This document shows positions 1 to 64,000 of a stretch of 64,000 nucleotides of DNA, piece by piece. The position numbers and the translations under genes were made by a program. The DNA comes from an uncultured Acidobacteriota bacterium (GTDB taxonomy: Bacteria; Acidobacteriota; Thermoanaerobaculia; Gp7-AA8). The stretch lies in the NCBI GenBank assembly GCA_963741955.1, contig CAVUKB010000004.1:512001-576000 (forward strand), given 5' to 3'. The first letter of the stretch is position 1, and each line of letters opens with the position of its first letter. The notes under the pieces are model-generated. The model was not told the origin of the DNA. It searched no databases and saw only the letters and a program-made list of their open reading frames with translations.

Positions 1-992
1 ATCTGAGAGCCGGTCTTGGAACCGACGATCCGGGAGTTCACCACGTACTCCAGCTTGTGGATCAGCACAAGGAAGACGAGCGACGAGACCGCGGTCCCGG
101 GCGAGATCCCGAACGAGACGATCACGATCACGGTGTTGGAGATCAGATTCCCAACCACCGGTATCAGGCCGCAGACGAACGTGATCAGAACGATGGTGCC
201 GGAGAACGGCAGCCGGCTGTGAAACGCCGGCAGCAGGACCAGGAGGTAGACCGCAGTCAGAAGGGTGTTGATCGTGGAGATCTTCAACTGCGCCGAGACG
301 ACCCGGGCGAACGCCTCGGTGAAGCGCTTGATCTTTTCGAGCAGGAGCGACGAGAACCGGGTGCCGCTCGCTTCTCCGTTCGCCGGAACATGCCGGAGGA
401 AAACCATCGCTGCGAGAAGGAGAGCCATGATCGCGTGCATCGTCCCGAGGGTGAATGTCTCGCCCGCGATGCCGATGACGTTGGAGTGCGACTTCAGCCA
501 CTCGACGATGATCTTCTTGAAGTCCTCGGCGTCCTGCACGGCCTCGGGGAACATCTCGTATCCACCGAATCCGACCAGCCAGAGGCGCGTCGATTCGATG
601 ATGTCCGCCATCGCTCCCATCAGTCGCGGGATGTTCTTGATCTGGGTGCGGAAGACTCCGACCACCAGCGCGGTGGCGGCGGTCACGATGGCCGAGCCGA
701 TCACCGTCGCGGAGAAAAGCGCGAGCGGCCGTATCGCGCCCGCGGCGCGTCCCCGAAAGCGGCTGCGGAAGAACGCCGAGATCTTGTCCAGGAGGATGTA
801 GAACGCGAGACCGACGACCACCGCGGGTACGAGGTGACGATAGAACACCAGCAGGATCGCCGCTCCCATCAGAATCCACGCCGCGATCTCCGAGCGCGAG
901 ATCGTCGGCGTCGTCGCTGCCTGCACCGCGGGGAGGACCCCATCGACAGGCCGGACGTCGATCCTCACCGATTCGGGCGGTGTCTTCGGCAC
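1..992 (-). CDS. AI-2E family transporter (3' end runs off the window; start uncertain)
   Basis: Not in the ORF track; translated by hand. Hydrophobic protein ...EIAAWILMGAAILLVFYRHLVPAVVVGLAFYILL... and ...FVCGLIPVVGNLISNTVIVIVSFGISPGTAVSSLVFLVLIHKLEYVVNSRIVGSK, the IPxxG / LE...P(R)IVG-like signature of AI-2E/PerM proteins. GTG at 992 used as start. Confidence 0.75.
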   Translation of the reverse strand, partial: MPKTPPESVRIDVRPVDGVLPAVQAATTPTISRSEIAAWILMGAAILLVFYRHLVPAVVVGLAFYILLDKISAFFRSRFRGRAAGAIRPLALFSATVIGSAIVTAATALVVGVFRTQIKNIPRLMGAMADIIESTRLWLVGFGGYEMFPEAVQDAEDFKKIIVEWLKSHSNVIGIAGETFTLGTMHAIMALLLAAMVFLRHVPANGEASGTRFSSLLLEKIKRFTEAFARVVSAQLKISTINTLLTAVYLLVLLPAFHSRLPFSGTIVLITFVCGLIPVVGNLISNTVIVIVSFGISPGTAVSSLVFLVLIHKLEYVVNSRIVGSKTGSQ

Positions 993-1140
993 TTCCTCGG
1001 GAACGGGCAGGTTACTGATGATTCCCTCCTGGCAAAAGATGCCTATCCACACACTAAGACCTTACGTTTGCCGGGGATATTTCGTTTCTTTACGGATGTT
1101 CAGATTCCGTCACGCCGGGGGAGAGGGACTCCCGCCGAGA

Positions 1141-4100
1141 TCAATGAAAGTCGTGGCTCTCCACGTGTGCATACACTTCCAACGGCCAGAACCGCTCCGC
1201 CTTCACCGAGGGTTGCCCTCCGTTCTTCTGCAGCACGCCCTCGATCACCAGCCCGGCCGATCCCACGATCATCGGACGGTGCTCCTTGAACAGCCCCGGA
1301 TTGACGATCGCCTGGGACATCCCGGTCTCGTCCTCCAGAGTGAGGAAGACGAATCCCTTCGCCGTTCCCGGGCGCTGCCGCACGATCACCGCTCCTGCCG
1401 TTCTCACTGTGGCCCCGTCTCTTCCCCGCAGCAGCTCCGCGGCCGTGAGGACTCCTTTCTTCCTCAGCTCACCGCGGAAGTACTGCATCAGATGAGGTCC
1501 CGCAGTGAGGTTCATACTGTCGTAGTCGGCCAGAGTTTCGCTGAAGGGAGTCATCTGCGGGAGGGGGGAGTGCGCTCCGTCACGCTCGGTCCGATCGAAG
1601 AGCGGCCCCGCATCCCGCGCCGCCCGTGCCGCCTGCCAGAGCGCTTCCCGTCGAGCCAGGCCGAACCCGGCCAGGGCTCCGCTGTAGGCGATCTTCGTCA
1701 TCTGGTCGTCCCGAAGCCGGCATCGCCGCGCCAGGTCCTGCACGTCCTCGAACCCTCCTTTCGACTGCTCCTCTTCGATTCGTTTCCCCTCGGTCTGATG
1801 GATCCCTCGTATGAACCGCAGGCCCAGACGGACGCCTCCGTTCTCCCACCGGCACATCCACCCCGACTGGTTCACGTCGATCGGGAAGACCTTCACTCCG
1901 TGCCGCTGCGCGTCCTTGATCAGCGTCGCCGGATGATAAAACCCCATCGGCCACGCATTCAGTAATGACGCGTAAAAGGCCGCCGGATGCCGCGCCTTGA
2001 TGTACGCACTCGCGTAAGCGATGAGGGCGAAACTCGCCGCATGCGACTCGGGGAAGCCGTACAGCGCGAACGAGGTGATCGACTTCACGATGTCGTCCTG
2101 CGTCTTCCCGGTGATTCCTCTCGCGCTCATCCCGTCGCGCAGTTTTTTCTCGATCTCGGTCATCCGTTCCACGGACCGCTTGAAGCCCATGGCCCGCCGC
2201 AGCTCTTCCGCCTCGCCGCCGGTGAATCCCGCCGCAACCATCGCGATTCGCAGCAGCTGCTCCTGAAAGAGTGGGACGCCGAGCGTACGTTTCAGGATCG
2301 GTTCGAGCGACGGATGCGGATACTCCACCGGAACGCGTCCCTGGCGCCGGTCGAAGAACGGACGGATCATCCCGCCGACGATCGGGCCGGGGCGGATGAT
2401 CGCCACCTGCACCACGATGTCGTAGAAATTCTTCGGTGCATTCCGCGGGAGCGACGCCATCTGCGCACGACTCTCCACCTGGAAGACTCCGACCGTATCC
2501 GCGTCGTTCAGCATCCGGAAGACGCCGGGGTCGTTCTGTGGCAGGTGCGCGAGATCGACCTCCACCTTTTCGTGCTCGCGGATCATCGGGATCGCCTCTT
2601 CCATCGCCGCGAGCATCCCCAGCCCGAGGAGGTCGACCTTGATCAGGCCGAGATCGGCGCAATCGTCCTTGTCCCACTGGATGACGACGCGTCCCGGCAT
2701 CGATGCGGGCTCCAGCGGCACGACCTCGTCGAGCCGCCCTCCCGCCATCACCATTCCTCCCGAGTGCTGCCCGAGGTGCCGCGGAAGATTCTGGATGCGC
2801 AGCCAGAGGCGGACCAGATGCCGCACACGCGCGCTGTCGGTATCGAGCCCCGCTTCCTTCATTTCCGTCGGAAGCTCGCTCACCTTGTCGCGAATCTCGC
2901 CGAACGTCCACTGTCCGATCTGCTTCGCGAAACGCTCGATCTGCTCCGGCGAGAAGCCGAGAGCCTTTCCGACCTCGCGCGCTGCGGAGCGCTCACGATA
3001 CGTGATCACGTTCGCGGTCATTGCCGCGCCGTGCTTTCCGTACTTCCGGTACACGTGCTGAATGACTCTTTCCCGTTGATCCCCCGAAGGCAGATCGAGA
3101 TCGATGTCCGGCCATTCGCCACGTTCTTCGGAGAGGAATCTCTCGAACAGAAGATCCATCTTCACCGGATCGACGGCGGTGATGGAGAGGGCGTAACAGA
3201 CCGCGCTGTTCGCCGCCGAACCGCGACCCTGAACCATGATGTTGCTCTCGAGGCAGAAGCGGACGATGTCCCAGACGATCAGGAAGTAGCCGGCGAGATC
3301 GAGCTTCTCGATCATCGCCAGCTCGCGCTCGATCTGCGCCTGCGCACGCGCGGTGAGGGGGCGGAAACGTGCCCCTGCGCCGTTCCAGGTGATCTGGCGC
3401 AGCAGCGACATCGGCGTCTCGCCCGGTGGAAGAGGGTAGTCGGGAAAGCGGTAGCCGAGATCGGCGAGAGTGAAGTCGAGCCGCGAGGCCAGTGCGACCG
3501 TCGCGTCGAGAGCCTCGGGAAGATCGGCGAAGAGATCGCTCATCTCTGCGGCGGAGCGGACGTGACGCTCCCGATGCGCGGCAAGAAGACGTCCTGCAGT
3601 GTCGAGGTTCGTGCCGTGACGGATGCAGGTGAGGACGTCGTGCAGCTCCTTGTCGACCGGCCGTGCGTAGCGGACGCCGTTGGTCGCGACGATCGGGAGG
3701 CGGAGCGAGCGCGCGAGCTCGAGGAGAGCCTGATTGCGGTGCTCTTCGTCGCGCCGGTGATGGCGCTGCAGCTCGACGTGGAGGCGGCCGGGAAAGAGAC
3801 TCTGCAGATGCATCATCACGTCGCGCGCGGCGTCGAGTCCGCCTGCACTCAAGGCGTGCGCGACGGGACCTTCTTCGCTCCCGGTCAGGCAGTGGAGGCC
3901 TTCGCTGTGCGCGGCGATGAGATCCCAGTCGTACGCGGCTTCACCTTTCGGCCGGTCGAGCGCGCCGGCAGTGAGGAGCTTCGAGAGGTTGCGATAGCCG
4001 GTGCGATTCTCGACGAGGAGCGTCAGACGCGTACCGCTCTCGTCGAACGGAGGAGTGTCGGGGACGAGACGGAGTGAAGCACGAGGCTCGGGACTCGAGG

Positions 4101-4536
4101 CTCGGGATTCGAGCGGCGAGCGGCGAGCGGCGAGCGGCGAGGAGGACGCGCCGATCGAGAGCTGCTCGTCGTCTCCGGATCGAATCACGTCGCTCGATCT
4201 CATGAGGGTGACTTCGGCGCCGACCAGGGGACGAAGTCCTGCCTTGCGTGCGGCGCCGTAGAAACGCGGCGCGCCATAGACGCCGTTCCGGTCGATGAGA
4301 GCCATGGCAGGGAGGTCGTGCCGCGTCGCCGCGTCGACCAGATCCTCGGGGAGCGACGCGCCGTCGAGGAACGAGAAGGCGGAAGCCCCATGCAGTTCGA
4401 CGTAAGGCCGGACGTTCGTCCGTCCCGCCGGCGGCTTCCACGAGCGCTGGCGCAACTTCTCCTTGCGCGCTCCGGCGGAGCCGCTCATGCGATGCCCGAG
4501 GGCATCGAGATCACGGGATGGCGGGGTGCGGTTCAT
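1141..4536 (-). CDS. dnaE2: Error-prone DNA polymerase III alpha subunit DnaE2 (ImuC)
   Basis: PHP start YVELHGASAFSFLDGAS, GRGSAANS, PDIDLD, KVDLLGLGML, YGFPESHAASFA, OB-fold VRQRPGTAKG and the DnaE2-specific C-terminal SHDFH (S[RH]DF[RH]); lies downstream of imuA/imuB. Confidence 0.97.
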   Translation of the reverse strand: MNRTPPSRDLDALGHRMSGSAGARKEKLRQRSWKPPAGRTNVRPYVELHGASAFSFLDGASLPEDLVDAATRHDLPAMALIDRNGVYGAPRFYGAARKAGLRPLVGAEVTLMRSSDVIRSGDDEQLSIGASSSPLAARRSPLESRASSPEPRASLRLVPDTPPFDESGTRLTLLVENRTGYRNLSKLLTAGALDRPKGEAAYDWDLIAAHSEGLHCLTGSEEGPVAHALSAGGLDAARDVMMHLQSLFPGRLHVELQRHHRRDEEHRNQALLELARSLRLPIVATNGVRYARPVDKELHDVLTCIRHGTNLDTAGRLLAAHRERHVRSAAEMSDLFADLPEALDATVALASRLDFTLADLGYRFPDYPLPPGETPMSLLRQITWNGAGARFRPLTARAQAQIERELAMIEKLDLAGYFLIVWDIVRFCLESNIMVQGRGSAANSAVCYALSITAVDPVKMDLLFERFLSEERGEWPDIDLDLPSGDQRERVIQHVYRKYGKHGAAMTANVITYRERSAAREVGKALGFSPEQIERFAKQIGQWTFGEIRDKVSELPTEMKEAGLDTDSARVRHLVRLWLRIQNLPRHLGQHSGGMVMAGGRLDEVVPLEPASMPGRVVIQWDKDDCADLGLIKVDLLGLGMLAAMEEAIPMIREHEKVEVDLAHLPQNDPGVFRMLNDADTVGVFQVESRAQMASLPRNAPKNFYDIVVQVAIIRPGPIVGGMIRPFFDRRQGRVPVEYPHPSLEPILKRTLGVPLFQEQLLRIAMVAAGFTGGEAEELRRAMGFKRSVERMTEIEKKLRDGMSARGITGKTQDDIVKSITSFALYGFPESHAASFALIAYASAYIKARHPAAFYASLLNAWPMGFYHPATLIKDAQRHGVKVFPIDVNQSGWMCRWENGGVRLGLRFIRGIHQTEGKRIEEEQSKGGFEDVQDLARRCRLRDDQMTKIAYSGALAGFGLARREALWQAARAARDAGPLFDRTERDGAHSPLPQMTPFSETLADYDSMNLTAGPHLMQYFRGELRKKGVLTAAELLRGRDGATVRTAGAVIVRQRPGTAKGFVFLTLEDETGMSQAIVNPGLFKEHRPMIVGSAGLVIEGVLQKNGGQPSVKAERFWPLEVYAHVESHDFH

Positions 4537-4539
4537 GGT

Positions 4540-4582
4540 GAAAAGATGAATGCAGAATGCAGAATTCAGAATTGAGAAAAGA
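4540..4582. repeat. Left arm of 43-bp inverted repeat built from GAATGCA heptamers
   Basis: gaaaagatgaatgcagaatgcagaattcagaattgagaaaaga; reverse complement of 5424-5466 with 3 mismatches. Confidence 0.95.
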
Positions 4583-4612
4583 AACCGGGGCTCGGGGCTC
4601 GAGGCTCGGGGT

Positions 4613-4795
4613 TAGCCCGCATTTCTCACACCATCTCGTCGCGAGGAGGCGGAGAGTGGCCTGGATGCAAGGCGCGCCTCGCTTCGGCGACGAAGGCATA
4701 GCGGTGACTATGTCGAGGAGCCGAAGAGGGGCTCAACGCAGCAGACAGGCCGCTATCCGGCTCCGCAGCAGAGATGGTGTGAGAAATGCGGGCTA
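4613..4795. mobile_element. 183-bp MITE-like element, copy 1
   Basis: Perfect 25-bp terminal inverted repeats tagcccgcatttctcacaccatctc / gagatggtgtgagaaatgcgggcta, (C/T)TAG at the ends, no credible ORF; same-length homolog at 21405-21587. Confidence 0.85.
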
Positions 4796-4968
4796 GGGGT
4801 TGTGCGTATCTCCCTTTCGTCATTTCCTGCTGCGAAACTCCGGCACCCCTTCGGGGGGCGACGAATGATCGCGCTCCTCTCTTTCCGGTGGCGTCTGCAT
4901 TCTGCATTCGTCCTTTCCTGGATTTCATGCTGAAAGCACAATTGAGAAAAGAAACCGATGACGTGGCT

Positions 4969-5406
4969 CTACACACTACTTTGTGCGTTCTTCCTTTGTG
5001 ATGTCGTTCGGACGATCGAGGTCAGAATCGCGACGAGCTCATTAGACTCCTGAAGGATCTCAGCGATCCTTCGCGAAGCGACGATGCCGGTTGCGGCGAA
5101 GAGGCGGAGCCAGTAATGAGATTCGCGGGCTTCCTTCAATGCGATGCGGCATTTCGAGATGAAGTCTGCACGGCTCTGTGCGGCGTGAGCTTCTTCCAGA
5201 TTTGCCCCGAGTGAAGTCCCTGATCGAAGGAGTTGCGCCGCCAGCGTTCGCGGTGCTTTGGTTGTGCTCATGTACTGATAGAGTTTGACTATTCTGCATG
5301 CGAACTCGAACGAACGCTCATAGATGTCTCTCGGCTTTTCAGGGGCATTCGCTTGGATCTTGCGATCACCGGTCAGTTCATCCATCCCGTGACTCTCTTT
5401 CGTCAT
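4969..5406 (-). CDS. Four helix bundle protein (23S rRNA-intervening sequence protein / Avd-like family)
   Basis: IYERSFEFACRIVKLY...QLLRSGTSLGANLEEAHAAQSRADFISKCRIALKEARESHYWLRL matches the family pattern QLxRSxTSIGANxxEA...SxxDFxxKxxIAxKExxExxYWL. Confidence 0.93.
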   Translation of the reverse strand: MTKESHGMDELTGDRKIQANAPEKPRDIYERSFEFACRIVKLYQYMSTTKAPRTLAAQLLRSGTSLGANLEEAHAAQSRADFISKCRIALKEARESHYWLRLFAATGIVASRRIAEILQESNELVAILTSIVRTTSQRKNAQSSV

Positions 5407-5423
5407 TTCCTTCGTCTCTCTTC

Positions 5424-5466
5424 TCTTTTCTCAATTCTGCATTCTGCATTCTGAATTCGTCTTTTC
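5424..5466. repeat. Right arm of 43-bp inverted repeat (TTCTGCA heptamers)
   Basis: tcttttctcaattctgcattctgcattctgaattcgtcttttc; ends 2 nt from the imuB stop codon (5469-5471). Confidence 0.95.
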
Positions 5467-5468
5467 TA

Positions 5469-7166
5469 TCAGTCGTAGATTCCGTCCACATACCACTCTC
5501 CCTCCGCCCGCGCTCTGTAGACGCGATAGATTCCGCCCCCCACCATCTCGACGTCCCAGTAGTCGCGCTCGACCGGATCGTCCGACCACCATCCTTCCTC
5601 CAGTGACCACGGTCCCGAGGCGACGCGAACCGCACCGTGGATCTCGAGAGGTCGCGGCGTGTATCCCTCCTGCTTCGAGACATTGCGGATGGTGTGGATC
5701 TCGCGGAGGTGAAGATCCCCAAGGGCGAAAGTACCGCCGTTCGAAGGAGCGGCACCGTCGCTGATCACTTCGACCGCCAGAGGAGGACGGAAGACGCGGA
5801 CGGCGAGGAGACCGCGCCAGCGGCGCGGAGCGCGGCGGACGGAGGGTGGTGACGGGGGATCGTAGCGTGCGATTCCGTAACGCTCGGGACGCCACGCATC
5901 GATGGTGCGGGGAGTGCCGACCCGGTCCGCCCCGACCATTGCCGCGATCTTCGCCACCGTGGTGGCGAGGAGGTCCGGGGAGAGCTCCGACGGCCCGAAA
6001 ATCGAGAGCTGACCCTCCCGCGGGCGGTCGGGATGGGCGATGAAGGTGAAGCCGGTGACCGGCGCTCCGGGTGGAGCGGACTCGAGGTCGAGCCGTATCA
6101 GGGTGAGGATGGTCTTCACGTCACGGGTGGGAGCCGGAAGATCGATCGCCCGGACATGGAATCCTTCCGGCTCGAGCCGCAGCGCGACTTCGATGGTTCG
6201 ACAACTGTAGCCATGACCCTCCATGCGGCGCATCAGGCGGTCGAGCGCCGCATTGGCCATGAAGAGAAACGGCTCGAGAGTGACGATCGGCCACTCGAAG
6301 TCCATTCCTTCGCGGAATTCCGGAGGAGCCTGCCGGGGAATCAGCGGCCGCGTGTCGATCCCCCGCGAGCAGCAGTGCAGTGCGCGTCCCAGCTCTCCCA
6401 GACGGGTGGCCACCTCACCTTCGGGGAGATTCGCCAGCTGCCCGATCGACTCGATTCCCCATCGGCGCAACGTCGCGGCAATCTTCATTTCCGGTCCCAG
6501 ACGCTCGAGCGGAAGGGGAGCGAGGAACTGGGCCTCCTCGCCCGGTGCGACGATGTGCGGCGACTTCGGCAGCTCCGCCGCAATCCGCGCTCCCAGCTTG
6601 CTCGACGCGATGCCGACCCGTCCGGGGAGTCCCGCCGCACGCATCGCGAGGAGCGCTGCCTGGGCCAGGTTGTGCTCGTGGGGGAGCGGGGCTCGAGGCT
6701 CGGGGCTCGAGGCTCGCTTTTCTGGATCATCAGTCGTCGGTTCTGGATCTGAGACACGGGATGAATCGATTCGTGACGTTTTCTCCGAGCTCCGAACCTC
6801 GAGCCTCGAGTCCCGCGCTCCGAAGTACCGCTCCATTCCGCTGATGTCGAGAAACACCACCCCTCCCTCTGCGTCCTCCACACGTGGCGAGAATTTCTGG
6901 GCCGCTTCGAAGAGCGCCTCCTGGGCCGCGCGCTCGCATTCGGCGTCGCGCCCCCGTGCGATGAGCTTCGGAAGGATCGCCCGTGCCTGAGGGAGCGACA
7001 TTCCCGGCGTGATCCCCGCCTTTCGCGCACGACGCGTCGCCGAAGAAATGTGGGCCGCGCTCCCGTTCCCTTCCACGATCACCACCGCTTCCTGCAGGAG
7101 CTCCGGCTCGGCGCGGAGTCTCGCGGCGAGAGGAAAGAGAGGAACGAAGAAGCAGGCGAGTCGCAT
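5469..7166 (-). CDS. imuB: Y-family DNA polymerase-like protein ImuB
   Basis: ARKAGITPGMSLPQARA, FSPRVE...VFLDISG, FLAPLPLERL, LRRWGIESIGQLANLP, clamp-binding-like QLSIF, C-terminal GPWSLEEGWW...ERDYW...WYVDGIYD; catalytic acidic motifs not evident. Confidence 0.93.
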   Translation of the reverse strand: MRLACFFVPLFPLAARLRAEPELLQEAVVIVEGNGSAAHISSATRRARKAGITPGMSLPQARAILPKLIARGRDAECERAAQEALFEAAQKFSPRVEDAEGGVVFLDISGMERYFGARDSRLEVRSSEKTSRIDSSRVSDPEPTTDDPEKRASSPEPRAPLPHEHNLAQAALLAMRAAGLPGRVGIASSKLGARIAAELPKSPHIVAPGEEAQFLAPLPLERLGPEMKIAATLRRWGIESIGQLANLPEGEVATRLGELGRALHCCSRGIDTRPLIPRQAPPEFREGMDFEWPIVTLEPFLFMANAALDRLMRRMEGHGYSCRTIEVALRLEPEGFHVRAIDLPAPTRDVKTILTLIRLDLESAPPGAPVTGFTFIAHPDRPREGQLSIFGPSELSPDLLATTVAKIAAMVGADRVGTPRTIDAWRPERYGIARYDPPSPPSVRRAPRRWRGLLAVRVFRPPLAVEVISDGAAPSNGGTFALGDLHLREIHTIRNVSKQEGYTPRPLEIHGAVRVASGPWSLEEGWWSDDPVERDYWDVEMVGGGIYRVYRARAEGEWYVDGIYD

Positions 7167-8122
7167 TATGACGAGGCTCGGGATTCGAGGCTCGAGGCTC
7201 GTGAAACACGGGGCTCGAGCCTCGAATCTCGCGTCTCTTCCTCATCTCTCGCCGCTCGCCGCTCGCGTTCCGAGCCTCGAGCCTCGAGTCTCGAGCCTCG
7301 CGTCTCTTCCTCGTCTCTCGTCTCAACCGCCTCGCTCGCCGCCAGTCGCAGCATCTCCTTCGCTCCGGGACGGTGACGGCGATGCTTTTCCACCACCAGC
7401 TCCGACTCGACGCCGGTGAGGATGCGTGGCGAACGACCCACCCCCTTCCACAGCGCCTTTCCGTGGCTGCTCTTCACGACCGCCTCGGGGGCGGTCGCGG
7501 TCAGATGGAACGGAGTCGAGACGAAGAGCGCGCAGCCGTACGACGCAGCGGCGCGCGCGAGACGCACCCAGCTCGCGTCGGCGACACGCCGGCCACGGAG
7601 CTGCACGCCGAGCTCCACGACCACCAGAGGGAACCCCGTCGCGATCACCAGCTCCGCCGCATGCACCGCGTCGCGCACCGAGGGAGGACGGATCCAGAGG
7701 AGGCGATCCAGCTCGACGCCTGCGGCTGCGGCGTGCTCGGGGTCGAAGTGGTCCCCGTGGTCGATGAGAACCGCCGGCTCGCCGGAGGAGGTGACTGCCG
7801 CGAGCGCTGCGAGGACGGTCGAGAAGCGTCCCGAAGAGCGCGTTCCGGAGATCTCGGTGAGCTCCCCCCGCGCGAGCCCGCCGTCGAGAATCCGGTCGAG
7901 TGGAGCGACCGTGGTCGGGAGGGCCTCCCGCCGCTGGTGGGAGTGGCCGCGCTGAAGCTCCGCCGCGCTGGTGATCCGGTGCCGCAGAGATTCGTCCAGG
8001 CTCTCCCGGAGGCGGGCGAGGTCGTCGCGCAGAGGCGGCGGTTCCGGCGCGGGAGCTTCGGCCGGCGCATCATCCTTCCAGGGAAGGGGAAACTGGAGTA
8101 ACCAATCGTAAGCACTTGACAT
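7166..8122 (-). CDS. imuA: RecA-like mutagenesis protein ImuA
   Basis: LDRILDGGLARGELTEISGTRSSGRFS (degenerate Walker A), FDPEHAAAAGVELDRLLWIRP; TAATG overlap with imuB; last ~50 aa are encoded by heptamer repeats. Confidence 0.88.
   Translation of the reverse strand: MSSAYDWLLQFPLPWKDDAPAEAPAPEPPPLRDDLARLRESLDESLRHRITSAAELQRGHSHQRREALPTTVAPLDRILDGGLARGELTEISGTRSSGRFSTVLAALAAVTSSGEPAVLIDHGDHFDPEHAAAAGVELDRLLWIRPPSVRDAVHAAELVIATGFPLVVVELGVQLRGRRVADASWVRLARAAASYGCALFVSTPFHLTATAPEAVVKSSHGKALWKGVGRSPRILTGVESELVVEKHRRHRPGAKEMLRLAASEAVETRDEEETRGSRLEARGSERERRAARDEEETRDSRLEPRVSRASSLESRASS
7172..7300. repeat. Heptamer (GAGGCTC/GAGCCTC) inverted repeat inside the 3' end of imuA
   Basis: 7172-7201 and 7271-7300 are reverse complements at 28/30 positions; direct repeat ctcgcgtctcttcctc at ~7228 and ~7297. 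Confidence 0.9.
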
Positions 8123-8209
8123 GGTTGTACTTGTCTCCTGCGGGCCGCGGCCCGCGCACCCCTCCGAGGCCGCCTCGGATGCGCCCCCATTCGCGGAGGG
8201 GTAAAAATA

Positions 8210-8238
8210 AACTTAGGCGGTAAAGAGGCGTAAGTCAA
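8210..8238 (-). promoter_or_regulatory. Putative sigma70 promoter of the imuAB-dnaE2 operon
   Basis: Minus strand TTGACT-17 nt-TAAGTT about 90 nt upstream of the imuA ATG, which has an AGGAG Shine-Dalgarno. Confidence 0.6.
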
Positions 8239-8619
8239 GCGCGAGGATAAGAGAACAAGTCAGGCGTGGGCGTTGGAATCGTAGCAGGATGATCCAGGCT
8301 TCGTCCGTTGGAAGATGGGAGCGAATCCAATGAACCGCTTCGCGGTGAACTTCGGCAATCCGCGCGCATGGATCACCCTCGGCATCCTGCTCGGTGTTCG
8401 TCGCCCTCTCCATCGCACTGCCGGTGCTCCTCTGACCGCCCCTCCGCCCGCAGGTGTTACGATTTCCGAGTCACGACATGGGTGCGGCCGTTCCGGTCGC
8501 TGAGGAGCGAAGCGAACCCCCTCCGCTCTCGTGAGGAGCGGTGGAAGACGAGGCGGGCGCTCGCTTCGGGGCCATGAGAGGGATGTTCGCTCCACCGACG
8601 AATGGAGGAGGATTCGGCG

Positions 8620-9309
8620 ATGATGACGACCCGGAGGGTGAATCGATCCCACGGCGACCGATCTCTCCGAGGTTGGTTGGGAGTCGTCGTCGCGGTTCTC
8701 GTCGCGATCATCGGTCCCTCCGTCGCCCGCGGGGCGGAACCGGAAACGAAGTGTCCTGAACCGGAGGCGCGCCAGTTCGATTTCTGGATCGGGGATTGGG
8801 ACATCCAGCAGAAGATCCTCGGAAGCGACGGCGGTTGGATCGAGCTTCCCGCACATACGCACGTGGAACCGATCCTCGGCGGGTGTGCACTCCTCGAGCG
8901 TTGGAGTGGGCGCGTCCAGTTCTTCTGGGAAGGGATGTCGAAGCCGGAAGCGATGGACGGGATGAGCGTGCGTGCCTGGGATCCGAAGGAGGCGGTCTGG
9001 CGGATCTGGTGGATGGATTCCCGGTCGCGAAGGCTCGGTGTGCCGGCGGTCGGAGAGTTCCGTGACGGGAGAGGAGAGTTCGAATCGTCCCGCAAGGGAG
9101 CAGACGGGAAGACCATCCGCACGCGGATCAGCTTCGAGCGGCTCTCCACCGGGCGGGTTCACTGGGATCTCGCGATCTCGCGGGATGCCGGTCGCAACTG
9201 GCAGACGATCTGGATCATGGAAATGCGGCGATCCGGCAGCGTCGTCGAGCGGGACGTGCTTCCCTCGTTCTGCGGTACGATGGTCCATGGTCGGATTCAC
9301 CCACGATGA
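8620..9309 (+). CDS. Exported hypothetical protein (DUF1579-like beta-barrel)
   Basis: GGAGGAGG RBS, signal-like hydrophobic stretch, motif CxxPEARQFDFWIGDWDI...ILGGCALLERW...SRDAGRNWQ. Confidence 0.65.
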   Translation: MMTTRRVNRSHGDRSLRGWLGVVVAVLVAIIGPSVARGAEPETKCPEPEARQFDFWIGDWDIQQKILGSDGGWIELPAHTHVEPILGGCALLERWSGRVQFFWEGMSKPEAMDGMSVRAWDPKEAVWRIWWMDSRSRRLGVPAVGEFRDGRGEFESSRKGADGKTIRTRISFERLSTGRVHWDLAISRDAGRNWQTIWIMEMRRSGSVVERDVLPSFCGTMVHGRIHPR

Positions 9310-9324
9310 CAGGAGGTGTTCATC

Positions 9325-9885
9325 ATGACCGGATTCGGCATGCTCTGGATTCCGATCCTCGTCGCCGGCGTCGCGGTGTTCGTGCTCAGCTCGATCATCC
9401 ACATGGCGCCGCTGTGGCACCGCAACGACTTCCCGAAACTTCCGGACGAAGAAGGGGTCAGGGCTGCACTCGGGCCCGTGCGGATCCCTCCTGGCGAGTA
9501 CATCGTCCCGCGCGCAGGGACCCCCGCCGAGATGAAGTCTCCCGAATACGTCGAGAAGCTGAACCAGGGACCGGTGATGATGATGACCGTTCTTCCGAAC
9601 GGCCAGTTCGGGATGGCGCGCGACATGATCCTCTGGCTCGTTTACATTCTGCTGGTCAGCTTCTTCTCCGCCTACATTGCCGGCCGAGCCCTTCCTCCGG
9701 GTGCGATCTACCTCTCCGTCTTCCGGTTCGCAGGAGCGACGGCGTTCATCGGGTATGCGGTTGCGCTCTGGCAGATGTCGATCTGGTACAGGCGCTCGTG
9801 GAGTCTGACCCTGAAGATCACCTTCGACGGGATCCTCTACGCCATCCTCACCGGCGGGATTTTCGGCTGGCTCTGGCCGCGGTAG
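9325..9885 (+). CDS. Conserved hypothetical membrane protein (~4 TM)
   Basis: AGGAGG RBS; LWIPILVAGVAVFVLSSIIHMAPLWH, several hydrophobic helices, ends FGWLWPR. Confidence 0.75.
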   Translation: MTGFGMLWIPILVAGVAVFVLSSIIHMAPLWHRNDFPKLPDEEGVRAALGPVRIPPGEYIVPRAGTPAEMKSPEYVEKLNQGPVMMMTVLPNGQFGMARDMILWLVYILLVSFFSAYIAGRALPPGAIYLSVFRFAGATAFIGYAVALWQMSIWYRRSWSLTLKITFDGILYAILTGGIFGWLWPR

Positions 9886-9973
9886 CCGCAGGCACCGAGC
9901 AGCTCACCCCTGAAGCCGGCGCGCCCGCTCTTCCGGACGAGCTCCGGCCGAGCGATGGTGGTTCGCACGATTG

Positions 9974-11302
9974 ATGCGTACGGCTTCGGCGGGACTGGTA
10001 TCCTTCTCTCCGATGAATCGCCGTTCTCCGATCGGACAGCCCGAGCGAATCCGCATCGCTCTCTCCGACGATGCGTCGGGATCGATTCCGCTGTCGCTTC
10101 CGCGTCGGCGCGTGTGGCCGGCGGGGATTTTCACCGGAATTTTCTTTCTGGTGATGACCAGCATCAGCTGGGGGGCGATCTCCTCGATCCACCGCTCCGC
10201 GGTGCACGATTTCTCCGACCTCGGGATCATCCTTTTCAGTTCGTTCTGGGTTCTCGGGTGGTCGGCCGGTGCGCTCTTCTTCGGCGCGCTCACCGTTCTC
10301 CTCCTCTTCTACCGCGAGAGCGCCCTGATTCAGGGTGACCGCCTGGTCGTCGGGCCGCGCCTGGGGCCGATCCGCATCCGAGCCGAATACGAGCTGGTGA
10401 AGATCCGCGACGTCCACGTCGAAAGCGCTGCCGCGAAGAACGGAGTCGCGATGGCGCGAGTCCGTTTCGGGTACCGCGGCGGGACCACGGGACTCGGCGA
10501 TGCGATGCCGCTCCCGCGCGCGGAGCATCTCGTGCGAATGCTCGAGCATGCCCGCGCGACGGTCGCGACAATTGCGACGACATCCGCGACTCAGGAAGAG
10601 GATGCCGCCGGGCTTTCGAAACCATTCGAGCCGCCGTCCGCAGCCGTCGATACGGATGCGCCGCCGTTCTCGTGGGCCGCGCCGTCGATGATCTCGCTCG
10701 TCGCCGCGAATGCGATCCCACTCGCGGGCGTCCTCCTGTTCCACTGGGATCTGGGGCAGCTGCTGCTCCTCTTCTGGGCGGAGAGCGCGGTGATCGGGTT
10801 CTACAACCTCCTCAAGCTGATCGTCGTCGCGAAGTGGGGAGCCCTCTTCATCGGCCCCTTCTTTGCGGGTCACTACGGCGGCTTCATGGCGGGACACCTG
10901 CTGTTCATCTACGTTCTCTTCATCAAGGGAGCGGAAGGCGGTGTCTCGGGCGAGCCGGTGACGACGACGCTGCGATCACTCTTCGCGCCTCTCTGGGTCG
11001 CGCTTCTGGCGATGTTCATCAGTCATGGCCTCTCGTTCTTCCTGAACTTCATCGGGCGGAAGGAGTACCGCACGGCGAACGTCGGAACGCTGATGGCCGC
11101 TCCCTACGGACGAATCGTGATGATGCACGTGACGATCATCGCTGGGGGGTGGATCATCATGATGCTCGGCAGTCCGCTCCCGGCACTGGCTCTCCTGGTG
11201 GTGCTCAAGACCGCCGCCGATTTCCGTGCGCACCGAAAAGAGCACGGGAGCGGTCCGGCGATGCTCGCCGCGCGGCGGGGTGCGAGCGCTTCCGCGTCGT
11301 GA
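9974..11302 (+). CDS. Membrane protein with C-terminal DUF6498-like domain
   Basis: LVAANAIPLAGVLLFHWDLGQLLLLFWAESAVIGFYN, FFAGHYGGFMAGH, MAAPYGRIVMMHVTII; start uncertain. Confidence 0.7.
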   Translation: MRTASAGLVSFSPMNRRSPIGQPERIRIALSDDASGSIPLSLPRRRVWPAGIFTGIFFLVMTSISWGAISSIHRSAVHDFSDLGIILFSSFWVLGWSAGALFFGALTVLLLFYRESALIQGDRLVVGPRLGPIRIRAEYELVKIRDVHVESAAAKNGVAMARVRFGYRGGTTGLGDAMPLPRAEHLVRMLEHARATVATIATTSATQEEDAAGLSKPFEPPSAAVDTDAPPFSWAAPSMISLVAANAIPLAGVLLFHWDLGQLLLLFWAESAVIGFYNLLKLIVVAKWGALFIGPFFAGHYGGFMAGHLLFIYVLFIKGAEGGVSGEPVTTTLRSLFAPLWVALLAMFISHGLSFFLNFIGRKEYRTANVGTLMAAPYGRIVMMHVTIIAGGWIIMMLGSPLPALALLVVLKTAADFRAHRKEHGSGPAMLAARRGASASAS

Positions 11303-11356
11303 AAATGACGGAGATTCCCGATCGCCGGGTGCGGGTCTTGCGGGGAGTCTCCAACC

Positions 11357-12082
11357 ATGCCTGAAACGAGACACGAGGAACGGACCGACGACGTGACCCG
11401 TGGTGAGGGTCTGCCGGTGGTCCGGGCCGAGCGCCTGAGCCGCGTCACCGGGACCACTGTTCTCGTCGGGGACGCGACGTTCGATGTCCTGAAGGGAGAG
11501 ATGCTCGCGATCGTGGGACCGAGCGGCTCCGGGAAGAGCTCTCTTCTTCGCCTTCTGAATCGCCTCGACGAACCGACCGGCGGAACGGTGTACGTCAACG
11601 GGACTGATTACCGCGAGATCCCGCCGCGCGAGCTGAGGCGCGAGATCGGAATGGTCACCCAGCGTCCTTTCCTCTTTCCCGGCACCGTGGCGGCGAATCT
11701 CCGCTTCGGCCCGGCGCAGCGTGGAGAGTTACTCGGGGATCACGAGCTCGCCGATCTCCTCACACGAGCGGGCCTGGATGGGTACGCGGAACGCGACGTG
11801 GCGAACCTCTCCGGAGGCGAGCAGCAGCGCGTCTCCGTCGCCCGGACCCTCGCGAATCATCCGCTGGTCCTCCTTCTCGACGAACCGACGTCGTCTCTCG
11901 ACGAGCGATTCAAGCTGGAGATCGAGACATTGATCGCGTCGATCGTCCGGGACCAGAACCTCACTTGCGTGCTCGTGACGCACGACATGCGTCAGGCACG
12001 GAGACTTGCAGATCGCGCCATCGTGCTCGAGGCCGGGAGGATCGTCCGGACCGGTCCGGTCGAGGAGGTACTCGATGCTTGA
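11357..12082 (+). CDS. fetA: ABC transporter ATP-binding protein (FetA/YbbL-like)
   Basis: Walker A GPSGSGKS, LSGGEQQR, LLLDEPT; overlaps a FetB-like permease gene. Confidence 0.8.
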   Translation: MPETRHEERTDDVTRGEGLPVVRAERLSRVTGTTVLVGDATFDVLKGEMLAIVGPSGSGKSSLLRLLNRLDEPTGGTVYVNGTDYREIPPRELRREIGMVTQRPFLFPGTVAANLRFGPAQRGELLGDHELADLLTRAGLDGYAERDVANLSGGEQQRVSVARTLANHPLVLLLDEPTSSLDERFKLEIETLIASIVRDQNLTCVLVTHDMRQARRLADRAIVLEAGRIVRTGPVEEVLDA

Positions 12083-12881
12083 ACATTGGCTTCATTCCCC
12101 GCTGCAACTCGTGATCGCTCAGGCATTGGTGGCGGCCGCAGCAGCCACGGTCGTAGTGGTTCTCGCACACCGCCGTGGGATCCGGCTGGAGGGCGACGCT
12201 GCGATCGCGATGATCCGCGGCCTGGTACAGATCGTCGCAGTCGGTTCGATACTCGTGCTTCTTCTTCGCGGTCCCCGCTGGACGAGCGTCTTCCTTCTGG
12301 TCGCGATGATCCTCGCCGCCGGGGCGACGTCGGCGAGACGTGCGAAGAAACTTCCCGGCGCATTCGCAGTCTCCGCCTGGGCGATCGCGGGAGGAGCCGG
12401 ATCGATCATCGCGGTGATGACTGCTCTCGGCGTGATCGACACAGCGATCACCTCCCTGGTGCCGGTCGGCAGCATGCTGATCGCGAACGCGATGAACACC
12501 AACAGCCTGGCGATGAACCGGTTCCGTTCCGAAGTGCTGGCCCACGTCGGCGAAGTCGAGACCGCGCTGGCTCTCGGCGCGGAGTCGAGAACGAGCGTGT
12601 CGCCCTACGTGCAGAATGCTTTCGAATCGAGTCTGATCCCCGCCATCGACTCGCTCCGATCGCTCGGCATCGTCTGGATTCCCGGGCTGATGACCGGCAT
12701 GCTCCTCTCCGGTGCGAACCCCATCCACGCGGCCATCTACCAGTTCGTGGTGATCGCGATGGTTCTCGCCTCGTCCGGCCTTACTTCCCTCATCAGCACG
12801 TTGCTGATCCGCCCCCGGATCTTTTCCGCGGCGGATCAGCTGGTGCTGCGAGAGGGGATGGCTGGAAACCCGAGGGGTTGA
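12075..12881 (+). CDS. fetB: ABC transporter permease (FetB/YbbM, UPF0014)
   Basis: RGLVQIVAVG, LVPVGSMLIANAMN, IPAIDSLRSLGIVWIPGLMTGMLLSGANPIHAAIYQ. Confidence 0.85.
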   Translation: MLEHWLHSPLQLVIAQALVAAAAATVVVVLAHRRGIRLEGDAAIAMIRGLVQIVAVGSILVLLLRGPRWTSVFLLVAMILAAGATSARRAKKLPGAFAVSAWAIAGGAGSIIAVMTALGVIDTAITSLVPVGSMLIANAMNTNSLAMNRFRSEVLAHVGEVETALALGAESRTSVSPYVQNAFESSLIPAIDSLRSLGIVWIPGLMTGMLLSGANPIHAAIYQFVVIAMVLASSGLTSLISTLLIRPRIFSAADQLVLREGMAGNPRG

Positions 12882-12966
12882 CCTTCCGGCACCGCAGGAG
12901 TCTCGAAGATCCCGCAGGAAAATCTGCCGAGATCTCCATCTCTCGATCAGCTTCGCCTGCTCTCTC

Positions 12967-14391
12967 TCATTTCGCCGGCGCGGCGTTCACATCCTTCGCC
13001 GGGCGGAAACCGGGATCGGTGATCTTCATCTCTTCCACCGGACCGTACTTCTTCACCACGTCGCGGATCGCGGACGCCTTTCCGATGAAGACGAAGGTGA
13101 GATTGTCCGTGGTCGGGTAGACTCGGTCGATCACCTTCCGGATCCCCTCCGTCGTCACGGCATTCACCCTTGCCGCGTACTCGTCGACGTCGCTGCGATC
13201 AAGACCGTAGAACGCGAGCTCCGAGATCTTCGATGCGAGCTGCCCGTTCCGTTCGAGCTCGGGGGGATACTGCCCGAGGACGTATGCCTTTGCGGAGGCA
13301 AGGGTCTCGGCATCGAGCCCGTTCTGATGGAAACGCTTCAGAACGTCGAGGGAGAGATCGACCGCCTTCTCCGTCGAGTCGTTTTTCGTGTAGGAGCTGA
13401 TGGCGAGCGCGCCGGGCCGCGTGTCGAGATCGAGCACGGAGCTCGCGCCGTAGGTCAGTCCCGATTTGATCCTCAGCTCGGAATTGATCATCGACGTGAA
13501 GCGACCTCCGAACACGGTGTTGGCGAGGTCGGTCGCGACATAGTCGGGATCGGTACGGGCGATGCCGAGATTGCCGATCCAGAAGTAGGTCTGGGTGGCG
13601 TCCGGTTTGTCGACGAGGAGGACGCGCCTTCCTTTGGACGCTGCGGTCGGCGGCGCGACAGGAGCCGGGGCGGGCGTCCTGGCCCACTCGCCGAAGGCTT
13701 TCTCGATCCGGCCGGCCATGCCCTTCGCGTCGAAATCGCCGACCACCGCTAGGATCAGACGGTTTCCCCCGAAGTTCGCACGGTAATCGTCGAGGACGTC
13801 CTTACGGGTGATCGTTGCGAGAGTCGTTGCGGTTCCGCGCAGCGGATTTCCGTACGGGTGATCGCCGAAGAACCAGGCGTGGAAGTACGTGCCGATCAGC
13901 CATCGCGGATCGCCGTCCTTCGCCGCCGCGAGGCGTTCGATCGCCTGTTGCCGCACCTTGGCCAGCTCGTCTTCCGGGAATGCCGGACGGATCAGGAGAT
14001 CGGAGAGCAGCTCGACCATCAGATCGGAGTCGCGAGCGAGGAACTCGCCGCGTACGAGAGTCTCTTCCAGGCCGGGAGAAACGGAGAGGTCTGCGCCGGC
14101 GCCGTCGACGGCGCTTGCGAATTCCGCTGCGCTCCGTTTCCCGGCGCCCTTCTGGAGCATCTCCGCCGTGATTGCAGTCACGCCCTCCTTGCCGGAAGGA
14201 TCGTCAATCGCCCCGCCGCGCAGCCGCGCGGTGAACGCGATCATCGGAACATCGTGCTTTTCCATCAGGAGCACGGTGGCACCGTTCTTCAGATGAAGCT
14301 CCTGGTACGGCGGGAGCGTGACGCCGGCGGGTTCGGCCGCCTGCAGAATTCCGGCGGTGAGAAGAAGAGGGAGGAAGAACTGGAGCTTCAT
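12967..14391 (-). CDS. M16 family peptidase, non-catalytic subunit
   Basis: Signal peptide MKLQFFLPLLLTAGILQA, LKNGATV, no HxxEH, C-terminal ELRIKSGLTYG; ATGA overlap with the upstream M16 gene. Confidence 0.88.
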   Translation of the reverse strand: MKLQFFLPLLLTAGILQAAEPAGVTLPPYQELHLKNGATVLLMEKHDVPMIAFTARLRGGAIDDPSGKEGVTAITAEMLQKGAGKRSAAEFASAVDGAGADLSVSPGLEETLVRGEFLARDSDLMVELLSDLLIRPAFPEDELAKVRQQAIERLAAAKDGDPRWLIGTYFHAWFFGDHPYGNPLRGTATTLATITRKDVLDDYRANFGGNRLILAVVGDFDAKGMAGRIEKAFGEWARTPAPAPVAPPTAASKGRRVLLVDKPDATQTYFWIGNLGIARTDPDYVATDLANTVFGGRFTSMINSELRIKSGLTYGASSVLDLDTRPGALAISSYTKNDSTEKAVDLSLDVLKRFHQNGLDAETLASAKAYVLGQYPPELERNGQLASKISELAFYGLDRSDVDEYAARVNAVTTEGIRKVIDRVYPTTDNLTFVFIGKASAIRDVVKKYGPVEEMKITDPGFRPAKDVNAAPAK

Positions 14392-15746
14392 CGTGACGCC
14401 TCCGGGGCGTTTCCGGCGGCCGGAACGAGCTGGCCGACCGTTCGATTGGTCGGGGTGAAGTACTTTGCTGCGACGTCGCGGATCTGCTCCGCGGTCACCG
14501 CTTCGTACGTTGCCGGTGCGGAGAAGAGCTGGTGATAGTCGCCGTGGAAGACCTCGTACTCGCCGAGTGCACGAGCCTTTCCGTTGATCGTCTCGAGGCC
14601 GCCCCAGAACTGCGCGAGAAACATGTTCTTCACCTTGGTCACCTCGGCGGGAGTCGGCCCATCGTGTGCGATCCGGGCGATCTCTTCGTCGATGATCTTT
14701 TCCGTTCGGTCGAGATTCCCGTCGGCGGAGAGAGTCACCATCATCCACGCGAGCCCCGGATCGAAGCCCTCGTCGGCGTATGCGTCGACACGGAGCGCCT
14801 GGCGCTCCTGGTCGACGAGGCGGCGGTAGAGACGGGACGAATCTCCTTCGGTGAGAATCGAGAGGAGGAGATTCACGGCGGGAAGGTCGGCGTCGGTGGC
14901 GTTGCCGATGTGCCATGCCATCTGAAGGATCGGCACCTGAGCGGCTTTGGTGATCTCCACCCGACGTTCACCTTTCTGCGCCGGCTCCTTCGTTCGGATC
15001 GGTGGAGGCGGATCGTGTCGCGGGATCGGTCCGAGGTACTGTTCGGCGAGAGAGAAGATCTCGTCGGGGGTCACGTCTCCGGTGACGATCATGGTGGCGT
15101 TGTTCGGAGCGTAATAGGTGCGGAAGTACCGGACCAGATCCTCCCGGGTCCATGATTCGATGTCGGAGGGCCAGCCGATGACCGGGTTGTGGTAGGGATG
15201 GGCGAGGAAGGCGGTCGACTGCACCTGCTCGGAGAGAAGTCCGAAGTTGTTGTTGTCGACCGACGAGCGACGCTCGGAGTAGACCACGCCGCGCTCGCTG
15301 TCGATCATCTTCGGGTCGAAGGCGAGGTTCTGGATCCGGTCGGCTTCGAGATCGAAGATGGTCCGGAGAGCCGACTTCGGGAACCAGTCCTCGTAGACGG
15401 TGACGTTCTCGCTGGTGAAGGCGTTGTTCGATCCGCCCGCCGCTTCCATGACTCGGTCGAACTCTCCCGGCCCGTACTTTTTCGCGCCGTTGAACATCAT
15501 GTGCTCGAAGAAGTGGGAGAGACCGGTGATCCCGGTGACCTCGTTGCGGCTTCCGACGTGGAACCAGTCGTAGATCACCACGTTCGGGATGTCGTGATCG
15601 GGCCAGACGATGATTTTCATCCCGTTCGGGAGCACTTTGCTGCGGATGTCCTTCCCGAGGCTCGATGCGGCATCCGGAGTGGCAGCGATCGCGGAGGCCC
15701 CGAGCAGGAGTGCCGTGATCGAGAGAAGCAGTACGAAGCGTTTCAT
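14388..15746 (-). CDS. M16 family zinc peptidase, catalytic subunit
   Basis: Signal peptide, GLSHFFEHMMFNG (HxxEH), NAFTS, YYAPNNA. Confidence 0.92.
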   Translation of the reverse strand: MKRFVLLLSITALLLGASAIAATPDAASSLGKDIRSKVLPNGMKIIVWPDHDIPNVVIYDWFHVGSRNEVTGITGLSHFFEHMMFNGAKKYGPGEFDRVMEAAGGSNNAFTSENVTVYEDWFPKSALRTIFDLEADRIQNLAFDPKMIDSERGVVYSERRSSVDNNNFGLLSEQVQSTAFLAHPYHNPVIGWPSDIESWTREDLVRYFRTYYAPNNATMIVTGDVTPDEIFSLAEQYLGPIPRHDPPPPIRTKEPAQKGERRVEITKAAQVPILQMAWHIGNATDADLPAVNLLLSILTEGDSSRLYRRLVDQERQALRVDAYADEGFDPGLAWMMVTLSADGNLDRTEKIIDEEIARIAHDGPTPAEVTKVKNMFLAQFWGGLETINGKARALGEYEVFHGDYHQLFSAPATYEAVTAEQIRDVAAKYFTPTNRTVGQLVPAAGNAPEASR

Positions 15747-15794
15747 CAGAGTGTCATCCTCTCTTCGGTAGATCGGAACGCGGCGGTGCGCGAG

Positions 15795-16949
15795 TCAGTT
15801 TCTGGCGATCACGTACCACCCTGGAGCGGTGAGATCATCGATGGAGTATTCGAGATTGGCGGCGTCGAGTTTCGTCCTGAGATCCTCGAACTCGGGAGTG
15901 AGGATCGGCGTCTGAGAGCGGAGCTCGACCAGTTGCCACCCGGCGATGCTCAGCATCTCTTCAATGGTCCGGCGGGTGAAGAAGCGAAGATGACCGGCGC
16001 AGAGAATCCCCATGTACACGTAATCGAAACGTCCGCGCAGAAGATCGGAGACCACCGGCCAGCTGGAGACGTTCGGGAGACTGAGCAGCAGATGCCCGCC
16101 CGGGGCCGCGAGGCGGCGCAGTCGCTGGAGAAACGTCCACGGCTCGTCCAGATGCTCGAGGATGTCTCCCCCGATGATCCAGTCGAACCTCTCGTCCACC
16201 TCGTCGACGACCTTCCGGACGTCTCCCGCAATCAGCCGGTCCACCCTCGCTCTTGCCGCCGCCTCGGCTTCCGGGTCGAGCTCCACTCCGACCACCCGGC
16301 ACCGCTGACGGAGTTTCAGCGCTTCGGCGAGGGCTCCTTCACCGCATCCGAATTCGAGGATGCTTCGGGCATCGGAAGGAATGATCTCGAGAAGATCGCC
16401 GCGCAGCTGTCCGCGCATCGACGCGAAGCGGTGCACGAATAGTGCGGGCACCACGGTGACCCGCGCGCCGTCGAGCGCCGAGTGGAGCGGCCCTGCCGAT
16501 CCGGCGATCGCAGCGGTTCGGGCGAGATAGATCCCGGGATCGGCGTCACCCCAGTCGGTGGTGAACGGCGCGGTGGCGTCCGCCGCGATGGCCGACGCCA
16601 CCTCTTCCAGCTGCCTCAGGGTCTGGTAGGGTCGGGGAGGTGCAACGCGCTGGCGCGGCTCGTCTCCCTCGTTCGAGACCGGGACCGCGGCCACCGCTTC
16701 GGACCCTTCGAGGGCCGTGGCGAGTCCACGCGCGAGGTCCGCGGGCGGCACCGCGAGCGGATCCGTCACCACCAGCACGAGCGGAGTGGCGACGGTCTCG
16801 ACGAGTCGAGCAGCGGGACTCCCGGGATCGTAACGCACCAGCGGGGCCTGCTCCGCGTCGCGAAGAATCCGCATCTCGCACTGCCAGGCGGCATAGCGCT
16901 CCTCGATGGCAGGATGGGTCGAATTGGGGAAGAGGATCGTCAGATCCAT
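15795..16949 (-). CDS. Class I SAM-dependent methyltransferase with a glycosyltransferase-like N-terminal region
   Basis: ILEFGCGEG, GDILEHLDEPW, SLPNV, GILCAGHLRFFT (glycan-cluster type methyltransferase); the longer 5' ORF extension is translated repeat. Confidence 0.8.
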   Translation of the reverse strand: MDLTILFPNSTHPAIEERYAAWQCEMRILRDAEQAPLVRYDPGSPAARLVETVATPLVLVVTDPLAVPPADLARGLATALEGSEAVAAVPVSNEGDEPRQRVAPPRPYQTLRQLEEVASAIAADATAPFTTDWGDADPGIYLARTAAIAGSAGPLHSALDGARVTVVPALFVHRFASMRGQLRGDLLEIIPSDARSILEFGCGEGALAEALKLRQRCRVVGVELDPEAEAAARARVDRLIAGDVRKVVDEVDERFDWIIGGDILEHLDEPWTFLQRLRRLAAPGGHLLLSLPNVSSWPVVSDLLRGRFDYVYMGILCAGHLRFFTRRTIEEMLSIAGWQLVELRSQTPILTPEFEDLRTKLDAANLEYSIDDLTAPGWYVIARN

Positions 16950-16995
16950 GGGCGAGACGTTTATGCAACGCCTCAGGAGCGAAGTCAAGAAATGC

Positions 16996-17400
16996 ATCGA
17001 GGATCGAGGATCTGAAAGGCATCGAGGATCGAGGATCGAGGATCCGAAAGGCATCGAGGATCGAGGATCGCGGATCGAGGATCTGAAAGGCATTAGAAAT
17101 CTCTGATGGAAGATCTGGAATCCGGAATCTGAGAGAGATCGAGGACCGTCGATCGAGGAGTGATCGGCATCGCGGATCGGGGCGGGGGAGTCCCGCGTGT
17201 CCTCGATCCCGAAAGCCTCGCAGGTCCTCGATCTCAGATAGTTTCTCCTTGCTGGCCTTCAGATCCACGATCCACGATCCCAGATGCTTTCGATCCTCGA
17301 TCCACGATCCACGATCACAGATGCTTTCGATCCTCGATCCTCGATCCACGATCACAGATGCTTTCGATCCTCGATCCTCGATCCTCGATCCTCGATCCTA
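16996..17400. repeat. Opposed GAGGATC / GATCCTC heptamer arrays between divergent genes
   Basis: GAGGATC runs at ~16996-17160 and GATCCTC/GATCCAC runs at ~17200-17400, with recurring interruptions (gaaaggcatc / gatgctttc). Confidence 0.92.
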
Positions 17401-17420
17401 GATGTCTCTCTTCCCTTACA

Positions 17421-18659
17421 ATGCGGCGCGTGGATTTCTCCGTTCGGGCGACAGGGCTTTCGAAGAGCTACCGGCTGTACGAAAAGCCGCTCGACCGGCT
17501 GATCGAAGCGGTGACGCTCCGGCCGCGACACCGCGACTTTCCCGCGCTCCAGGACATCTCTCTCGACGTACGGGTGGGGGAAGCGGTCGGAATCGTCGGC
17601 CGCAACGGAGCGGGCAAGAGCACGCTCCTCGAGCTGGTGTGCGGCGTGACCCAGCCGACCGCGGGAAGCGTGCTGACCGCGGGGCGGATCGCGTCGATCC
17701 TCGAGCTCGGAACGGGATTTCACCCCGAGTTCACGGGGCGCAACAACGCCGAGCTGAATGCAGCGATCCTCGGGCTCTCTCCTTCCGAGATCCGTGAGCG
17801 TCTCCCCCGGATCTACGAGTTCTCGGAGCTCGGCAGCTTCCTCGACCGTCCGGTGAAGACCTACTCCTCCGGGATGTACATGCGGCTCGCATTCTCGGTC
17901 GCGGTGAACGTCGATCCGGAGATCCTGGTCATCGACGAGGCGCTGGCGGTCGGTGACGGTCACTTCCAGCGGAAGTGCTACGAGAAGATCCGGGATTTCC
18001 AGAAGAGCGGACGGACGATTCTTTTCTGTTCGCACGCGCTGGGAGCGGTCGCGGCGCTCTGCGAGCGGACGCTCTGGCTCGACCAGGGACGGGTGCGGAT
18101 GTTCGGTTCGACCGCGGAAGTGATCCAGGCCTACGAGCACTTCCTGATGGGCCAGCAGCTCGCGGAAGCGGACGCGGCCAGCGAGGAGGCGAAGCGGACG
18201 CCGATCCGGATCGTCGACGTCGATCTGCTCGATCGGGAAGGCGTCACGAGGGAGTCTTTCACCACGGGCGAGGAGATGACTCTCCGGATGGAGATCGAGT
18301 CGGCGACGCCCGAACAGCCCATCCATCTCCTGGCCGGCTTTCAGCGTGCGTCGGATCAGATGCAGTGCTTCGCCCTCGCCACACCGTGGGATGGAATCGG
18401 TCCGTGGAGCGGCCGCTCGCACTACCACGCGCGGGTCGACATTCCCTCGCTCCCTCTCGCTCCGGGCGATTACACCATCACGTTCTTCGTCGGCGACGAG
18501 AGCGCGATGCATGTATTCGACTTCAAAGAGGCGTCGTTCACCGTGGAGGGAGAGTCTCTGGAGGGGGCCCTGTTCGAGCTCCAGCACGAGTGGGTGATCG
18601 CGCAGGACGAGCCGTCCGGAACGTCGGCTCCCTCCAGGAATCTGCGGCAGAACCGCTGA
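17421..18659 (+). CDS. wzt: Polysaccharide ABC exporter ATP-binding protein (Wzt) with C-terminal carbohydrate-binding domain
   Basis: GRNGAGKS, YSSGMYMRLAF, DEALAVGD, C-terminal LAPGDY; start at ATG 17421 or GTG 17430. Confidence 0.88.
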   Translation: MRRVDFSVRATGLSKSYRLYEKPLDRLIEAVTLRPRHRDFPALQDISLDVRVGEAVGIVGRNGAGKSTLLELVCGVTQPTAGSVLTAGRIASILELGTGFHPEFTGRNNAELNAAILGLSPSEIRERLPRIYEFSELGSFLDRPVKTYSSGMYMRLAFSVAVNVDPEILVIDEALAVGDGHFQRKCYEKIRDFQKSGRTILFCSHALGAVAALCERTLWLDQGRVRMFGSTAEVIQAYEHFLMGQQLAEADAASEEAKRTPIRIVDVDLLDREGVTRESFTTGEEMTLRMEIESATPEQPIHLLAGFQRASDQMQCFALATPWDGIGPWSGRSHYHARVDIPSLPLAPGDYTITFFVGDESAMHVFDFKEASFTVEGESLEGALFELQHEWVIAQDEPSGTSAPSRNLRQNR

Positions 18660-18766
18660 TTCGCCGCATTATCTTCGGCATACACGTCCACAGACAGAAT
18701 AAAATACTCCAAAGCTGACACATTCACGCACGATCGTGCGCGGCGCCCCCGGCCAGGCGATCTTCT

Positions 18767-20218
18767 TCACTCCAGCCCGAGCTTTTTCCAGATCGCGTCC
18801 ACCCGGGCCCCCACGTCCGCCGACATCTCGATCTCCTCCGGCCAGACGCGGTCGAATCCCTCACCGGGGAGCTTCTTCGTTCCGTCGATCCCGACATGGG
18901 AGCCGTACCCGAACGCGCGTGACGAATGATCGAGGACGTCGATCGGCCCCATCACCATCTCCATGTCCCTCTGGGGATCGATGTTGTTCAGCGCGTACCA
19001 CGCGACGGTTCGGAGATCGTGCGGGTCGACGGGCCCGTCCACCACCAGGATCACTTTGGTGAACATCGCCTGGCCGAGCCCCCAGATCCCGTGCATGATC
19101 TTCCTCGCATGGCCGGGATAGCGCTTCTTCATCGACACGATCATCAGGTTGTGGAAGACCCCCTCGGCGGGCATGTGGATGTCGACGATCTCCGGGAACT
19201 GCTTCTTCATGATCGGAAGGAACATCCGCTCGATCGCGAAGCCCATGTGCGCGTCTTCCTGCGGGGGCTTTCCGACGATGGTGGTCATGTAGATCGGCTT
19301 CTTCCGGTGCGTGATCGCTTCGACATGGAACACCGCGTACGGTTCGACCGGAGTGTAGAAACCGGTGTGATCTCCGAATGGTCCCTCGTCGCGCCGTTCG
19401 GCCGGATCGACCCATCCTTCCAGAACGATCTCTGCGCTGGCGGGAACTTCGAGATCGTTGGTGACACACCTGACCAGCTTCACGGGGTCACGTCTTGCGA
19501 AACCGGCGAACATCATCTCGTCGATGTCGGGAGGAAGTGGGCAGACGGCGGAGAATACGGTGACCGGCTCGGCCCCGATGGCGACGCTCACCGGGATGCG
19601 CTCCCGTTTGAGCGACTCGGCTTCCTGATGCTGCCGCGCGGCATCCTTGTGGAGCTGCCAGTGCATGCCGGTCGTATTGCGGTCGTAGACCTGCATCCGG
19701 TACATCCCGCAGTTCCGCTTTCCGCTCACCGGATCCTTCGTGAATACAAGCGGCATGGTGATGAACGGGCCGCCATCCTGCGGCCAGCAGGTGAGGACGG
19801 GGAGGATCGACAGATCGACCTCGTCGCCCTTGATCACCACGTCCTGGCACGAGCCGGAGCCGACGACCTTGGGGATTGCGCTGGTCAGCTCCGTGACCAT
19901 CGGAAGCATCTTCAGTTTGTCGACGATGCCGGTGGGGACGCGCGGCTCCAGGAAGAGGTCGAGTCGTTCGGTCCACTCTTCCCACGAGTCGATTCCGAGA
20001 GCGAGGAACATCCGTCGCTGGCTCCCGAGGAGGTTGATGGCGACCGGCATCGACGAGCCTTCGACATTCTCGAAGAGGAGGGCGGGACCGTGCCGCTTCG
20101 AGACGCGATCGGTGATCTCGGAGATCTCGAGATCCGGCGAGACCCGCTCCCGGATCCGCACCAGCTCTCCCGCTTTTTCGAGGACGTCGAGGAATTCACG
20201 GAGATCGGCGTAACTCAT
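18767..20218 (-). CDS. UbiD family decarboxylase (menaquinone futalosine-pathway MqnL-like)
   Basis: MSYADLREFL, RNCGMYRMQVY, TGMHWQLHKD, EGPFGDHTGFY, GIDGTKKLPGEG. Confidence 0.9.
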   Translation of the reverse strand: MSYADLREFLDVLEKAGELVRIRERVSPDLEISEITDRVSKRHGPALLFENVEGSSMPVAINLLGSQRRMFLALGIDSWEEWTERLDLFLEPRVPTGIVDKLKMLPMVTELTSAIPKVVGSGSCQDVVIKGDEVDLSILPVLTCWPQDGGPFITMPLVFTKDPVSGKRNCGMYRMQVYDRNTTGMHWQLHKDAARQHQEAESLKRERIPVSVAIGAEPVTVFSAVCPLPPDIDEMMFAGFARRDPVKLVRCVTNDLEVPASAEIVLEGWVDPAERRDEGPFGDHTGFYTPVEPYAVFHVEAITHRKKPIYMTTIVGKPPQEDAHMGFAIERMFLPIMKKQFPEIVDIHMPAEGVFHNLMIVSMKKRYPGHARKIMHGIWGLGQAMFTKVILVVDGPVDPHDLRTVAWYALNNIDPQRDMEMVMGPIDVLDHSSRAFGYGSHVGIDGTKKLPGEGFDRVWPEEIEMSADVGARVDAIWKKLGLE

Positions 20219-20284
20219 GGGCGAAGCATAATTCATTTTGTGTGGCCGGGCGGGATCCGGCCTCGGGACGAATATCGCCATGAT

Positions 20285-20528
20285 GGGGTGCGGATCCTCC
20301 GATCCGCCGCGCAGATCGCGTTCGGAGCGGAACGAGAGAAGGCCTGCGGCAGAAGCGAAGCCGAATGGGGTGCGGATCCTCCGATCCGCCGCGCAGATCG
20401 CGTTCGGAGCGGAACGAGAGAAGGTCTGCGGCAGAAGCGAAGCCGAAAGGGGTGCGGATCGTCCGAACCGCCGCGCAGATCGCGTTCGGAGCGGAACGAG
20501 AGAAGGCCTGTGGCAGAAGCGAAGCCGC
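20285..20528. repeat. Three tandem 82-bp REP-like half units
   Basis: Units start at 20285, 20367 and 20449 (ggggtgcggatcctccgatccgccgcgcagatcgcgttcggagcgg...); each resembles the reverse complement of the right half of the 55-kb array unit. Confidence 0.9.
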
Positions 20529-20609
20529 AATGAACCTCCGCGCTCACGCAAATCGAGCGCAGCAAGTCACGTGGAGAGTCAACCCCTCCAGACATACAAT
20601 AGAACTTCG

Positions 20610-21272
20610 ATGACCGGCTATCCCGACGGGGAGTTCCTTCTCCCGCTGTTTCCGTTGCCGAATGTGGTCTTCTTTCCGCGGACCAGACTCCCGCTGCACG
20701 TCTTCGAGCCGCGGTACCGGAAGATGGTCGGTGACGCGCTCGAGGGAGACCGGCGCATCGGGATCGTTCTCCTCAGACCGGGATGGGAACAGGAGTACTT
20801 CGGGGTCCCTCCGGTGCACACGCACGGCACGATGGGGGAGATCGAGCAGGCGGTGCCGCTCGATGACGGCCGCTATCAGATCGTCCTGGACGGAGTGGTC
20901 CGGTTCCGGATCGTCGAGCCGATGACCAGCGATCCGTATCGCGTTGCGCGGGTAGTAGCCGATCCGGAGCGGATGCCCCCGCCATCGGAGGCGTGGGCAC
21001 TCCGTGAATGGCTCGCGGATCTCTCACGCAGCTATCTCGATCTCCTTCCGGGGGAAGACGACGTTCCGGAGATCGGCTCGGCGGCGCTCGACGCGCTCAC
21101 CACCGCGCTGATCATGTCGCTCAATCTCGCTCCCGAGATCCGTCAGGACCTTCTGTCTCTCGACGACGTGACGATCCGCTCGGAACGGATCGGCAAGCTG
21201 CTCCAGGAGAAGATCGAGTCGATGAAGTTCCTCTCCACCTTCAAACGTCCCGCGGATCCGAGCAGTAACTGA
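20610..21272 (+). CDS. LON peptidase substrate-binding domain protein
   Basis: LPLFPLPNVVFFPRTRLPLHVFEPRYRKMV, LDDGRYQIVLDGVVRFRI. Confidence 0.9.
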   Translation: MTGYPDGEFLLPLFPLPNVVFFPRTRLPLHVFEPRYRKMVGDALEGDRRIGIVLLRPGWEQEYFGVPPVHTHGTMGEIEQAVPLDDGRYQIVLDGVVRFRIVEPMTSDPYRVARVVADPERMPPPSEAWALREWLADLSRSYLDLLPGEDDVPEIGSAALDALTTALIMSLNLAPEIRQDLLSLDDVTIRSERIGKLLQEKIESMKFLSTFKRPADPSSN

Positions 21273-21404
21273 AGCGAATCACGCCACTGCCGACACCGTA
21301 GCTCCCCGCCGCGCTCAGACGTTCACAGGATCGGGGCGGCACGGCTTCTGCCGTGCCGGCCGCGGCACAAGCCGCGGCGATCAGAGGTTCCGCGCCGCAC
21401 GGGC

Positions 21405-21587
21405 TAGCCCGCATTTCTCACACCGCCTCGACGCGAGGAGGCGGAGAGGGGCTTGGATACAAGGCGCGCGCAGCTTCGGCGACGAAGGCATAGTGGTGAC
21501 TATGTTGAGGAGCCGAAGCTGTGCGCAACGTAGTAGACAGGCCGCTATCCGTCTCCGCAGCAGAGACGATGTGAGAAATGCGGGCTA
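21405..21587. mobile_element. 183-bp MITE-like element, copy 2
   Basis: tagcccgcatttctcaca ... tgtgagaaatgcgggcta; collinear with and the same length as 4613-4795; lies between convergent genes. Confidence 0.85.
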
Positions 21588-21649
21588 TTGGCTCGGAGAT
21601 CTCTCGGCAGTGGAGATGACCCTCCGTGGCGCTTCCCTGCGATACGTAA

Positions 21650-22831
21650 TTACCTCTCCCCGAACCACCCGTCCGCGAGGCGCTCGACGTCGTCGAGTCG
21701 GGCTCGCGTCCGGTGGAGAAACGTCTCGCCGATCCGGGTCGAACCGAGCGTCTTCAATGCGGCGTTCAGAAGCGACGGCCGCGACAGGAGGAACGCGGCG
21801 CGGCGACTCCACCGGAGCCGGGAGGCGAAGAAGCCGCGGAATTCGTGAACATGGCTCCGCTCGATCTCGCCGCGACTTGCGGTTCCGTCGAGGATCGACG
21901 CGGTGTTGCGAGCTGCGATGACGGCGGACTGGATGGCCATGGTCATCCCGTTCCCGGTGAGAGGGTCGATCATTCCCGCCGCGTCGCCGACCAGCAGAAT
22001 CCCGGCGACTACCGGAGCTTTGGGGCGGAAGATGACCGGATCGGACGAGAGGAACTGATCCTGCTCCGGAGTGTGCGACGCGAAGAGCTCCCGAAGCGGT
22101 TCGCTCTCCTCGCTCAGCCCGGAGATGAACGTGTTCCATCCTCCGCGGAGGCCGCGGATTCTCGACGCGTGCACGATCCCGCAGATGTTCGTCGCGCCGC
22201 TCTCCACGCCCGACGCGCCGAGGTATCCGTTGCGGTACGGATAAAGAAGGATGGTGTCACCTGCACCATGTTCCGATCTGAAGTGGCGTTTGAACCCGAA
22301 GTGCCGGTTCCTCCGGTCCGTCACGAACTCGCGTGCGAACTGCCGGTCGAATCGCGCCCATCGTCCCCAGGCGCCGATGACCGTTCGTGCTTCGACCCGA
22401 AGCTTCTCCCGATCCCGGTTCACGATGACGATGCGGTACGGGTCACCCGGTTCGATCGTCTCGGCAGCCCATCCGGTGAGGTCCTGCGCTCCCTCTTTCA
22501 GCGCGTCGGCAGTCAGCATCGCGTCGAGTGCCATCCGCGAGATTCCTCGCGCCGGATGCGGAAGCTCGATCTCGTAACCGGTCTCCGTTCCGACGATGCG
22601 GCAACGCCGGATCTTCACCGCTCCGAGCGCATCGATCGAGCCGGTCAGCCCCATCCGGTCGAGGATCGGAAGAGAGTCGTACGACAGAAACTCGCCGCAC
22701 AGCTTGTCGCGCGGAAAGCGCTCGCGGTCGATCAGCACCACATCTCTGCCACGGCGTGCGAGGAGTGAGGCCGCGGTCGATCCTCCCGGTCCGGCGCCGA
22801 TTACCGCGACGTCCGCTCTCACCGTCTTCAT
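21650..22831 (-). CDS. FAD-dependent oxidoreductase (geranylgeranyl reductase/halogenase-like)
   Basis: VIGAGPGGS, FPRDKLCGEFLS, VGDAAGMIDPLTGNGM; ATGA overlap with the upstream methyltransferase. Confidence 0.88.
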   Translation of the reverse strand: MKTVRADVAVIGAGPGGSTAASLLARRGRDVVLIDRERFPRDKLCGEFLSYDSLPILDRMGLTGSIDALGAVKIRRCRIVGTETGYEIELPHPARGISRMALDAMLTADALKEGAQDLTGWAAETIEPGDPYRIVIVNRDREKLRVEARTVIGAWGRWARFDRQFAREFVTDRRNRHFGFKRHFRSEHGAGDTILLYPYRNGYLGASGVESGATNICGIVHASRIRGLRGGWNTFISGLSEESEPLRELFASHTPEQDQFLSSDPVIFRPKAPVVAGILLVGDAAGMIDPLTGNGMTMAIQSAVIAARNTASILDGTASRGEIERSHVHEFRGFFASRLRWSRRAAFLLSRPSLLNAALKTLGSTRIGETFLHRTRARLDDVERLADGWFGER

Positions 22832-23511
22832 CGCGACTTCCACAGCAGAAGCCCGAATCGGAAGGGAAACGACCGGCGCATCTCGAATTCCGCCGCGGCG
22901 CTCCGCGCGGCGACTGCGGCCGCTTCGCTCGCGGTGTATCCCTGAAGAACCGAGGCGGGGGCGTCGAAGCGCGTCACTCGTCCGACCAGCTTCAGCCACC
23001 CGAGCGCCTTCACGAAAAGCCACGGAAAGAGATGACGCCTCGTGTCGGTGAACATCGCACCGATCCGCGCGACCCGCAGCGCTTCACCGATGATCCTCAC
23101 GTTCTCTTCCGCCCGAAAATGATGGAAGAAGTGCGACGACGTGACGAGATCGACCGATCCGTCGCGGAAGGGGAGCTCCAGAGCGTCGCCGGCGACTCGT
23201 CCGACGTCGTCGCGCCGAAGCTGACGGCCGTACGCGAGATGTCCGAGGTGCCAGTCGAGGGCGATCTTCCGGATGCCGGGCCCGAGGGATGAGACGAGAT
23301 CGGACGTGCCGCTTCCGATGTCGAGGACGGTCAATGGGGGAGTGGCATCCCTGGTCAGAGCGCGGAAGAACTTCGCATACGCGCGACGCCCTCCTGCCAG
23401 CGAGTTGAAGCGCCGGAGATCGCGGAGACTTCGAAGGCGGTCGTCGATCCCCACCGACGGGTCGTCGAGGAGCTCCTCGACTTCGACTCGGCGCGGTACG
23501 AGAAGGCTCAC
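22828..23511 (-). CDS. SAM-dependent methyltransferase
   Basis: ELLDDP...SLRDLRRFNSLAGG, VLDIGSGTSD, SHFFHHF, TRFDAPASV. Confidence 0.85.
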   Translation of the reverse strand: MSLLVPRRVEVEELLDDPSVGIDDRLRSLRDLRRFNSLAGGRRAYAKFFRALTRDATPPLTVLDIGSGTSDLVSSLGPGIRKIALDWHLGHLAYGRQLRRDDVGRVAGDALELPFRDGSVDLVTSSHFFHHFRAEENVRIIGEALRVARIGAMFTDTRRHLFPWLFVKALGWLKLVGRVTRFDAPASVLQGYTASEAAAVAARSAAAEFEMRRSFPFRFGLLLWKSR

Positions 23512-23539
23512 GATCTCACTCGGCCGGATTTTTCGTCAC

Positions 23540-24790
23540 TCAGCATCTGCGCAGAACCAGTGCCGAGTTCTTGGAGCCGAACGCGATCGTATTGCAGAGG
23601 GCGACGTCGACCCGTGCCCGCCGGTCCAGATCCGGAACGTAGTCGAGATCGCATTCGGGGTCAGGTCTTTCGAGGTTGATGGTCGGGGGGAGGACTCCGT
23701 CCCGGAAAGCCATCAGGGTCGCGGCGAGCCCGGCCGAGCCGCAGGCGCCCTGCGGATGACCGATCATCGACTTGGTGGCCGATCCCGGCAGTCGCGTCGC
23801 GTCCTTTCCGAACGCGAGCTTCACCGAGCGCGTCTCGATCCGGTCGTTCAGATCGGTGGACGTGCCGTGGTAATTGAGGTAATTCACTTCGCTCGGATCG
23901 ACCTCGGCCTGTTGCATCGCGAGCTGCATCGCCCGCGCCGGCTCTTCACCCGACTCGTCGAGCCGCACGCGGTGGTGTGCGTCGCAGGTCGAGCCGTACC
24001 CCGCGATCTCTGCATAGATTCGCGCGCCGCGTGCGCGTGCGCTCGCCTCCCGCTCCAGGACGAACATCCAGGAACCTTCTCCGAGCACGAAGCCGTCGCG
24101 GTCGACGGAGAAAGGACGGGATGCCGCCTCCGGAACGTCGTTGTAACCGGTGGAGACGATCCGCATGATGCAGAAACCGGTCAGCACTCCTTCAGTGATC
24201 GTCGCGTCTGCGCCACCTGCGACGACGTAATCGGCAGTTCCCATCCGGAGGTTCATCATGGCGTAGCCGAGCGCATCGGTCGAAGAGGTGCAGCCGGTGG
24301 AGATCAGGTGCGAGAAGCCGTGGAGGCCCCAGGCCATCGAGATCTCCGACGCTATGGTGCCGATCGTTCCGGAGGGGATGGAGTAGACGGATGCCTGCTT
24401 TTCCTTCCCCGCGTACCAGAGCTCGTACATCCGCTCGTTGAATTCGACCGCGCCCCCGCCGGAGCCGAGAAAGACGCCGAACCGGCGACGGGTCTCCAGA
24501 TCCATCCCGGAGGGATCGAGCTTCGCGTCGTGAAGTGCTTCCGCGGTGGCGGCAATGGCGAGAGGGACGGCGCGCGAGACGTGCTTGAGCTGCTTGGGGT
24601 CGACCCACGCGCCAGGGTCGAAATCTTCGATCGAGCCGGCGACGCGGCAGCTGAGCTGCGACGCGTCGAACCGTGTGATCGGCTTGATGCCGGATTCACC
24701 GCGGGTGAGCGCGGCAAAGTACTTCTCGCGTCCCACACCATTGGGACTGACGGCGCCGACTCCGGTGATGACGATTTTTTCCCCGGTCAT
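23540..24790 (-). CDS. Beta-ketoacyl-ACP synthase II-like (FabF family)
   Basis: IVITGVGAVSPNG, Cys-His-His triad STGCTSS / YHGTST / KSMIGH, GFVLGEG, FGSKNSALV. Confidence 0.92.
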   Translation of the reverse strand: MTGEKIVITGVGAVSPNGVGREKYFAALTRGESGIKPITRFDASQLSCRVAGSIEDFDPGAWVDPKQLKHVSRAVPLAIAATAEALHDAKLDPSGMDLETRRRFGVFLGSGGGAVEFNERMYELWYAGKEKQASVYSIPSGTIGTIASEISMAWGLHGFSHLISTGCTSSTDALGYAMMNLRMGTADYVVAGGADATITEGVLTGFCIMRIVSTGYNDVPEAASRPFSVDRDGFVLGEGSWMFVLEREASARARGARIYAEIAGYGSTCDAHHRVRLDESGEEPARAMQLAMQQAEVDPSEVNYLNYHGTSTDLNDRIETRSVKLAFGKDATRLPGSATKSMIGHPQGACGSAGLAATLMAFRDGVLPPTINLERPDPECDLDYVPDLDRRARVDVALCNTIAFGSKNSALVLRRC

Positions 24791-24912
24791 GAGTGTCAGG
24801 AACTGCAGAAGGCGGTGAGACGATTCCCCTTCGCTACGCTCGCCGCCTTCTCATCAGATGCAGAATCGAGTCCGCACGTGACGGGATCGATCTCGGAGAG
24901 ACGGTCGTCCGG

Positions 24913-27009
24913 TCAGAAGCTTCGTCGAACCCACACCATCACCTTTCTCGCTGGAAGACGATAGTACTGCGCGTCGCCGAGCTCACTCTCAGCCACCGGC
25001 GGGCGGACGTCGCCGAGGTTATCGCCTTCCACGCGAAGCTCGAGATTCGACCAGCGGTATCCGATGCCGGCGGCTAGGGTGAGATAAGACGGAGCCGTCG
25101 CGGTGTTGCGCTTATTGAGATACCTCGCGCCGGTGAAGGTCTCGGTCAGGTGTCCGAAGAATCCGTGTGCCGGCCAGTACGTCGCGCCGATCGAACCCAT
25201 GTGCAGCGGCGACATCTCCAGCCGGTTTCCCTCGAGCTGCGCCGGCACTCCATCGAACTCAGCGACGTAGTCGCGGAAACGCGCGTCGTGATAGCTGTAG
25301 GAGCCGTGGAACATCACGTCGTGTGCAAGGGCGATCTCCCCCTCGGCTTCCACGCCCTGGAAGCGCTCACCGCCGGCGTTGGCCAGTGAGGGAAGCCCGT
25401 TCACAGTCTGTGCGACGACCAGGTTGCGGAAGTCCATGGTAAAAATGCTGACCTGACCCCGCGCGCGGCCGCTGCGACCCTTCACTCCCCCCTCCCAACT
25501 CTTCGCGGTCTCCGGCTGGAGGATGTCGACCTCCGCCTCGGGACCGAAGTCGACCGCCGCCGGCTTGAACGTGTTGCGGTAGTCGGCGAAGAGCCAGAGA
25601 GCTCCCTTCCCTCGTGACCAGGCGAGCCAGTCGACGCCGGCGCTGCCGCTCAGGCGCGTCTTCGTCAGATTCTGGTGCTCTTCTTCTCCCTGCATGTCGG
25701 GATCACCCGATCCGATCTTGGCCTCGGTGGTGTGGTTCAGGCGAAGCCCGCCGAGGAATGTCCAGCGCGCCGCCGGGCTCCACTGGATCTGTCCGTACAG
25801 GCCGGAGAAGTGGCGTCGCACCCGGAGCTCGAGCGGAGTCTCCGAGTCGGTCTCCTCGACGTCGGGTGCGGGAGAGCCGCTGAGAGGGACGGTGTAGTCG
25901 AAGTCGTGACTGGTCGCGTTTCCACGACCGTACAGATCGTCGATGCCTGCGACGATCGTCGCGGTCGAACCGAGCTTCTTCGCGACGTGCGAGTCGAGAT
26001 ACATGTCCGTGATCCCGCGGCTTTGGGTGTAGCCGTGAGCGTTCGGAGTCAGATCGAAGTCTTCGACCAGGAATCCGCGGAGGATGTCGTTGGTGGTGCG
26101 GGTGAGCGAGAGCGTCGTCACCCATGGAGTGCCGCCGATCGCGCTGTCGTATCCGAGCCGGAGGTTGACGCGGTTCTCGTCGATGTGTGCGCCGTCGGGG
26201 TTGTGGTTCGCATCGAGCGGAATCTCGTCGGTCAGGCTGCTGCCGACACGGGGATGCGGACTGGCGGGATCCTGACGCAGGATCATCGCGTCGACGTCGG
26301 CGTGGAAACGTGCCGAGTCGCCGACGGGAGTCGATGCGCGGTAGAGAAGATGCAGCCGGTCCGCGCCGGCGCGGTCGTCGCGGAAGCGCATCCGGTCGCC
26401 ACTGAAGATCAGCGACTGCTGGAGTGAACCGCTCGAGGGAAGCCCGACGGTGCCGGCGACGGAGGCGCTGCCGAACGTGCCGCCGCCGACCCGGAAGGCG
26501 TCGGAAGTCGATTGCGCGTTCTCGTGGATCACCTGGATCACGCCGACGAACGACGTCGCGCCGTACATCACCGGCGCGGAGCCGCGGATCACCTCGATCC
26601 GGTCGACACCGGTGAGATCGATCGCCTCGACGGCGGGGTTGAACGCACCCCCCCACGGCACTCCGTCGACCACCAGGAGAAATGCATCGAACTCACGGAG
26701 TCCCCACATTTCCACGACTCCGGAAGCGGGTCCGGAATCGCCGCCGGGAGCGAGATTCACGCCCGCGACCCACCCGAGCGCGTCACCGAGCGTGTACGCG
26801 CCGCGGGCCCGGAGCTCGTCGCCGCGGAGGATGGTGATCGCCTGCGGGACGATCTCGACGTCCTCCGGAACGCGCGTGGCGGTGACCTCGACGTACGCCG
26901 TGGCGGGAGTCTGCTGTTGGGTGGTCGGGGCCGGTTCTTCGGCGAAGCCGGCCGAAGTGATCGAAACGACGAGGCCGATACAGATCGAAAGAACGCGGGG
27001 TGATCTCAT
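24913..27009 (-). CDS. TonB-dependent receptor
   Basis: Signal peptide, VEVTATR TonB-box-like segment, plug IDLTGVDRIEVIRGSAPVMYG, C-terminal Phe. Confidence 0.9.
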   Translation of the reverse strand: MRSPRVLSICIGLVVSITSAGFAEEPAPTTQQQTPATAYVEVTATRVPEDVEIVPQAITILRGDELRARGAYTLGDALGWVAGVNLAPGGDSGPASGVVEMWGLREFDAFLLVVDGVPWGGAFNPAVEAIDLTGVDRIEVIRGSAPVMYGATSFVGVIQVIHENAQSTSDAFRVGGGTFGSASVAGTVGLPSSGSLQQSLIFSGDRMRFRDDRAGADRLHLLYRASTPVGDSARFHADVDAMILRQDPASPHPRVGSSLTDEIPLDANHNPDGAHIDENRVNLRLGYDSAIGGTPWVTTLSLTRTTNDILRGFLVEDFDLTPNAHGYTQSRGITDMYLDSHVAKKLGSTATIVAGIDDLYGRGNATSHDFDYTVPLSGSPAPDVEETDSETPLELRVRRHFSGLYGQIQWSPAARWTFLGGLRLNHTTEAKIGSGDPDMQGEEEHQNLTKTRLSGSAGVDWLAWSRGKGALWLFADYRNTFKPAAVDFGPEAEVDILQPETAKSWEGGVKGRSGRARGQVSIFTMDFRNLVVAQTVNGLPSLANAGGERFQGVEAEGEIALAHDVMFHGSYSYHDARFRDYVAEFDGVPAQLEGNRLEMSPLHMGSIGATYWPAHGFFGHLTETFTGARYLNKRNTATAPSYLTLAAGIGYRWSNLELRVEGDNLGDVRPPVAESELGDAQYYRLPARKVMVWVRRSF

Positions 27010-27196
27010 GGCGGATGCGGTCTCTCCTTGCGCGATCTTCTCCGGCGCGGAAGGCCGGGCGAGCGGAGGGCGGTGACCGGCCTGAGCCGGGCCCTCCTTC
27101 CGGTGCGGAATCATACCATCCAGTCGAGTTTTCCTCCCGACCAGCCGGCCGCGTCACGGCCGGAGGGACCGATCCACTCGGGTAGAATGCTGAGCC

Positions 27197-28999
27197 ATGT
27201 TCTCTCGAGCCCGCTCTGCAGCCCTCCTGTTGCTTCCGCTCATCGCGCTCGTTTTCGCCGGTTGTGCGACGTCCCACCCGCCCGTCCCGGCCGAGCGATC
27301 CCTCTCGCTCGACGAGAAGGTCGGGCAGCTCATCGTGATCACCGCGGACGGCCGTTTCATGAACGAGGAGTCGCCGGAGTTCCAGCGGTTGCTCCACCAG
27401 GTACGCGACAACCACGTCGGCGGGATCCACTGGTACAACGCGGACGTCTACGAGACCGCGTGGCTGAACCGGCAGCTGCAGGCGGCGTCGAAGGTCCCGC
27501 TGCTGGTCAGCGCGGATCTCGAGGCGGGGATCGGGATGCGCTTCATCGACACGACGTACTGGCCGTGGGCGATGGCGGTCGGCGCGACCGGCGATCCGGC
27601 GTACGCCGAGAAGATGGGAGGGGTCACGGCCGACGACGCGAAGCTCGTCGGGATCAACCAGGTCTACGCCCCGGTGGCCGACGTGAACAACGATCCGGAC
27701 AACCCGGTGATCAACGTGCGGAGCTTCGGAGAAGATCCGGCGGACGTGGCTCGCTTCGTCGCGGCGTTCGTGCGTGGCGTGCAGTCGGAAGGAGTCCTCG
27801 CGACGGCGAAGCATTTTCCGGGGCACGGCGACACGCACACCGATTCTCACCGCTCCGTGCCGGTGGTCGACGTCTCCCGCGAACGGCTCGAATCGACCGA
27901 GCTCGTGCCGTTCCGCGCAGCGATCGCCGCAGGCGTCGGATCGATCATGCCCGCGCACGTTTCATATCCGGCGCTCGACTCGACTCCCGTTCCGGTGCGG
28001 ACGAACCTGACCCCGAAGCAGAACCCGTACGGCGCGGGGATCGACGAAGTGGCGCAGAACACCACGAGGCCGGCGACCGTCTCTCCGAAAATCGTGCACG
28101 ACCTCCTTCGAGGAGAGCTCGGATTCAAGGGGCTCGTGGTGACCGACTCCCTCGGGATGGGTGGAATCACATTGCACTATGCCCCTGGCGACGCAGCGGT
28201 CCTCGCCATCGAGGCGGGTGTCGATCAGCTCCTCAACTCTCCCGACACCGATGAGGCGATCGAAGGAGTGAAGGAGGCGGTCGCGGACGGCCGGATCTCC
28301 CGGGCGCGCATCGACGAATCGGTCGCGCGGATCCTCGAGGCGAAGTCGCGCGTGAGCCCACCGGCCGACTCGCAGGAAGAGATCTTCCGCGCTCTCGACT
28401 CGCCGCAGAAGAAAGCGCTCGCCGCAGAGATCGCGCAGCGGTCGCTCACTCTGGTCCGGCAGCAGGAGGGCGCGCTGCCTCTCGACCGCGGTGCGAAAGT
28501 GGTGGAGATGGTCGTCAGCGATTTCCTCGAGGCGGTGCCACCGCTGCTCGATCTGCGACGGGAGCTCCGCGCGCGACTCGAGAACGCGCCGGACCGCTTC
28601 TACTTCGACCGGCGCTCCACCGCCGACGATCAGGCGCAATTCCTCGAAGCGGCGAAGAATGCCGACGTGGTTCTGGTCGAGTCGGTGGTGCGGCTCCGCT
28701 CGGGGGAGGGTCACATCTCCATGCCGGAACTGGCGCACCAGACGCTCCTGCAGCTTCCGAACGCGACGAGCGCACGGATCGAGATGATCTCCTTCGGCAC
28801 GCCGTACATCGTCCGCGACGTGCCGTGGATGCCGACGTACCTGATCGCATGGGGGCCGCAGCCGGTGATGCAGGTCGCGGCCGCGAGGGCGCTCTTCGGC
28901 GAAGCGCCGGTCAGCGGTCATACGCCGGTCACCATTCCGGGGATCTGCGACCGCGGATGGGGGATCGTCACCGCTCCGGTCGCGGCGGGCACGAGGTGA
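27197..28999 (+). CDS. GH3 beta-N-acetylglucosaminidase (NagZ-like) lipoprotein
   Basis: Lipobox FAGC, INVRSFGEDP, KHFPGHGDTHTDSH, LRGELGFKGLVVTDSLGM. Confidence 0.9.
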   Translation: MFSRARSAALLLLPLIALVFAGCATSHPPVPAERSLSLDEKVGQLIVITADGRFMNEESPEFQRLLHQVRDNHVGGIHWYNADVYETAWLNRQLQAASKVPLLVSADLEAGIGMRFIDTTYWPWAMAVGATGDPAYAEKMGGVTADDAKLVGINQVYAPVADVNNDPDNPVINVRSFGEDPADVARFVAAFVRGVQSEGVLATAKHFPGHGDTHTDSHRSVPVVDVSRERLESTELVPFRAAIAAGVGSIMPAHVSYPALDSTPVPVRTNLTPKQNPYGAGIDEVAQNTTRPATVSPKIVHDLLRGELGFKGLVVTDSLGMGGITLHYAPGDAAVLAIEAGVDQLLNSPDTDEAIEGVKEAVADGRISRARIDESVARILEAKSRVSPPADSQEEIFRALDSPQKKALAAEIAQRSLTLVRQQEGALPLDRGAKVVEMVVSDFLEAVPPLLDLRRELRARLENAPDRFYFDRRSTADDQAQFLEAAKNADVVLVESVVRLRSGEGHISMPELAHQTLLQLPNATSARIEMISFGTPYIVRDVPWMPTYLIAWGPQPVMQVAAARALFGEAPVSGHTPVTIPGICDRGWGIVTAPVAAGTR

Positions 29000-29003
29000 G
29001 GCG

Positions 29004-30848
29004 ATGAAGCTCGAGACCATCGACTTCACCATTCTCGCGGCGTACTTCCTCCTGGTGATCGGAGTCGGTCTCCTCTTCGCGCGACGTGCGAAGAGATCGA
29101 TGGTCGACTACTTCATCTCCCACCGCTCGATGCCGTGGTGGCTCGCAGGGACCGCGATGGTCGCGACCACGTTCTCGGCCGACACCCCGCTGGCGGTCAC
29201 CGAGATCGTGGCGAAGAACGGGATAGCGGGAAACTGGCTCTGGTGGTCGATGCTGCCGTCCGGAATGCTCACCGTCTTCTTCTTCGCTCGCCTGTGGCGC
29301 CGTGCGGCGGTGGTCACCGACGTCGAAGTGACCGAGCTCCGTTACTCCGGCCGGCCCGCCGCGTTTCTTCGCGGTTTCCGCGCCGCATACCTCGGGCTGG
29401 TGGTCAACGTCATCATCATGGGGTGGGTGAATCTCGGCATGGCGAAGGTTCTCGCCGGAACGCTGGGCGTGCCGAAGTGGGCTGCGCTCGGGGTCTGCCT
29501 CCTGATCACGTTCGGTTATACCGTGGTCTCGGGATACTGGGGCGTCGCGTCGACCGACGGGCTGCAATATGTCTTCGAGATGGGGGGCGCGATCCTCCTG
29601 GCGGTGATCTCGGTCGGCGCGGTCGGCGGGATCGAGGCGATGAAGACGAAGATCATCGCCGCGCATCCTGCAGGTGCGGCTGCGGGCGTCACGTTCGGCA
29701 GTGCGGGGGATGCACTCTCGTTCTTCCCACACGGAAGTACGGCGTGGGCGCTTCCGGTGATCACGTTCGCGGCACTGATCGGCTTCAACTGGTGGGCGTC
29801 GTGGTATCCGGGGGCGGAGCCGGGGGGAGGAGGCTACGTCGCTCAGAACATGCTCGCGTGCAAAGACGAGCGGAACAGCCGTCTCGCAGTGCTCTTCTTC
29901 AATGTCGCGCATTACGCGATCCGGAGCTGGCCGTGGGTGATCACGGCGCTCTGCTCGCTCGCCATCTACGGGGGCGCGGTCCACGGGGCAGGCGGCGCGG
30001 AGGATCCGGGGGCGAACTACGTGCGGATGATGGTGGATCTGCTGCCGGTCGGCCTGCGCGGGCTGATGCTCGCCTCGTTCGCCGCGGCGTACATGTCGAC
30101 GCAGGCGACGCAGATGAACTGGGGGTCGAGCTATCTGGTGAACGACCTTTATCGGCGGTTCCTCCGGAAAAACGCCGACGAGCAGCATTACGTGACTGCA
30201 TCGCGGTACGCCACTCTGTTGACCCTCCTGCTGTCGATCGTGGTGACCTACTTCATGGATCAGGTCAGTCACGCGTGGGAGCTCCTGCTGATGATCGGAG
30301 CGGGGACGGGGCTGGTCTACATCCTCCGCTGGTACTGGTGGCGGATCAACGCGTGGAGCGAAGTCTCGGCGATGGCGGCGGCGCTCGGGTTTTCGCTCAC
30401 GCTCCGCGGCGTCGGGGGTCATGTCTCCACTCTGGATACCGGCACGGCGGTGGGTTTCGCGCTGAACCTGATTCTGACTACCCTCGGGACCACCGTGGTG
30501 TGGCTGGTGGTGACGCTCCGGACCAGGCCGGAACGGGAGTCGACGCTCGATTCGTTCTATGCGCGCGTCCGGCCTGCGGGGTGGGGATGGGGACCCGTCG
30601 CGGCGCGGACCGGAATTGCTCAGGGGCGGGAGGAAGTCTGGCGCAATGCGTGGATGTGGGCGCTCGGCGTGGTGTTCGTCTACTCGATCATGTTCTCCAC
30701 CGGCGCGCTGATCTTCCATCTGCAGCAGAAGCTGTGGTTCTGGGGATCGTTGCTGGTCCTGTCGGGACTGCTGCTCGGCTGGAGCTTCGCACGGGAGCCC
30801 AAGATCGCCGAAGCCGCAGGCACACCCGACGCCCTCGCGGAGAGCTGA
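29004..30848 (+). CDS. Sodium:solute symporter (SSS family)
   Basis: DYFISHRSMPWWLAGTAMVATTFSADTPL, multiple TM helices, AAYMST. Confidence 0.9.
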   Translation: MKLETIDFTILAAYFLLVIGVGLLFARRAKRSMVDYFISHRSMPWWLAGTAMVATTFSADTPLAVTEIVAKNGIAGNWLWWSMLPSGMLTVFFFARLWRRAAVVTDVEVTELRYSGRPAAFLRGFRAAYLGLVVNVIIMGWVNLGMAKVLAGTLGVPKWAALGVCLLITFGYTVVSGYWGVASTDGLQYVFEMGGAILLAVISVGAVGGIEAMKTKIIAAHPAGAAAGVTFGSAGDALSFFPHGSTAWALPVITFAALIGFNWWASWYPGAEPGGGGYVAQNMLACKDERNSRLAVLFFNVAHYAIRSWPWVITALCSLAIYGGAVHGAGGAEDPGANYVRMMVDLLPVGLRGLMLASFAAAYMSTQATQMNWGSSYLVNDLYRRFLRKNADEQHYVTASRYATLLTLLLSIVVTYFMDQVSHAWELLLMIGAGTGLVYILRWYWWRINAWSEVSAMAAALGFSLTLRGVGGHVSTLDTGTAVGFALNLILTTLGTTVVWLVVTLRTRPERESTLDSFYARVRPAGWGWGPVAARTGIAQGREEVWRNAWMWALGVVFVYSIMFSTGALIFHLQQKLWFWGSLLVLSGLLLGWSFAREPKIAEAAGTPDALAES

Positions 30849-30870
30849 GCCGCACGCGCAGACGCAGCGC

Positions 30871-31010
30871 ATGGGGCACCACGGCTTCCGCCGTAGCGAA
30901 CTTCAGGAGACGCCGTTCCGAGAGGGGTGCGGATCCTCCGATCCGCCGCGCAGCTCGCGTTGTACGCGCTGAAGAGCGCACCTGGGGCACCACGGCTTCC
31001 GCCGTGGCGT
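30871..31010. repeat. REP-like cluster
   Basis: tggggcaccacggcttccgccgt twice (~30872, ~30983) flanking ggggtgcggatcctccgatccgccgcgc...gttgtacgcg (30924). Confidence 0.75.
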
Positions 31011-31188
31011 TTCCCGTCATTCAGACGAAGAGCATCAGCCAGTGCAGCCGCTTCAATCCGATCTGACGATCGCGAGGTCACGATTGCGATTGCGACCCCA
31101 ATGCGGATTGCCATGCACCGTCGGGTGATCGAGCCCGCCGAAAAGGCGAGCTGAGTCTCAGCCGTGGTTCAGGAGCCTGCGCCGGCGA

Positions 31189-31473
31189 TCATTGCTTGAC
31201 GAGCTCGACGCGCCGGTTCAGTGCCCGTCCCGCCTCGCTGTCGTTGGACGCGACCGGTGCGTAGGGCCCGACGCCGAACGGAGCGAGGCGCGAGGCGGGG
31301 ATGCCGTATTTCGTCGTAAGTGCCTGTACGACCGCCGCAGCGCGGCTCCGCGACAGCTCCATGTTCGTCGCGAGTGCGCCGGCGTTGTCGGTGTGACCGA
31401 CGACATACAGTTTCAGCTTCGGGTCATTCTCCAGCAGCTTTGCGATCTCTTTGAGTGCTGCTGCGGATTCCGG
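31189..31473 (-). pseudogene. 5'-truncated OmpA/MotB C-terminal peptidoglycan-binding domain fragment
   Basis: Hand translation (frame absent from ORF track): PESAAALKEIAKLLENDPKLKLYVVGHTDNAGALATNMELSRSRAAAVVQAL...GRALNRRVELVKQ*; no in-frame start codon between it and an upstream TGA at ~31594. Confidence 0.85.
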
Positions 31474-31734
31474 GGCACCACGCCTCTTTCCGCGGCGGGA
31501 ACTGGACCGGCTCGAGAGACCGATAGAAGGCCGATTTTCGAATGACTGCGCGTGCCGGCATCGTCGCGCGTTCCGTGATTCGTTTCGCTGCGCTCAGAGG
31601 CGTACTTCGATGCGCTGGGAACGCGATTGGCGCGGCGGACTGTAACGCCGCGCTCCATGACGCGCTGGCTTTACCGAACGAGGCGCTCGTCGGCCATGCG
31701 GCGGCGCGCAGCGGTCGGTGTGAGCGACCGGGAT

Positions 31735-32316
31735 CTAATGAGACTCGGGTGACTCACCCGACTCGCCGTTCTCTCCTCCTTCGGCGTGTTCCCCCTGCTG
31801 TTCCGGAGCCGCAGCGACCGCCTGCTGGTACTCGGCCGGAGTCATCTTCGGGAGTTTCTCCATGAATGCGACCACGCCCCAGAGCTTCTGGTCCGACTCG
31901 CCGTGGAACGAGGGCATGCCGGTCATCCGGATGCCGTTCTTCGCGATCCAGAAGATCTCGTTGGGCTGAAACTCTTCGACGATCTCTTTCACCTCCGGAG
32001 GTTCGGGCGCCATTGACCTGGCCCATTCCGCCGGCTCCTTCCCGGGTGCTCCGTGACACTCGGCGCAGGTTTCGTGGTATTCGCCCGCTCCTTCCCGAGC
32101 GAGCTTCGGATCGTTCAGCGGCGGGACCTGGATCCCTTTGGCGTGGTAGGCGATCGAATGGCTGGCGGTCCGATCCGCGCTCCATTCGATGGGCCCACCG
32201 GTGTCGCCGTGCGCAGCGATACTGTACCAGCCGGAAAAGACGATAACCGCCCAGAAGATCCCGGCCAGGACGACTCCCACAAGAATGGTGATCACGACGG
32301 CAGTTGAAGCTTTCAT
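31735..32316 (-). CDS. Membrane-anchored c-type cytochrome
   Basis: AGGAG RBS, N-terminal TM helix, CAECH heme motif, FWIAKNGIRMTGMPSF. Confidence 0.88.
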   Translation of the reverse strand: MKASTAVVITILVGVVLAGIFWAVIVFSGWYSIAAHGDTGGPIEWSADRTASHSIAYHAKGIQVPPLNDPKLAREGAGEYHETCAECHGAPGKEPAEWARSMAPEPPEVKEIVEEFQPNEIFWIAKNGIRMTGMPSFHGESDQKLWGVVAFMEKLPKMTPAEYQQAVAAAPEQQGEHAEGGENGESGESPESH

Positions 32317-32555
32317 TCGCTCTCCTCGCCGGATGTCCGCCTGCCAGTCCAATGCCATGAGGGATGAAACGGCGATGGCATTGCGAGGTTGTAAGAATGG
32401 GGATCATCGGGAATCGGGCTACAGAAACCGGCAGATCAGACGTGCGATCGTCCGACGGGTCCGACACGTCCGACAGGTCCGACTGAACATCCTTCTCGAA
32501 AGAACTTTCTCTTCGCCGTCCATCTCGCTCAGAAGCCTCGGCTCTCGCCTCTAAC

Positions 32556-33965
32556 CTACAGCAGGATGCCGCGAAGGATCGTGGCCGCGACGGTGAAGTA
32601 GATCACGATGCCGGTAACGTCCACGAGCGTCGCGACGAATGGCGCCGACGACGCCGCGGGATCGGCGCCGAGGGATTTGAGAACGATCGGAAGCATTGAC
32701 CCGGCGATCGAGCCCCACAGGACCACTCCGACGAGTGCGCATCCTATGGTGGCCGCGACGGGAAGCCAGTGTGGACCGTAGAGGTTGAACGCGACGGCCC
32801 AGACGGTGACGCGCGCGAATCCGACGATGCCGAGGATCAAACCCAGTCCGAGCCCGGAGATACACTCGCGACCGAGGACGTACCACCAGTCGCGGATGCG
32901 AAGCTCGCCGAGTGCGAGTGCGCGGGTGACCAGAGTGGCGGCCTGCGATCCGGTGTTGCCGCCGGCGGAGATGATCATCGGGATGAAGAGGGCGAGCACC
33001 ACGGCGCGCGCGATCTCCTTTTCGAAGTATCCCATCGCGGTCGCGGTGAGCATCTCGCCGACCAGGAGGAAGACCAGCCAGGTCGCGCGCTTCTTGATCA
33101 TGCGGGGGAGTGCGATGGTGAGATACGGCTCATCGAGGGCTTCCGATCCACCGAGTTTCTGGATGTCTTCGGTCGCCTCTTCTTCCACCACGTCGAGGAC
33201 GTCGTCGACGGTGACGATCCCGACCAGAGCTCCTCCGGTATCGGTGACCGGGAGGGCAGTGCGGTCGTGTTTCCGGAAGAGCGCGATCGCAGTCTCCTGG
33301 TCGTCGGTGGCCTGCAGGGCCACGAACTGGTGGTCCATCAGATCATCCACGTGACTGTCGGGAGGAACGAGCAGAAACTCGCGCATCCGGATGTCGTCGA
33401 TCAATGTCCCGTCGTCGTCGACCACGTAGATGACGTTGAGCGTCTCGCTGTCGCGTCCGAAGACGCGCACGTGCGCGAGGACTTCTTCCACCTTCCACTC
33501 TTCACGGACCGCGACGTAGTCCGGCGTCATCAGACGGCCGATACTGTCCTCCGGATACCCGAGCAGACGGCTGGCGACGGTTCGCTCGTCGGGCGAGAGG
33601 AGGTTGAGGAGGCGCTTGGTGACCTTCGCCGGCAACTCCTCGAGGAGCGCGGTACGGTCGTCAGGCGACATGTCGTTGAGGATCGAGGTGATGTCCTTGT
33701 CGCCGAGTCCTTTCAGGAGCTCTTCCTGCGCATCGAACGAGAGGTACTCGAACGTCCTCGCGGCGACTTCCCGCGAGAGGAGGCGGAAGACGATCACCTC
33801 GTCCTCCAGCTCGAGCGCCTGGACCACGTCCGCGATGTTCGGGGGATCCATCCGGAGGAGCTCCTGGCGCAGCTGGACGAAATGACGCTCGTGCACCATT
33901 CCGGAGAGGCGGGCGATCCGCTCTTCCCGCTCCGCTTCCCGCTCTTCGATCTCTTCTTCCGCCAT
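32556..33965 (-). CDS. mgtE: Magnesium transporter MgtE
   Basis: YPEDSIGRLMTPDY, CBS pair, GIVTVDDV, GGNTGSQAAT, DPAASSAPFVATLVDVTG. Confidence 0.95.
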   Translation of the reverse strand: MAEEEIEEREAEREERIARLSGMVHERHFVQLRQELLRMDPPNIADVVQALELEDEVIVFRLLSREVAARTFEYLSFDAQEELLKGLGDKDITSILNDMSPDDRTALLEELPAKVTKRLLNLLSPDERTVASRLLGYPEDSIGRLMTPDYVAVREEWKVEEVLAHVRVFGRDSETLNVIYVVDDDGTLIDDIRMREFLLVPPDSHVDDLMDHQFVALQATDDQETAIALFRKHDRTALPVTDTGGALVGIVTVDDVLDVVEEEATEDIQKLGGSEALDEPYLTIALPRMIKKRATWLVFLLVGEMLTATAMGYFEKEIARAVVLALFIPMIISAGGNTGSQAATLVTRALALGELRIRDWWYVLGRECISGLGLGLILGIVGFARVTVWAVAFNLYGPHWLPVAATIGCALVGVVLWGSIAGSMLPIVLKSLGADPAASSAPFVATLVDVTGIVIYFTVAATILRGILL

Positions 33966-34041
33966 TTTCCGGATCCGCTCCGTACCGTCCTTAAGCTAAC
34001 ACGAGAGGGGGCGGATCGGGAGGGGAGAAAGAGGCATCTAC

Positions 34042-34449
34042 GATCGAGGATCGAGGATCGAGGATCGAGGATCTGAGAGGATCGAGGATCGAGGATCGGG
34101 GATCGAGAATCGGGGATCGGGGATCGAGGATCGGGGATCGAGGATCGAGGATCGAGGATCTGAGAGGATCGAGGATCGAGAATCGAGGATCGAGGATCGA
34201 GGATCGAGGATCGAGGATCGAGGATCGAGGATCGGGGATCGAGGATCGAGGATCGAGGATCTGAGAGGATCGAGGATCGAGGATCGAGGATCGAGGATCG
34301 GGGATCGAGAATCGGGGATCGGGGATCGAGGATCGAGGATCGAGGATCGGGGATCGAGGATCGAGGATCGAGGATCTGAGAGGATCGAGGATCGAGGATC
34401 GAGGATCGGGGATCGAGAATCGGGGATCGAGGATCGAGGATCGAGGATC
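34042..34449. repeat. ~410-bp GAGGATC heptamer microsatellite (roughly 55-58 units)
   Basis: GAGGATC with GGGGATC and GAGAATC variants and four periodic 3-nt 'tga' interruptions (gaggatctgagaggatc). Confidence 0.97.
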
Positions 34450-34520
34450 TATCGTGAAGCGAAACAGGGGGAGCCCGCTGGCCGGCGAGCCGGGCGAGCT
34501 CCTCGTCATCGTGAACCAGG

Positions 34521-34877
34521 TCAGTACGTCCCGGTGGTTGATGTCCCGCTGGTCGACGTTCCAGTCGTCGATGTCCCGGTCGTGTCGGTTCCGGTCGGAT
34601 ACTCCGTTCCTGCAGTTCCTTCCGTCCCCGTGGTTCCCGCGGTGCCGTACGCCGTACCCGTGTTGCTGTAGGGCGTGACCGGAGCGGTTGCGGCGGTCGA
34701 GGTCTCGGTCGCAGCGCCTGGCGCAACGGCTCGCCTGGTGCCCCACCAGCTCCAACCCCAGATGATGAGAATGATGATGATGATGATAATGACGATCCAC
34801 CACCACGCGCACCCTGTTCCTGCGCCGGCTCGGCGGGGTGCTCCGGGTCCTGGGCTTCCAGATGGATTGACGGTCAT
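34521..34877 (-). CDS. Small single-pass membrane protein with Thr/Gly-rich tail
   Basis: AAAGGAGGG RBS before ATG 34877; WWWIVIIIIIIILIIWGWSWW helix followed by GT/TTGT repeats. Confidence 0.7.
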   Translation of the reverse strand: MTVNPSGSPGPGAPRRAGAGTGCAWWWIVIIIIIIILIIWGWSWWGTRRAVAPGAATETSTAATAPVTPYSNTGTAYGTAGTTGTEGTAGTEYPTGTDTTGTSTTGTSTSGTSTTGTY

Positions 34878-35015
34878 CGACTCCCTCCTTTCGTGCGGCA
34901 CTTCGGTACCGCGATTCTTCTACCGCGGCCGAGTGGCAACGGGTGCCAGCTGCTGTTCCGGAGCAAGTGCAGTGCCCGAAACACCGTGTCTCGCCGCGCC
35001 TGAGTTCGAAGCGTG

Positions 35016-35305
35016 GGGTGCGGATCCTCCGATCCGCCGCGAAGATCGTGTTGTACGCGATGAAGAGGGCGGCTGTGGGAGAACGCGGAGCGTCTGTGAT
35101 TCGTGCGAACAGCTTCGCTTCTGCCGCAGGGGTCGTCTCGATCGGTTCTGAACGGGAGTGTCGCGGCGGATCAGAGGATCCGCGCCCCTCGGCGCGAAGA
35201 TCGTGTTGTACGCGATGAAGAGGGCGGCCGTGGGAGAACGCGGAGCGCCTGTGATTCGTGCGAACAGCTTCGCTCCTGCCGCAGGGGTCGTCTCGATCGG
35301 TTCTG
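35016..35305. repeat. About 1.7 tandem copies of the REP-capped unit
   Basis: ggggtgcggatcctccgatccgccgcgaagatcgtgttgtacgcgatgaagaggg... with a second partial copy from ~35193. Confidence 0.88.
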
Positions 35306-35317
35306 AAGACGAGGGGG

Positions 35318-36535
35318 CTAAAGCTCCGCGGGGTCGTCGTTCAGCGGGAGCCGCCTTATCGAGATCGCGATCACGAACGCGACGAGAGCGATGCCGGACG
35401 CGACGAGGAACGCTCCTTTTGCTGCTGCGATCCCGTACATCGTTCCGCCGAGGATCGGTCCGAGAACGCGGGAAAGGGAGCTGACGGAGGAGGAGACGCC
35501 GAGGACGCTTCCGTGCTGGTTCGACGGAGAGCTCTTGGTCACCAGCGACATCAGCGAGGGATAACAGAGCCCCTGCCCGATGGCGACGAGGAGCGCGGCG
35601 GGGTAGAGGAGCGACGGACGCGGAACGAACGGCACCGCGGCGAATCCGATCATGAAAGAGAACGTCCCGATGGCGACTACCGTCCGTTCGCCGAGTGCGC
35701 GCGTGAGACGTCCGATTAAACCTCCCTGGATCATCGCCACGACGACGCCCATGAAGCCGAAGAAGTAACCGAGGTCCTTCGGCGTGAAGTCGAAGCGATC
35801 TTTCCCGAAGAGGGTGACCGTCGTCTCCATGCTGGAGAACGAGATCACGATCAGGAAGAGGGTCAGGAGAACTGCCGAGAGTACTCGACGGTCGAGGACC
35901 AGGCGCCACATTCTCCGGTCGAACTGCGGTGGAATCTTCGAACGGACGATTCGCGGCGCGGCGCCAGGCTTTCGGGATTCGCCGAGGACGAAGAGTGCGA
36001 CGGTCCATGCCGTTGCAGAAAGGGATGCTGCGGCGATTCCGGGAAGGGTGTTCCCGTGCATTCCGTGAGCGATTCCGACGTGCGAGAGGATCCCGCCGAG
36101 CGGTGGCCCGAGGATGAAACCGAGTCCGAAAGCCGCGCCGATCAGTCCCATGCCCTTGGCGCGATTCTCCCGGGTGGTCGTGTCGGCGATGTAAGCCTGT
36201 GCGGTGCCGATGTTCGCGGCCGCGATGCCGGCGACGATGCGCGAGACGAAGAGGATCGGGATCGAGCGTGCGATGGCGAAGATCGCGTATCCGGCGATAC
36301 TTCCGGTGAGACTGATCAGAAGCACCGGACGTCGTCCGACGCGATCCGAGAGCCGTCCCCAGACCGGCGAGAAGAAGAACTGCATCAGAGAGTAGACTGC
36401 AACGACGGCCCCGACGGTCGTCGCGGTCGCACCGTACTGATCGGCATAGTACGGCAGCAACGGAATGACCATTCCGAAGCCGAGCAGATCGATGAATACG
36501 ATAAGAAAGAGTACGAAAATCGACGTTCTGCGCAT
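35318..36535 (-). CDS. MFS transporter, TetA/DHA1-like
   Basis: FIDLLGFGMVIPLLPYY, motif A GRLSDRVGRRPVL, GAAFGLGFILGPPLGG. Confidence 0.9.
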   Translation of the reverse strand: MRRTSIFVLFLIVFIDLLGFGMVIPLLPYYADQYGATATTVGAVVAVYSLMQFFFSPVWGRLSDRVGRRPVLLISLTGSIAGYAIFAIARSIPILFVSRIVAGIAAANIGTAQAYIADTTTRENRAKGMGLIGAAFGLGFILGPPLGGILSHVGIAHGMHGNTLPGIAAASLSATAWTVALFVLGESRKPGAAPRIVRSKIPPQFDRRMWRLVLDRRVLSAVLLTLFLIVISFSSMETTVTLFGKDRFDFTPKDLGYFFGFMGVVVAMIQGGLIGRLTRALGERTVVAIGTFSFMIGFAAVPFVPRPSLLYPAALLVAIGQGLCYPSLMSLVTKSSPSNQHGSVLGVSSSVSSLSRVLGPILGGTMYGIAAAKGAFLVASGIALVAFVIAISIRRLPLNDDPAEL

Positions 36536-36649
36536 CGCCGGCGGGAGTTTACCACCTCGTGAAGGAGTTTGACCTCGACGTATGTCCGACGAAGCCATGA
36601 GTAGGACGGCTCCTACGCCGAACCCGGAATAGTCCGGGTTGAAAGTTAC

Positions 36650-37354
36650 GTGAAGGAACGACTGATTCTTTTCGACATCGACGGCACCCTCGTTCTCGAC
36701 GACGGCGCAGCGCGCGGAGCGTTCGCGTGGGCACTCCGGGAAGCGTATGGATTCGCTGAGCCGATCCGCGGTTACGACTTTTCGGGAAAGACCGATCCCG
36801 AGATCGCCACGACGATCCTCCGCGACCACGGGATGGGCGACGACGAGATCAACGGCGGACTCCGCCGTCTCTGGGACGCGTATCTCGAAAAGCTCGCCCT
36901 CTACGTCTGCCGGGAGCGGGTGCGCGTTCTCGACGGAGTGACGGAGCTTCTCTCCATTCTGGAACGCGAATCGGCGACCCTCGCGCTCCTCACCGGGAAC
37001 ATCGAGCCGGGCGCGAGGATCAAGCTCGGCTCGCACGGGTTGAACCGCTACTTCCCGTTCGGAGCGTTCGGCAGCGACTCGATGCACCGCCAGGAGCTTC
37101 CCCCCATCGCACTGCGGCGCGCGGCCGAGCATCACGGCCGCCCTTTCGCCATGGAGAATGTCGTGATCATCGGCGATTCGATTCACGACGTCCGCTGTGG
37201 TGTCCCTCACGGCGCGATCACCATTGCGGTGGCGAGCGGAAGGACGCCGGCCGAGACGCTCCAGGCGGAACGTCCGGACTTCCTGTTCCACTCGCTGGAG
37301 CCGACGGAAGAACTGCTCGACGCAGTGCTGCGCTGGCAGAGAGCGGTTGACTGA
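36650..37354 (+). CDS. HAD family hydrolase
   Basis: LFDIDGTL, GKTDPEI, LLTGN, IIGDSIHDV. Confidence 0.9.
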   Translation: MKERLILFDIDGTLVLDDGAARGAFAWALREAYGFAEPIRGYDFSGKTDPEIATTILRDHGMGDDEINGGLRRLWDAYLEKLALYVCRERVRVLDGVTELLSILERESATLALLTGNIEPGARIKLGSHGLNRYFPFGAFGSDSMHRQELPPIALRRAAEHHGRPFAMENVVIIGDSIHDVRCGVPHGAITIAVASGRTPAETLQAERPDFLFHSLEPTEELLDAVLRWQRAVD

Positions 37355-37409
37355 TCGCGCTCCTCGCATGCGCGTCTGAGCGCCGTATTCGGCCCGCGAG
37401 CGGTGGGAT

Positions 37410-37919
37410 TCAGAGGACGATCGTGTAGGCGAGAGTGGAGAGATCGGGCATCCGGTCGAGGTAGACCTGACCCCTGGTGTGGTCGATCTCGTGCTGGAAG
37501 ATCCGCGCCAGATAGTCTTCGATCACCATCTCCGCTTCGTTTCCTTCCGGGTCGATGCCGTGCACGCGAATCTTCCGGTAACGGGGAACCTCGCCGCCGA
37601 GGAACGGGACGCTGAGACAGCCTTCCCAGTCCAGAACCTTTTCGTCTCCCTCTGGTTCGTACGTCGCGTTGAAGAATGCGCCGCGAACGGACTGCATGCT
37701 CTTGCGCCGGGCGGTCTCCTTTTCCAGTTCGAAGACGAAGACCCGCAGCGGGAGGTGCACCTGGGGCCCCGCGAGGCCGACTCCCTGATAGGCGTGCATC
37801 GTCTCCATCATGTCTTCGATCAGCTGGTCGTACTTGCCGTTCCGGATGTCGTCGACCTCTGCATCCTGCGACTGCTGCCGCAGGACCGGATGTCCGAGCC
37901 GTGAGACTTTGAGAATCAT
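37410..37919 (-). CDS. def: Peptide deformylase
   Basis: GVGLAGPQ, EGCLS and QHEIDH motifs. Confidence 0.96.
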   Translation of the reverse strand: MILKVSRLGHPVLRQQSQDAEVDDIRNGKYDQLIEDMMETMHAYQGVGLAGPQVHLPLRVFVFELEKETARRKSMQSVRGAFFNATYEPEGDEKVLDWEGCLSVPFLGGEVPRYRKIRVHGIDPEGNEAEMVIEDYLARIFQHEIDHTRGQVYLDRMPDLSTLAYTIVL

Positions 37920-37950
37920 GCGTTCCTCCGTTTCGGATCTCGTTTCGCGG

Positions 37951-39090
37951 TCACGCACCTGCAGCAGCGTGCAGCTTCGAGAGCGTGCCGATGATCCGCC
38001 CGGCTGCCTGGTGGATCTCTTCTCCGGTGGTATAGCGTGACAGCGAGAAGCGGACCGTGCCGACCGCGTAATCTCGAGGGGTTCCCATCGCGAGCATCAC
38101 CCCGCTCGGTTCGGCTCTTCCGGAATGACATGCCGCGCCAGCGGAACAGCAGATTCCCTCTGTGTCGAATGCGGCGACGAGGTGGTCCGCACGAAGGCCG
38201 CGGAACGACATGCTCGCCGTGTTCGGCAGGCGTGTCTGGGCGGCTCCGTTGACCCGCACGTCCCCGCCGGACGCGAGGACGCGCTCTTCGAGACGGTCAC
38301 GATGCCGCTGCACCTCCTTCTGGTGGGGCAGCAGCTCCAAAGCGAGCGAACAGGCACGCCCGAGTCCTGCGATCAGCGGGACCGGCTCGGTGCCTGATCG
38401 GAGGCCGTTCTCCTGGCCGCCGCCGCGCCAGATCGGCTCGAGAGCGATGCCGCGTCGAATGAAGAGAGCACCGATTCCCTTCGGCGCGTGGAACTTGTGT
38501 CCGGAGATGGAGAGGAGATCGGCGCCGAGCAGATCGACGTCGATCGCGACCTTTCCCGCGGCCTGTACGGCGTCGACGTGAACGAGAGCGCCGTGTTCGT
38601 GTGCGATCGCCGCAACCGCCGCCACGTCGTGAATCACTCCGGTCTCATTCTGGGCGAGCATGACCGAGACGAGCGCCGTTCCGTCGTCGACCGCGTCTCT
38701 CATCGCGTCGAGGTCGAGAGCGCCATCGGGAGTGACGGGAGTCACCTCCAGCTCGATCGAGCCGTCGCCGGCAAGCTCGTGCAGCATCGCGAGGACGGAC
38801 GGATGCTCCACCGCAGTGGTGACGATCTTCGGGCGATCCGCACGCGACGCGAACGAGCGGAGCACCAGAGCGTTCGATTCGGTCCCGCAACTGGTGAACG
38901 CGATCGACTCCGCTCGCGCGCCGAGGAGCCGCGCCACCTCGGATCGCGCATTCTCGACCAGATCGTGGGCCGCTCGGCCGAGTGCGTGCGGGGAATGCGG
39001 ATTCCCGTAGATCTCCCGATACGCGGGAGTCATCGCGTCGACCACTTCGTCTGCGACGCGGGTGGTGGCGTTGTTGTCGAGATAGATCAT
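37951..39090 (-). CDS. Cysteine desulfurase (IscS/NifS family)
   Basis: MIYLDNNATT, GNPHS, HVDAVQAAGK, SGHKFHAPKG, SAGAACHS. Confidence 0.93.
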   Translation of the reverse strand: MIYLDNNATTRVADEVVDAMTPAYREIYGNPHSPHALGRAAHDLVENARSEVARLLGARAESIAFTSCGTESNALVLRSFASRADRPKIVTTAVEHPSVLAMLHELAGDGSIELEVTPVTPDGALDLDAMRDAVDDGTALVSVMLAQNETGVIHDVAAVAAIAHEHGALVHVDAVQAAGKVAIDVDLLGADLLSISGHKFHAPKGIGALFIRRGIALEPIWRGGGQENGLRSGTEPVPLIAGLGRACSLALELLPHQKEVQRHRDRLEERVLASGGDVRVNGAAQTRLPNTASMSFRGLRADHLVAAFDTEGICCSAGAACHSGRAEPSGVMLAMGTPRDYAVGTVRFSLSRYTTGEEIHQAAGRIIGTLSKLHAAAGA

Positions 39091-39137
39091 CGACGGCTCT
39101 CCTGACTCATGGCGATCGCCCGAACCGGGCGGCGGTG

Positions 39138-39599
39138 TCACATGTCGCGGAAGAAGGCGTCCGGGTCTTCGGCGAACGAGTCGTACTCGTTCTGGATCGC
39201 CACTTTGTGCTTCCACTCGAACTCGGCGAGCTCGAGGAAGAGAGACCGTAGCATGCCGGTCTGGGCGCGTTCGGCCATGAAGCGGAAATTGCTCTCCGCA
39301 TCGCGCTCTCTCTCGAGCACGATCTTCAGTGCCCGCCGCATGTCGAGGTCCCACAGGTCGACCGGAAGCTCCACCGTCGGCGCCATCACCTCGGGAGGCT
39401 GCTGGCCGACCGCTTCGCGGTAGCGCTTCTCGAGCTTCGCTCGATGAGAGATCTCCTCGTCCGCGAGTGCGAGGAGGCGCATTCGGACCTCTTCCGTTCC
39501 GGCGCGCTCTGCCAGCTTCGTGAGGAATTGGCGAGATTCGATCTCGGCAGCAATCGCGTCGTGAAGGACTTCTCTGACGGTCGTCTCGAGTGGCTTCAT
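39138..39599 (-). CDS. Ferritin-like / rubrerythrin di-iron domain protein
   Basis: AIAAEIESRQF...LADEEISH and ERERDAESNF...LAEFEWKH (two ExxH motifs). Confidence 0.8.
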   Translation of the reverse strand: MKPLETTVREVLHDAIAAEIESRQFLTKLAERAGTEEVRMRLLALADEEISHRAKLEKRYREAVGQQPPEVMAPTVELPVDLWDLDMRRALKIVLERERDAESNFRFMAERAQTGMLRSLFLELAEFEWKHKVAIQNEYDSFAEDPDAFFRDM

Positions 39600-39655
39600 C
39601 GGAGCCCGGACATCATACCTTCATCCGAACGGATTCGGCACCGGGAAGGACTTCG

Positions 39656-40288
39656 TCAGCTCTTCGACTCGCCCCGATAGAGATCCGGATTGGGAGGAGC
39701 GTCGTCGGCGAAAGGCGCTTTACGGATCGGCTGGCCGAGTCCGGTGCCTCCCGCGGTGCCGACCTTCTCGAGCTTTCCGTAGTACGGACGCCAACCCATC
39801 GGCGCAACGGGAAAGTTCGGAGGAACCACCAGGTCGCGAAGGCCGACCACCGAACGGGCGCGTGTGTCGATCGCCATCTCGTAATCGCGCGTCATGTAGA
39901 TCGCATCCTCGGGACAGGCATCGACGCAGTACCCGCAGAAGACGCAGCGGAGCAGGTCGATATCGTATCGGATCGGGAACTTTTCGCGCGTCCGCTCGTC
40001 TTCGCCGGCCTCGATGGTGATGCACTCGGCGGGGCAGGCGGTGGAGCACATGTAGCATGCGACACAGCGGGTGGTCCCATCTTCACGGGCGGTGAGAATG
40101 TGGCGTCCGCGGAACCTCTCCGAGTAGATGCGCTTGACCTCGGGATACGAGATGGTCGGCAGTCCCTTGAGATTGAACAGATTCTTCAGCAGGTGACCGA
40201 GGGTTACAAACATTCCTCCGATCACCTGAGGGAGGTACAGCCGCTCCCAGAAGCTCAACTTGCGTCTTTCGACTTTGATTACGCCCAT
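39656..40288 (-). CDS. nuoI: NADH-quinone oxidoreductase subunit I
   Basis: TISYPE, FRGRH, CVACYMCSTACP and CVFCGYCVDACP. Confidence 0.93.
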   Translation of the reverse strand: MGVIKVERRKLSFWERLYLPQVIGGMFVTLGHLLKNLFNLKGLPTISYPEVKRIYSERFRGRHILTAREDGTTRCVACYMCSTACPAECITIEAGEDERTREKFPIRYDIDLLRCVFCGYCVDACPEDAIYMTRDYEMAIDTRARSVVGLRDLVVPPNFPVAPMGWRPYYGKLEKVGTAGGTGLGQPIRKAPFADDAPPNPDLYRGESKS

Positions 40289-40340
40289 CGTTCACCAGTT
40301 CTCGTTTCGTTCAGGTTCTGCCGTGTGTGCGAGACGTCCA

Positions 40341-42113
40341 CTATCGATCGAGCTCGCCCGCGATGATGTTCATCGATCCGAGCGCGGCGACGGCGTCGGG
40401 AATGGTCTGACCGGTGACCATCTTGCCGAAGGCCTGATAGATGGCGAAGCAGGGAGGACGCACACGGACACGGTACGGATTCTTCGTGCCGTCGGAGACG
40501 ACGTGGAATCCGAGCTCGCCGTTTCCACCTTCGACCTGGAAGTACGCTTCGCCCACCGGCGGCTGAATGCCGTGCATGATCAGCTTGAAGTGGTAGATCA
40601 GCGATTCCATCTCGTTGTAGACCTTCTCCTTCGGAGGAAGGGCGACGTACGGATTGCTCACGATGACCGGACCGGGAGGAAGTCCGCGATCGAGAGCCTG
40701 TTTGAGGATCCGCAGCGACTGACGCATCTCTTCCATCCGCACCAGGTAGCGGGCGAGAGTGTCGCCTCCGTCCGCGATCGGGATGTCGAAGTCGTACGTG
40801 TCGTAGCCGAGGTAGGGATTTGCTTTCCGGACGTCGTAGGGGACGCCGCAGGCGCGGAGGCAGGGGCCGGTGAAGCCGTACTGGATGGCGTCTTCCTTCG
40901 AGATCGGGGCGATGCCCTCGACCCGCTCGTGGAAGATCCGGTTGCGGGTGACCAGCGCCTCCACGTCGTCGAGGTGCTTCGGAATCGACTCGACGACCCG
41001 TCGCGTGTTCTCCATGAAGTCGGCCGGTGCGTCGACCGCGAGGCCGCCTACGCGAGTGTAGGTGGGCAAGAGGCGCGCGCCGCAGCACGACTCGACCAGA
41101 CCGTAGATCTCCTCGCGAGGCTGGAAGAGGTACCAGAAGTTGGTCAGCGCACCCATGTCGACCAGGTTCGTTCCGATGCAGACGAGGTGGTCGGCGATGC
41201 GCATCAGCTCGGAAAGAATCAGCCGGATGGCCTGGGCTCGAGGTGGGGCTTCGATGCCGAGAAGCTTCTCGACCGTCATGCAGTAGCCGACGTTGTTGAT
41301 GATCGCCGACATGTAGTTGAGGCGGTCGGTGAAGGGGATCACCTGCTGGTACGTGTGGGTCTCGGCCATCTTTTCGAAACAGCGGTGGAGGTACCCGATC
41401 TCCTGATCGGCGCCGACGATCCTCTCGCCGTCGAGCGTGACCACCAGCCGCAGGGTTCCGTGGGTGGCAGGATGTGACGGACCGAGGTTCAGGGTCACCT
41501 GTTCGGAATCGGGGTGCTGCAATTCTTCGGGTACGACCGGGGTGAACTGCGCGACGTCCTTTTCGGTGAGGAGCCAGCGCTGCGCCGGGTCGTAATCCTT
41601 CCGTAGCGCGTGACCGCGGAACGCCTCGTGGGTGAGGATCCGCCGAAGGTTCGGATGCCCATCGAAGCGGACACCGTACATGTCGAACACTTCTCGCTCG
41701 AACCAGTCGTGGCCTTTGAAGACCGAGATCGTGGAAGGAACGGAGTGTTCCTCGTCCGTCCGGACCTTCAGTCGCACCCGCTCGTTGCTCTTCAGCGAGA
41801 GGAGCGAGTAGACGATCTCGAATCGTTCTTCCCGGCCGGGATAGTCGACCCCGAAAAGGTCGAGGGGCATGGTGAACTGGAGCTCGGGATCGTCCCGGAG
41901 CGCGGTGAGGACCTGACCGATGTGCTCGCGCTCGACGAGGAAGGTCGGCATGTCCGCTCCCGCTTCGCGGGTGACGGCAGGCGACTTGATCCGCGCCTCG
42001 ATCTCCTCGGCGCGCTGGTCGATCTTCTCGACGCCCGCCGGGACGTACGACTCGCGATTGGTCGGCGCGGGTCCGGTGTAGGGAATGGAGCTGTACTTCG
42101 TGGTGGTGCTCAT
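40341..42113 (-). CDS. nuoCD: NADH-quinone oxidoreductase fused subunit C/D
   Basis: [11 protein letters not shown]...HPNLRRILT (NuoC), [29 protein letters not shown], terminal GELDR (NuoD). Confidence 0.95.
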
Positions 42114-42697
42114 CGCCGGATCTCACCCCGCTCGATCTTTTCCTTCAGTTTGAGAATGCCGTAGATCAGGCCCTCGGGAGTCGGCGGGCATCCGGGCACC
42201 CAGATGTCGACCGGGATGACTTCGTCGATCCCCTGGACCACGTGGTAGGCGCGGTAGAAGCCGCCCGAAGTGGCACAGGCACCCATGGAGACGACGTAGC
42301 GCGGCTCGGGCATCTGATCGTAGATCTTCTTGAGGACCGGGGCCATCTTGTCGACGATGGTTCCGGCCACGATCATCAGATCGGCCTGTCGCGGCGAGAA
42401 CCGGACCACTTCGGCGCCGAATCGGGCAATGTCGTAGTGCGAAGAGACTGTCGACATGAACTCGATCGCGCAGCAGGCGGTGCCGAACGGGAGAGGCCAG
42501 AGGGAGTTGCCTCGGGACCAGTTCACCATCGTCTCCAGCCGGGTGGTGATGACGTTTCCGAGCTCTTCGTAGCCGGGAGCCTTTCTCGCGGATTCGCCGG
42601 CGAGGGTGATCAATCCCTTCTCGGGACCTTCGCCGGGGAGCTGATTGCGTTTCCGGCCGATGATCGAATCTGGTGCATCTACTTTCTTGATCGCCAT
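42110..42697 (-). CDS. nuoB: NADH-quinone oxidoreductase subunit B
   Basis: [27 protein letters not shown]. Confidence 0.95.
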
Positions 42698-42916
42698 TTA
42701 GCTTTCCGTTCCCGATTTCGTCCGCGGTTCGGACAAGAGTCGGAATTTTAAGCGCATGAGAAATTTTTCACAAGACGTGTAACCGGCCGGCGAGGGAAAC
42801 CTATTGCATGAGGGTCGCGATCCGGCGGGCCGTCTCCTTCGGCCGCGCCGGATCGCAAGTCTCCAACGGTTCGAGGCTGAAGCAAGCAAATCGCGCGCCG
42901 CTGTGGAAGGCGCGTC

Positions 42917-42925
42917 TGCTATACT
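42917..42925 (+). promoter_or_regulatory. Putative extended -10 promoter of zapA
   Basis: TGcTATACT 23 nt upstream of the zapA ATG. Confidence 0.5.
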
Positions 42926-42948
42926 CCCGGCACAGTAAGGCAAGGTCC

Positions 42949-43263
42949 ATGAATCGAAAAAACGATTCGATATCAGTCGAAATTTATGGCCAGACATACA
43001 ATGTTCGCGGGGAGGGAGACCCGGCGTATCTGACGGAGCTTGCGGAGTTTGTCGACGCGAGAATGCGTGAAGTCGCTTCTCGTGTTTCGACGATCGAACC
43101 GGCGAAAATCGCGATTCTCGCGGCGCTCAACATCGCCGACGAGTTCTTCCGATTCCGGAAAACGCAGGAGTCCGCGGTCGGTCGGTGGATGGAGACAACG
43201 GAAGATCTGGTGGAGAAACTCGGCGTGACGCTTGCGGAAACGCCGGGGCGGTCTACACTATGA
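42949..43263 (+). CDS. zapA: Cell division protein ZapA
   Basis: VEIYGQTYNVR, LAEFVDARMREV, IAILAALNIADE. Confidence 0.92.
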   Translation: MNRKNDSISVEIYGQTYNVRGEGDPAYLTELAEFVDARMREVASRVSTIEPAKIAILAALNIADEFFRFRKTQESAVGRWMETTEDLVEKLGVTLAETPGRSTL

Positions 43264-43269
43264 ATGATC

Positions 43270-43469
43270 GGAGTCCCTGCGGAGTTCGTGATGAGCAAAT
43301 ACTACTTGAACCAACTCTCTAATTCGGGGAGCTCGCGTCCCGCACCGAGTGCAGGCCTTCGTACTGCAGGAGCAGCGGCGAAGGAAGCCAGATGTGTGCG
43401 GGCAGGGCGCCCACCTGTTTCACGCAGGTTCAATTAGAGGCATCTCACACGGCTCATGCGGGGTACTCC
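43270..43469 (+). ncRNA. ssrS: 6S RNA
   Basis: ~200-nt element between zapA and rny (conserved synteny); closing stem ggagtccctgc / gcgggtactcc, internal ttgaacc / ggttcaa pairing around a central bubble; upstream TTGCGG-16-TACACT promoter at 43232-43259. Confidence 0.85.
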
Positions 43470-43521
43470 GATTTTCATCCTTCCTTGAACCATCCATCCG
43501 GGCCTCCCTTCGGAGGGTTGG

Positions 43522-45084
43522 ATGAATATTCTCGCAACAGCACTCGGCGCCATCGTCGGAGCGGTGATCCTGGCTCTTCTCTGGGCCATGGTCTACCGCA
43601 AGCGTGCGGCGACCCAGATTGAAGAAGCGCGCCGCCATGCCGAGCGCATCGTCGACGATGCGCGGAAGACTGCCGACGCCCGCCTCAAGGAGGCCGATCT
43701 CGAGTCGAAGGAGAAGATGCTCCAGGCTCGGACCGACTTCGAGCGTCAGTCGCGGGAGCGGCGTGACGAACTCAAATCGAGTGAGCGGCGGCTGCAGCAG
43801 AAAGAAGAGAACGTCGACCGGAAGATGCAGCAGCTCGACCGGCGCGAGGGTGATCTCGACAAACGCGAAGAGTCCGCTGCCCAGCGGGAGAAGGTTCTGG
43901 GCGAGCGGGAGACGGAGCTCCAGTCTCTGGTTCAGGAGCAGAGGCACAGGCTCGAACAGATCTCCGGGCTCACCGTGGATCAGGCCAAACAGGAGCTGAT
44001 CCGCGGAATCGAGAACGAAGCCCGGCTCGAAGCGGCAAACCTGATCAAGCGACTGGAGACCGAGGCGGTCGAGCTCGGCGGACAGAAGGCCAAACGGATC
44101 ATCGGCACAGCGATTCAGCGGATGGCCTCGGATTACGTCGCCGAGAACACGGTCGCGGTGGTCGATCTCCCCTCGGAAGACATGAAGGGAAGGATCATCG
44201 GTCGTGAAGGCCGCAACATCCGCGCGCTGGAGCTCGCCACCGGGGTCGACCTGATCGTCGACGACACTCCGGAGGCGGTGATCCTCTCCGGATTCGATCC
44301 GATTCGCCGCGAGGTCGCACGGATCTCACTCGAGCGCCTGATGGCCGATGGCCGGATTCACCCCGCCCGCATCGAAGAAGTGGTCGACAAGGTGCGGGTC
44401 GAACTGGAGGACAAGCTGTTCGAGGAAGGGGAGGCCGCGGCCTTCTCTCTCGGCATCACCGACATTCATCCCGAAGTCCTCCGTCTTCTCGGCCGGCTTC
44501 GCTACCGTACGTCGTACGGTCAGAACGTCCTGATGCACTCACTCGAAGTCGCGCAGCTGGCGGCACTGATGGCGGTCGAGCTGGGAGTCGACGACGAGAT
44601 CGCCAAGCGCGGCGGCCTCCTGCACGACATCGGAAAAGCGATCGACCGCGAGATGGAAGGAACCCACCTCGAGCTCGGACGGCAGGTGCTGGACAAGTAC
44701 GGCGAGCGCCGCGAGATCATCCACGCCATGGAGTGTCATCACGGCGACTACGATCCGCAGACCGTCGAGGCGGTGCTGGTCAACGCCGCCGATGCGCTCT
44801 CCGCGGCCCGACCCGGAGCGAGACGGGAGATTCTCGAGAATTACGTCCATCGCCTCGAACGGCTCGAGTCGATCGCCGACAGCTTCGGAGGCGTCCAGAA
44901 GTCGTTCGCCATCCAGGCCGGCCGCGAGCTTCGCATCATCGTCAACGCAGACAAAGTCACCGACGAGCAGTCGATCCTTCTCTCGCGTGACGTGGCGCGG
45001 CGGATCGAATCCGAGCTGCAGTATCCCGGTCAGATCAAGGTCACCGTCATCCGCGAAACGCGGGCGGTCGACTTCGCGAAGTAG
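43522..45084 (+). CDS. rny: Ribonuclease Y
   Basis: N-terminal TM helix, coiled coil, [18 protein letters not shown] domain LLHDIGK, terminal [12 protein letters not shown]. Confidence 0.97.
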
Positions 45085-45106
45085 CGTACTTACCGAATTG
45101 TCATCC

Positions 45107-45141
45107 GGGCCGCCTGTTTTCGGGCGGCCCTTCTTTCGTTT
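45107..45141 (+). terminator. Rho-independent terminator after rny
   Basis: gggccgcctg-tttt-cgggcggccc stem followed by ttctttcgttt. Confidence 0.7.
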
Positions 45142-45193
45142 ATGATCCATCCCCCCGGGCGGTTCCCGCTCACAGATCGAAAGGGTTTCCGGA

Positions 45194-45982
45194 ATGGTTC
45201 GTCTGCTCTACATCGGCGACACGGTCGGCCAGCCAGGCCGTCGCGCACTTCGCGACCGCCTCGAGACGGTGATCGATCGCGAGATGATCGACTTCACCAT
45301 CGTGAACATCGAGAACGCTGCCGGTGGCTTCGGGGTCACCGACAGCATCATGCACGAGTTGCTGCAGCTCCCCATCGACGTCTTCACCAGCGGTAACCAC
45401 ATCTGGGACAAGAGAGACTTCGTCGAACAGCTCGATCAGTGGGAGACGCTGATCCGCCCCGCCAACTACCCGACCGGGAACCCGGGGAAGGGGCGGGTGG
45501 TCCGTCCCACCGCCACCGGCATCAACGTCGGAGTGGTCCAGGTGATGGGACAGGTCTTCATGCCTCCATGTGAAAACCCTTTCCACGTCGTGGAGCGGGA
45601 GCTCGAGGCTTTGCGGGGTGTGCCGGTGATCCTGGTCGACATCCACTGCGAGGCGACCTCCGAGAAACAGGCCATGGGACGGTTTCTCGACGGCCGCGTC
45701 TCGGCAGTCGTCGGAACGCACACTCACGTGCCGACCGCCGACGAACGGATCCTCCCGAAGGGGACCGGTTTCCAGACCGACGTCGGGATGACCGGAGCGT
45801 ACGATTCGATCATCGGATTCCGCCCCGAGGAGATCCTGGAACGGTTCACACTCTCCACGCCTCGGAAGATGGAGGTCGCCAAGCGCGACATCCGGCTGAC
45901 CGGTGTGATCGTCGACGTCGACGAGGCGACCGGACGCGCGACGAGAATCGCCCGCGTCCAGGAGCGCCTGGACGAGAGCTGA
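45194..45982 (+). CDS. ymdB: YmdB-like metallophosphoesterase
   Basis: IGDTVG, NIENAAGGFG, TSGNHIWD, DIHCEATSEK, GTHTHV, TDVGMTG; follows rny. Confidence 0.93.
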   Translation: MVRLLYIGDTVGQPGRRALRDRLETVIDREMIDFTIVNIENAAGGFGVTDSIMHELLQLPIDVFTSGNHIWDKRDFVEQLDQWETLIRPANYPTGNPGKGRVVRPTATGINVGVVQVMGQVFMPPCENPFHVVERELEALRGVPVILVDIHCEATSEKQAMGRFLDGRVSAVVGTHTHVPTADERILPKGTGFQTDVGMTGAYDSIIGFRPEEILERFTLSTPRKMEVAKRDIRLTGVIVDVDEATGRATRIARVQERLDES

Positions 45983-45983
45983 G

Positions 45984-46649
45984 ATGACCGCGCAGTCGCG
46001 CCGGCTCTCGGTTCTCGTGTTCGACACAAAGGATTCCGATCGCGTTCGGACGTTTCCGGATCCGGGCGAATGGGAGATCTGCCCGATCGCTTTCTCGCCG
46101 GACGAGATCCCGTGGCGCACCGCCGCCCGGGCCATGGACGCGGCATCCCACGATTGGATTCTCCTGATCCACGAAAATGAAGAGATGACCCCTGCGCTTG
46201 CACGCGAGATCGTGCGAGCGATCGGGGAGACCCCGAAGGCGTGGGGGTATCGAATCCGATCCGAACCGACATACGCGGGGCGGCCACTCCGATTCGGACT
46301 CTCTGAAGACGCCGGAAGCATCCGGCTCCTTCATCGCCGCCATGGGAGGTTCCGCGGAGGGGGGCCCGACGGCCTGGAGCCGTGGGTTCAGGGAACGGTG
46401 ATCCGTCTCGGGGAGCCGCTCCGCCGCGTGGTGTATGAAAGCACGGGAGCGCACCGGGCCGCTCTGGCTGCGACGGCTCCCCCGCACTCACTCCTCCGCC
46501 ACATTCTCCTTTTCCTGCGGAACGGCGTCCGGAGCGGAAGCCTGTGGCGAAGTCTCACCACGACGAAGTATCTCTGGATCGAAGCAGGATTCGATCGGGG
46601 ACCGGCGGGCGTAAGGGATTTCCCCGGTGGCGGTCGGAGAGACGAATAG
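45984..46649 (+). CDS. Hypothetical protein resembling a degenerate GT2 glycosyltransferase
   Basis: AASHDWILLIHENEEMTPALAREI...GYRI resembles the GT2 AxxDWILxLDADExxxPxLxxEI segment but lacks DxD. Confidence 0.5.
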   Translation: MTAQSRRLSVLVFDTKDSDRVRTFPDPGEWEICPIAFSPDEIPWRTAARAMDAASHDWILLIHENEEMTPALAREIVRAIGETPKAWGYRIRSEPTYAGRPLRFGLSEDAGSIRLLHRRHGRFRGGGPDGLEPWVQGTVIRLGEPLRRVVYESTGAHRAALAATAPPHSLLRHILLFLRNGVRSGSLWRSLTTTKYLWIEAGFDRGPAGVRDFPGGGRRDE

Positions 46650-46687
46650 TCCCCTTACCCCCGAGGAAATCCCGGTGCAGCAGAATC

Positions 46688-47059
46688 TCAGACCGCGGCG
46701 CGAAGGTCCGGCGGGGGAGTCGTCCCGGTCATCGAGCCGGCCCCGGCCCGGAACTGCCTGGGCGAGACGCCGTATCGCTTCCGGAACTGCTGCCGGAAAT
46801 AATTCTCCGAGTCGAACCCGCAGAGACGCGAGATCTGAGTGACGCGGAGATTTCCGGTGCGAAGGAGCATTGCGGCCTTGTGGAGCCGTTTCCGCTTCAG
46901 GTACTGGCTCAGCAACCGCCCGGTCACGCGGTGGAAACGTCCCGAAACGTACTGCCGCGTGAACCCCAGCTCTCTCGACACGGACTCCACCGTCAGGTCC
47001 TCGTCGTCACGCATACGCCGGCGAACGCATTGGATCAGTGCACGGAGTAACCCGTCCAT
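46688..47059 (-). CDS. Stand-alone AraC-family HTH regulator (MarA/SoxS-like architecture)
   Basis: GGAGG RBS; LTVESVSRELGFTRQYVSGRFHRVTG...RLHKAAMLL...CGFDSENYFRQQFRKRYGVSPRQFR. Confidence 0.88.
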   Translation of the reverse strand: MDGLLRALIQCVRRRMRDDEDLTVESVSRELGFTRQYVSGRFHRVTGRLLSQYLKRKRLHKAAMLLRTGNLRVTQISRLCGFDSENYFRQQFRKRYGVSPRQFRAGAGSMTGTTPPPDLRAAV

Positions 47060-47174
47060 ACTGTAGCCTCCGTTTATAGTGTCTAAGTCCGTCATTCCAT
47101 TACAGCAAGAAAAAGTAAGATTCCGGTGACCGGGAGGCAGACTGGCTTCTGGACATCGCAGACGGGAGGACCGA

Positions 47175-47681
47175 ATGTCGGAAATCAACTTTTTGCAAGA
47201 AGTACGCCTTTTCGGAAGGATGAGCGAGGCGGATCTCGGACGCATTGCGAAACTTGCCGAACGGCGCGAGCTCGCGCCGGGGGAGCTGGTTCTCGCCGAG
47301 GGCGATTCGAACGACGCCCTGCACGTCCTTCGGGAAGGGCGGGTGAGGGTCACGCGTACAGTCGACGGTGACACGCTGGTTCTGTCGGACCTCTCCCCGG
47401 GAGCGACGTTCGGCGAGCTCTCGGTCCTCGGCGGACGCCCCGCGGCGGCCAGCCTCCACGCCCTTCCGAGATCGGTCGTCCTCTCGTTTCCTGCTCCCGC
47501 GCTCGAGCGTTTCCTCGGCGAGACTCCAGCCGCGGCGGCGTGTTTCTGGCGCGCGCTCGCGCTCGAGCTGGGCGAACGACTCCTCAGGACGAACGACGTG
47601 GTCCGCTCTTACTTCGCAGCGAACCGTACCCTTCTCGAAAATCCTTCGTTCCGCGATGCATGGACCGATTCGAGCCGGTGA
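47175..47681 (+). CDS. Cyclic nucleotide-binding domain protein (no HTH)
   Basis: GGAGG RBS; GELVLAEGD...LHVLREGRVRV...GATFGELSVL; ends after the C-helix. Confidence 0.85.
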   Translation: MSEINFLQEVRLFGRMSEADLGRIAKLAERRELAPGELVLAEGDSNDALHVLREGRVRVTRTVDGDTLVLSDLSPGATFGELSVLGGRPAAASLHALPRSVVLSFPAPALERFLGETPAAAACFWRALALELGERLLRTNDVVRSYFAANRTLLENPSFRDAWTDSSR

Positions 47682-47906
47682 TCTGCTTCGCAGCAGGCCG
47701 CGGTCCTGCTGCCCAGGCTCCCGGCCTGCGGTCCTCGGGCTTCTCCTGCAAGCCGGGAGCGGGTGCTTGAAACGCGGTTCTGCACGCGAGCCAGGGAGAG
47801 ACCGGATCACCCACGCCACTCTCCTCTTGGTCGCCGCCCTCCGCTCCTGTACCATTCACCCGATGAATCGCCTGGGTGGGAGCGTGAGCTCCGAGGATGG
47901 GGTGCG

Positions 47907-49271
47907 ATGCCGCAGATGACTCCCGGCGTAGCTCCGCCGTTCGACCAGGGCGTCTTTCTGATGCATTACAACCGGGGGAGGGAGGCGTTCCAGGAAGGGC
48001 GGTACGCAGAAGCGCGGAAGGAGCTCGAGATCGCGCAGCGCTTCCGTCCCGATGATTCGGACGTGCTGAACCTCCTCGGCCTGGTCTACTTCAAGACCAA
48101 TGCGTTCCCCGAAGCGGAAGTGATCTACCAGCGCCTGGTCCAGGAGAATCCGAGCGTCTTCATTCTCCATTCGAATCTGGGGCTGATCCTCTTCAAGCAG
48201 GGAAAACTCGAGGAGGCGGAACAGTATCTCCTCCGGGCCGTCGAGCTTCGCCCCAACTACTCGAAGTCCCATCTCTATCTGGGACTCCTCTACCGGCAGC
48301 GGAAGAAATTCGGCCTCGCTCTCGAGCATCTCCAGTTCGCCGGTGCGGAGAAGGCGGTCCGGGAGATCCAGAGCGAAATGCAGTCGCAGACGCGGGGAGC
48401 TCCAGCCGCGCAGGCCCCGCCTCAGCCGAACGCGCGTCCGGCGAGCCCTCCCGCTCCGGTCGCGGCTCCCCCTCCGGCGGCCTCTTCGCCGATTCGAAGA
48501 CCTGGCCCTTCCGAGACCCAGCGAGGCTCGGAAGTGAACCCGCGGGTGACTCAGGAGCACAAACTCGCGGCGAGGGCCGAACCCGCTCCGGCGCTTCCGC
48601 CGATTGCCGCGACCCAGGCCGCGCGCAAACTGCAGGAGGCGGTCGATGAGACGCCTCAGGCGGAACAGCCGCGGATCGACCTCGGGCGGAAGATCGAGAG
48701 CGCATCGCGCACATTCGCCCTCCATGAGAATGGATTCCTGGAGATCAACTTCCGAAGAAGCGTGTACGTGAAGAAGGGTACGGTCTCGAGTTACACGGGA
48801 AATCTCCGCTTCGCGGCCGAGTCCGGACTTCTCGGGACCACTGCGGCAACGCTGGTAAAGGCCGAAGGGCACGGGAAAGTCTTCGCGTACGAAAAGGGGA
48901 GGAAGACCTTCCTTCTCGATCTGAGCGACGAATTCATTTACGTGGAAGGAAGCAACCTCCTGGCGATGGAGGATTCTCTCTCCTACCGCGTCGAGCCGAT
49001 CTACGACAGCACGTACCAGCAGAAGATCGACACGCTCAAGATCTTCGGGAAAGGCTCGCTCGCGATCTCGACTTCCATCGAGCCGCTCACGCTCCGCGTT
49101 ACTCGCGAATACCCTCTCTCGATCTCCGCCACATCACTCGTCGCCTGGACGGGAAACCTCATTCCCAACGTTCTGGAAGACTCGGATCTGGGGAACGTGA
49201 TGATCGACACGAACGAGCAGTCGTTCAAGATTCGATTCGAGGGCGACGGGGTCGTGGTGGCGGAGCAGTGA
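47907..49271 (+). CDS. TPR + Pro-rich linker + AIM24-like domain protein
   Basis: About four TPRs (LNLLGLVYFK, HSNLGLILFKQG, HLYLGLLY), low-complexity linker, C-terminal beta domain ending FEGDGVVV. Confidence 0.75.
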   Translation: MPQMTPGVAPPFDQGVFLMHYNRGREAFQEGRYAEARKELEIAQRFRPDDSDVLNLLGLVYFKTNAFPEAEVIYQRLVQENPSVFILHSNLGLILFKQGKLEEAEQYLLRAVELRPNYSKSHLYLGLLYRQRKKFGLALEHLQFAGAEKAVREIQSEMQSQTRGAPAAQAPPQPNARPASPPAPVAAPPPAASSPIRRPGPSETQRGSEVNPRVTQEHKLAARAEPAPALPPIAATQAARKLQEAVDETPQAEQPRIDLGRKIESASRTFALHENGFLEINFRRSVYVKKGTVSSYTGNLRFAAESGLLGTTAATLVKAEGHGKVFAYEKGRKTFLLDLSDEFIYVEGSNLLAMEDSLSYRVEPIYDSTYQQKIDTLKIFGKGSLAISTSIEPLTLRVTREYPLSISATSLVAWTGNLIPNVLEDSDLGNVMIDTNEQSFKIRFEGDGVVVAEQ

Positions 49272-49400
49272 CCGATCTGCTCTGAACCGGTCGGGCCGTC
49301 GGTGCGCCGACGAGGATTCTTCAGGAGCGGCGTGGTCGGGACGAGCTCACGAATTGCGCAATTCGCGAAAATCGCGCCAATGAGATCAGGGCAGCGAAGT

Positions 49401-49685
49401 CTATTCGTCCGGTGGCTCGTCCATCGGCTCGTCTTCGTACAGCCGCCCGCCAGCGATCACCCGGGGCCATCGCTCGCCTCCGTCGGCCATCGTCACGCCG
49501 AGCCGGGGAGAGATGAAGGTGTGGTCGTCCGGGGCGGGAAGTGGCGGGGGTGGGGCGCTTCCACGAAGCGGCTCGGGGCGGGAACGCCTGCGCAGGGAGA
49601 TCGTCGCGAGTCCCAGAACGGCGCCGAGGACTGCGGCCGACGTCGCGAGAAAGGGAACGTCGAAGAAGGAGAACGGATCCGGCAC
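49401..49685 (-). CDS. Small hypothetical membrane protein
   Basis: GGAGG-6 nt-GTG; single TM helix FLATSAAVLGAVLGLATISL followed by RRR and an acidic tail. Confidence 0.55.
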   Translation of the reverse strand: MPDPFSFFDVPFLATSAAVLGAVLGLATISLRRRSRPEPLRGSAPPPPLPAPDDHTFISPRLGVTMADGGERWPRVIAGGRLYEDEPMDEPPDE

Positions 49686-50046
49686 GTCGAACCTCCACGA
49701 GACTCTGTGCAGCCGTCGGTCTCGTCTCCATCGGTTCCAATAGGCGTGCCACGGCGCTGTTCGCGCGCAATCGTCTGAAGCGAAGCTACTTACGGGGTCA
49801 GGAGGTCAGTTTGGAGCTGGCCGGCCGTTGCGATTCCCTACAGACTCGTCGGAATTTCCCTCGGGCGTCTGGACGGAGGCTCCGTCCGAGACTCGAGCAT
49901 CCGGAAATCGCGAGGAGACATCGACGAGGCAGACACCGAAAGCGTTGCAGCGAAGTGGCGTGACTTGAAGCGAAGTGATGGGTACCATGAGGAGAGAGCC
50001 TCGTGACCGCCCGATCGTCCTCACGCCCGAATCTCGAAAGGTCTTC

Positions 50047-53000
50047 ATGGTGAAGGCCGGATTGGCGGGTTCAGCCCGTCCAAGGATTCTCTTCGCCGTC
50101 GTTTCGGTGGTCATCTTCATCGTCGGATTCCCGCTTTTCGCCCTCGATCCATCCCGTGCCGCCTCCCAGTTCACCCGCCGGCGCTGGTCTCTCGAGCAGG
50201 GGTTTCCTCAGGCATCCGCGAACTCCATCGTTCAGGATCCGGACGGATATCTCTGGATTGCGACATTCGGAGGTCTGGTCCGCACCGATGGGGCGAGCGT
50301 CGACGTCATCGATGCGCCGGGCCGCTGCAGCCCGCGCCTTCTCGCCGTCGGAGTCGATCATCATGGTGCGCTCTGGGTGGGCACCGAGCGTTCCGGGCTC
50401 TGCATCGAGCGCGACGGCGTGCTCACCGCGTTCAATCCTCCCGACCGGAAGGAGATCGGAGGCGTCTCCTCGATTCGCGCGTCGATGCGCGGCGGAATCC
50501 TCGCCGGCACCGGGCACGGCCTGATTCTCGCGGGTGACGGCCATTTTCGGAGGTTCACCGTGGCCGAGGGCCTCCCTCACGACGACGTCCTCTCGTTCGA
50601 AGAGCGTCCCGACGGATCGACCTGGGTCGGTACCCTCCTCGGACTCTGCATCCTTCGAGATCAGCACTGTACCGTCCCGTCATGGAGTGCGCCGTTCGGT
50701 GGCCAGATGGTCCAGGCGATCCATCACACCGCGGATGGTACGGGATGGATCGGGACTGGTGGCGGTCTCTATCGCGTGCGTGGGAATGAGTGCACTCTGG
50801 TCGATACGCACTCGAACGGAAAGGTGACCTCGATCCTCGAGGACCACGACGGAGGTCTCTGGATCGGTCTCGACCCGGGCGGAGTTCGGCGAGTCCTGCC
50901 GCGGCTCGAGGAGGTCACCGGTCTGGACCAGCGCACCAGCGATTCGGTGAGGGACCTCGCGGAAGACCGGGAAGGGAACGTCTGGATCGGGACGGCCGGA
51001 GACGGGGTGGTGAAACTGAGCGAGGGAGCGGCGGTCGGGCTCGAGATCCGGGAGGGGGAGGACGTCGTTCCGGTTCTTCCGGTGATTGCGGAGGGGGGCG
51101 GCCGCGCCTGGGCGGGAACGGTCTGCCACGGACTGGCGCGCATTACGCCCGAAGGGACGCGGCTGTTCGGAAAGCGGGACGGTGTGAATCCGTGCGTCTG
51201 GTCTCTTCTTCTCGACCATCGCGGCACTCTCTGGATCGGAAGTTACGGAGAGGGTCTCTACTGGCGGACGCCGGACGGCAAATTCCATCGAGCGGGAGGA
51301 CCGGCGACCCACGAGAAAATCGTCCGCGCTCTGGCGGAGGAGAACTCGCGCGCAATCCTGGTGGGGACGGATCAGGGGCTCTTCCGGTTCGATCGCTCCA
51401 GCCACGCGTTCTCCCTCGTTCCCGGCACGGGAGAGCTGGACATCTTCTTCGTCGATGTCGATCCGGACGGCACGATCTGGATCGGGAGCCGGGAGGGAGT
51501 GCGGTCTATTCGGAACGGTCGGATCGACTCGATCGGCATGAAAGAGGGGTTGTCGAGCGATTTCGTGCGCGCGATCCATCGAGACGAGAGGGGAGTGCTC
51601 TGGATCGGAACGTACGGCGGAGGGCTGAACCGGATCGAGGGGAAGCGCGTGTTCGTCTACGGCGCGCGGCAGGGGCTGGCCGACTCGGTGGTCTCGAGCA
51701 TCATCGAGGATGCGGAAGGACGCTTCTGGATGACGGGGAACCGCGGAGTGACCCGGGTATCACGCGAGGCTCTCGATGCCGTGGCGGACGGCGCGCGCGG
51801 CCGCGTCGACGCAGATCTGTTCGACGTCACTGACGGGATGCCGGCGACCGAGACCAACGGCGGTGGCCAACCCGCAGGCTCGCTCGATCCGGACGGCAGG
51901 ATCTGGATTCCCACCCTCTCGGGATTCGCGATCTTCGACTCCCGCCAGGAGCTCAGAAACGGCGTCCCTCCTCCCGTACGCATCGAGAAAGTGATCGTCG
52001 ACGGTCGGATGGTGCAACGGCCGGAACGGGGTTTCGTTCTCGAGTCGCAGGCGAGAAATCTCGAGATCCGGTATACCGCGCTCTCTTTCATCGCTCCCGA
52101 AAAAGTCCGCTTCCGCTACCGCCTGGAGGGATTCGACCAACGCTGGGTGGACGCCGGCAACCGCCGGGTCGCGTATTACCCGTACATTCCTCCGGGACGA
52201 TGGCGATTCCATGTAGTGGCCGCGAACGAGGACGGCGTATGGAATCGGGAGGGGGCAGCATTCTCGTTCGAGATGCACCCGCCGGTTTTTTCGACCTGGT
52301 GGTTCTGGGTCCTCGGTGGTCTTGGCGTCGCCGCCCTCGTCGCCATCGCGGTAAGGGTACGGATCTCGGCGATCGCGCAGCGTCAGTCGGACCTGCAGCG
52401 CGAGGTCGCGAACCGGACCGCCGAGCTGGCGCGGCTCTCCGAGCTGACGGAGTTGATCAACGAGGCAGTCACCATCGAGGACGTGCTCGATCATCTCTAT
52501 GACAACCTCCGTTCCATCATTCCGTACGACCGGATCGGCCTCGCGCTCCTCGACGAGGATCGGGTCATCCTGCGGGCGGTCTGGTCCCGGGGAGAAAAGC
52601 CGCCGGTCGGAATCGATCGGGGATACGAAGCTCCTCTGGCCGGCAGCAGCCTGGAGAAGATTCTCCAGAGTGGGCGTCCCCGGATCATTCCCGATCTCGA
52701 ACAGTACCTGGTGGAGAATCCCGATTCGGAAAATACGCGGCGAATCGTCGCGGAAGGAATCCGCTCGAACCTGACCTTCCCTCTCACGGCGCTCGGTGCG
52801 CCGGTCGGGTTCATCTTCTTCTCCAGTTCGGAGCGCGACGCGTACAAAGAGAAACACGTGCAGTTCCTCCGCGAGATCGCGGGACACCTCTCGCTGGTGG
52901 TCGGGAAGTCGAAAATCTACGAAGATCTTCTGGCCACGAAGGCCCGGCTGGAGGAGGCGAACCGCAATCTGGAACGGCTGGCGACGGCAGACGGCCTGAC

Positions 53001-53511
53001 CGGACTCGCCAACCGCCGGGCGTTCGACGAGCGGCTCGACACGGAATGGCGGAGAGCGACGCGAAGTGGAGCACCGCTCTCGTTTCTCCTCATCGACGTC
53101 GACTTCTTCAAGGGTTACAACGACCGGTACGGGCATCTCGAAGGTGACGACTGTCTCCGCACCATCTCCACGGCGCTTGCGGCATCCCTCCGTCGCGTCT
53201 CCGACTTCGTTGCCCGATACGGGGGCGAAGAGTTCGGCGTGATTCTCTCCGACTGTGATCTCGACGGGGCTGCCGCGGTCGCGGAAAACGTCCGCGCGAC
53301 GGTGGAGCGACTCGGCATACCGCACGCCGACTCGGGAATCAGCCACGCGGTCACCATCAGCGTGGGAGTGGCGAGCATCTTCCCCACCGCAGGGAAACCA
53401 CCGGAGGAACTGGTGAGCCTCGCCGACCGCGCGCTCTACCAGGCGAAGCGTCGCGGAAGGAATCGCGTGGTCGTCCTGAGCGAAGGGGAGATCAGTCAGC
53501 AGCAGACCTGA
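50047..53511 (+). CDS. Membrane-bound diguanylate cyclase: two-component regulator propeller + Y_Y_Y + TM + GAF + GGDEF
   Basis: Repeated DxxGxLWIGTxGGL blades, FRYRLEGFD...YPYIPPGRWRFHV, GAF region, DGLTGLANRR, I-site RVSD and active site GGEEF; start may be 49978. Confidence 0.92.
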   Translation: MVKAGLAGSARPRILFAVVSVVIFIVGFPLFALDPSRAASQFTRRRWSLEQGFPQASANSIVQDPDGYLWIATFGGLVRTDGASVDVIDAPGRCSPRLLAVGVDHHGALWVGTERSGLCIERDGVLTAFNPPDRKEIGGVSSIRASMRGGILAGTGHGLILAGDGHFRRFTVAEGLPHDDVLSFEERPDGSTWVGTLLGLCILRDQHCTVPSWSAPFGGQMVQAIHHTADGTGWIGTGGGLYRVRGNECTLVDTHSNGKVTSILEDHDGGLWIGLDPGGVRRVLPRLEEVTGLDQRTSDSVRDLAEDREGNVWIGTAGDGVVKLSEGAAVGLEIREGEDVVPVLPVIAEGGGRAWAGTVCHGLARITPEGTRLFGKRDGVNPCVWSLLLDHRGTLWIGSYGEGLYWRTPDGKFHRAGGPATHEKIVRALAEENSRAILVGTDQGLFRFDRSSHAFSLVPGTGELDIFFVDVDPDGTIWIGSREGVRSIRNGRIDSIGMKEGLSSDFVRAIHRDERGVLWIGTYGGGLNRIEGKRVFVYGARQGLADSVVSSIIEDAEGRFWMTGNRGVTRVSREALDAVADGARGRVDADLFDVTDGMPATETNGGGQPAGSLDPDGRIWIPTLSGFAIFDSRQELRNGVPPPVRIEKVIVDGRMVQRPERGFVLESQARNLEIRYTALSFIAPEKVRFRYRLEGFDQRWVDAGNRRVAYYPYIPPGRWRFHVVAANEDGVWNREGAAFSFEMHPPVFSTWWFWVLGGLGVAALVAIAVRVRISAIAQRQSDLQREVANRTAELARLSELTELINEAVTIEDVLDHLYDNLRSIIPYDRIGLALLDEDRVILRAVWSRGEKPPVGIDRGYEAPLAGSSLEKILQSGRPRIIPDLEQYLVENPDSENTRRIVAEGIRSNLTFPLTALGAPVGFIFFSSSERDAYKEKHVQFLREIAGHLSLVVGKSKIYEDLLATKARLEEANRNLERLATADGLTGLANRRAFDERLDTEWRRATRSGAPLSFLLIDVDFFKGYNDRYGHLEGDDCLRTISTALAASLRRVSDFVARYGGEEFGVILSDCDLDGAAAVAENVRATVERLGIPHADSGISHAVTISVGVASIFPTAGKPPEELVSLADRALYQAKRRGRNRVVVLSEGEISQQQT

Positions 53512-53659
53512 CCCCGATCGCTCCCGGCCGCGGCCCTTCGCTCGGCGATCAGGTAGCCGGCGAAATCATCCTCCTACGACCCGATTGCGCGCCGGACCTC
53601 GTCGGGGTCCGCGATGCTCAACCTCGGTTCCGTTCCGCGGCCCACGCTTCGGGCTCTCC

Positions 53660-55057
<1,398 letters not shown>

Positions 55058-55211
55058 GGAGTTCCTTTCTGAAGCCGATGCGCAGCGGTCGGCCGCCGGC
55101 GAAGCACTGCGCCCGGGTGGAAGTCGGGGGACATGGTAGCGCACTCGCCACGGAATTCCCCAACTCCGGGCCGAAGACTCGTGGCGTTCGCATCCGACGA
55201 CGGTCTCGCGT

Positions 55212-56929
55212 GGGGTGCGGATCATCCGATCCGCCGCGCGAATCGTGTTGTACGCGATGAAGAGGGAAGATGTGGGTCTCGCGGAGCGTGGGTGAATCCG
55301 GCGACCAGCTCCGCTTCTGCCACCGGAACCGTCTCGATCCGCTGTGAACGCGATCGCCGCGGCGGATCAGAGGATCCGCACCCCTATCGATGACGTGGGT
55401 TCCCTGGGGTGCGGATCATCCGATCCGCCGCACGAATCGTGTTGTACGCGATGAAGAGGGAAGATGTGGGTCCCGCGGAGCGTCGGTGAATCCGGCGACC
55501 AGCTCCGCTTCTGCCACCGGAACCGTCTCGATCCGCTGTGAACGCGATCGGCGCGGCGGATCGGAGGATCCGCACCCCACGACGACGTGGGTTCCCTGGG
55601 GTGCGGATCATCCGATCCGCCGCGCGAATCGTGTTGTACGCGATGAAGAGGGAAGATGTGGGTCCCGCGGAGCGTGGGTGAATCCGGCGACCAGCTCCGC
55701 TTCTGCCACCGGAACCGTCTCGATCCGCTGCGAACGCGATCGCCGCGGCGGATCAGAGGATCCGCACCCCTATCGATGACGTGGGTTCCCTGGGGTGCGG
55801 ATCATCCGATCCGCCGCGCGAATCGTGTTGTACGCGATGAAGAGGGAAGATGTGGGTCCCGCGGAGCGTGGGTGAATCCGGCGACCAGCTCCGCTTCTGC
55901 CACCGGAACCGTCTCGATCCGCTGTGAACGCGATCGGCGCGGCGGATCGGAGGATCCGCACCCCACGACGACGTGGGTTCCCTGGGGTGCGGATCATCCG
56001 ATCCGCCGCGCGAATCGTGTTGTACGCGATGAAGAGGGAAGATGTGGGTCCCGCGGAGCGTGGGTGAATCCGGCGACCAGCTCCGCTTCTGCCACCGGAA
56101 CCGTCTCGATCCGCTGTGAACGCGATCGCCGCGGCGGATCAGAGGATCCGCACCCCTATCGATGACGTGGGTTCCCTGGGGCGCGGATCATCCGATCCGC
56201 CGCGCGAAACGTGTTGTACGCGATGAAGAGGGAAGATGTGGGTCCCGCGGAGCGTCGGTGAATCCGGCGACCAGCTCCGCTTCTGCCACCGGGATCGTCT
56301 CGATCCGCTGTGAATGCAATCGGCGCGGCGGATCAGAGGATCCGCACCCCACCAGGACGTGGGTTCCCTGGGGTGCGGATCCTCTGATCCGCCGCGCGAA
56401 TCGTGTTGTACGCGATGAAGAGGGAAGATGTGGGTCCCGCGGAGCGTGGGTGAATCCGGCGACCAGCTCCGCTTCTGCCACCGGAACCGTCTCGATCCGC
56501 TGTGAACGCGATCGGCGCGGCGGATCGGAGGATCCGCACCCCACGACGACGTGGGTCCCCTGGGGTGCGGATCATCCGATCCGCCGCGCGAATCGTGTTG
56601 TACGCGATGAAGAGGGAAGATGTGGGTCTCGCGGAGCGTGGGTGAATCCGGCGACCAGCTCCGCTTCAGCCACCGGAACCGTCTCGATCCGCTGTGAACG
56701 CGATCGGCGCGGCGGATCAGAGGATCCGCACCCCTATCGATGACGTGGGTTCCCTGGGGTGCGGATCATCCGATCCGCCGCGCGAATCGTGTTGTACGCG
56801 ATGAAGAGGGAAGATGTGGGTCCCGCGGAGCGTCGGTGAATCCGGGCGACCAGCTCCGCTTCAGCCACCGGGATCGTCTCGATCCGCTGTGAATGCGATC
56901 GGCGCGGCGGATCAGAGGATCCGCTCCCC
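55212..56929. repeat. Tandem array of nine 192/194-bp REP-capped palindromic units (BIME-like)
   Basis: Unit starts at 55212, 55406, 55598, 55792, 55984, 56178, 56370, 56562, 56756; each bounded by ggggtgcggatcatccgatccgccgcgc ... gcgcggcggatc(a/g)gaggatccgcacccc. Confidence 0.97.
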
Positions 56930-56985
56930 ACGACGACGTGGCTTCCCAGCGCTTGCGACGCGCGACGCGCGGTCTCAGATGCCGT

Positions 56986-57678
56986 TCACGATTCGGTCGG
57001 CATATGCAGGTACATCGACTGGAGCGCGACCTTTCCCGGACCGGTGAAGCGGTTCATGAAGAGGTTGAACCCGCCGAAGAATCCAGTCGAGAGCTTCTGC
57101 GATACGGTCTCCATCTTCACATGGGTGTCCTTGTAGAGCCATCCGCCGGGCTCGACGTCGATCTGTTCGTGCGGCTGGAGAGTCTTCTCGAACACGTTGC
57201 CGTATCCGTGGAGCCAGAGAATCCCAGCGCCGTTGCGAGCATGGAAGCGATCGATGAAGAAGCCCGACCCGCCGAGGAGGATGTTCGAGATCCCCTTCAC
57301 ACGCTCGAAGTCGTAGTCGATGTTCGAGGTCGCGGCGAGGAACTGATGCTCGCGAACGTGGATCTCTTCGCCCTGATTCATGTGGATCCCGAGGATGTGT
57401 CCCGCTCCATCACGGCTGAATGCAATCTCGCCCTGGCCGCTCGCCTCCGTGACGAAGATCTGGATCCCGGCCATCATTCTCTTGAATGCACCCTTCATGG
57501 CCTTGATCCCGATGTTCACCCGCGGATCCTTCCAGAGGAGGATGTGGTGCTCGAAGTACACCGCCTCGTGACTCACGTCGACCGAGAGGACCGGAACGAG
57601 CTCTCCGTCGACGTGATAGGTCACGCCGGCGAACGTCTCTCCGAGAGCCTGGGTAGGGACGAGAACGGGAGCGGCCAT
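56986..57678 (-). CDS. AIM24 family protein
   Basis: GGAGG RBS; GEIAFSRDGAGHI, HQFLAATSNIDY, GGSGFFIDRF, FTGPGKVALQSM. Confidence 0.85.
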   Translation of the reverse strand: MAAPVLVPTQALGETFAGVTYHVDGELVPVLSVDVSHEAVYFEHHILLWKDPRVNIGIKAMKGAFKRMMAGIQIFVTEASGQGEIAFSRDGAGHILGIHMNQGEEIHVREHQFLAATSNIDYDFERVKGISNILLGGSGFFIDRFHARNGAGILWLHGYGNVFEKTLQPHEQIDVEPGGWLYKDTHVKMETVSQKLSTGFFGGFNLFMNRFTGPGKVALQSMYLHMPTES

Positions 57679-57779
57679 GGATGCCTCCTCGATCGAATTT
57701 GATGGTCTGCTCAGGATCTTACGGTCGAGGCGGGTGCCGGGCGCATTACGAATCTGAAATCCGTCGTCTCCGCGCGTCT

Positions 57780-59450
57780 TCACTTTCCGGTCGGGAAGTC
57801 TTCTGCCTCGTGGCGCAACGCGTAGTTCGCGCTTCCGACGCGGTACCAGCGGTAGCCGTTCGCGTCGAGCGTGATCCGGTGGGTGCCGCGTGCGTCGGCG
57901 CGGCTCTCTTCGTCGTCGAAGAGGCTGACCAGTCGCTCGCCTCCGTCGACTTTCAGCCGGAATTTCGCCTCCCGTGAACGCTCGTCGAAGTTGTGAACCA
58001 CCACCACCGCCTTCCCTTCCCACCGGTAGCAGAGGGCGAGGATGTTCGGCGAACCGGTGGAGATGACGTCCCAATCGCCCCACCCGATCTCCGGCGTCTC
58101 CCGCCGGATGCGAATCATGCGGGTCATCCATCGCATCAGCGAATCGGGATCTCGCCGCTGGGCTTCGACGTTGACCTTCCGGTATCCGTACACGCCGTCG
58201 TCGATCACCGGATGAATGAGCTTCTCCGCGGTGGAGAACCCGGCGTTCGGCTCGTCGGTCCACTGCATCGGGGTGCGCACCGAATCGCGCTGATCGAGCG
58301 AGAGATCTTCGCCCATCCCGATCTCGTCGCCGTAGCGGATGACCGGAGTCCCGGGGAGTGAGAACATCACGCTGTAGGCGAGCTCGATCCGTGCGCGGTC
58401 TCCGAGCATCGAGGCGAGCCTCCGCCGGATTCCGCGGTCGTACAGCTGCATCCGGGGCTCGGGACCGAATCGCTGAAAGACCCGCTCGCGCATTTCCGGC
58501 CCCAGACGTCCTAAATCGAGCTCGTCGTGATTCCTGAGAAACTGAGCCCACTGCCCGGTGGGTGGAAGACGCCTCGTCGCGCGGAGTGAATCGATCAGCG
58601 GCCGGACGTCGCCGGTGGCGAGTGCATAGAAGAGATGCTGATTGACGAAGAAATTGAACATCATGTGGAGCCCGCGTCCGTCGGCGAAGTACTTCTTGTT
58701 CTCTTTCGGAAGGACGTTCGCCTCGCCGAGGAGGACCGCGTCGCCGCTGCGCCACTGGAGGAATTCGCGGAGCTCCGTGAGGTACTCGAAGTGCATCTGA
58801 TGCGGCTGACCGAAAGGACTGACGCTTTCGATGATGAAAGGCACCGCATCGACCCGGAATCCGCTCACGCCGGTCTGGAGCCAGAAGCCGACGATGCGAC
58901 GGATCTGTTCACGGACTTCCGGGTTGTCCGTGTTCAGGTCAGGCTGAAACGCGTAGAAGCGATGGAAGTAGTACTGGCGCGCGATCTCGTCGCGGGTCCA
59001 GGTGGCCTTCTGGATTCCGGGGAAGACCATTCCCTTGTCCCAGTCGGGCGGGCGCTTCTTCGACCAGGTGTACCAGTCGCGGTAGAGCGACTCGGGGTCG
59101 CGCCGGGCCTCCTGAAACCACGGATGCCGGTCGGAGGTGTGGTTGACCACGAGATCGATGATGATCTTCAGCCCGCGGGCGTGTGCCTGATGGATCAGCT
59201 CGACGAAGTCACCCGAGGAGCCGTGACGGGGGTCGACACCGAAGTAGTCGGAGATGTCGTAACCGTTGTCGCGGTTCGGAGTGGGCTGGAACGGAGCGAT
59301 CCAGAGAACGCCGACACCGAGGCTCTCGAGATAGTCGAGGCGCCGGATCAGTCCCTCGATGTCACCGACTCCGTCGCCGTTCGAATCCATGAACGTCTCG
59401 AGATCGAGACTATAGATGACGTTGTTCTTGTACCAGAGGTCGCCGATCAT
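57780..59450 (-). CDS. GH13 alpha-amylase family protein, trehalose synthase (TreS)-like
   Basis: WYKNNVIY, DSNGDGVGD, DLVVNHTS, GFRVDAVP, GEAN, FLRNHDELDL. Confidence 0.9.
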   Translation of the reverse strand: MIGDLWYKNNVIYSLDLETFMDSNGDGVGDIEGLIRRLDYLESLGVGVLWIAPFQPTPNRDNGYDISDYFGVDPRHGSSGDFVELIHQAHARGLKIIIDLVVNHTSDRHPWFQEARRDPESLYRDWYTWSKKRPPDWDKGMVFPGIQKATWTRDEIARQYYFHRFYAFQPDLNTDNPEVREQIRRIVGFWLQTGVSGFRVDAVPFIIESVSPFGQPHQMHFEYLTELREFLQWRSGDAVLLGEANVLPKENKKYFADGRGLHMMFNFFVNQHLFYALATGDVRPLIDSLRATRRLPPTGQWAQFLRNHDELDLGRLGPEMRERVFQRFGPEPRMQLYDRGIRRRLASMLGDRARIELAYSVMFSLPGTPVIRYGDEIGMGEDLSLDQRDSVRTPMQWTDEPNAGFSTAEKLIHPVIDDGVYGYRKVNVEAQRRDPDSLMRWMTRMIRIRRETPEIGWGDWDVISTGSPNILALCYRWEGKAVVVVHNFDERSREAKFRLKVDGGERLVSLFDDEESRADARGTHRITLDANGYRWYRVGSANYALRHEAEDFPTGK

Positions 59451-59483
59451 GACCGAGCGGGCGCTGCAAGAGGCTGGCCCGGC

Positions 59484-59716
59484 TCTCTCGACGCGGCATA
59501 GTGGTGACAACTTTGAGGAGCCGACGCGGGGTGCAACGCAGCAGACAGGTCCGGTGGATTACGCGTCGTGGAGTGCGGATTCGTAATCCGCCGCGCAGCT
59601 CACGGCACGTGCGCGACAGCAGCATCGCCTCGATCCTCGGCAGAAGCGGAGCCGCGCCCGGAATCGCACACGCTCCGCGCAGCACCCGAAGTCTCGCTCT
59701 TCATCCCGTACGACAC
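59484..59716. repeat. Composite of a MITE internal remnant and a diverged reverse REP-capped unit
   Basis: ggcatagtggtgacaactttgaggagccga...caacgcagcagacagg matches the MITE core; 59570-59716 matches the reverse complement of the 55-kb unit. Confidence 0.7.
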
Positions 59717-59750
59717 TCCTCGCGGCATGTCTCTGGCAACCATTTCCAGA

Positions 59751-60878
59751 ATGGCCGAACGAAATCCCATCAAAGGAGAAGACCGAAGAATCCGTTACGC
59801 CGTGGTCGGGCTCGGACACATCGCGCAGGTGGCGGTGCTCCCGGCATTCGCTCACGCATCCGAGAACTCCGAGCTCGTCGCGCTCGTGTCGAGCGATCCG
59901 GAGAAGCTCAAGAGGCTCGGAGAGCGACATGGCGTCGCCACGCTGGCGAGCTACGACGAGTACGACTCTCTTCTCGAGAGCGGCCGGGTCGATGCCGTCT
60001 ATCTGGCCCTCCCGAATACTCTTCACCGCGACTTCGCAGTGCGCGCGGCGCGACGGGGTGTCCACGTCCTGTGCGAAAAGCCGATGGCGGTGACCTCGCG
60101 CGAATGTGAAGCGATGATCCGGTCCGCGGAAGAAGCGAACGTGCGATTGATGATCGCGTACCGGCTGCACTTCGAGGAGGGCAACCTCGAAACCGCGGAG
60201 GTCGTGGCGTCCGGAACGATCGGCGAGCCGCGCATCTTCAATTCGACCTTCACTCAGCAGGTGCGCGAAGGCGACGTGCGGCTCCGCAAGGACCTCGGCG
60301 GCGGCCCGGTGTACGACATGGGCGTCTACTGCATCAATGCGGCGCGCTATCTGTTCCGCGACGAACCGCTGGAGGTCTCTGCCCTGGCAGCAAGCGGCGA
60401 CCCGCGATTCGACGAGGTCGCGGAGACCGTGGCGGTGACCATGCGCTTTCCCGGCGAGAAACTCGCGTCATTCGTCTGCGGTTTCGGCGCCGAGCAGGTC
60501 AACGCGTACCGGATCGTCGGTGCGAAGGGTGTACTCCGCGTGGAGCCGGCGTACACGTACGGCTCCGCCATCCGTCACGAGCTCGTCACCGGCGGCCGAA
60601 GAGAGCTCCGCGAGTTCCCGAGGAGAGATCAGTTCGCGCCGGAGATCGTCTACTTCTCGCGATGCGTCCTCGAAGAAGACGAGCCGGAGCCTTCGGGGAT
60701 CGAAGGGATGATCGACGTGAGAATCGTCGAAGCGATCCATCGATCGATCGAGCAGCGCGGAAGAGTGGAGACCCTCGATCTCGAGGGCCGGCGGCGCCGG
60801 CCGGAGAGGAGCCAGGGGATGCAGAAACCTCCCGTGAAACCGGAAGCGCTGGTGAACACCGCCCCGCCGACGAGGTAG
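59751..60878 (+). CDS. Gfo/Idh/MocA family oxidoreductase (glucose-fructose oxidoreductase-like)
   Basis: YAVVGLGHIA, HVLCEKPMA, GGGPVYDMGVYCINAARY. Confidence 0.92.
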   Translation: MAERNPIKGEDRRIRYAVVGLGHIAQVAVLPAFAHASENSELVALVSSDPEKLKRLGERHGVATLASYDEYDSLLESGRVDAVYLALPNTLHRDFAVRAARRGVHVLCEKPMAVTSRECEAMIRSAEEANVRLMIAYRLHFEEGNLETAEVVASGTIGEPRIFNSTFTQQVREGDVRLRKDLGGGPVYDMGVYCINAARYLFRDEPLEVSALAASGDPRFDEVAETVAVTMRFPGEKLASFVCGFGAEQVNAYRIVGAKGVLRVEPAYTYGSAIRHELVTGGRRELREFPRRDQFAPEIVYFSRCVLEEDEPEPSGIEGMIDVRIVEAIHRSIEQRGRVETLDLEGRRRRPERSQGMQKPPVKPEALVNTAPPTR

Positions 60879-60955
60879 CCGCACGGGCTGGATCCCGGCG
60901 AGCTGTGGCGGACGGGATGAGCACGAGTCGGGATCGCGATCGAGCGCGATCCCGT

Positions 60956-61741
60956 TCACAATCCGGGATTGAGCTTCAGCACCAGCGGGACGATGACGAA
61001 GAGCTGGACCGCGTCGAACACGCCGTGCGCGATGATGCACGGAACGAGATTCTTCGTGCGCCAGAACGTGATGCCGATGATGGTCGAGATGACCGTGACC
61101 CCGATCAGCATCAGCGGCTGTCCATACCCGGCGTGAGAGAGCGCGAAGAGAACGGTCGACACGATGAGCCCGGTCCGTTTCTGCAACCAGCCGCGGTAGA
61201 ACGCCTCCTCGACGGTCATCGCCATGAAGACGATGACGGCTTTCTTCCAGATCGGAAGTGCGGCCATCCACGGGATCATCGCCGGAGCCTTCAGGTCGTG
61301 AGGCGCGAGCCCCGCCGCGGAGAGGATCAGCCCGATGGCCAGAGCGATCGCGATGGTCAGCAGCCACCCGCCGACTCCGACTCCGACTCCGAGAAGCGTC
61401 GACTGTGCGGCTTCGCGGGACGTGAGGTTGAGAAAGCGACCGACCGGGGGGCGTCCGGCGAGCCACCACCATCCGGCGAGAAAGACGATCAGAATCAGGT
61501 GCAGCGTGAAGAGAGACCAGAAAGGAGTCGCCCTCAACTGATCTGCAGTGGCCGGTGCCTTGGACGATGCGGCGATCAGGACGCTGAGGAGCACCACGAA
61601 GAGGGTCAGCCAGACGTAGGCCCCGCTCTTGTGCGCCGAGGTCGGGAAATGGTCACTGCTGAAGAGGTGGAACCGCTGGTTGAGAAAAATGAGGACGACT
61701 GACACGAGAAGGCCGAAGGAGAGTGCGATCACATAGCTCAA
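60956..61741 (-). CDS. CPBP (Abi/CAAX) intramembrane metalloprotease
   Basis: VEEAFYRG, FALSH, IIAHGVFD motifs. Confidence 0.88.
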   Translation of the reverse strand: MSYVIALSFGLLVSVVLIFLNQRFHLFSSDHFPTSAHKSGAYVWLTLFVVLLSVLIAASSKAPATADQLRATPFWSLFTLHLILIVFLAGWWWLAGRPPVGRFLNLTSREAAQSTLLGVGVGVGGWLLTIAIALAIGLILSAAGLAPHDLKAPAMIPWMAALPIWKKAVIVFMAMTVEEAFYRGWLQKRTGLIVSTVLFALSHAGYGQPLMLIGVTVISTIIGITFWRTKNLVPCIIAHGVFDAVQLFVIVPLVLKLNPGL

Positions 61742-61748
61742 TGGGAGG

Positions 61749-62183
61749 TCACCTCACGACGAGAACGGGGCAGTGGGCTTTGCGGAGAACTTTTTCAGTG
61801 ATGCTGCCGAGGAGCGCATGCTCGAGGCCTGTGTGCCCGTGCGTGGCCATCACGATCAGGTCGTACCCTTCGTTGCGTGCGAAGTCGACGATCTCCGTGG
61901 CAGGGTAGCCGCGCCGGATCTCGATTCTGGCCTCGACGTCTCCGGCCCATCGGTCGGCGAGCTTGTGCATCGCCTCATCCGCTTTCGTCTGCATCACCGG
62001 GAAGTAGTCCGCGGTGGCATAGTCGATGGGAAAGAAGTCGAAGTAAGGGAAGACGTCGTTGATGACCGTGCAGAGGGTGATCGTCCCTCCGGTCAGGCGG
62101 GCGACACCTGCAGCGTACTCGACTGCTTTCGCCGAGAAGTCGGAGAGGTCGACCGGAACCAGAATGTTCTGCGGCGGCTCCAT
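61749..62183 (-). CDS. Universal stress protein
   Basis: ILVPVDLSDFS, DLIVMATHGHTG...LGSITEKVLRKAHCPVLVV. Confidence 0.93.
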   Translation of the reverse strand: MEPPQNILVPVDLSDFSAKAVEYAAGVARLTGGTITLCTVINDVFPYFDFFPIDYATADYFPVMQTKADEAMHKLADRWAGDVEARIEIRRGYPATEIVDFARNEGYDLIVMATHGHTGLEHALLGSITEKVLRKAHCPVLVVR

Positions 62184-62530
62184 CGGTGAGAAGTGTATTC
62201 GAATTTCAAGCTCGATGCGACGTGTCTCAGCGACGTCTCTCCTCGGGTACCGGCCCCGCTTCCGCCGGGGACGTGGGAGGCTGCGGTCACGCACGGGCGG
62301 TGATCCGCGCGGCGGATTGCGAATCCCTCTCCAGGGCGGAATCGTGGATCGGGCCGAGAAGTGCGGGCTTTTCCTCAACCCACAACCCGCCACCTCACCA
62401 CGAAGAGGCCGGCTGTCGCGATATGAGAATCCGCGCTTGCGAAGCCGTTCGCCGATTGGCTCTCTTCTTGCGATTTCAACCTTCTGACAATCCGGGGGTT
62501 CAGAGAACCTCGGGATGGAAAGAAGGCCTC

Positions 62531-63709
62531 ATGCACACCAACAGACATTCGACTCGCGTGGCGATGCTTCCGGCGGCATTCGCCCTCGCGCTCCTCACTG
62601 TGGCCGGAAGCTCACGAGCCGAGAATCCTCTCCCCGAACTGGTCAAGCGGGTCAAACCGGCGATTGCGACCATCACTGCGCACATGCCGGGCGACGACGT
62701 ACAGATCGGGACCGGGTTCTTCGTGCAGAAGGGGATTCTGGTCACGAACCGTCACGTTCTCGCCGGTGCGCTCAGCGCGGAGGTGAAGACCGACGACGGT
62801 CGTGTTTTCGAGATCGAGCACGTCACAGCGGAAGACGCCGATTCCGATCTGGTGAAGGTCGATCTTCCGGTCGGCGACGACGCGTCGATCCGTACACTCG
62901 AGCTGAGAAGGAACCTGCCCGAGCCCGGATCACGCGTGGTGGTGATCGGAAGTCCGTTCGGACTCGAAAAGACGGTGTCGGACGGAATCGTTTCGACCGT
63001 GCGTCAGCTCGAGGACGGAACTGCAGTCATCCAGATCACTGCACCCATCTCACCCGGATCGAGCGGGAGCCCGGTGCTCGACCTCGACGGTCGCGTGATC
63101 GGCGTCGCAACGATCCAGCTGGTCGGCGGACAGAATCTGAATTTCGCGATTCCCGCAGGAAACGTAATGGGACTGAAGAACGCGACGCCCGAGGCGCTGA
63201 ACCACTGGACCGCTCGCGAGCTGGCGGCAGACGGTATGTCCGCGGCGGGCGAGGGCAACTGGGGTGACGCACAGAAACTCTTCGAGCAGGCGGCTGAGGC
63301 AGATTCGAAGCTCGATGGCGTCTATCTCTGGCTCGGACGGGCTTTCACCGAGAACGGACGGGACGACGATGCGCTCGACGCCTATCGTCGCGCCGTGGTC
63401 GCCGCACCATCATCCGCGGATGCGCAGCTCGGACTCGGTCGGGCTTATGCGCGGATGCGCAAGTGGAGCGATGCGATCAGCAGCTACCGGGAAGCTCTGC
63501 GCCTGAGTCCGAAATACGTCTCCGCGATCAGCGACCTGGGGCGGGCGTATCTCGAGATCGGCGACACGAGCTCTGCGCTGGCGGAGCTCCAGGACCTGCA
63601 GGCGCTCGATCCGGCGGCAGCCGAGTCGCTCCGGAAGCGGATCCGGGAAGTGGCGGGTACGCCGGAGGAGCGGGCGAGTCAGTCGCTCCGGCCGAGCAAC
63701 GAACGGTAG
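62531..63709 (+). CDS. Exported trypsin-like serine protease with C-terminal TPRs
   Basis: Signal peptide, TNRHV, DLV, ISPGSSGSP triad motifs, QNLNFAIP, TPR helices; no PDZ domain. Confidence 0.9.
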   Translation: MHTNRHSTRVAMLPAAFALALLTVAGSSRAENPLPELVKRVKPAIATITAHMPGDDVQIGTGFFVQKGILVTNRHVLAGALSAEVKTDDGRVFEIEHVTAEDADSDLVKVDLPVGDDASIRTLELRRNLPEPGSRVVVIGSPFGLEKTVSDGIVSTVRQLEDGTAVIQITAPISPGSSGSPVLDLDGRVIGVATIQLVGGQNLNFAIPAGNVMGLKNATPEALNHWTARELAADGMSAAGEGNWGDAQKLFEQAAEADSKLDGVYLWLGRAFTENGRDDDALDAYRRAVVAAPSSADAQLGLGRAYARMRKWSDAISSYREALRLSPKYVSAISDLGRAYLEIGDTSSALAELQDLQALDPAAAESLRKRIREVAGTPEERASQSLRPSNER

Positions 63710-64000
63710 CGGAACTTCATCACGGCGTTCCTCACGAGACGTTGCAGCTTGTCCTGCTGTTCGAAGTGTCCGCTCCTGCGGAGGGAGCGGACCTCTCCTG
63801 GCGTGAGACCGGCCTGAGTCGCGACGTCCTCGAAGGAGGCGCCGAGTTTCTCCGCCGACCCGGTCCGACGCGGGAAGTTCCGCTGCAGGGGGTGGCTCTC
63901 GTTCGGATCGCCGAGACGCTGATGCGCTTCGTCGATGGTGAGCACCGGCTCCACACAGGCGTCGATTCCGGCGAAGACTTCTTCCCATTCGTCGCGGGTT
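63679..64000 (-). CDS. CaiB/BaiF CoA-transferase family protein, C-terminal part (5' end outside window)
   Basis: TRDEWEEVFAGIDACVEPVLTIDEA resembles the C-terminal region of alpha-methylacyl-CoA racemase/family III CoA-transferases. Confidence 0.65.
   Translation of the reverse strand, partial: TRDEWEEVFAGIDACVEPVLTIDEAHQRLGDPNESHPLQRNFPRRTGSAEKLGASFEDVATQAGLTPGEVRSLRRSGHFEQQDKLQRLVRNAVMKFRYRSLLGRSD

Follow-up and report, generated by a model that had tools for sequence, protein, structure and literature searches.

The window (the whole stretch of 64,000 nucleotides that was analysed) carries co-directional genes for a RecA-like ImuA, a Y-family-like ImuB and DnaE2, a cluster which the Pfam matches (RecA, IMS and DNA_pol3_alpha, with companion domains) identify as an imuA-imuB-dnaE2 mutasome operon. 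Between imuB and dnaE2 lies an insert containing a gene of family PF05635, the 23S rRNA intervening sequence (IVS) or four-helix-bundle proteins. The features of the region are as follows.

1141..4536, minus strand: dnaE2 (Pfam PHP, DNA_pol3_alpha, finger, HHH_6 and OB); ATG at 4536-4534
4540..4582, minus strand: outer 3′ arm on the mRNA, ending 3 nt before the dnaE2 ATG; paired with 5424-5466 in the MFE and centroid folds
4586..4611, no strand assigned: short array of a second, GGCTCGG-type heptamer beside the 3′ arm (TRF period 7, 3.7 copies)
4613..4795, no strand assigned: MITE, a later insertion, with perfect 25-nt terminal inverted repeats
4826..4893, no strand assigned: 68-nt dispersed module, which occurs in other gene-less GAATGCA hairpins of the genome
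4894..4917, minus strand: 5′ arm of unit A, a gene-less heptamer hairpin (24 nt, 92% with 4540-4563)
4927..4952, minus strand: degenerate inner 3′ arm of unit B (26 nt, 88% with 5424-5449); 31-nt direct copy of 4557-4587
4969..5406, minus strand: PF05635 gene, 145 aa (Pfam E 1.1e-21)
5424..5466, minus strand: 5′ arm on the mRNA, GAAAAGAC-GAATTCA-GAATGCA-GAATGCA-GAATTGA-GAAAAGA (inverted repeat of 43 nt, 93%; TRF period 7)
5469..7166, minus strand: imuB, Y-family-like, of the inactive-polymerase type (Pfam IMS 5e-19 and IMS_C); TGA at 5471-5469
6681..6821, minus strand: in-frame inverted heptamer arrays in the imuB coding sequence, about residues 118-163 (36 nt, 81%)
7166-8122, minus strand: imuA, RecA-like (Pfam RecA)
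7172..7300, minus strand: gene-less inverted CGAGGCT-type heptamer arrays at the imuA-imuB junction (30 nt, 93%)

The basic layout given in the preliminary description of this DNA was borne out. The outer arms, 4540-4582 and 5424-5466, are inverted repeats matching at 40 of 43 positions (43 nt, 93% complementary, 841 nt apart), and they are the longest inverted pair within 4300-5700. A 43-nt arm with three mismatches corresponds to a score of 34, against a best shuffle of 14 or less in a similar search of 85 related loci with 20 shuffles per locus. Both arms are made up of GAATGCA, GAATTCA and GAATTGA units with a GAAAAGA cap (TRF period 7). Along the minus strand come, in turn, the imuB TGA (5471-5469), the dinucleotide 'ta', an arm, the PF05635 ORF (5406-4969), repeats, an arm, 'acc' and the dnaE2 ATG (4536-4534), an order which leaves 2 nt between the imuB stop and the 5′ arm and 3 nt between the 3′ arm and the dnaE2 start. 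That start had been described as lacking a Shine-Dalgarno sequence, and indeed there is no GGAGG-like motif in the preceding 14 nt (ttcatcttttcacc). It is also correctly placed, with homologues aligning from ORF residue 1-6 and no promoter-like site in the insert. Terminator-like sites on the operon strand were likewise absent from the insert, no transposase is encoded there (the PF05635 ORF is the only one with a Pfam family match), and no Rfam family matched within 4300-5700 at E values up to 1.

The insert is a composite. It combines a gene cassette of ~540 nt with a hairpin that is built of the same heptamer but holds no gene, and with a MITE of 183 nt. Two units lie side by side within it, which the preliminary description had overlooked. 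Unit B (4927-5466) bears the gene and has arms at 5424-5449 and 4927-4952 (26 nt, 88%); unit A (4540-4917) is gene-less and has arms at 4894-4917 and 4540-4563 (24 nt, 92%). The MITE reported at 4613-4795 proved genuine: it is 183 nt long, with a perfect 25-nt terminal inverted repeat, and has 74 near-full-length matches in the genome, itself included, the best 12 of the 74 being 95.6-100% identical, self again included. The 68-nt module at 4826-4893 has 10 genome matches (at least 70% of the length, 92-100% identity, self included). The gene-bearing unit is present once in the genome, with arm-like arrays, gene-less hairpins among them, at ~28 loci.

The ORF at 4969-5406 matches PF05635 with 77.5 bits (cut-off 33.8) over model positions 4-105 of 106. 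It is a single-copy gene at the DNA level, blastn finding one locus, and GAAGGAA stands directly upstream of its first ATG. Twelve members of the junction clade have 20 invariant columns, and identity to the 4969-5406 protein is 44-58%. A profile built from this protein and 11 relatives matched the PDB entry 2RLD_A (E 2.5e-32, profile positions 3-117), an entry which has five chains. PF05635 is a very large family, for which we know of no function outside diversity-generating retroelements. Avd, a nucleic-acid-binding pentamer, belongs with 2RLD and 2GSC/Xcc0516 to the same four-helix-bundle fold family (Avd is PDB 4DWL), and the match to 2RLD places the junction clade there too. In contrast to Avd, the imuB-dnaE2 cassette has neither a reverse transcriptase nor a template or variable repeat nearby in the ORF list. 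PMC10053308, in the part consulted, describes PF05635 as homologous to Avd, and Xcc0516 is cited in its reference list as an assembly of five four-helix bundles.

Heptamer repeats are not confined to the insert, and the polymerase operon ranks among the most repeat-dense places of the genome. A direct heptamer array lies within the dnaE2 coding sequence (4110-4141, TRF). The imuA TAA overlaps the imuB ATG (TAATG), and the inverted arrays at 7172-7300 are translated as the C-terminal tail of ImuA, a protein of 318 residues with which the alignments of relatives stop near residue 260-267. Similarly, the alignments of 21 relatives with this ImuB are split, covering residues ~2-117 and ~164-565 and skipping residues 118-163. 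These cases are a warning for annotation, as heptamer hairpins in both the ImuA tail and the ImuB insert are read through as protein. Upstream of imuA, a search for inverted repeats in 8100-8420 gave no candidate LexA operator; SOS control of the operon is our assumption from the type of operon. A promoter-like stretch, TTGACT...TAAGTT, was spotted by eye upstream of imuA.

The junction was then compared across 41 related genomes, all of them draft metagenome assemblies whose contigs are broken by repeats; 31 of the 41 have imuB homologues. Where imuB and dnaE2 are adjacent (19 genomes), the junction is filled in 10 by a PF05635 gene that lies on the same strand and is flanked by inverted heptamer arms. 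The gene is missing from the junction in the other nine, and in two of these imuB and dnaE2 are tightly coupled. Such empty sites had been proposed as a check on the insertion, and they were found, as a stop/start overlap TGATG in one relative (L027) and an 11-nt gap in another (L005). Elsewhere the junction holds a GIY-YIG gene within an inverted repeat of at least 58 nt, one end of which contains the dnaE2 ATG (L009), a MazE+PIN toxin-antitoxin pair (L018), an RHH gene (L017) or a bare heptamer hairpin (L008). Overall, the occupant is a PF05635 cassette with one of four different heptamers, a bare hairpin, other selfish genes, or nothing. The PF05635 ORF is intact in all 11 junction copies.

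In the protein tree, a single well-supported clade with 13 members takes in nine of the 11 junction proteins; the remaining two branch elsewhere, and at least three arrivals are therefore indicated. Counting the whole operon, 13 of the 87 family genes surveyed in the 41 genomes reside in it, two of them at imuA-imuB junctions; they are always on the operon strand and come from at least four protein lineages. The remaining 74 lie outside the operon, where their gene surroundings are many and unrelated. Some of these belong to the junction clade: three (L097, L101 and L109) share one other conserved junction, and L102 is likewise outside the operon. A tree of ImuB shows occupied junctions intermingled with empty ones. 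With their many unresolved forks, the trees would fit vertical descent with precise losses as well as repeated gains. Judging from the sequences compared, occupation of the junction is long-standing in this bacterial family, one protein clade being common to eight genera (G000 included), apparently mostly by descent, and loss and replacement by other selfish cargo seem to have occurred there as well. We infer movement of the cassette solely from the protein tree and the empty sites. A wide sample of 79 subfamily loci from many phyla contained three flanked by imuB and dnaE2, all titled Thermoanaerobaculia; in a fourth, also from Thermoanaerobaculia, an imuB flank is followed by the end of the sequence. 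The idea that the imuB-dnaE2 position is a widespread trait was rejected on this count (3 of 79 wide loci).

The suggestion that other genes of the family might be flanked in the same way holds well, and arms appear to be a habit of the family. An inverted-repeat score of at least 15 was reached by 71 of 85 family loci in the relatives, compared with 7 of 85 loci for direct repeats and 0 of 1,700 shuffles. Arms were likewise present at 47 of 73 subfamily loci from many phyla, and a GAA core accompanies this PF05635 subfamily across phyla. The heptamer differs among genera, while the two arms of each cassette remain complementary. Three genomes (G000, G006 and G009) have a common cap, (A)AAGAC, and an inner GAAAAGA(G), yet their units are GAATGCA or GAACGAT; two others (G015 and G023) have the common flank ccacgggNNgtagaa, yet AAATTTC or GAATGCA units.

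Within the genome, TRF finds 505 period-7 arrays. At TRF scores of at least 50 there are 277 arrays of period 7, compared with four of period 6 and three of period 8. The arm heptamers occur at ~28 loci, many of which are gene-less hairpins of 60-290 nt. In eight of nine genomes, the heptamer of the cassette is the commonest of the four tested in its own genome. A strict rule of one cassette to one heptamer was nonetheless rejected, as in the surveyed assemblies GAATGCA arrays are abundant in G010 (168 hits), G016 (182 hits) and G020, which have no GAATGCA-armed family gene; in G000, heptamer families outnumber PF05635-family genes. We also rejected the idea of five repeats for a five-part ring, since arm arrays peak at four units (median 4.3). 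Genome-wide, arrays peak at 4-5 units, with a tail to 58.

The preliminary description had called the insert IVS-like, and comparison supports this: it is built like an rRNA intervening sequence with an ORF, here transferred to an operon. As in the 23S rRNA IVSs of Coxiella burnetii and Leptospira (S23p/PF05635), a protein of the same family is encoded in the loop, terminal inverted repeats form a long stem, and the element is embedded in a host transcript. Unit B, of ~540 nt with arms of 26-43 nt, may be set against the Coxiella element of 428-444 nt with a 28-bp stem (PMC4990558, in the part consulted). The differences are that the IVS lies in helix 45 of 23S rRNA, whereas the cassette lies between the imuB stop and the dnaE2 start and has no Rfam match, and that the arms of the cassette are tandem heptamers. 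Excision by RNase III has been demonstrated for IVSs and is hypothetical for the imuB-dnaE2 cassette. A cut IVS leaves a working ribosome, but a cut in the mRNA would sever the operon transcript. PF05635 and a stem are known together from rRNA IVSs; in the literature searched we found no description of a stem-enclosed PF05635 cassette outside rRNA.

Neisseria Correia elements, REP/BIME and Rickettsia palindromic elements are hairpin-forming MITEs or palindromic elements that are co-transcribed with genes. They resemble the heptamer hairpins of imuB and of the tail of imuA in being small inverted repeats, at gene boundaries or in frame, that fold in the transcript, but they are gene-less and are not tandem heptamers. 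MITEs and other transposons with terminal inverted repeats differ in another respect, as no target-site duplication is seen at the arm ends of the imuB-dnaE2 cassette ('TGAta' versus 'accATG') or in the relatives' junctions inspected. A further likeness is with the insertion sequences in rRNA genes of CPR bacteria, where 23S_rRNA_IVP and GIY-YIG cargo alternate at the same sites, with ORF-less versions alongside (PMC11270868, in the part consulted); at the imuB-dnaE2 junction the occupant likewise changes from genus to genus, being PF05635, GIY-YIG or a gene-less form. The CPR insertions differ in lying in rRNA genes and in being mostly homing-endonuclease introns, and the consulted part of that paper does not report inverted heptamer arms.

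The arms themselves recall intergenic heptamer direct repeats, such as TAACTGA in Beggiatoaceae, cyanobacteria and Bacteroidetes and TTTTGAA near recF/recO in Nostoc, which occur as many sets per genome and have no known binding partner (PMC4679880; bioRxiv 10.1101/2022.06.06.494920; both in the portions consulted). In both cases tandem 7-nt units stop a few bases before start codons, here 3 nt before the dnaE2 ATG and 0-20 nt in relatives. However, the sets in those portions are direct arrays, with one inverted set in 170, whereas here inverted pairs surround a gene or form hairpins, and the units are of GAATGCA type, not TAACTGA. PMC4679880 makes no mention of S23, four helix or intervening sequence.

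Our preferred reading, to which we give a probability of roughly 0.6, is that the locus is a selfish, stem-enclosed cassette at an insertion hotspot, tolerated since its arms can pair, rather than a new repair factor. The starting point would be a compact insertable cassette of the same design as an ORF-bearing 23S rRNA IVS, with a PF05635 gene between two inverted arrays of 7-nt repeats. The genes imuB and dnaE2, which are coupled in translation, leave hardly any space between them, and the cassette would have settled there, to be enlarged later by the same-heptamer hairpin without a gene and by the MITE. Having no promoter-like site of its own, the cassette is presumably co-transcribed with the operon, and the small protein would be translated from its own start. 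The insert is probably tolerated because the paired arms would put it in a side-loop and keep the imuB stop and dnaE2 start adjacent. The complementarity of the arms, in turn, seems to be upheld by a process at the DNA level or by protein recognition and not by selection on RNA pairing, because both arms change together, they usually match the commonest heptamer of the genome, and their mismatches are not biased towards G·U. Against a purely passive history, one operon hosting at least four protein lineages far exceeds what random insertion would give, so that a functional link with the mutasome is conceivable.

The preliminary description had raised such a link in the form of a post-transcriptional switch on the mutasome. 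Here selection would act on the long mRNA stem, which would mask the Shine-Dalgarno-less dnaE2 start until the ribosome finishing imuB melts the base of the stem; or an RNase III cut would uncouple imuAB from dnaE2 and set the level of DnaE2. The closure of the stem 2 nt past the imuB stop and 3 nt short of the dnaE2 start would suit this, and the predicted RNA fold retains the outer stem in both the MFE and the centroid structure (MFE -377 kcal/mol; z -7.9 relative to 20 shuffles). The genome has a gene for RNase III, and in Coxiella this enzyme cleaves an IVS that bears a gene of this family, cutting in the middle of its 28-bp stem (PMC4990558, in the part consulted). The sequencing runs listed for 3900-6100 included no RNA run, and comprised three soil-metagenome DNA runs from one study. 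Yet the outer stem has competition from the local hairpins of units A and B, and we find no support for selection on the RNA stem, as G·U is not in excess among the arm mismatches when these are read on the mRNA (74 G·U and 83 A·C; 22 and 22 when taken by cassette). The geometry is only partly telling. All 11 armed inserts of the relatives bear out the claim that the arms abut the junction, their 3′ arm stopping 0-20 nt short of the dnaE2 start, with the ATG inside the arm in L009, but the tightness of the fit is partly trivial because any insertion into a gap of 0-11 nt must adjoin both stop and start. The switch is further weakened by the 74 of 87 such cassettes that sit in unrelated neighbourhoods outside the operon, and by the other genera, some with no insert and some with unrelated cargo, armed or armless, at the same junction. 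The GIY-YIG, MazE/PIN and RHH genes found there point instead to a landing place for selfish genes. We thus consider a switch unlikely.

A second alternative, which looks distinctly unlikely from the arrays compared here, is that the small protein would be a specific reader of its own type of heptamer array (GAA plus four variable bases, period 7), made with the mutasome and acting in trans on the ~28 arrays of the same heptamer at gene starts and ends. These arrays would then form a hidden regulon, acting through RNA or DNA, or would descend from the cassette as non-autonomous copies. The protein would be what spreads and homogenises them. The match between cassette heptamer and commonest genomic heptamer in eight of nine genomes is what this would lead one to expect, as are the GAA core that follows the protein subfamily across phyla and the joint switching of both arms at an orthologous site. 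It is harder to reconcile with genomes that are rich in a heptamer and have no matching cassette, or with array lengths that peak at four units with a long tail and not at five.

It is very improbable, on our analysis, that the small protein serves the complex of error-prone polymerases as a functional accessory, with its gene retained in the operon on that account. In favour of this are the placing of 13 of the 87 family genes between imuA and imuB or between imuB and dnaE2, all on the operon strand and from at least four lineages, together with the intact ORFs, the 20 invariant columns and the resemblance of PF05635 to Avd, which serves the mutagenic reverse transcriptase of diversity-generating retroelements (PMC10053308, in the part consulted). 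However, nine of the 19 relatives, including two with tight imuB-dnaE2 coupling, lack the gene at the junction, and GIY-YIG or toxin-antitoxin genes stand in its place in others. The clade members outside the operon (L097, L101, L109 and L102) are also at odds with the accessory reading, and in other phyla the contexts are different, the three wide loci between imuB and dnaE2 all being from Thermoanaerobaculia. Finally, chance similarity or misassembly can hardly be credited: repeats can misjoin contigs, and this is a repeat-rich assembly of 16 contigs, but the arms lie far above shuffles, the same arrangement recurs at the same junction in independent assemblies of nine other genera, and the imuB and dnaE2 reading frames are intact up to the arms.

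With the selfish cassette as the preferred reading, this locus and its relatives link PF05635, a family of obscure function outside diversity-generating retroelements, with bacterial heptamer repeats, for which no partner is known. If the small protein did read its own arrays, it would be the missing partner for those repeats, and the PF05635 family would gain a function. In addition, a single conserved and translationally coupled junction provides a natural comparison between empty sites, cassettes with four heptamers, a bare hairpin and other selfish genes. This makes three questions approachable, namely whether a stem-enclosed insert leaves coupling intact, whether RNase III cuts it, and whether the protein recognises its own arms.

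The DNA between imuB and dnaE2 in the window (C4:512001-576000, from a genome of 5.44 Mb, 63% G+C and 16 contigs) is a composite element of 927 nt, lying in an operon that is read from the minus strand. Its parts, in mRNA order, are as follows.

7166-8122, minus strand: imuA, RecA-like (Pfam)
5469-7166, minus strand: imuB (Pfam IMS)
5424-5466 and 4540-4582: outer arms, an inverted repeat of 43 nt with 40 matches
4927-5466: unit B, the gene cassette proper, whose 5′ arm also pairs with a degenerate 3′-arm copy at 4927-4952 (26 nt, 88%)
4969-5406, minus strand: 145-aa ORF, PF05635 (23S rRNA IVS protein; Pfam E 1.1e-21)
4540-4917: unit A, a gene-less hairpin with the same heptamer as unit B; arms 4894-4917 and 4540-4563 (24 nt, 92%)
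1141-4536, minus strand: dnaE2 (Pfam PHP, DNA_pol3_alpha, finger, HHH and OB domains)

The arrangement given in the preliminary description, namely imuB TGA, 2 nt, arm, ORF, repeats, arm, 3 nt and dnaE2 ATG, was confirmed as written. The outer arms are built of GAATGCA, GAATTCA and GAATTGA units with GAAAAGA as a cap, and their three mismatches arise because the unit types stand in a different order in each arm, rather than through dispersed point mutations. Inside unit A lie a module of 68 nt, matched 10 times in the genome, and a MITE of 183 nt, matched 74 times at nearly full length; both counts include the query itself, and the closest MITE copies reach 95-99% identity. The PF05635 gene is single-copy in the genome at the DNA level. 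Stripped of later insertions the cassette would measure ∼540 nt, and the clear-armed cassettes of relatives span about 390 to 790 nt, the majority 410-620 nt. The dnaE2 start also lies where it had been placed, because the homologues in nine related loci align from ORF residue 1-6 and the conserved PPSRDLD motif begins four codons past the ATG. No Shine-Dalgarno-like motif was found in the 14 nt preceding this ATG, and searches of the insert found neither a promoter-like sequence nor, on the operon strand, a terminator-like one, nor any Rfam match. In the predicted RNA fold of 4525-5480 the outer stem is present in both the minimum-energy and the centroid structures, with an energy of -377 kcal/mol versus -307 ± 9 for 20 shuffles (z -7.9); an alternative, in the form of two adjacent local hairpins, has a similar pairing content.

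ImuB was present in 31 of 41 related genomes, counting that of the window (G000; other G numbers are relatives, and L numbers the loci fetched from them). Two returned loci from unpublished genomes (G022 and G030) were left out and no claim is based on them. The comparison comprises the 19 loci with both the imuB end and the dnaE2 start, and their junctions are filled as follows.

Same-strand PF05635 gene, 10/19: L001, L002 (two copies), L004, L010, L012, L013, L014, L016, L025, L026
Bare hairpin of inverted heptamer arrays, 1/19: L008
GIY-YIG gene within an inverted repeat of at least 58 nt whose outer end contains the dnaE2 ATG, 1/19: L009
MazE-type antitoxin and PIN toxin, 1/19: L018
Antisense RHH gene, 1/19: L017
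No assignment, 2/19: L029 (232 nt), L007 (253 nt)
Short or empty, 3/19: L027 (TGATG overlap), L005 (11 nt), L030 (about 50 nt with GGAGG)

Relatives thus do have the empty sites sought by the preliminary description, as the TGATG overlap of L027 and the 11-nt gap of L005, and these empty junctions display translational coupling of the classical kind. The tight geometry it had drawn also recurs: the 3′ arm ends 0-20 nt upstream of the dnaE2 start in 11/11 armed inserts (0, 1, 1, 3, 5, 7, 11, 15, 15, 16 and 20 nt), and between the imuB stop and the 5′ arm there are 2-35 nt. Equally, such geometry is bound to result whenever something inserts into a gap this small (0-11 nt). In the GIY-YIG element (L009, from G005) the long inverted repeat is not heptameric, the motif ttgtcatcctgag recurs inside the element, and the outer arm begins directly after the imuB TGA, with the dnaE2 ATG within the opposite arm. 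At the 3′ end of L020 (G035), GTCCTGG and GACCTCA heptamer runs lie ∼200 nt into dnaE2, just before the contig end; these are either another in-frame array or an assembly break at a cassette.

The survey of the family took in 81 genes on 80 loci and six G000 genes passing the Pfam cut-off (87 in all), omitting the unpublished genomes, partial hits, the 14 copies of G037 and the majority of hits from the class's other families. PF05635 matches number 0-14 per genome across 41 genomes, mostly 1-8. The preliminary description had proposed a survey of the family genes for such arms, and flanking inverted arms do prove to be a habit of the family: the best inverted flank match scored at least 15 in 71/85 testable loci, against 7/85 for the direct-repeat control, and none of the shuffles (20 per locus over the 85 loci) scored above 14. 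The arms are mostly of period 7, with many different units. In a wide sample of 79 loci of the window protein's subfamily, from many phyla and with 47-62% identity to the query protein, 47 of the 73 testable loci reached the threshold of 15, and the units were mostly GAA plus four variable bases.

In the protein tree (87 proteins, 123 columns, many open forks), 9/11 imuB-dnaE2 copies fall within one supported clade of 13 (SH-aLRT 95), referred to here as the junction clade. Its other four members are L102 and, at one other conserved junction, L097, L101 and L109 (G019, G014 and G011). There the gene upstream closes with ...GYWTVIGTGNAV.GWDPQL..., the one downstream opens with ...YIVPGQPHI.L... 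and the arms are of GAGGATT or GAATTGA; this suggests a copy that relocated once and was then passed on by descent. The two remaining imuB-dnaE2 copies, L100 and L031 from the sister family, are placed in other clades, and along the supported branches the junction label must change three times or more. Two more family genes, L035 and L086, sit at imuA-imuB junctions, one of them from a fourth protein lineage, and the three-gene operon holds 13/87 surveyed genes, 13/13 on the operon strand. In the ImuB tree, occupied, empty and otherwise-filled junctions are interleaved, the empty G004, for example, standing next to the two-copy G008. Apparently the junction has been inhabited for a long time, with cassettes lost, replaced and newly acquired along the way; the trees cannot tell precise loss during descent from repeated gain.

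Within the junction clade the heptamer turns over and the two arms keep their complementarity, the unit being GAATGCA in G000 and G023, GAATGTT in G024 and G008, GAACGAT or GAACGCA in G009 and G006, and GAATTTC in G020 and G015. The sequence framing the units is conserved: (A)AAGAC as outer cap, with GAAAAGA(G) on the inner side, is common to G000, G006 and G009, and the flank ccacgggNNgtagaa to G015 and G023. Judged from these sequences, the frame-sharing cassettes are orthologous insertions in which both arms have changed together. Exact two-unit patterns of the four heptamers were confined, one stray hit aside, to the bacterial family of the window and its sister family, and are very patchy by genus (0 to 336 hits). 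The cassette's heptamer was found elsewhere in its own genome in 9/9 cases, and was the commonest of the four tested in 8/9, the exception being G020. The converse, that heptamer richness implies a matching cassette, fails because GAATGCA arrays are plentiful in G010 (168) and G016 (182), whose assemblies hold no GAATGCA-armed family gene.

The genome of the window has 505 period-7 arrays in total; at a TRF score of at least 50, there are 277 of period 7, four of period 6 and three of period 8. Eight arrays fall within the 7-kb polymerase operon, versus a mean of 0.65 per 7-kb window, and 76/10,655 windows, or about nine separate places, have at least eight. Besides the cassette, the operon has three further sets.

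7165-7300: inverted CGAGGCT arrays filling the space between imuA and imuB (30 nt, 93%, with a further pair of 39 nt nested), translated as an ImuA tail of ∼50 residues, with the imuA TAA overlapping the imuB ATG (TAATG)
6681-6821: inverted GGCTCGA/GGCTCGG arrays in frame within imuB (36 nt, 81%), encoding residues ∼118-163, which are missing in relatives
4110-4141: perfect direct CGAGCGG array within dnaE2 (4.6 copies), located in a Ser/Pro/Ala/Arg-rich insert of the PHP region

The in-frame imuB arrays resemble palindromic elements inserted into coding genes; no inverted partner of the dnaE2 array was found in 3980-4200. Very long arrays of GATCGAG type, the commonest heptamer family of the genome (70 arrays), occur at 34042-34449 (57 copies), 16996-17083 (11) and 17262-17403 (19), and this unit also forms the arms of another G000 PF05635 gene (C6:534950). 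The densest heptamer spot of the genome, with 17 period-7 arrays in 7 kb, lies outside the window at C4:119001-126000 and includes two PF05635 genes (C4:119263 and C4:124897). At C5:1095965-1096531 and C5:1192204-1192564 a unit of 160-270 nt is repeated head to tail in three copies, all starting with a GAATGCA/GAATTCA array, which shows that heptamer elements also multiply in tandem.

Selection for RNA pairing should bias arm mismatches to G·U on the mRNA strand. No such excess was found in 74 cassettes, which had 74 G·U versus 83 A·C mismatches (binomial p 0.52) and 236 of other kinds; G·U and A·C were each ahead in 22 cassettes. The arms are polar, the 5′ arm being G-rich (948 G-C versus 507 C-G pairs). 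Our reading of these counts, and of the heptamer distribution among genomes, is that a process acting at the level of the genome keeps the arms alike; the dispersed arrays might be the source or the target of copying, or one protein might recognise all of them. Pairing of the arms in RNA would then be a likely but unproven by-product. Of the two interpretations first offered, the self-neutralising mobile unit fares better, and nothing except the geometry speaks for a post-transcriptional switch on the mutasome.

Elements with features in common have been described. The Coxiella IVS (428-444 nt) has an S23p ORF and a terminal stem of 28 bp, in the middle of which RNase III cuts (PMC4990558), PF05635 proteins resemble Avd (PMC10053308), and in CPR bacteria 23S_rRNA_IVP ORFs alternate with GIY-YIG ORFs at insertion sites in rRNA (PMC11270868). 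PMC4679880 and bioRxiv 10.1101/2022.06.06.494920 describe heptamer direct repeats adjacent to start codons and give no partner protein; the terms S23, four helix and intervening sequence do not occur in the former. A full-text literature search, with subscription journals largely outside its coverage, found no description of PF05635 genes within inverted heptamer arrays outside rRNA. To this picture the locus adds a coupled junction seen in a natural series of states (empty, with four heptamers, with a hairpin alone and with other selfish cargo), evidence for concerted in-place change of both arms, a negative test for RNA-specific selection, and the arrival of at least four protein lineages in one operon.
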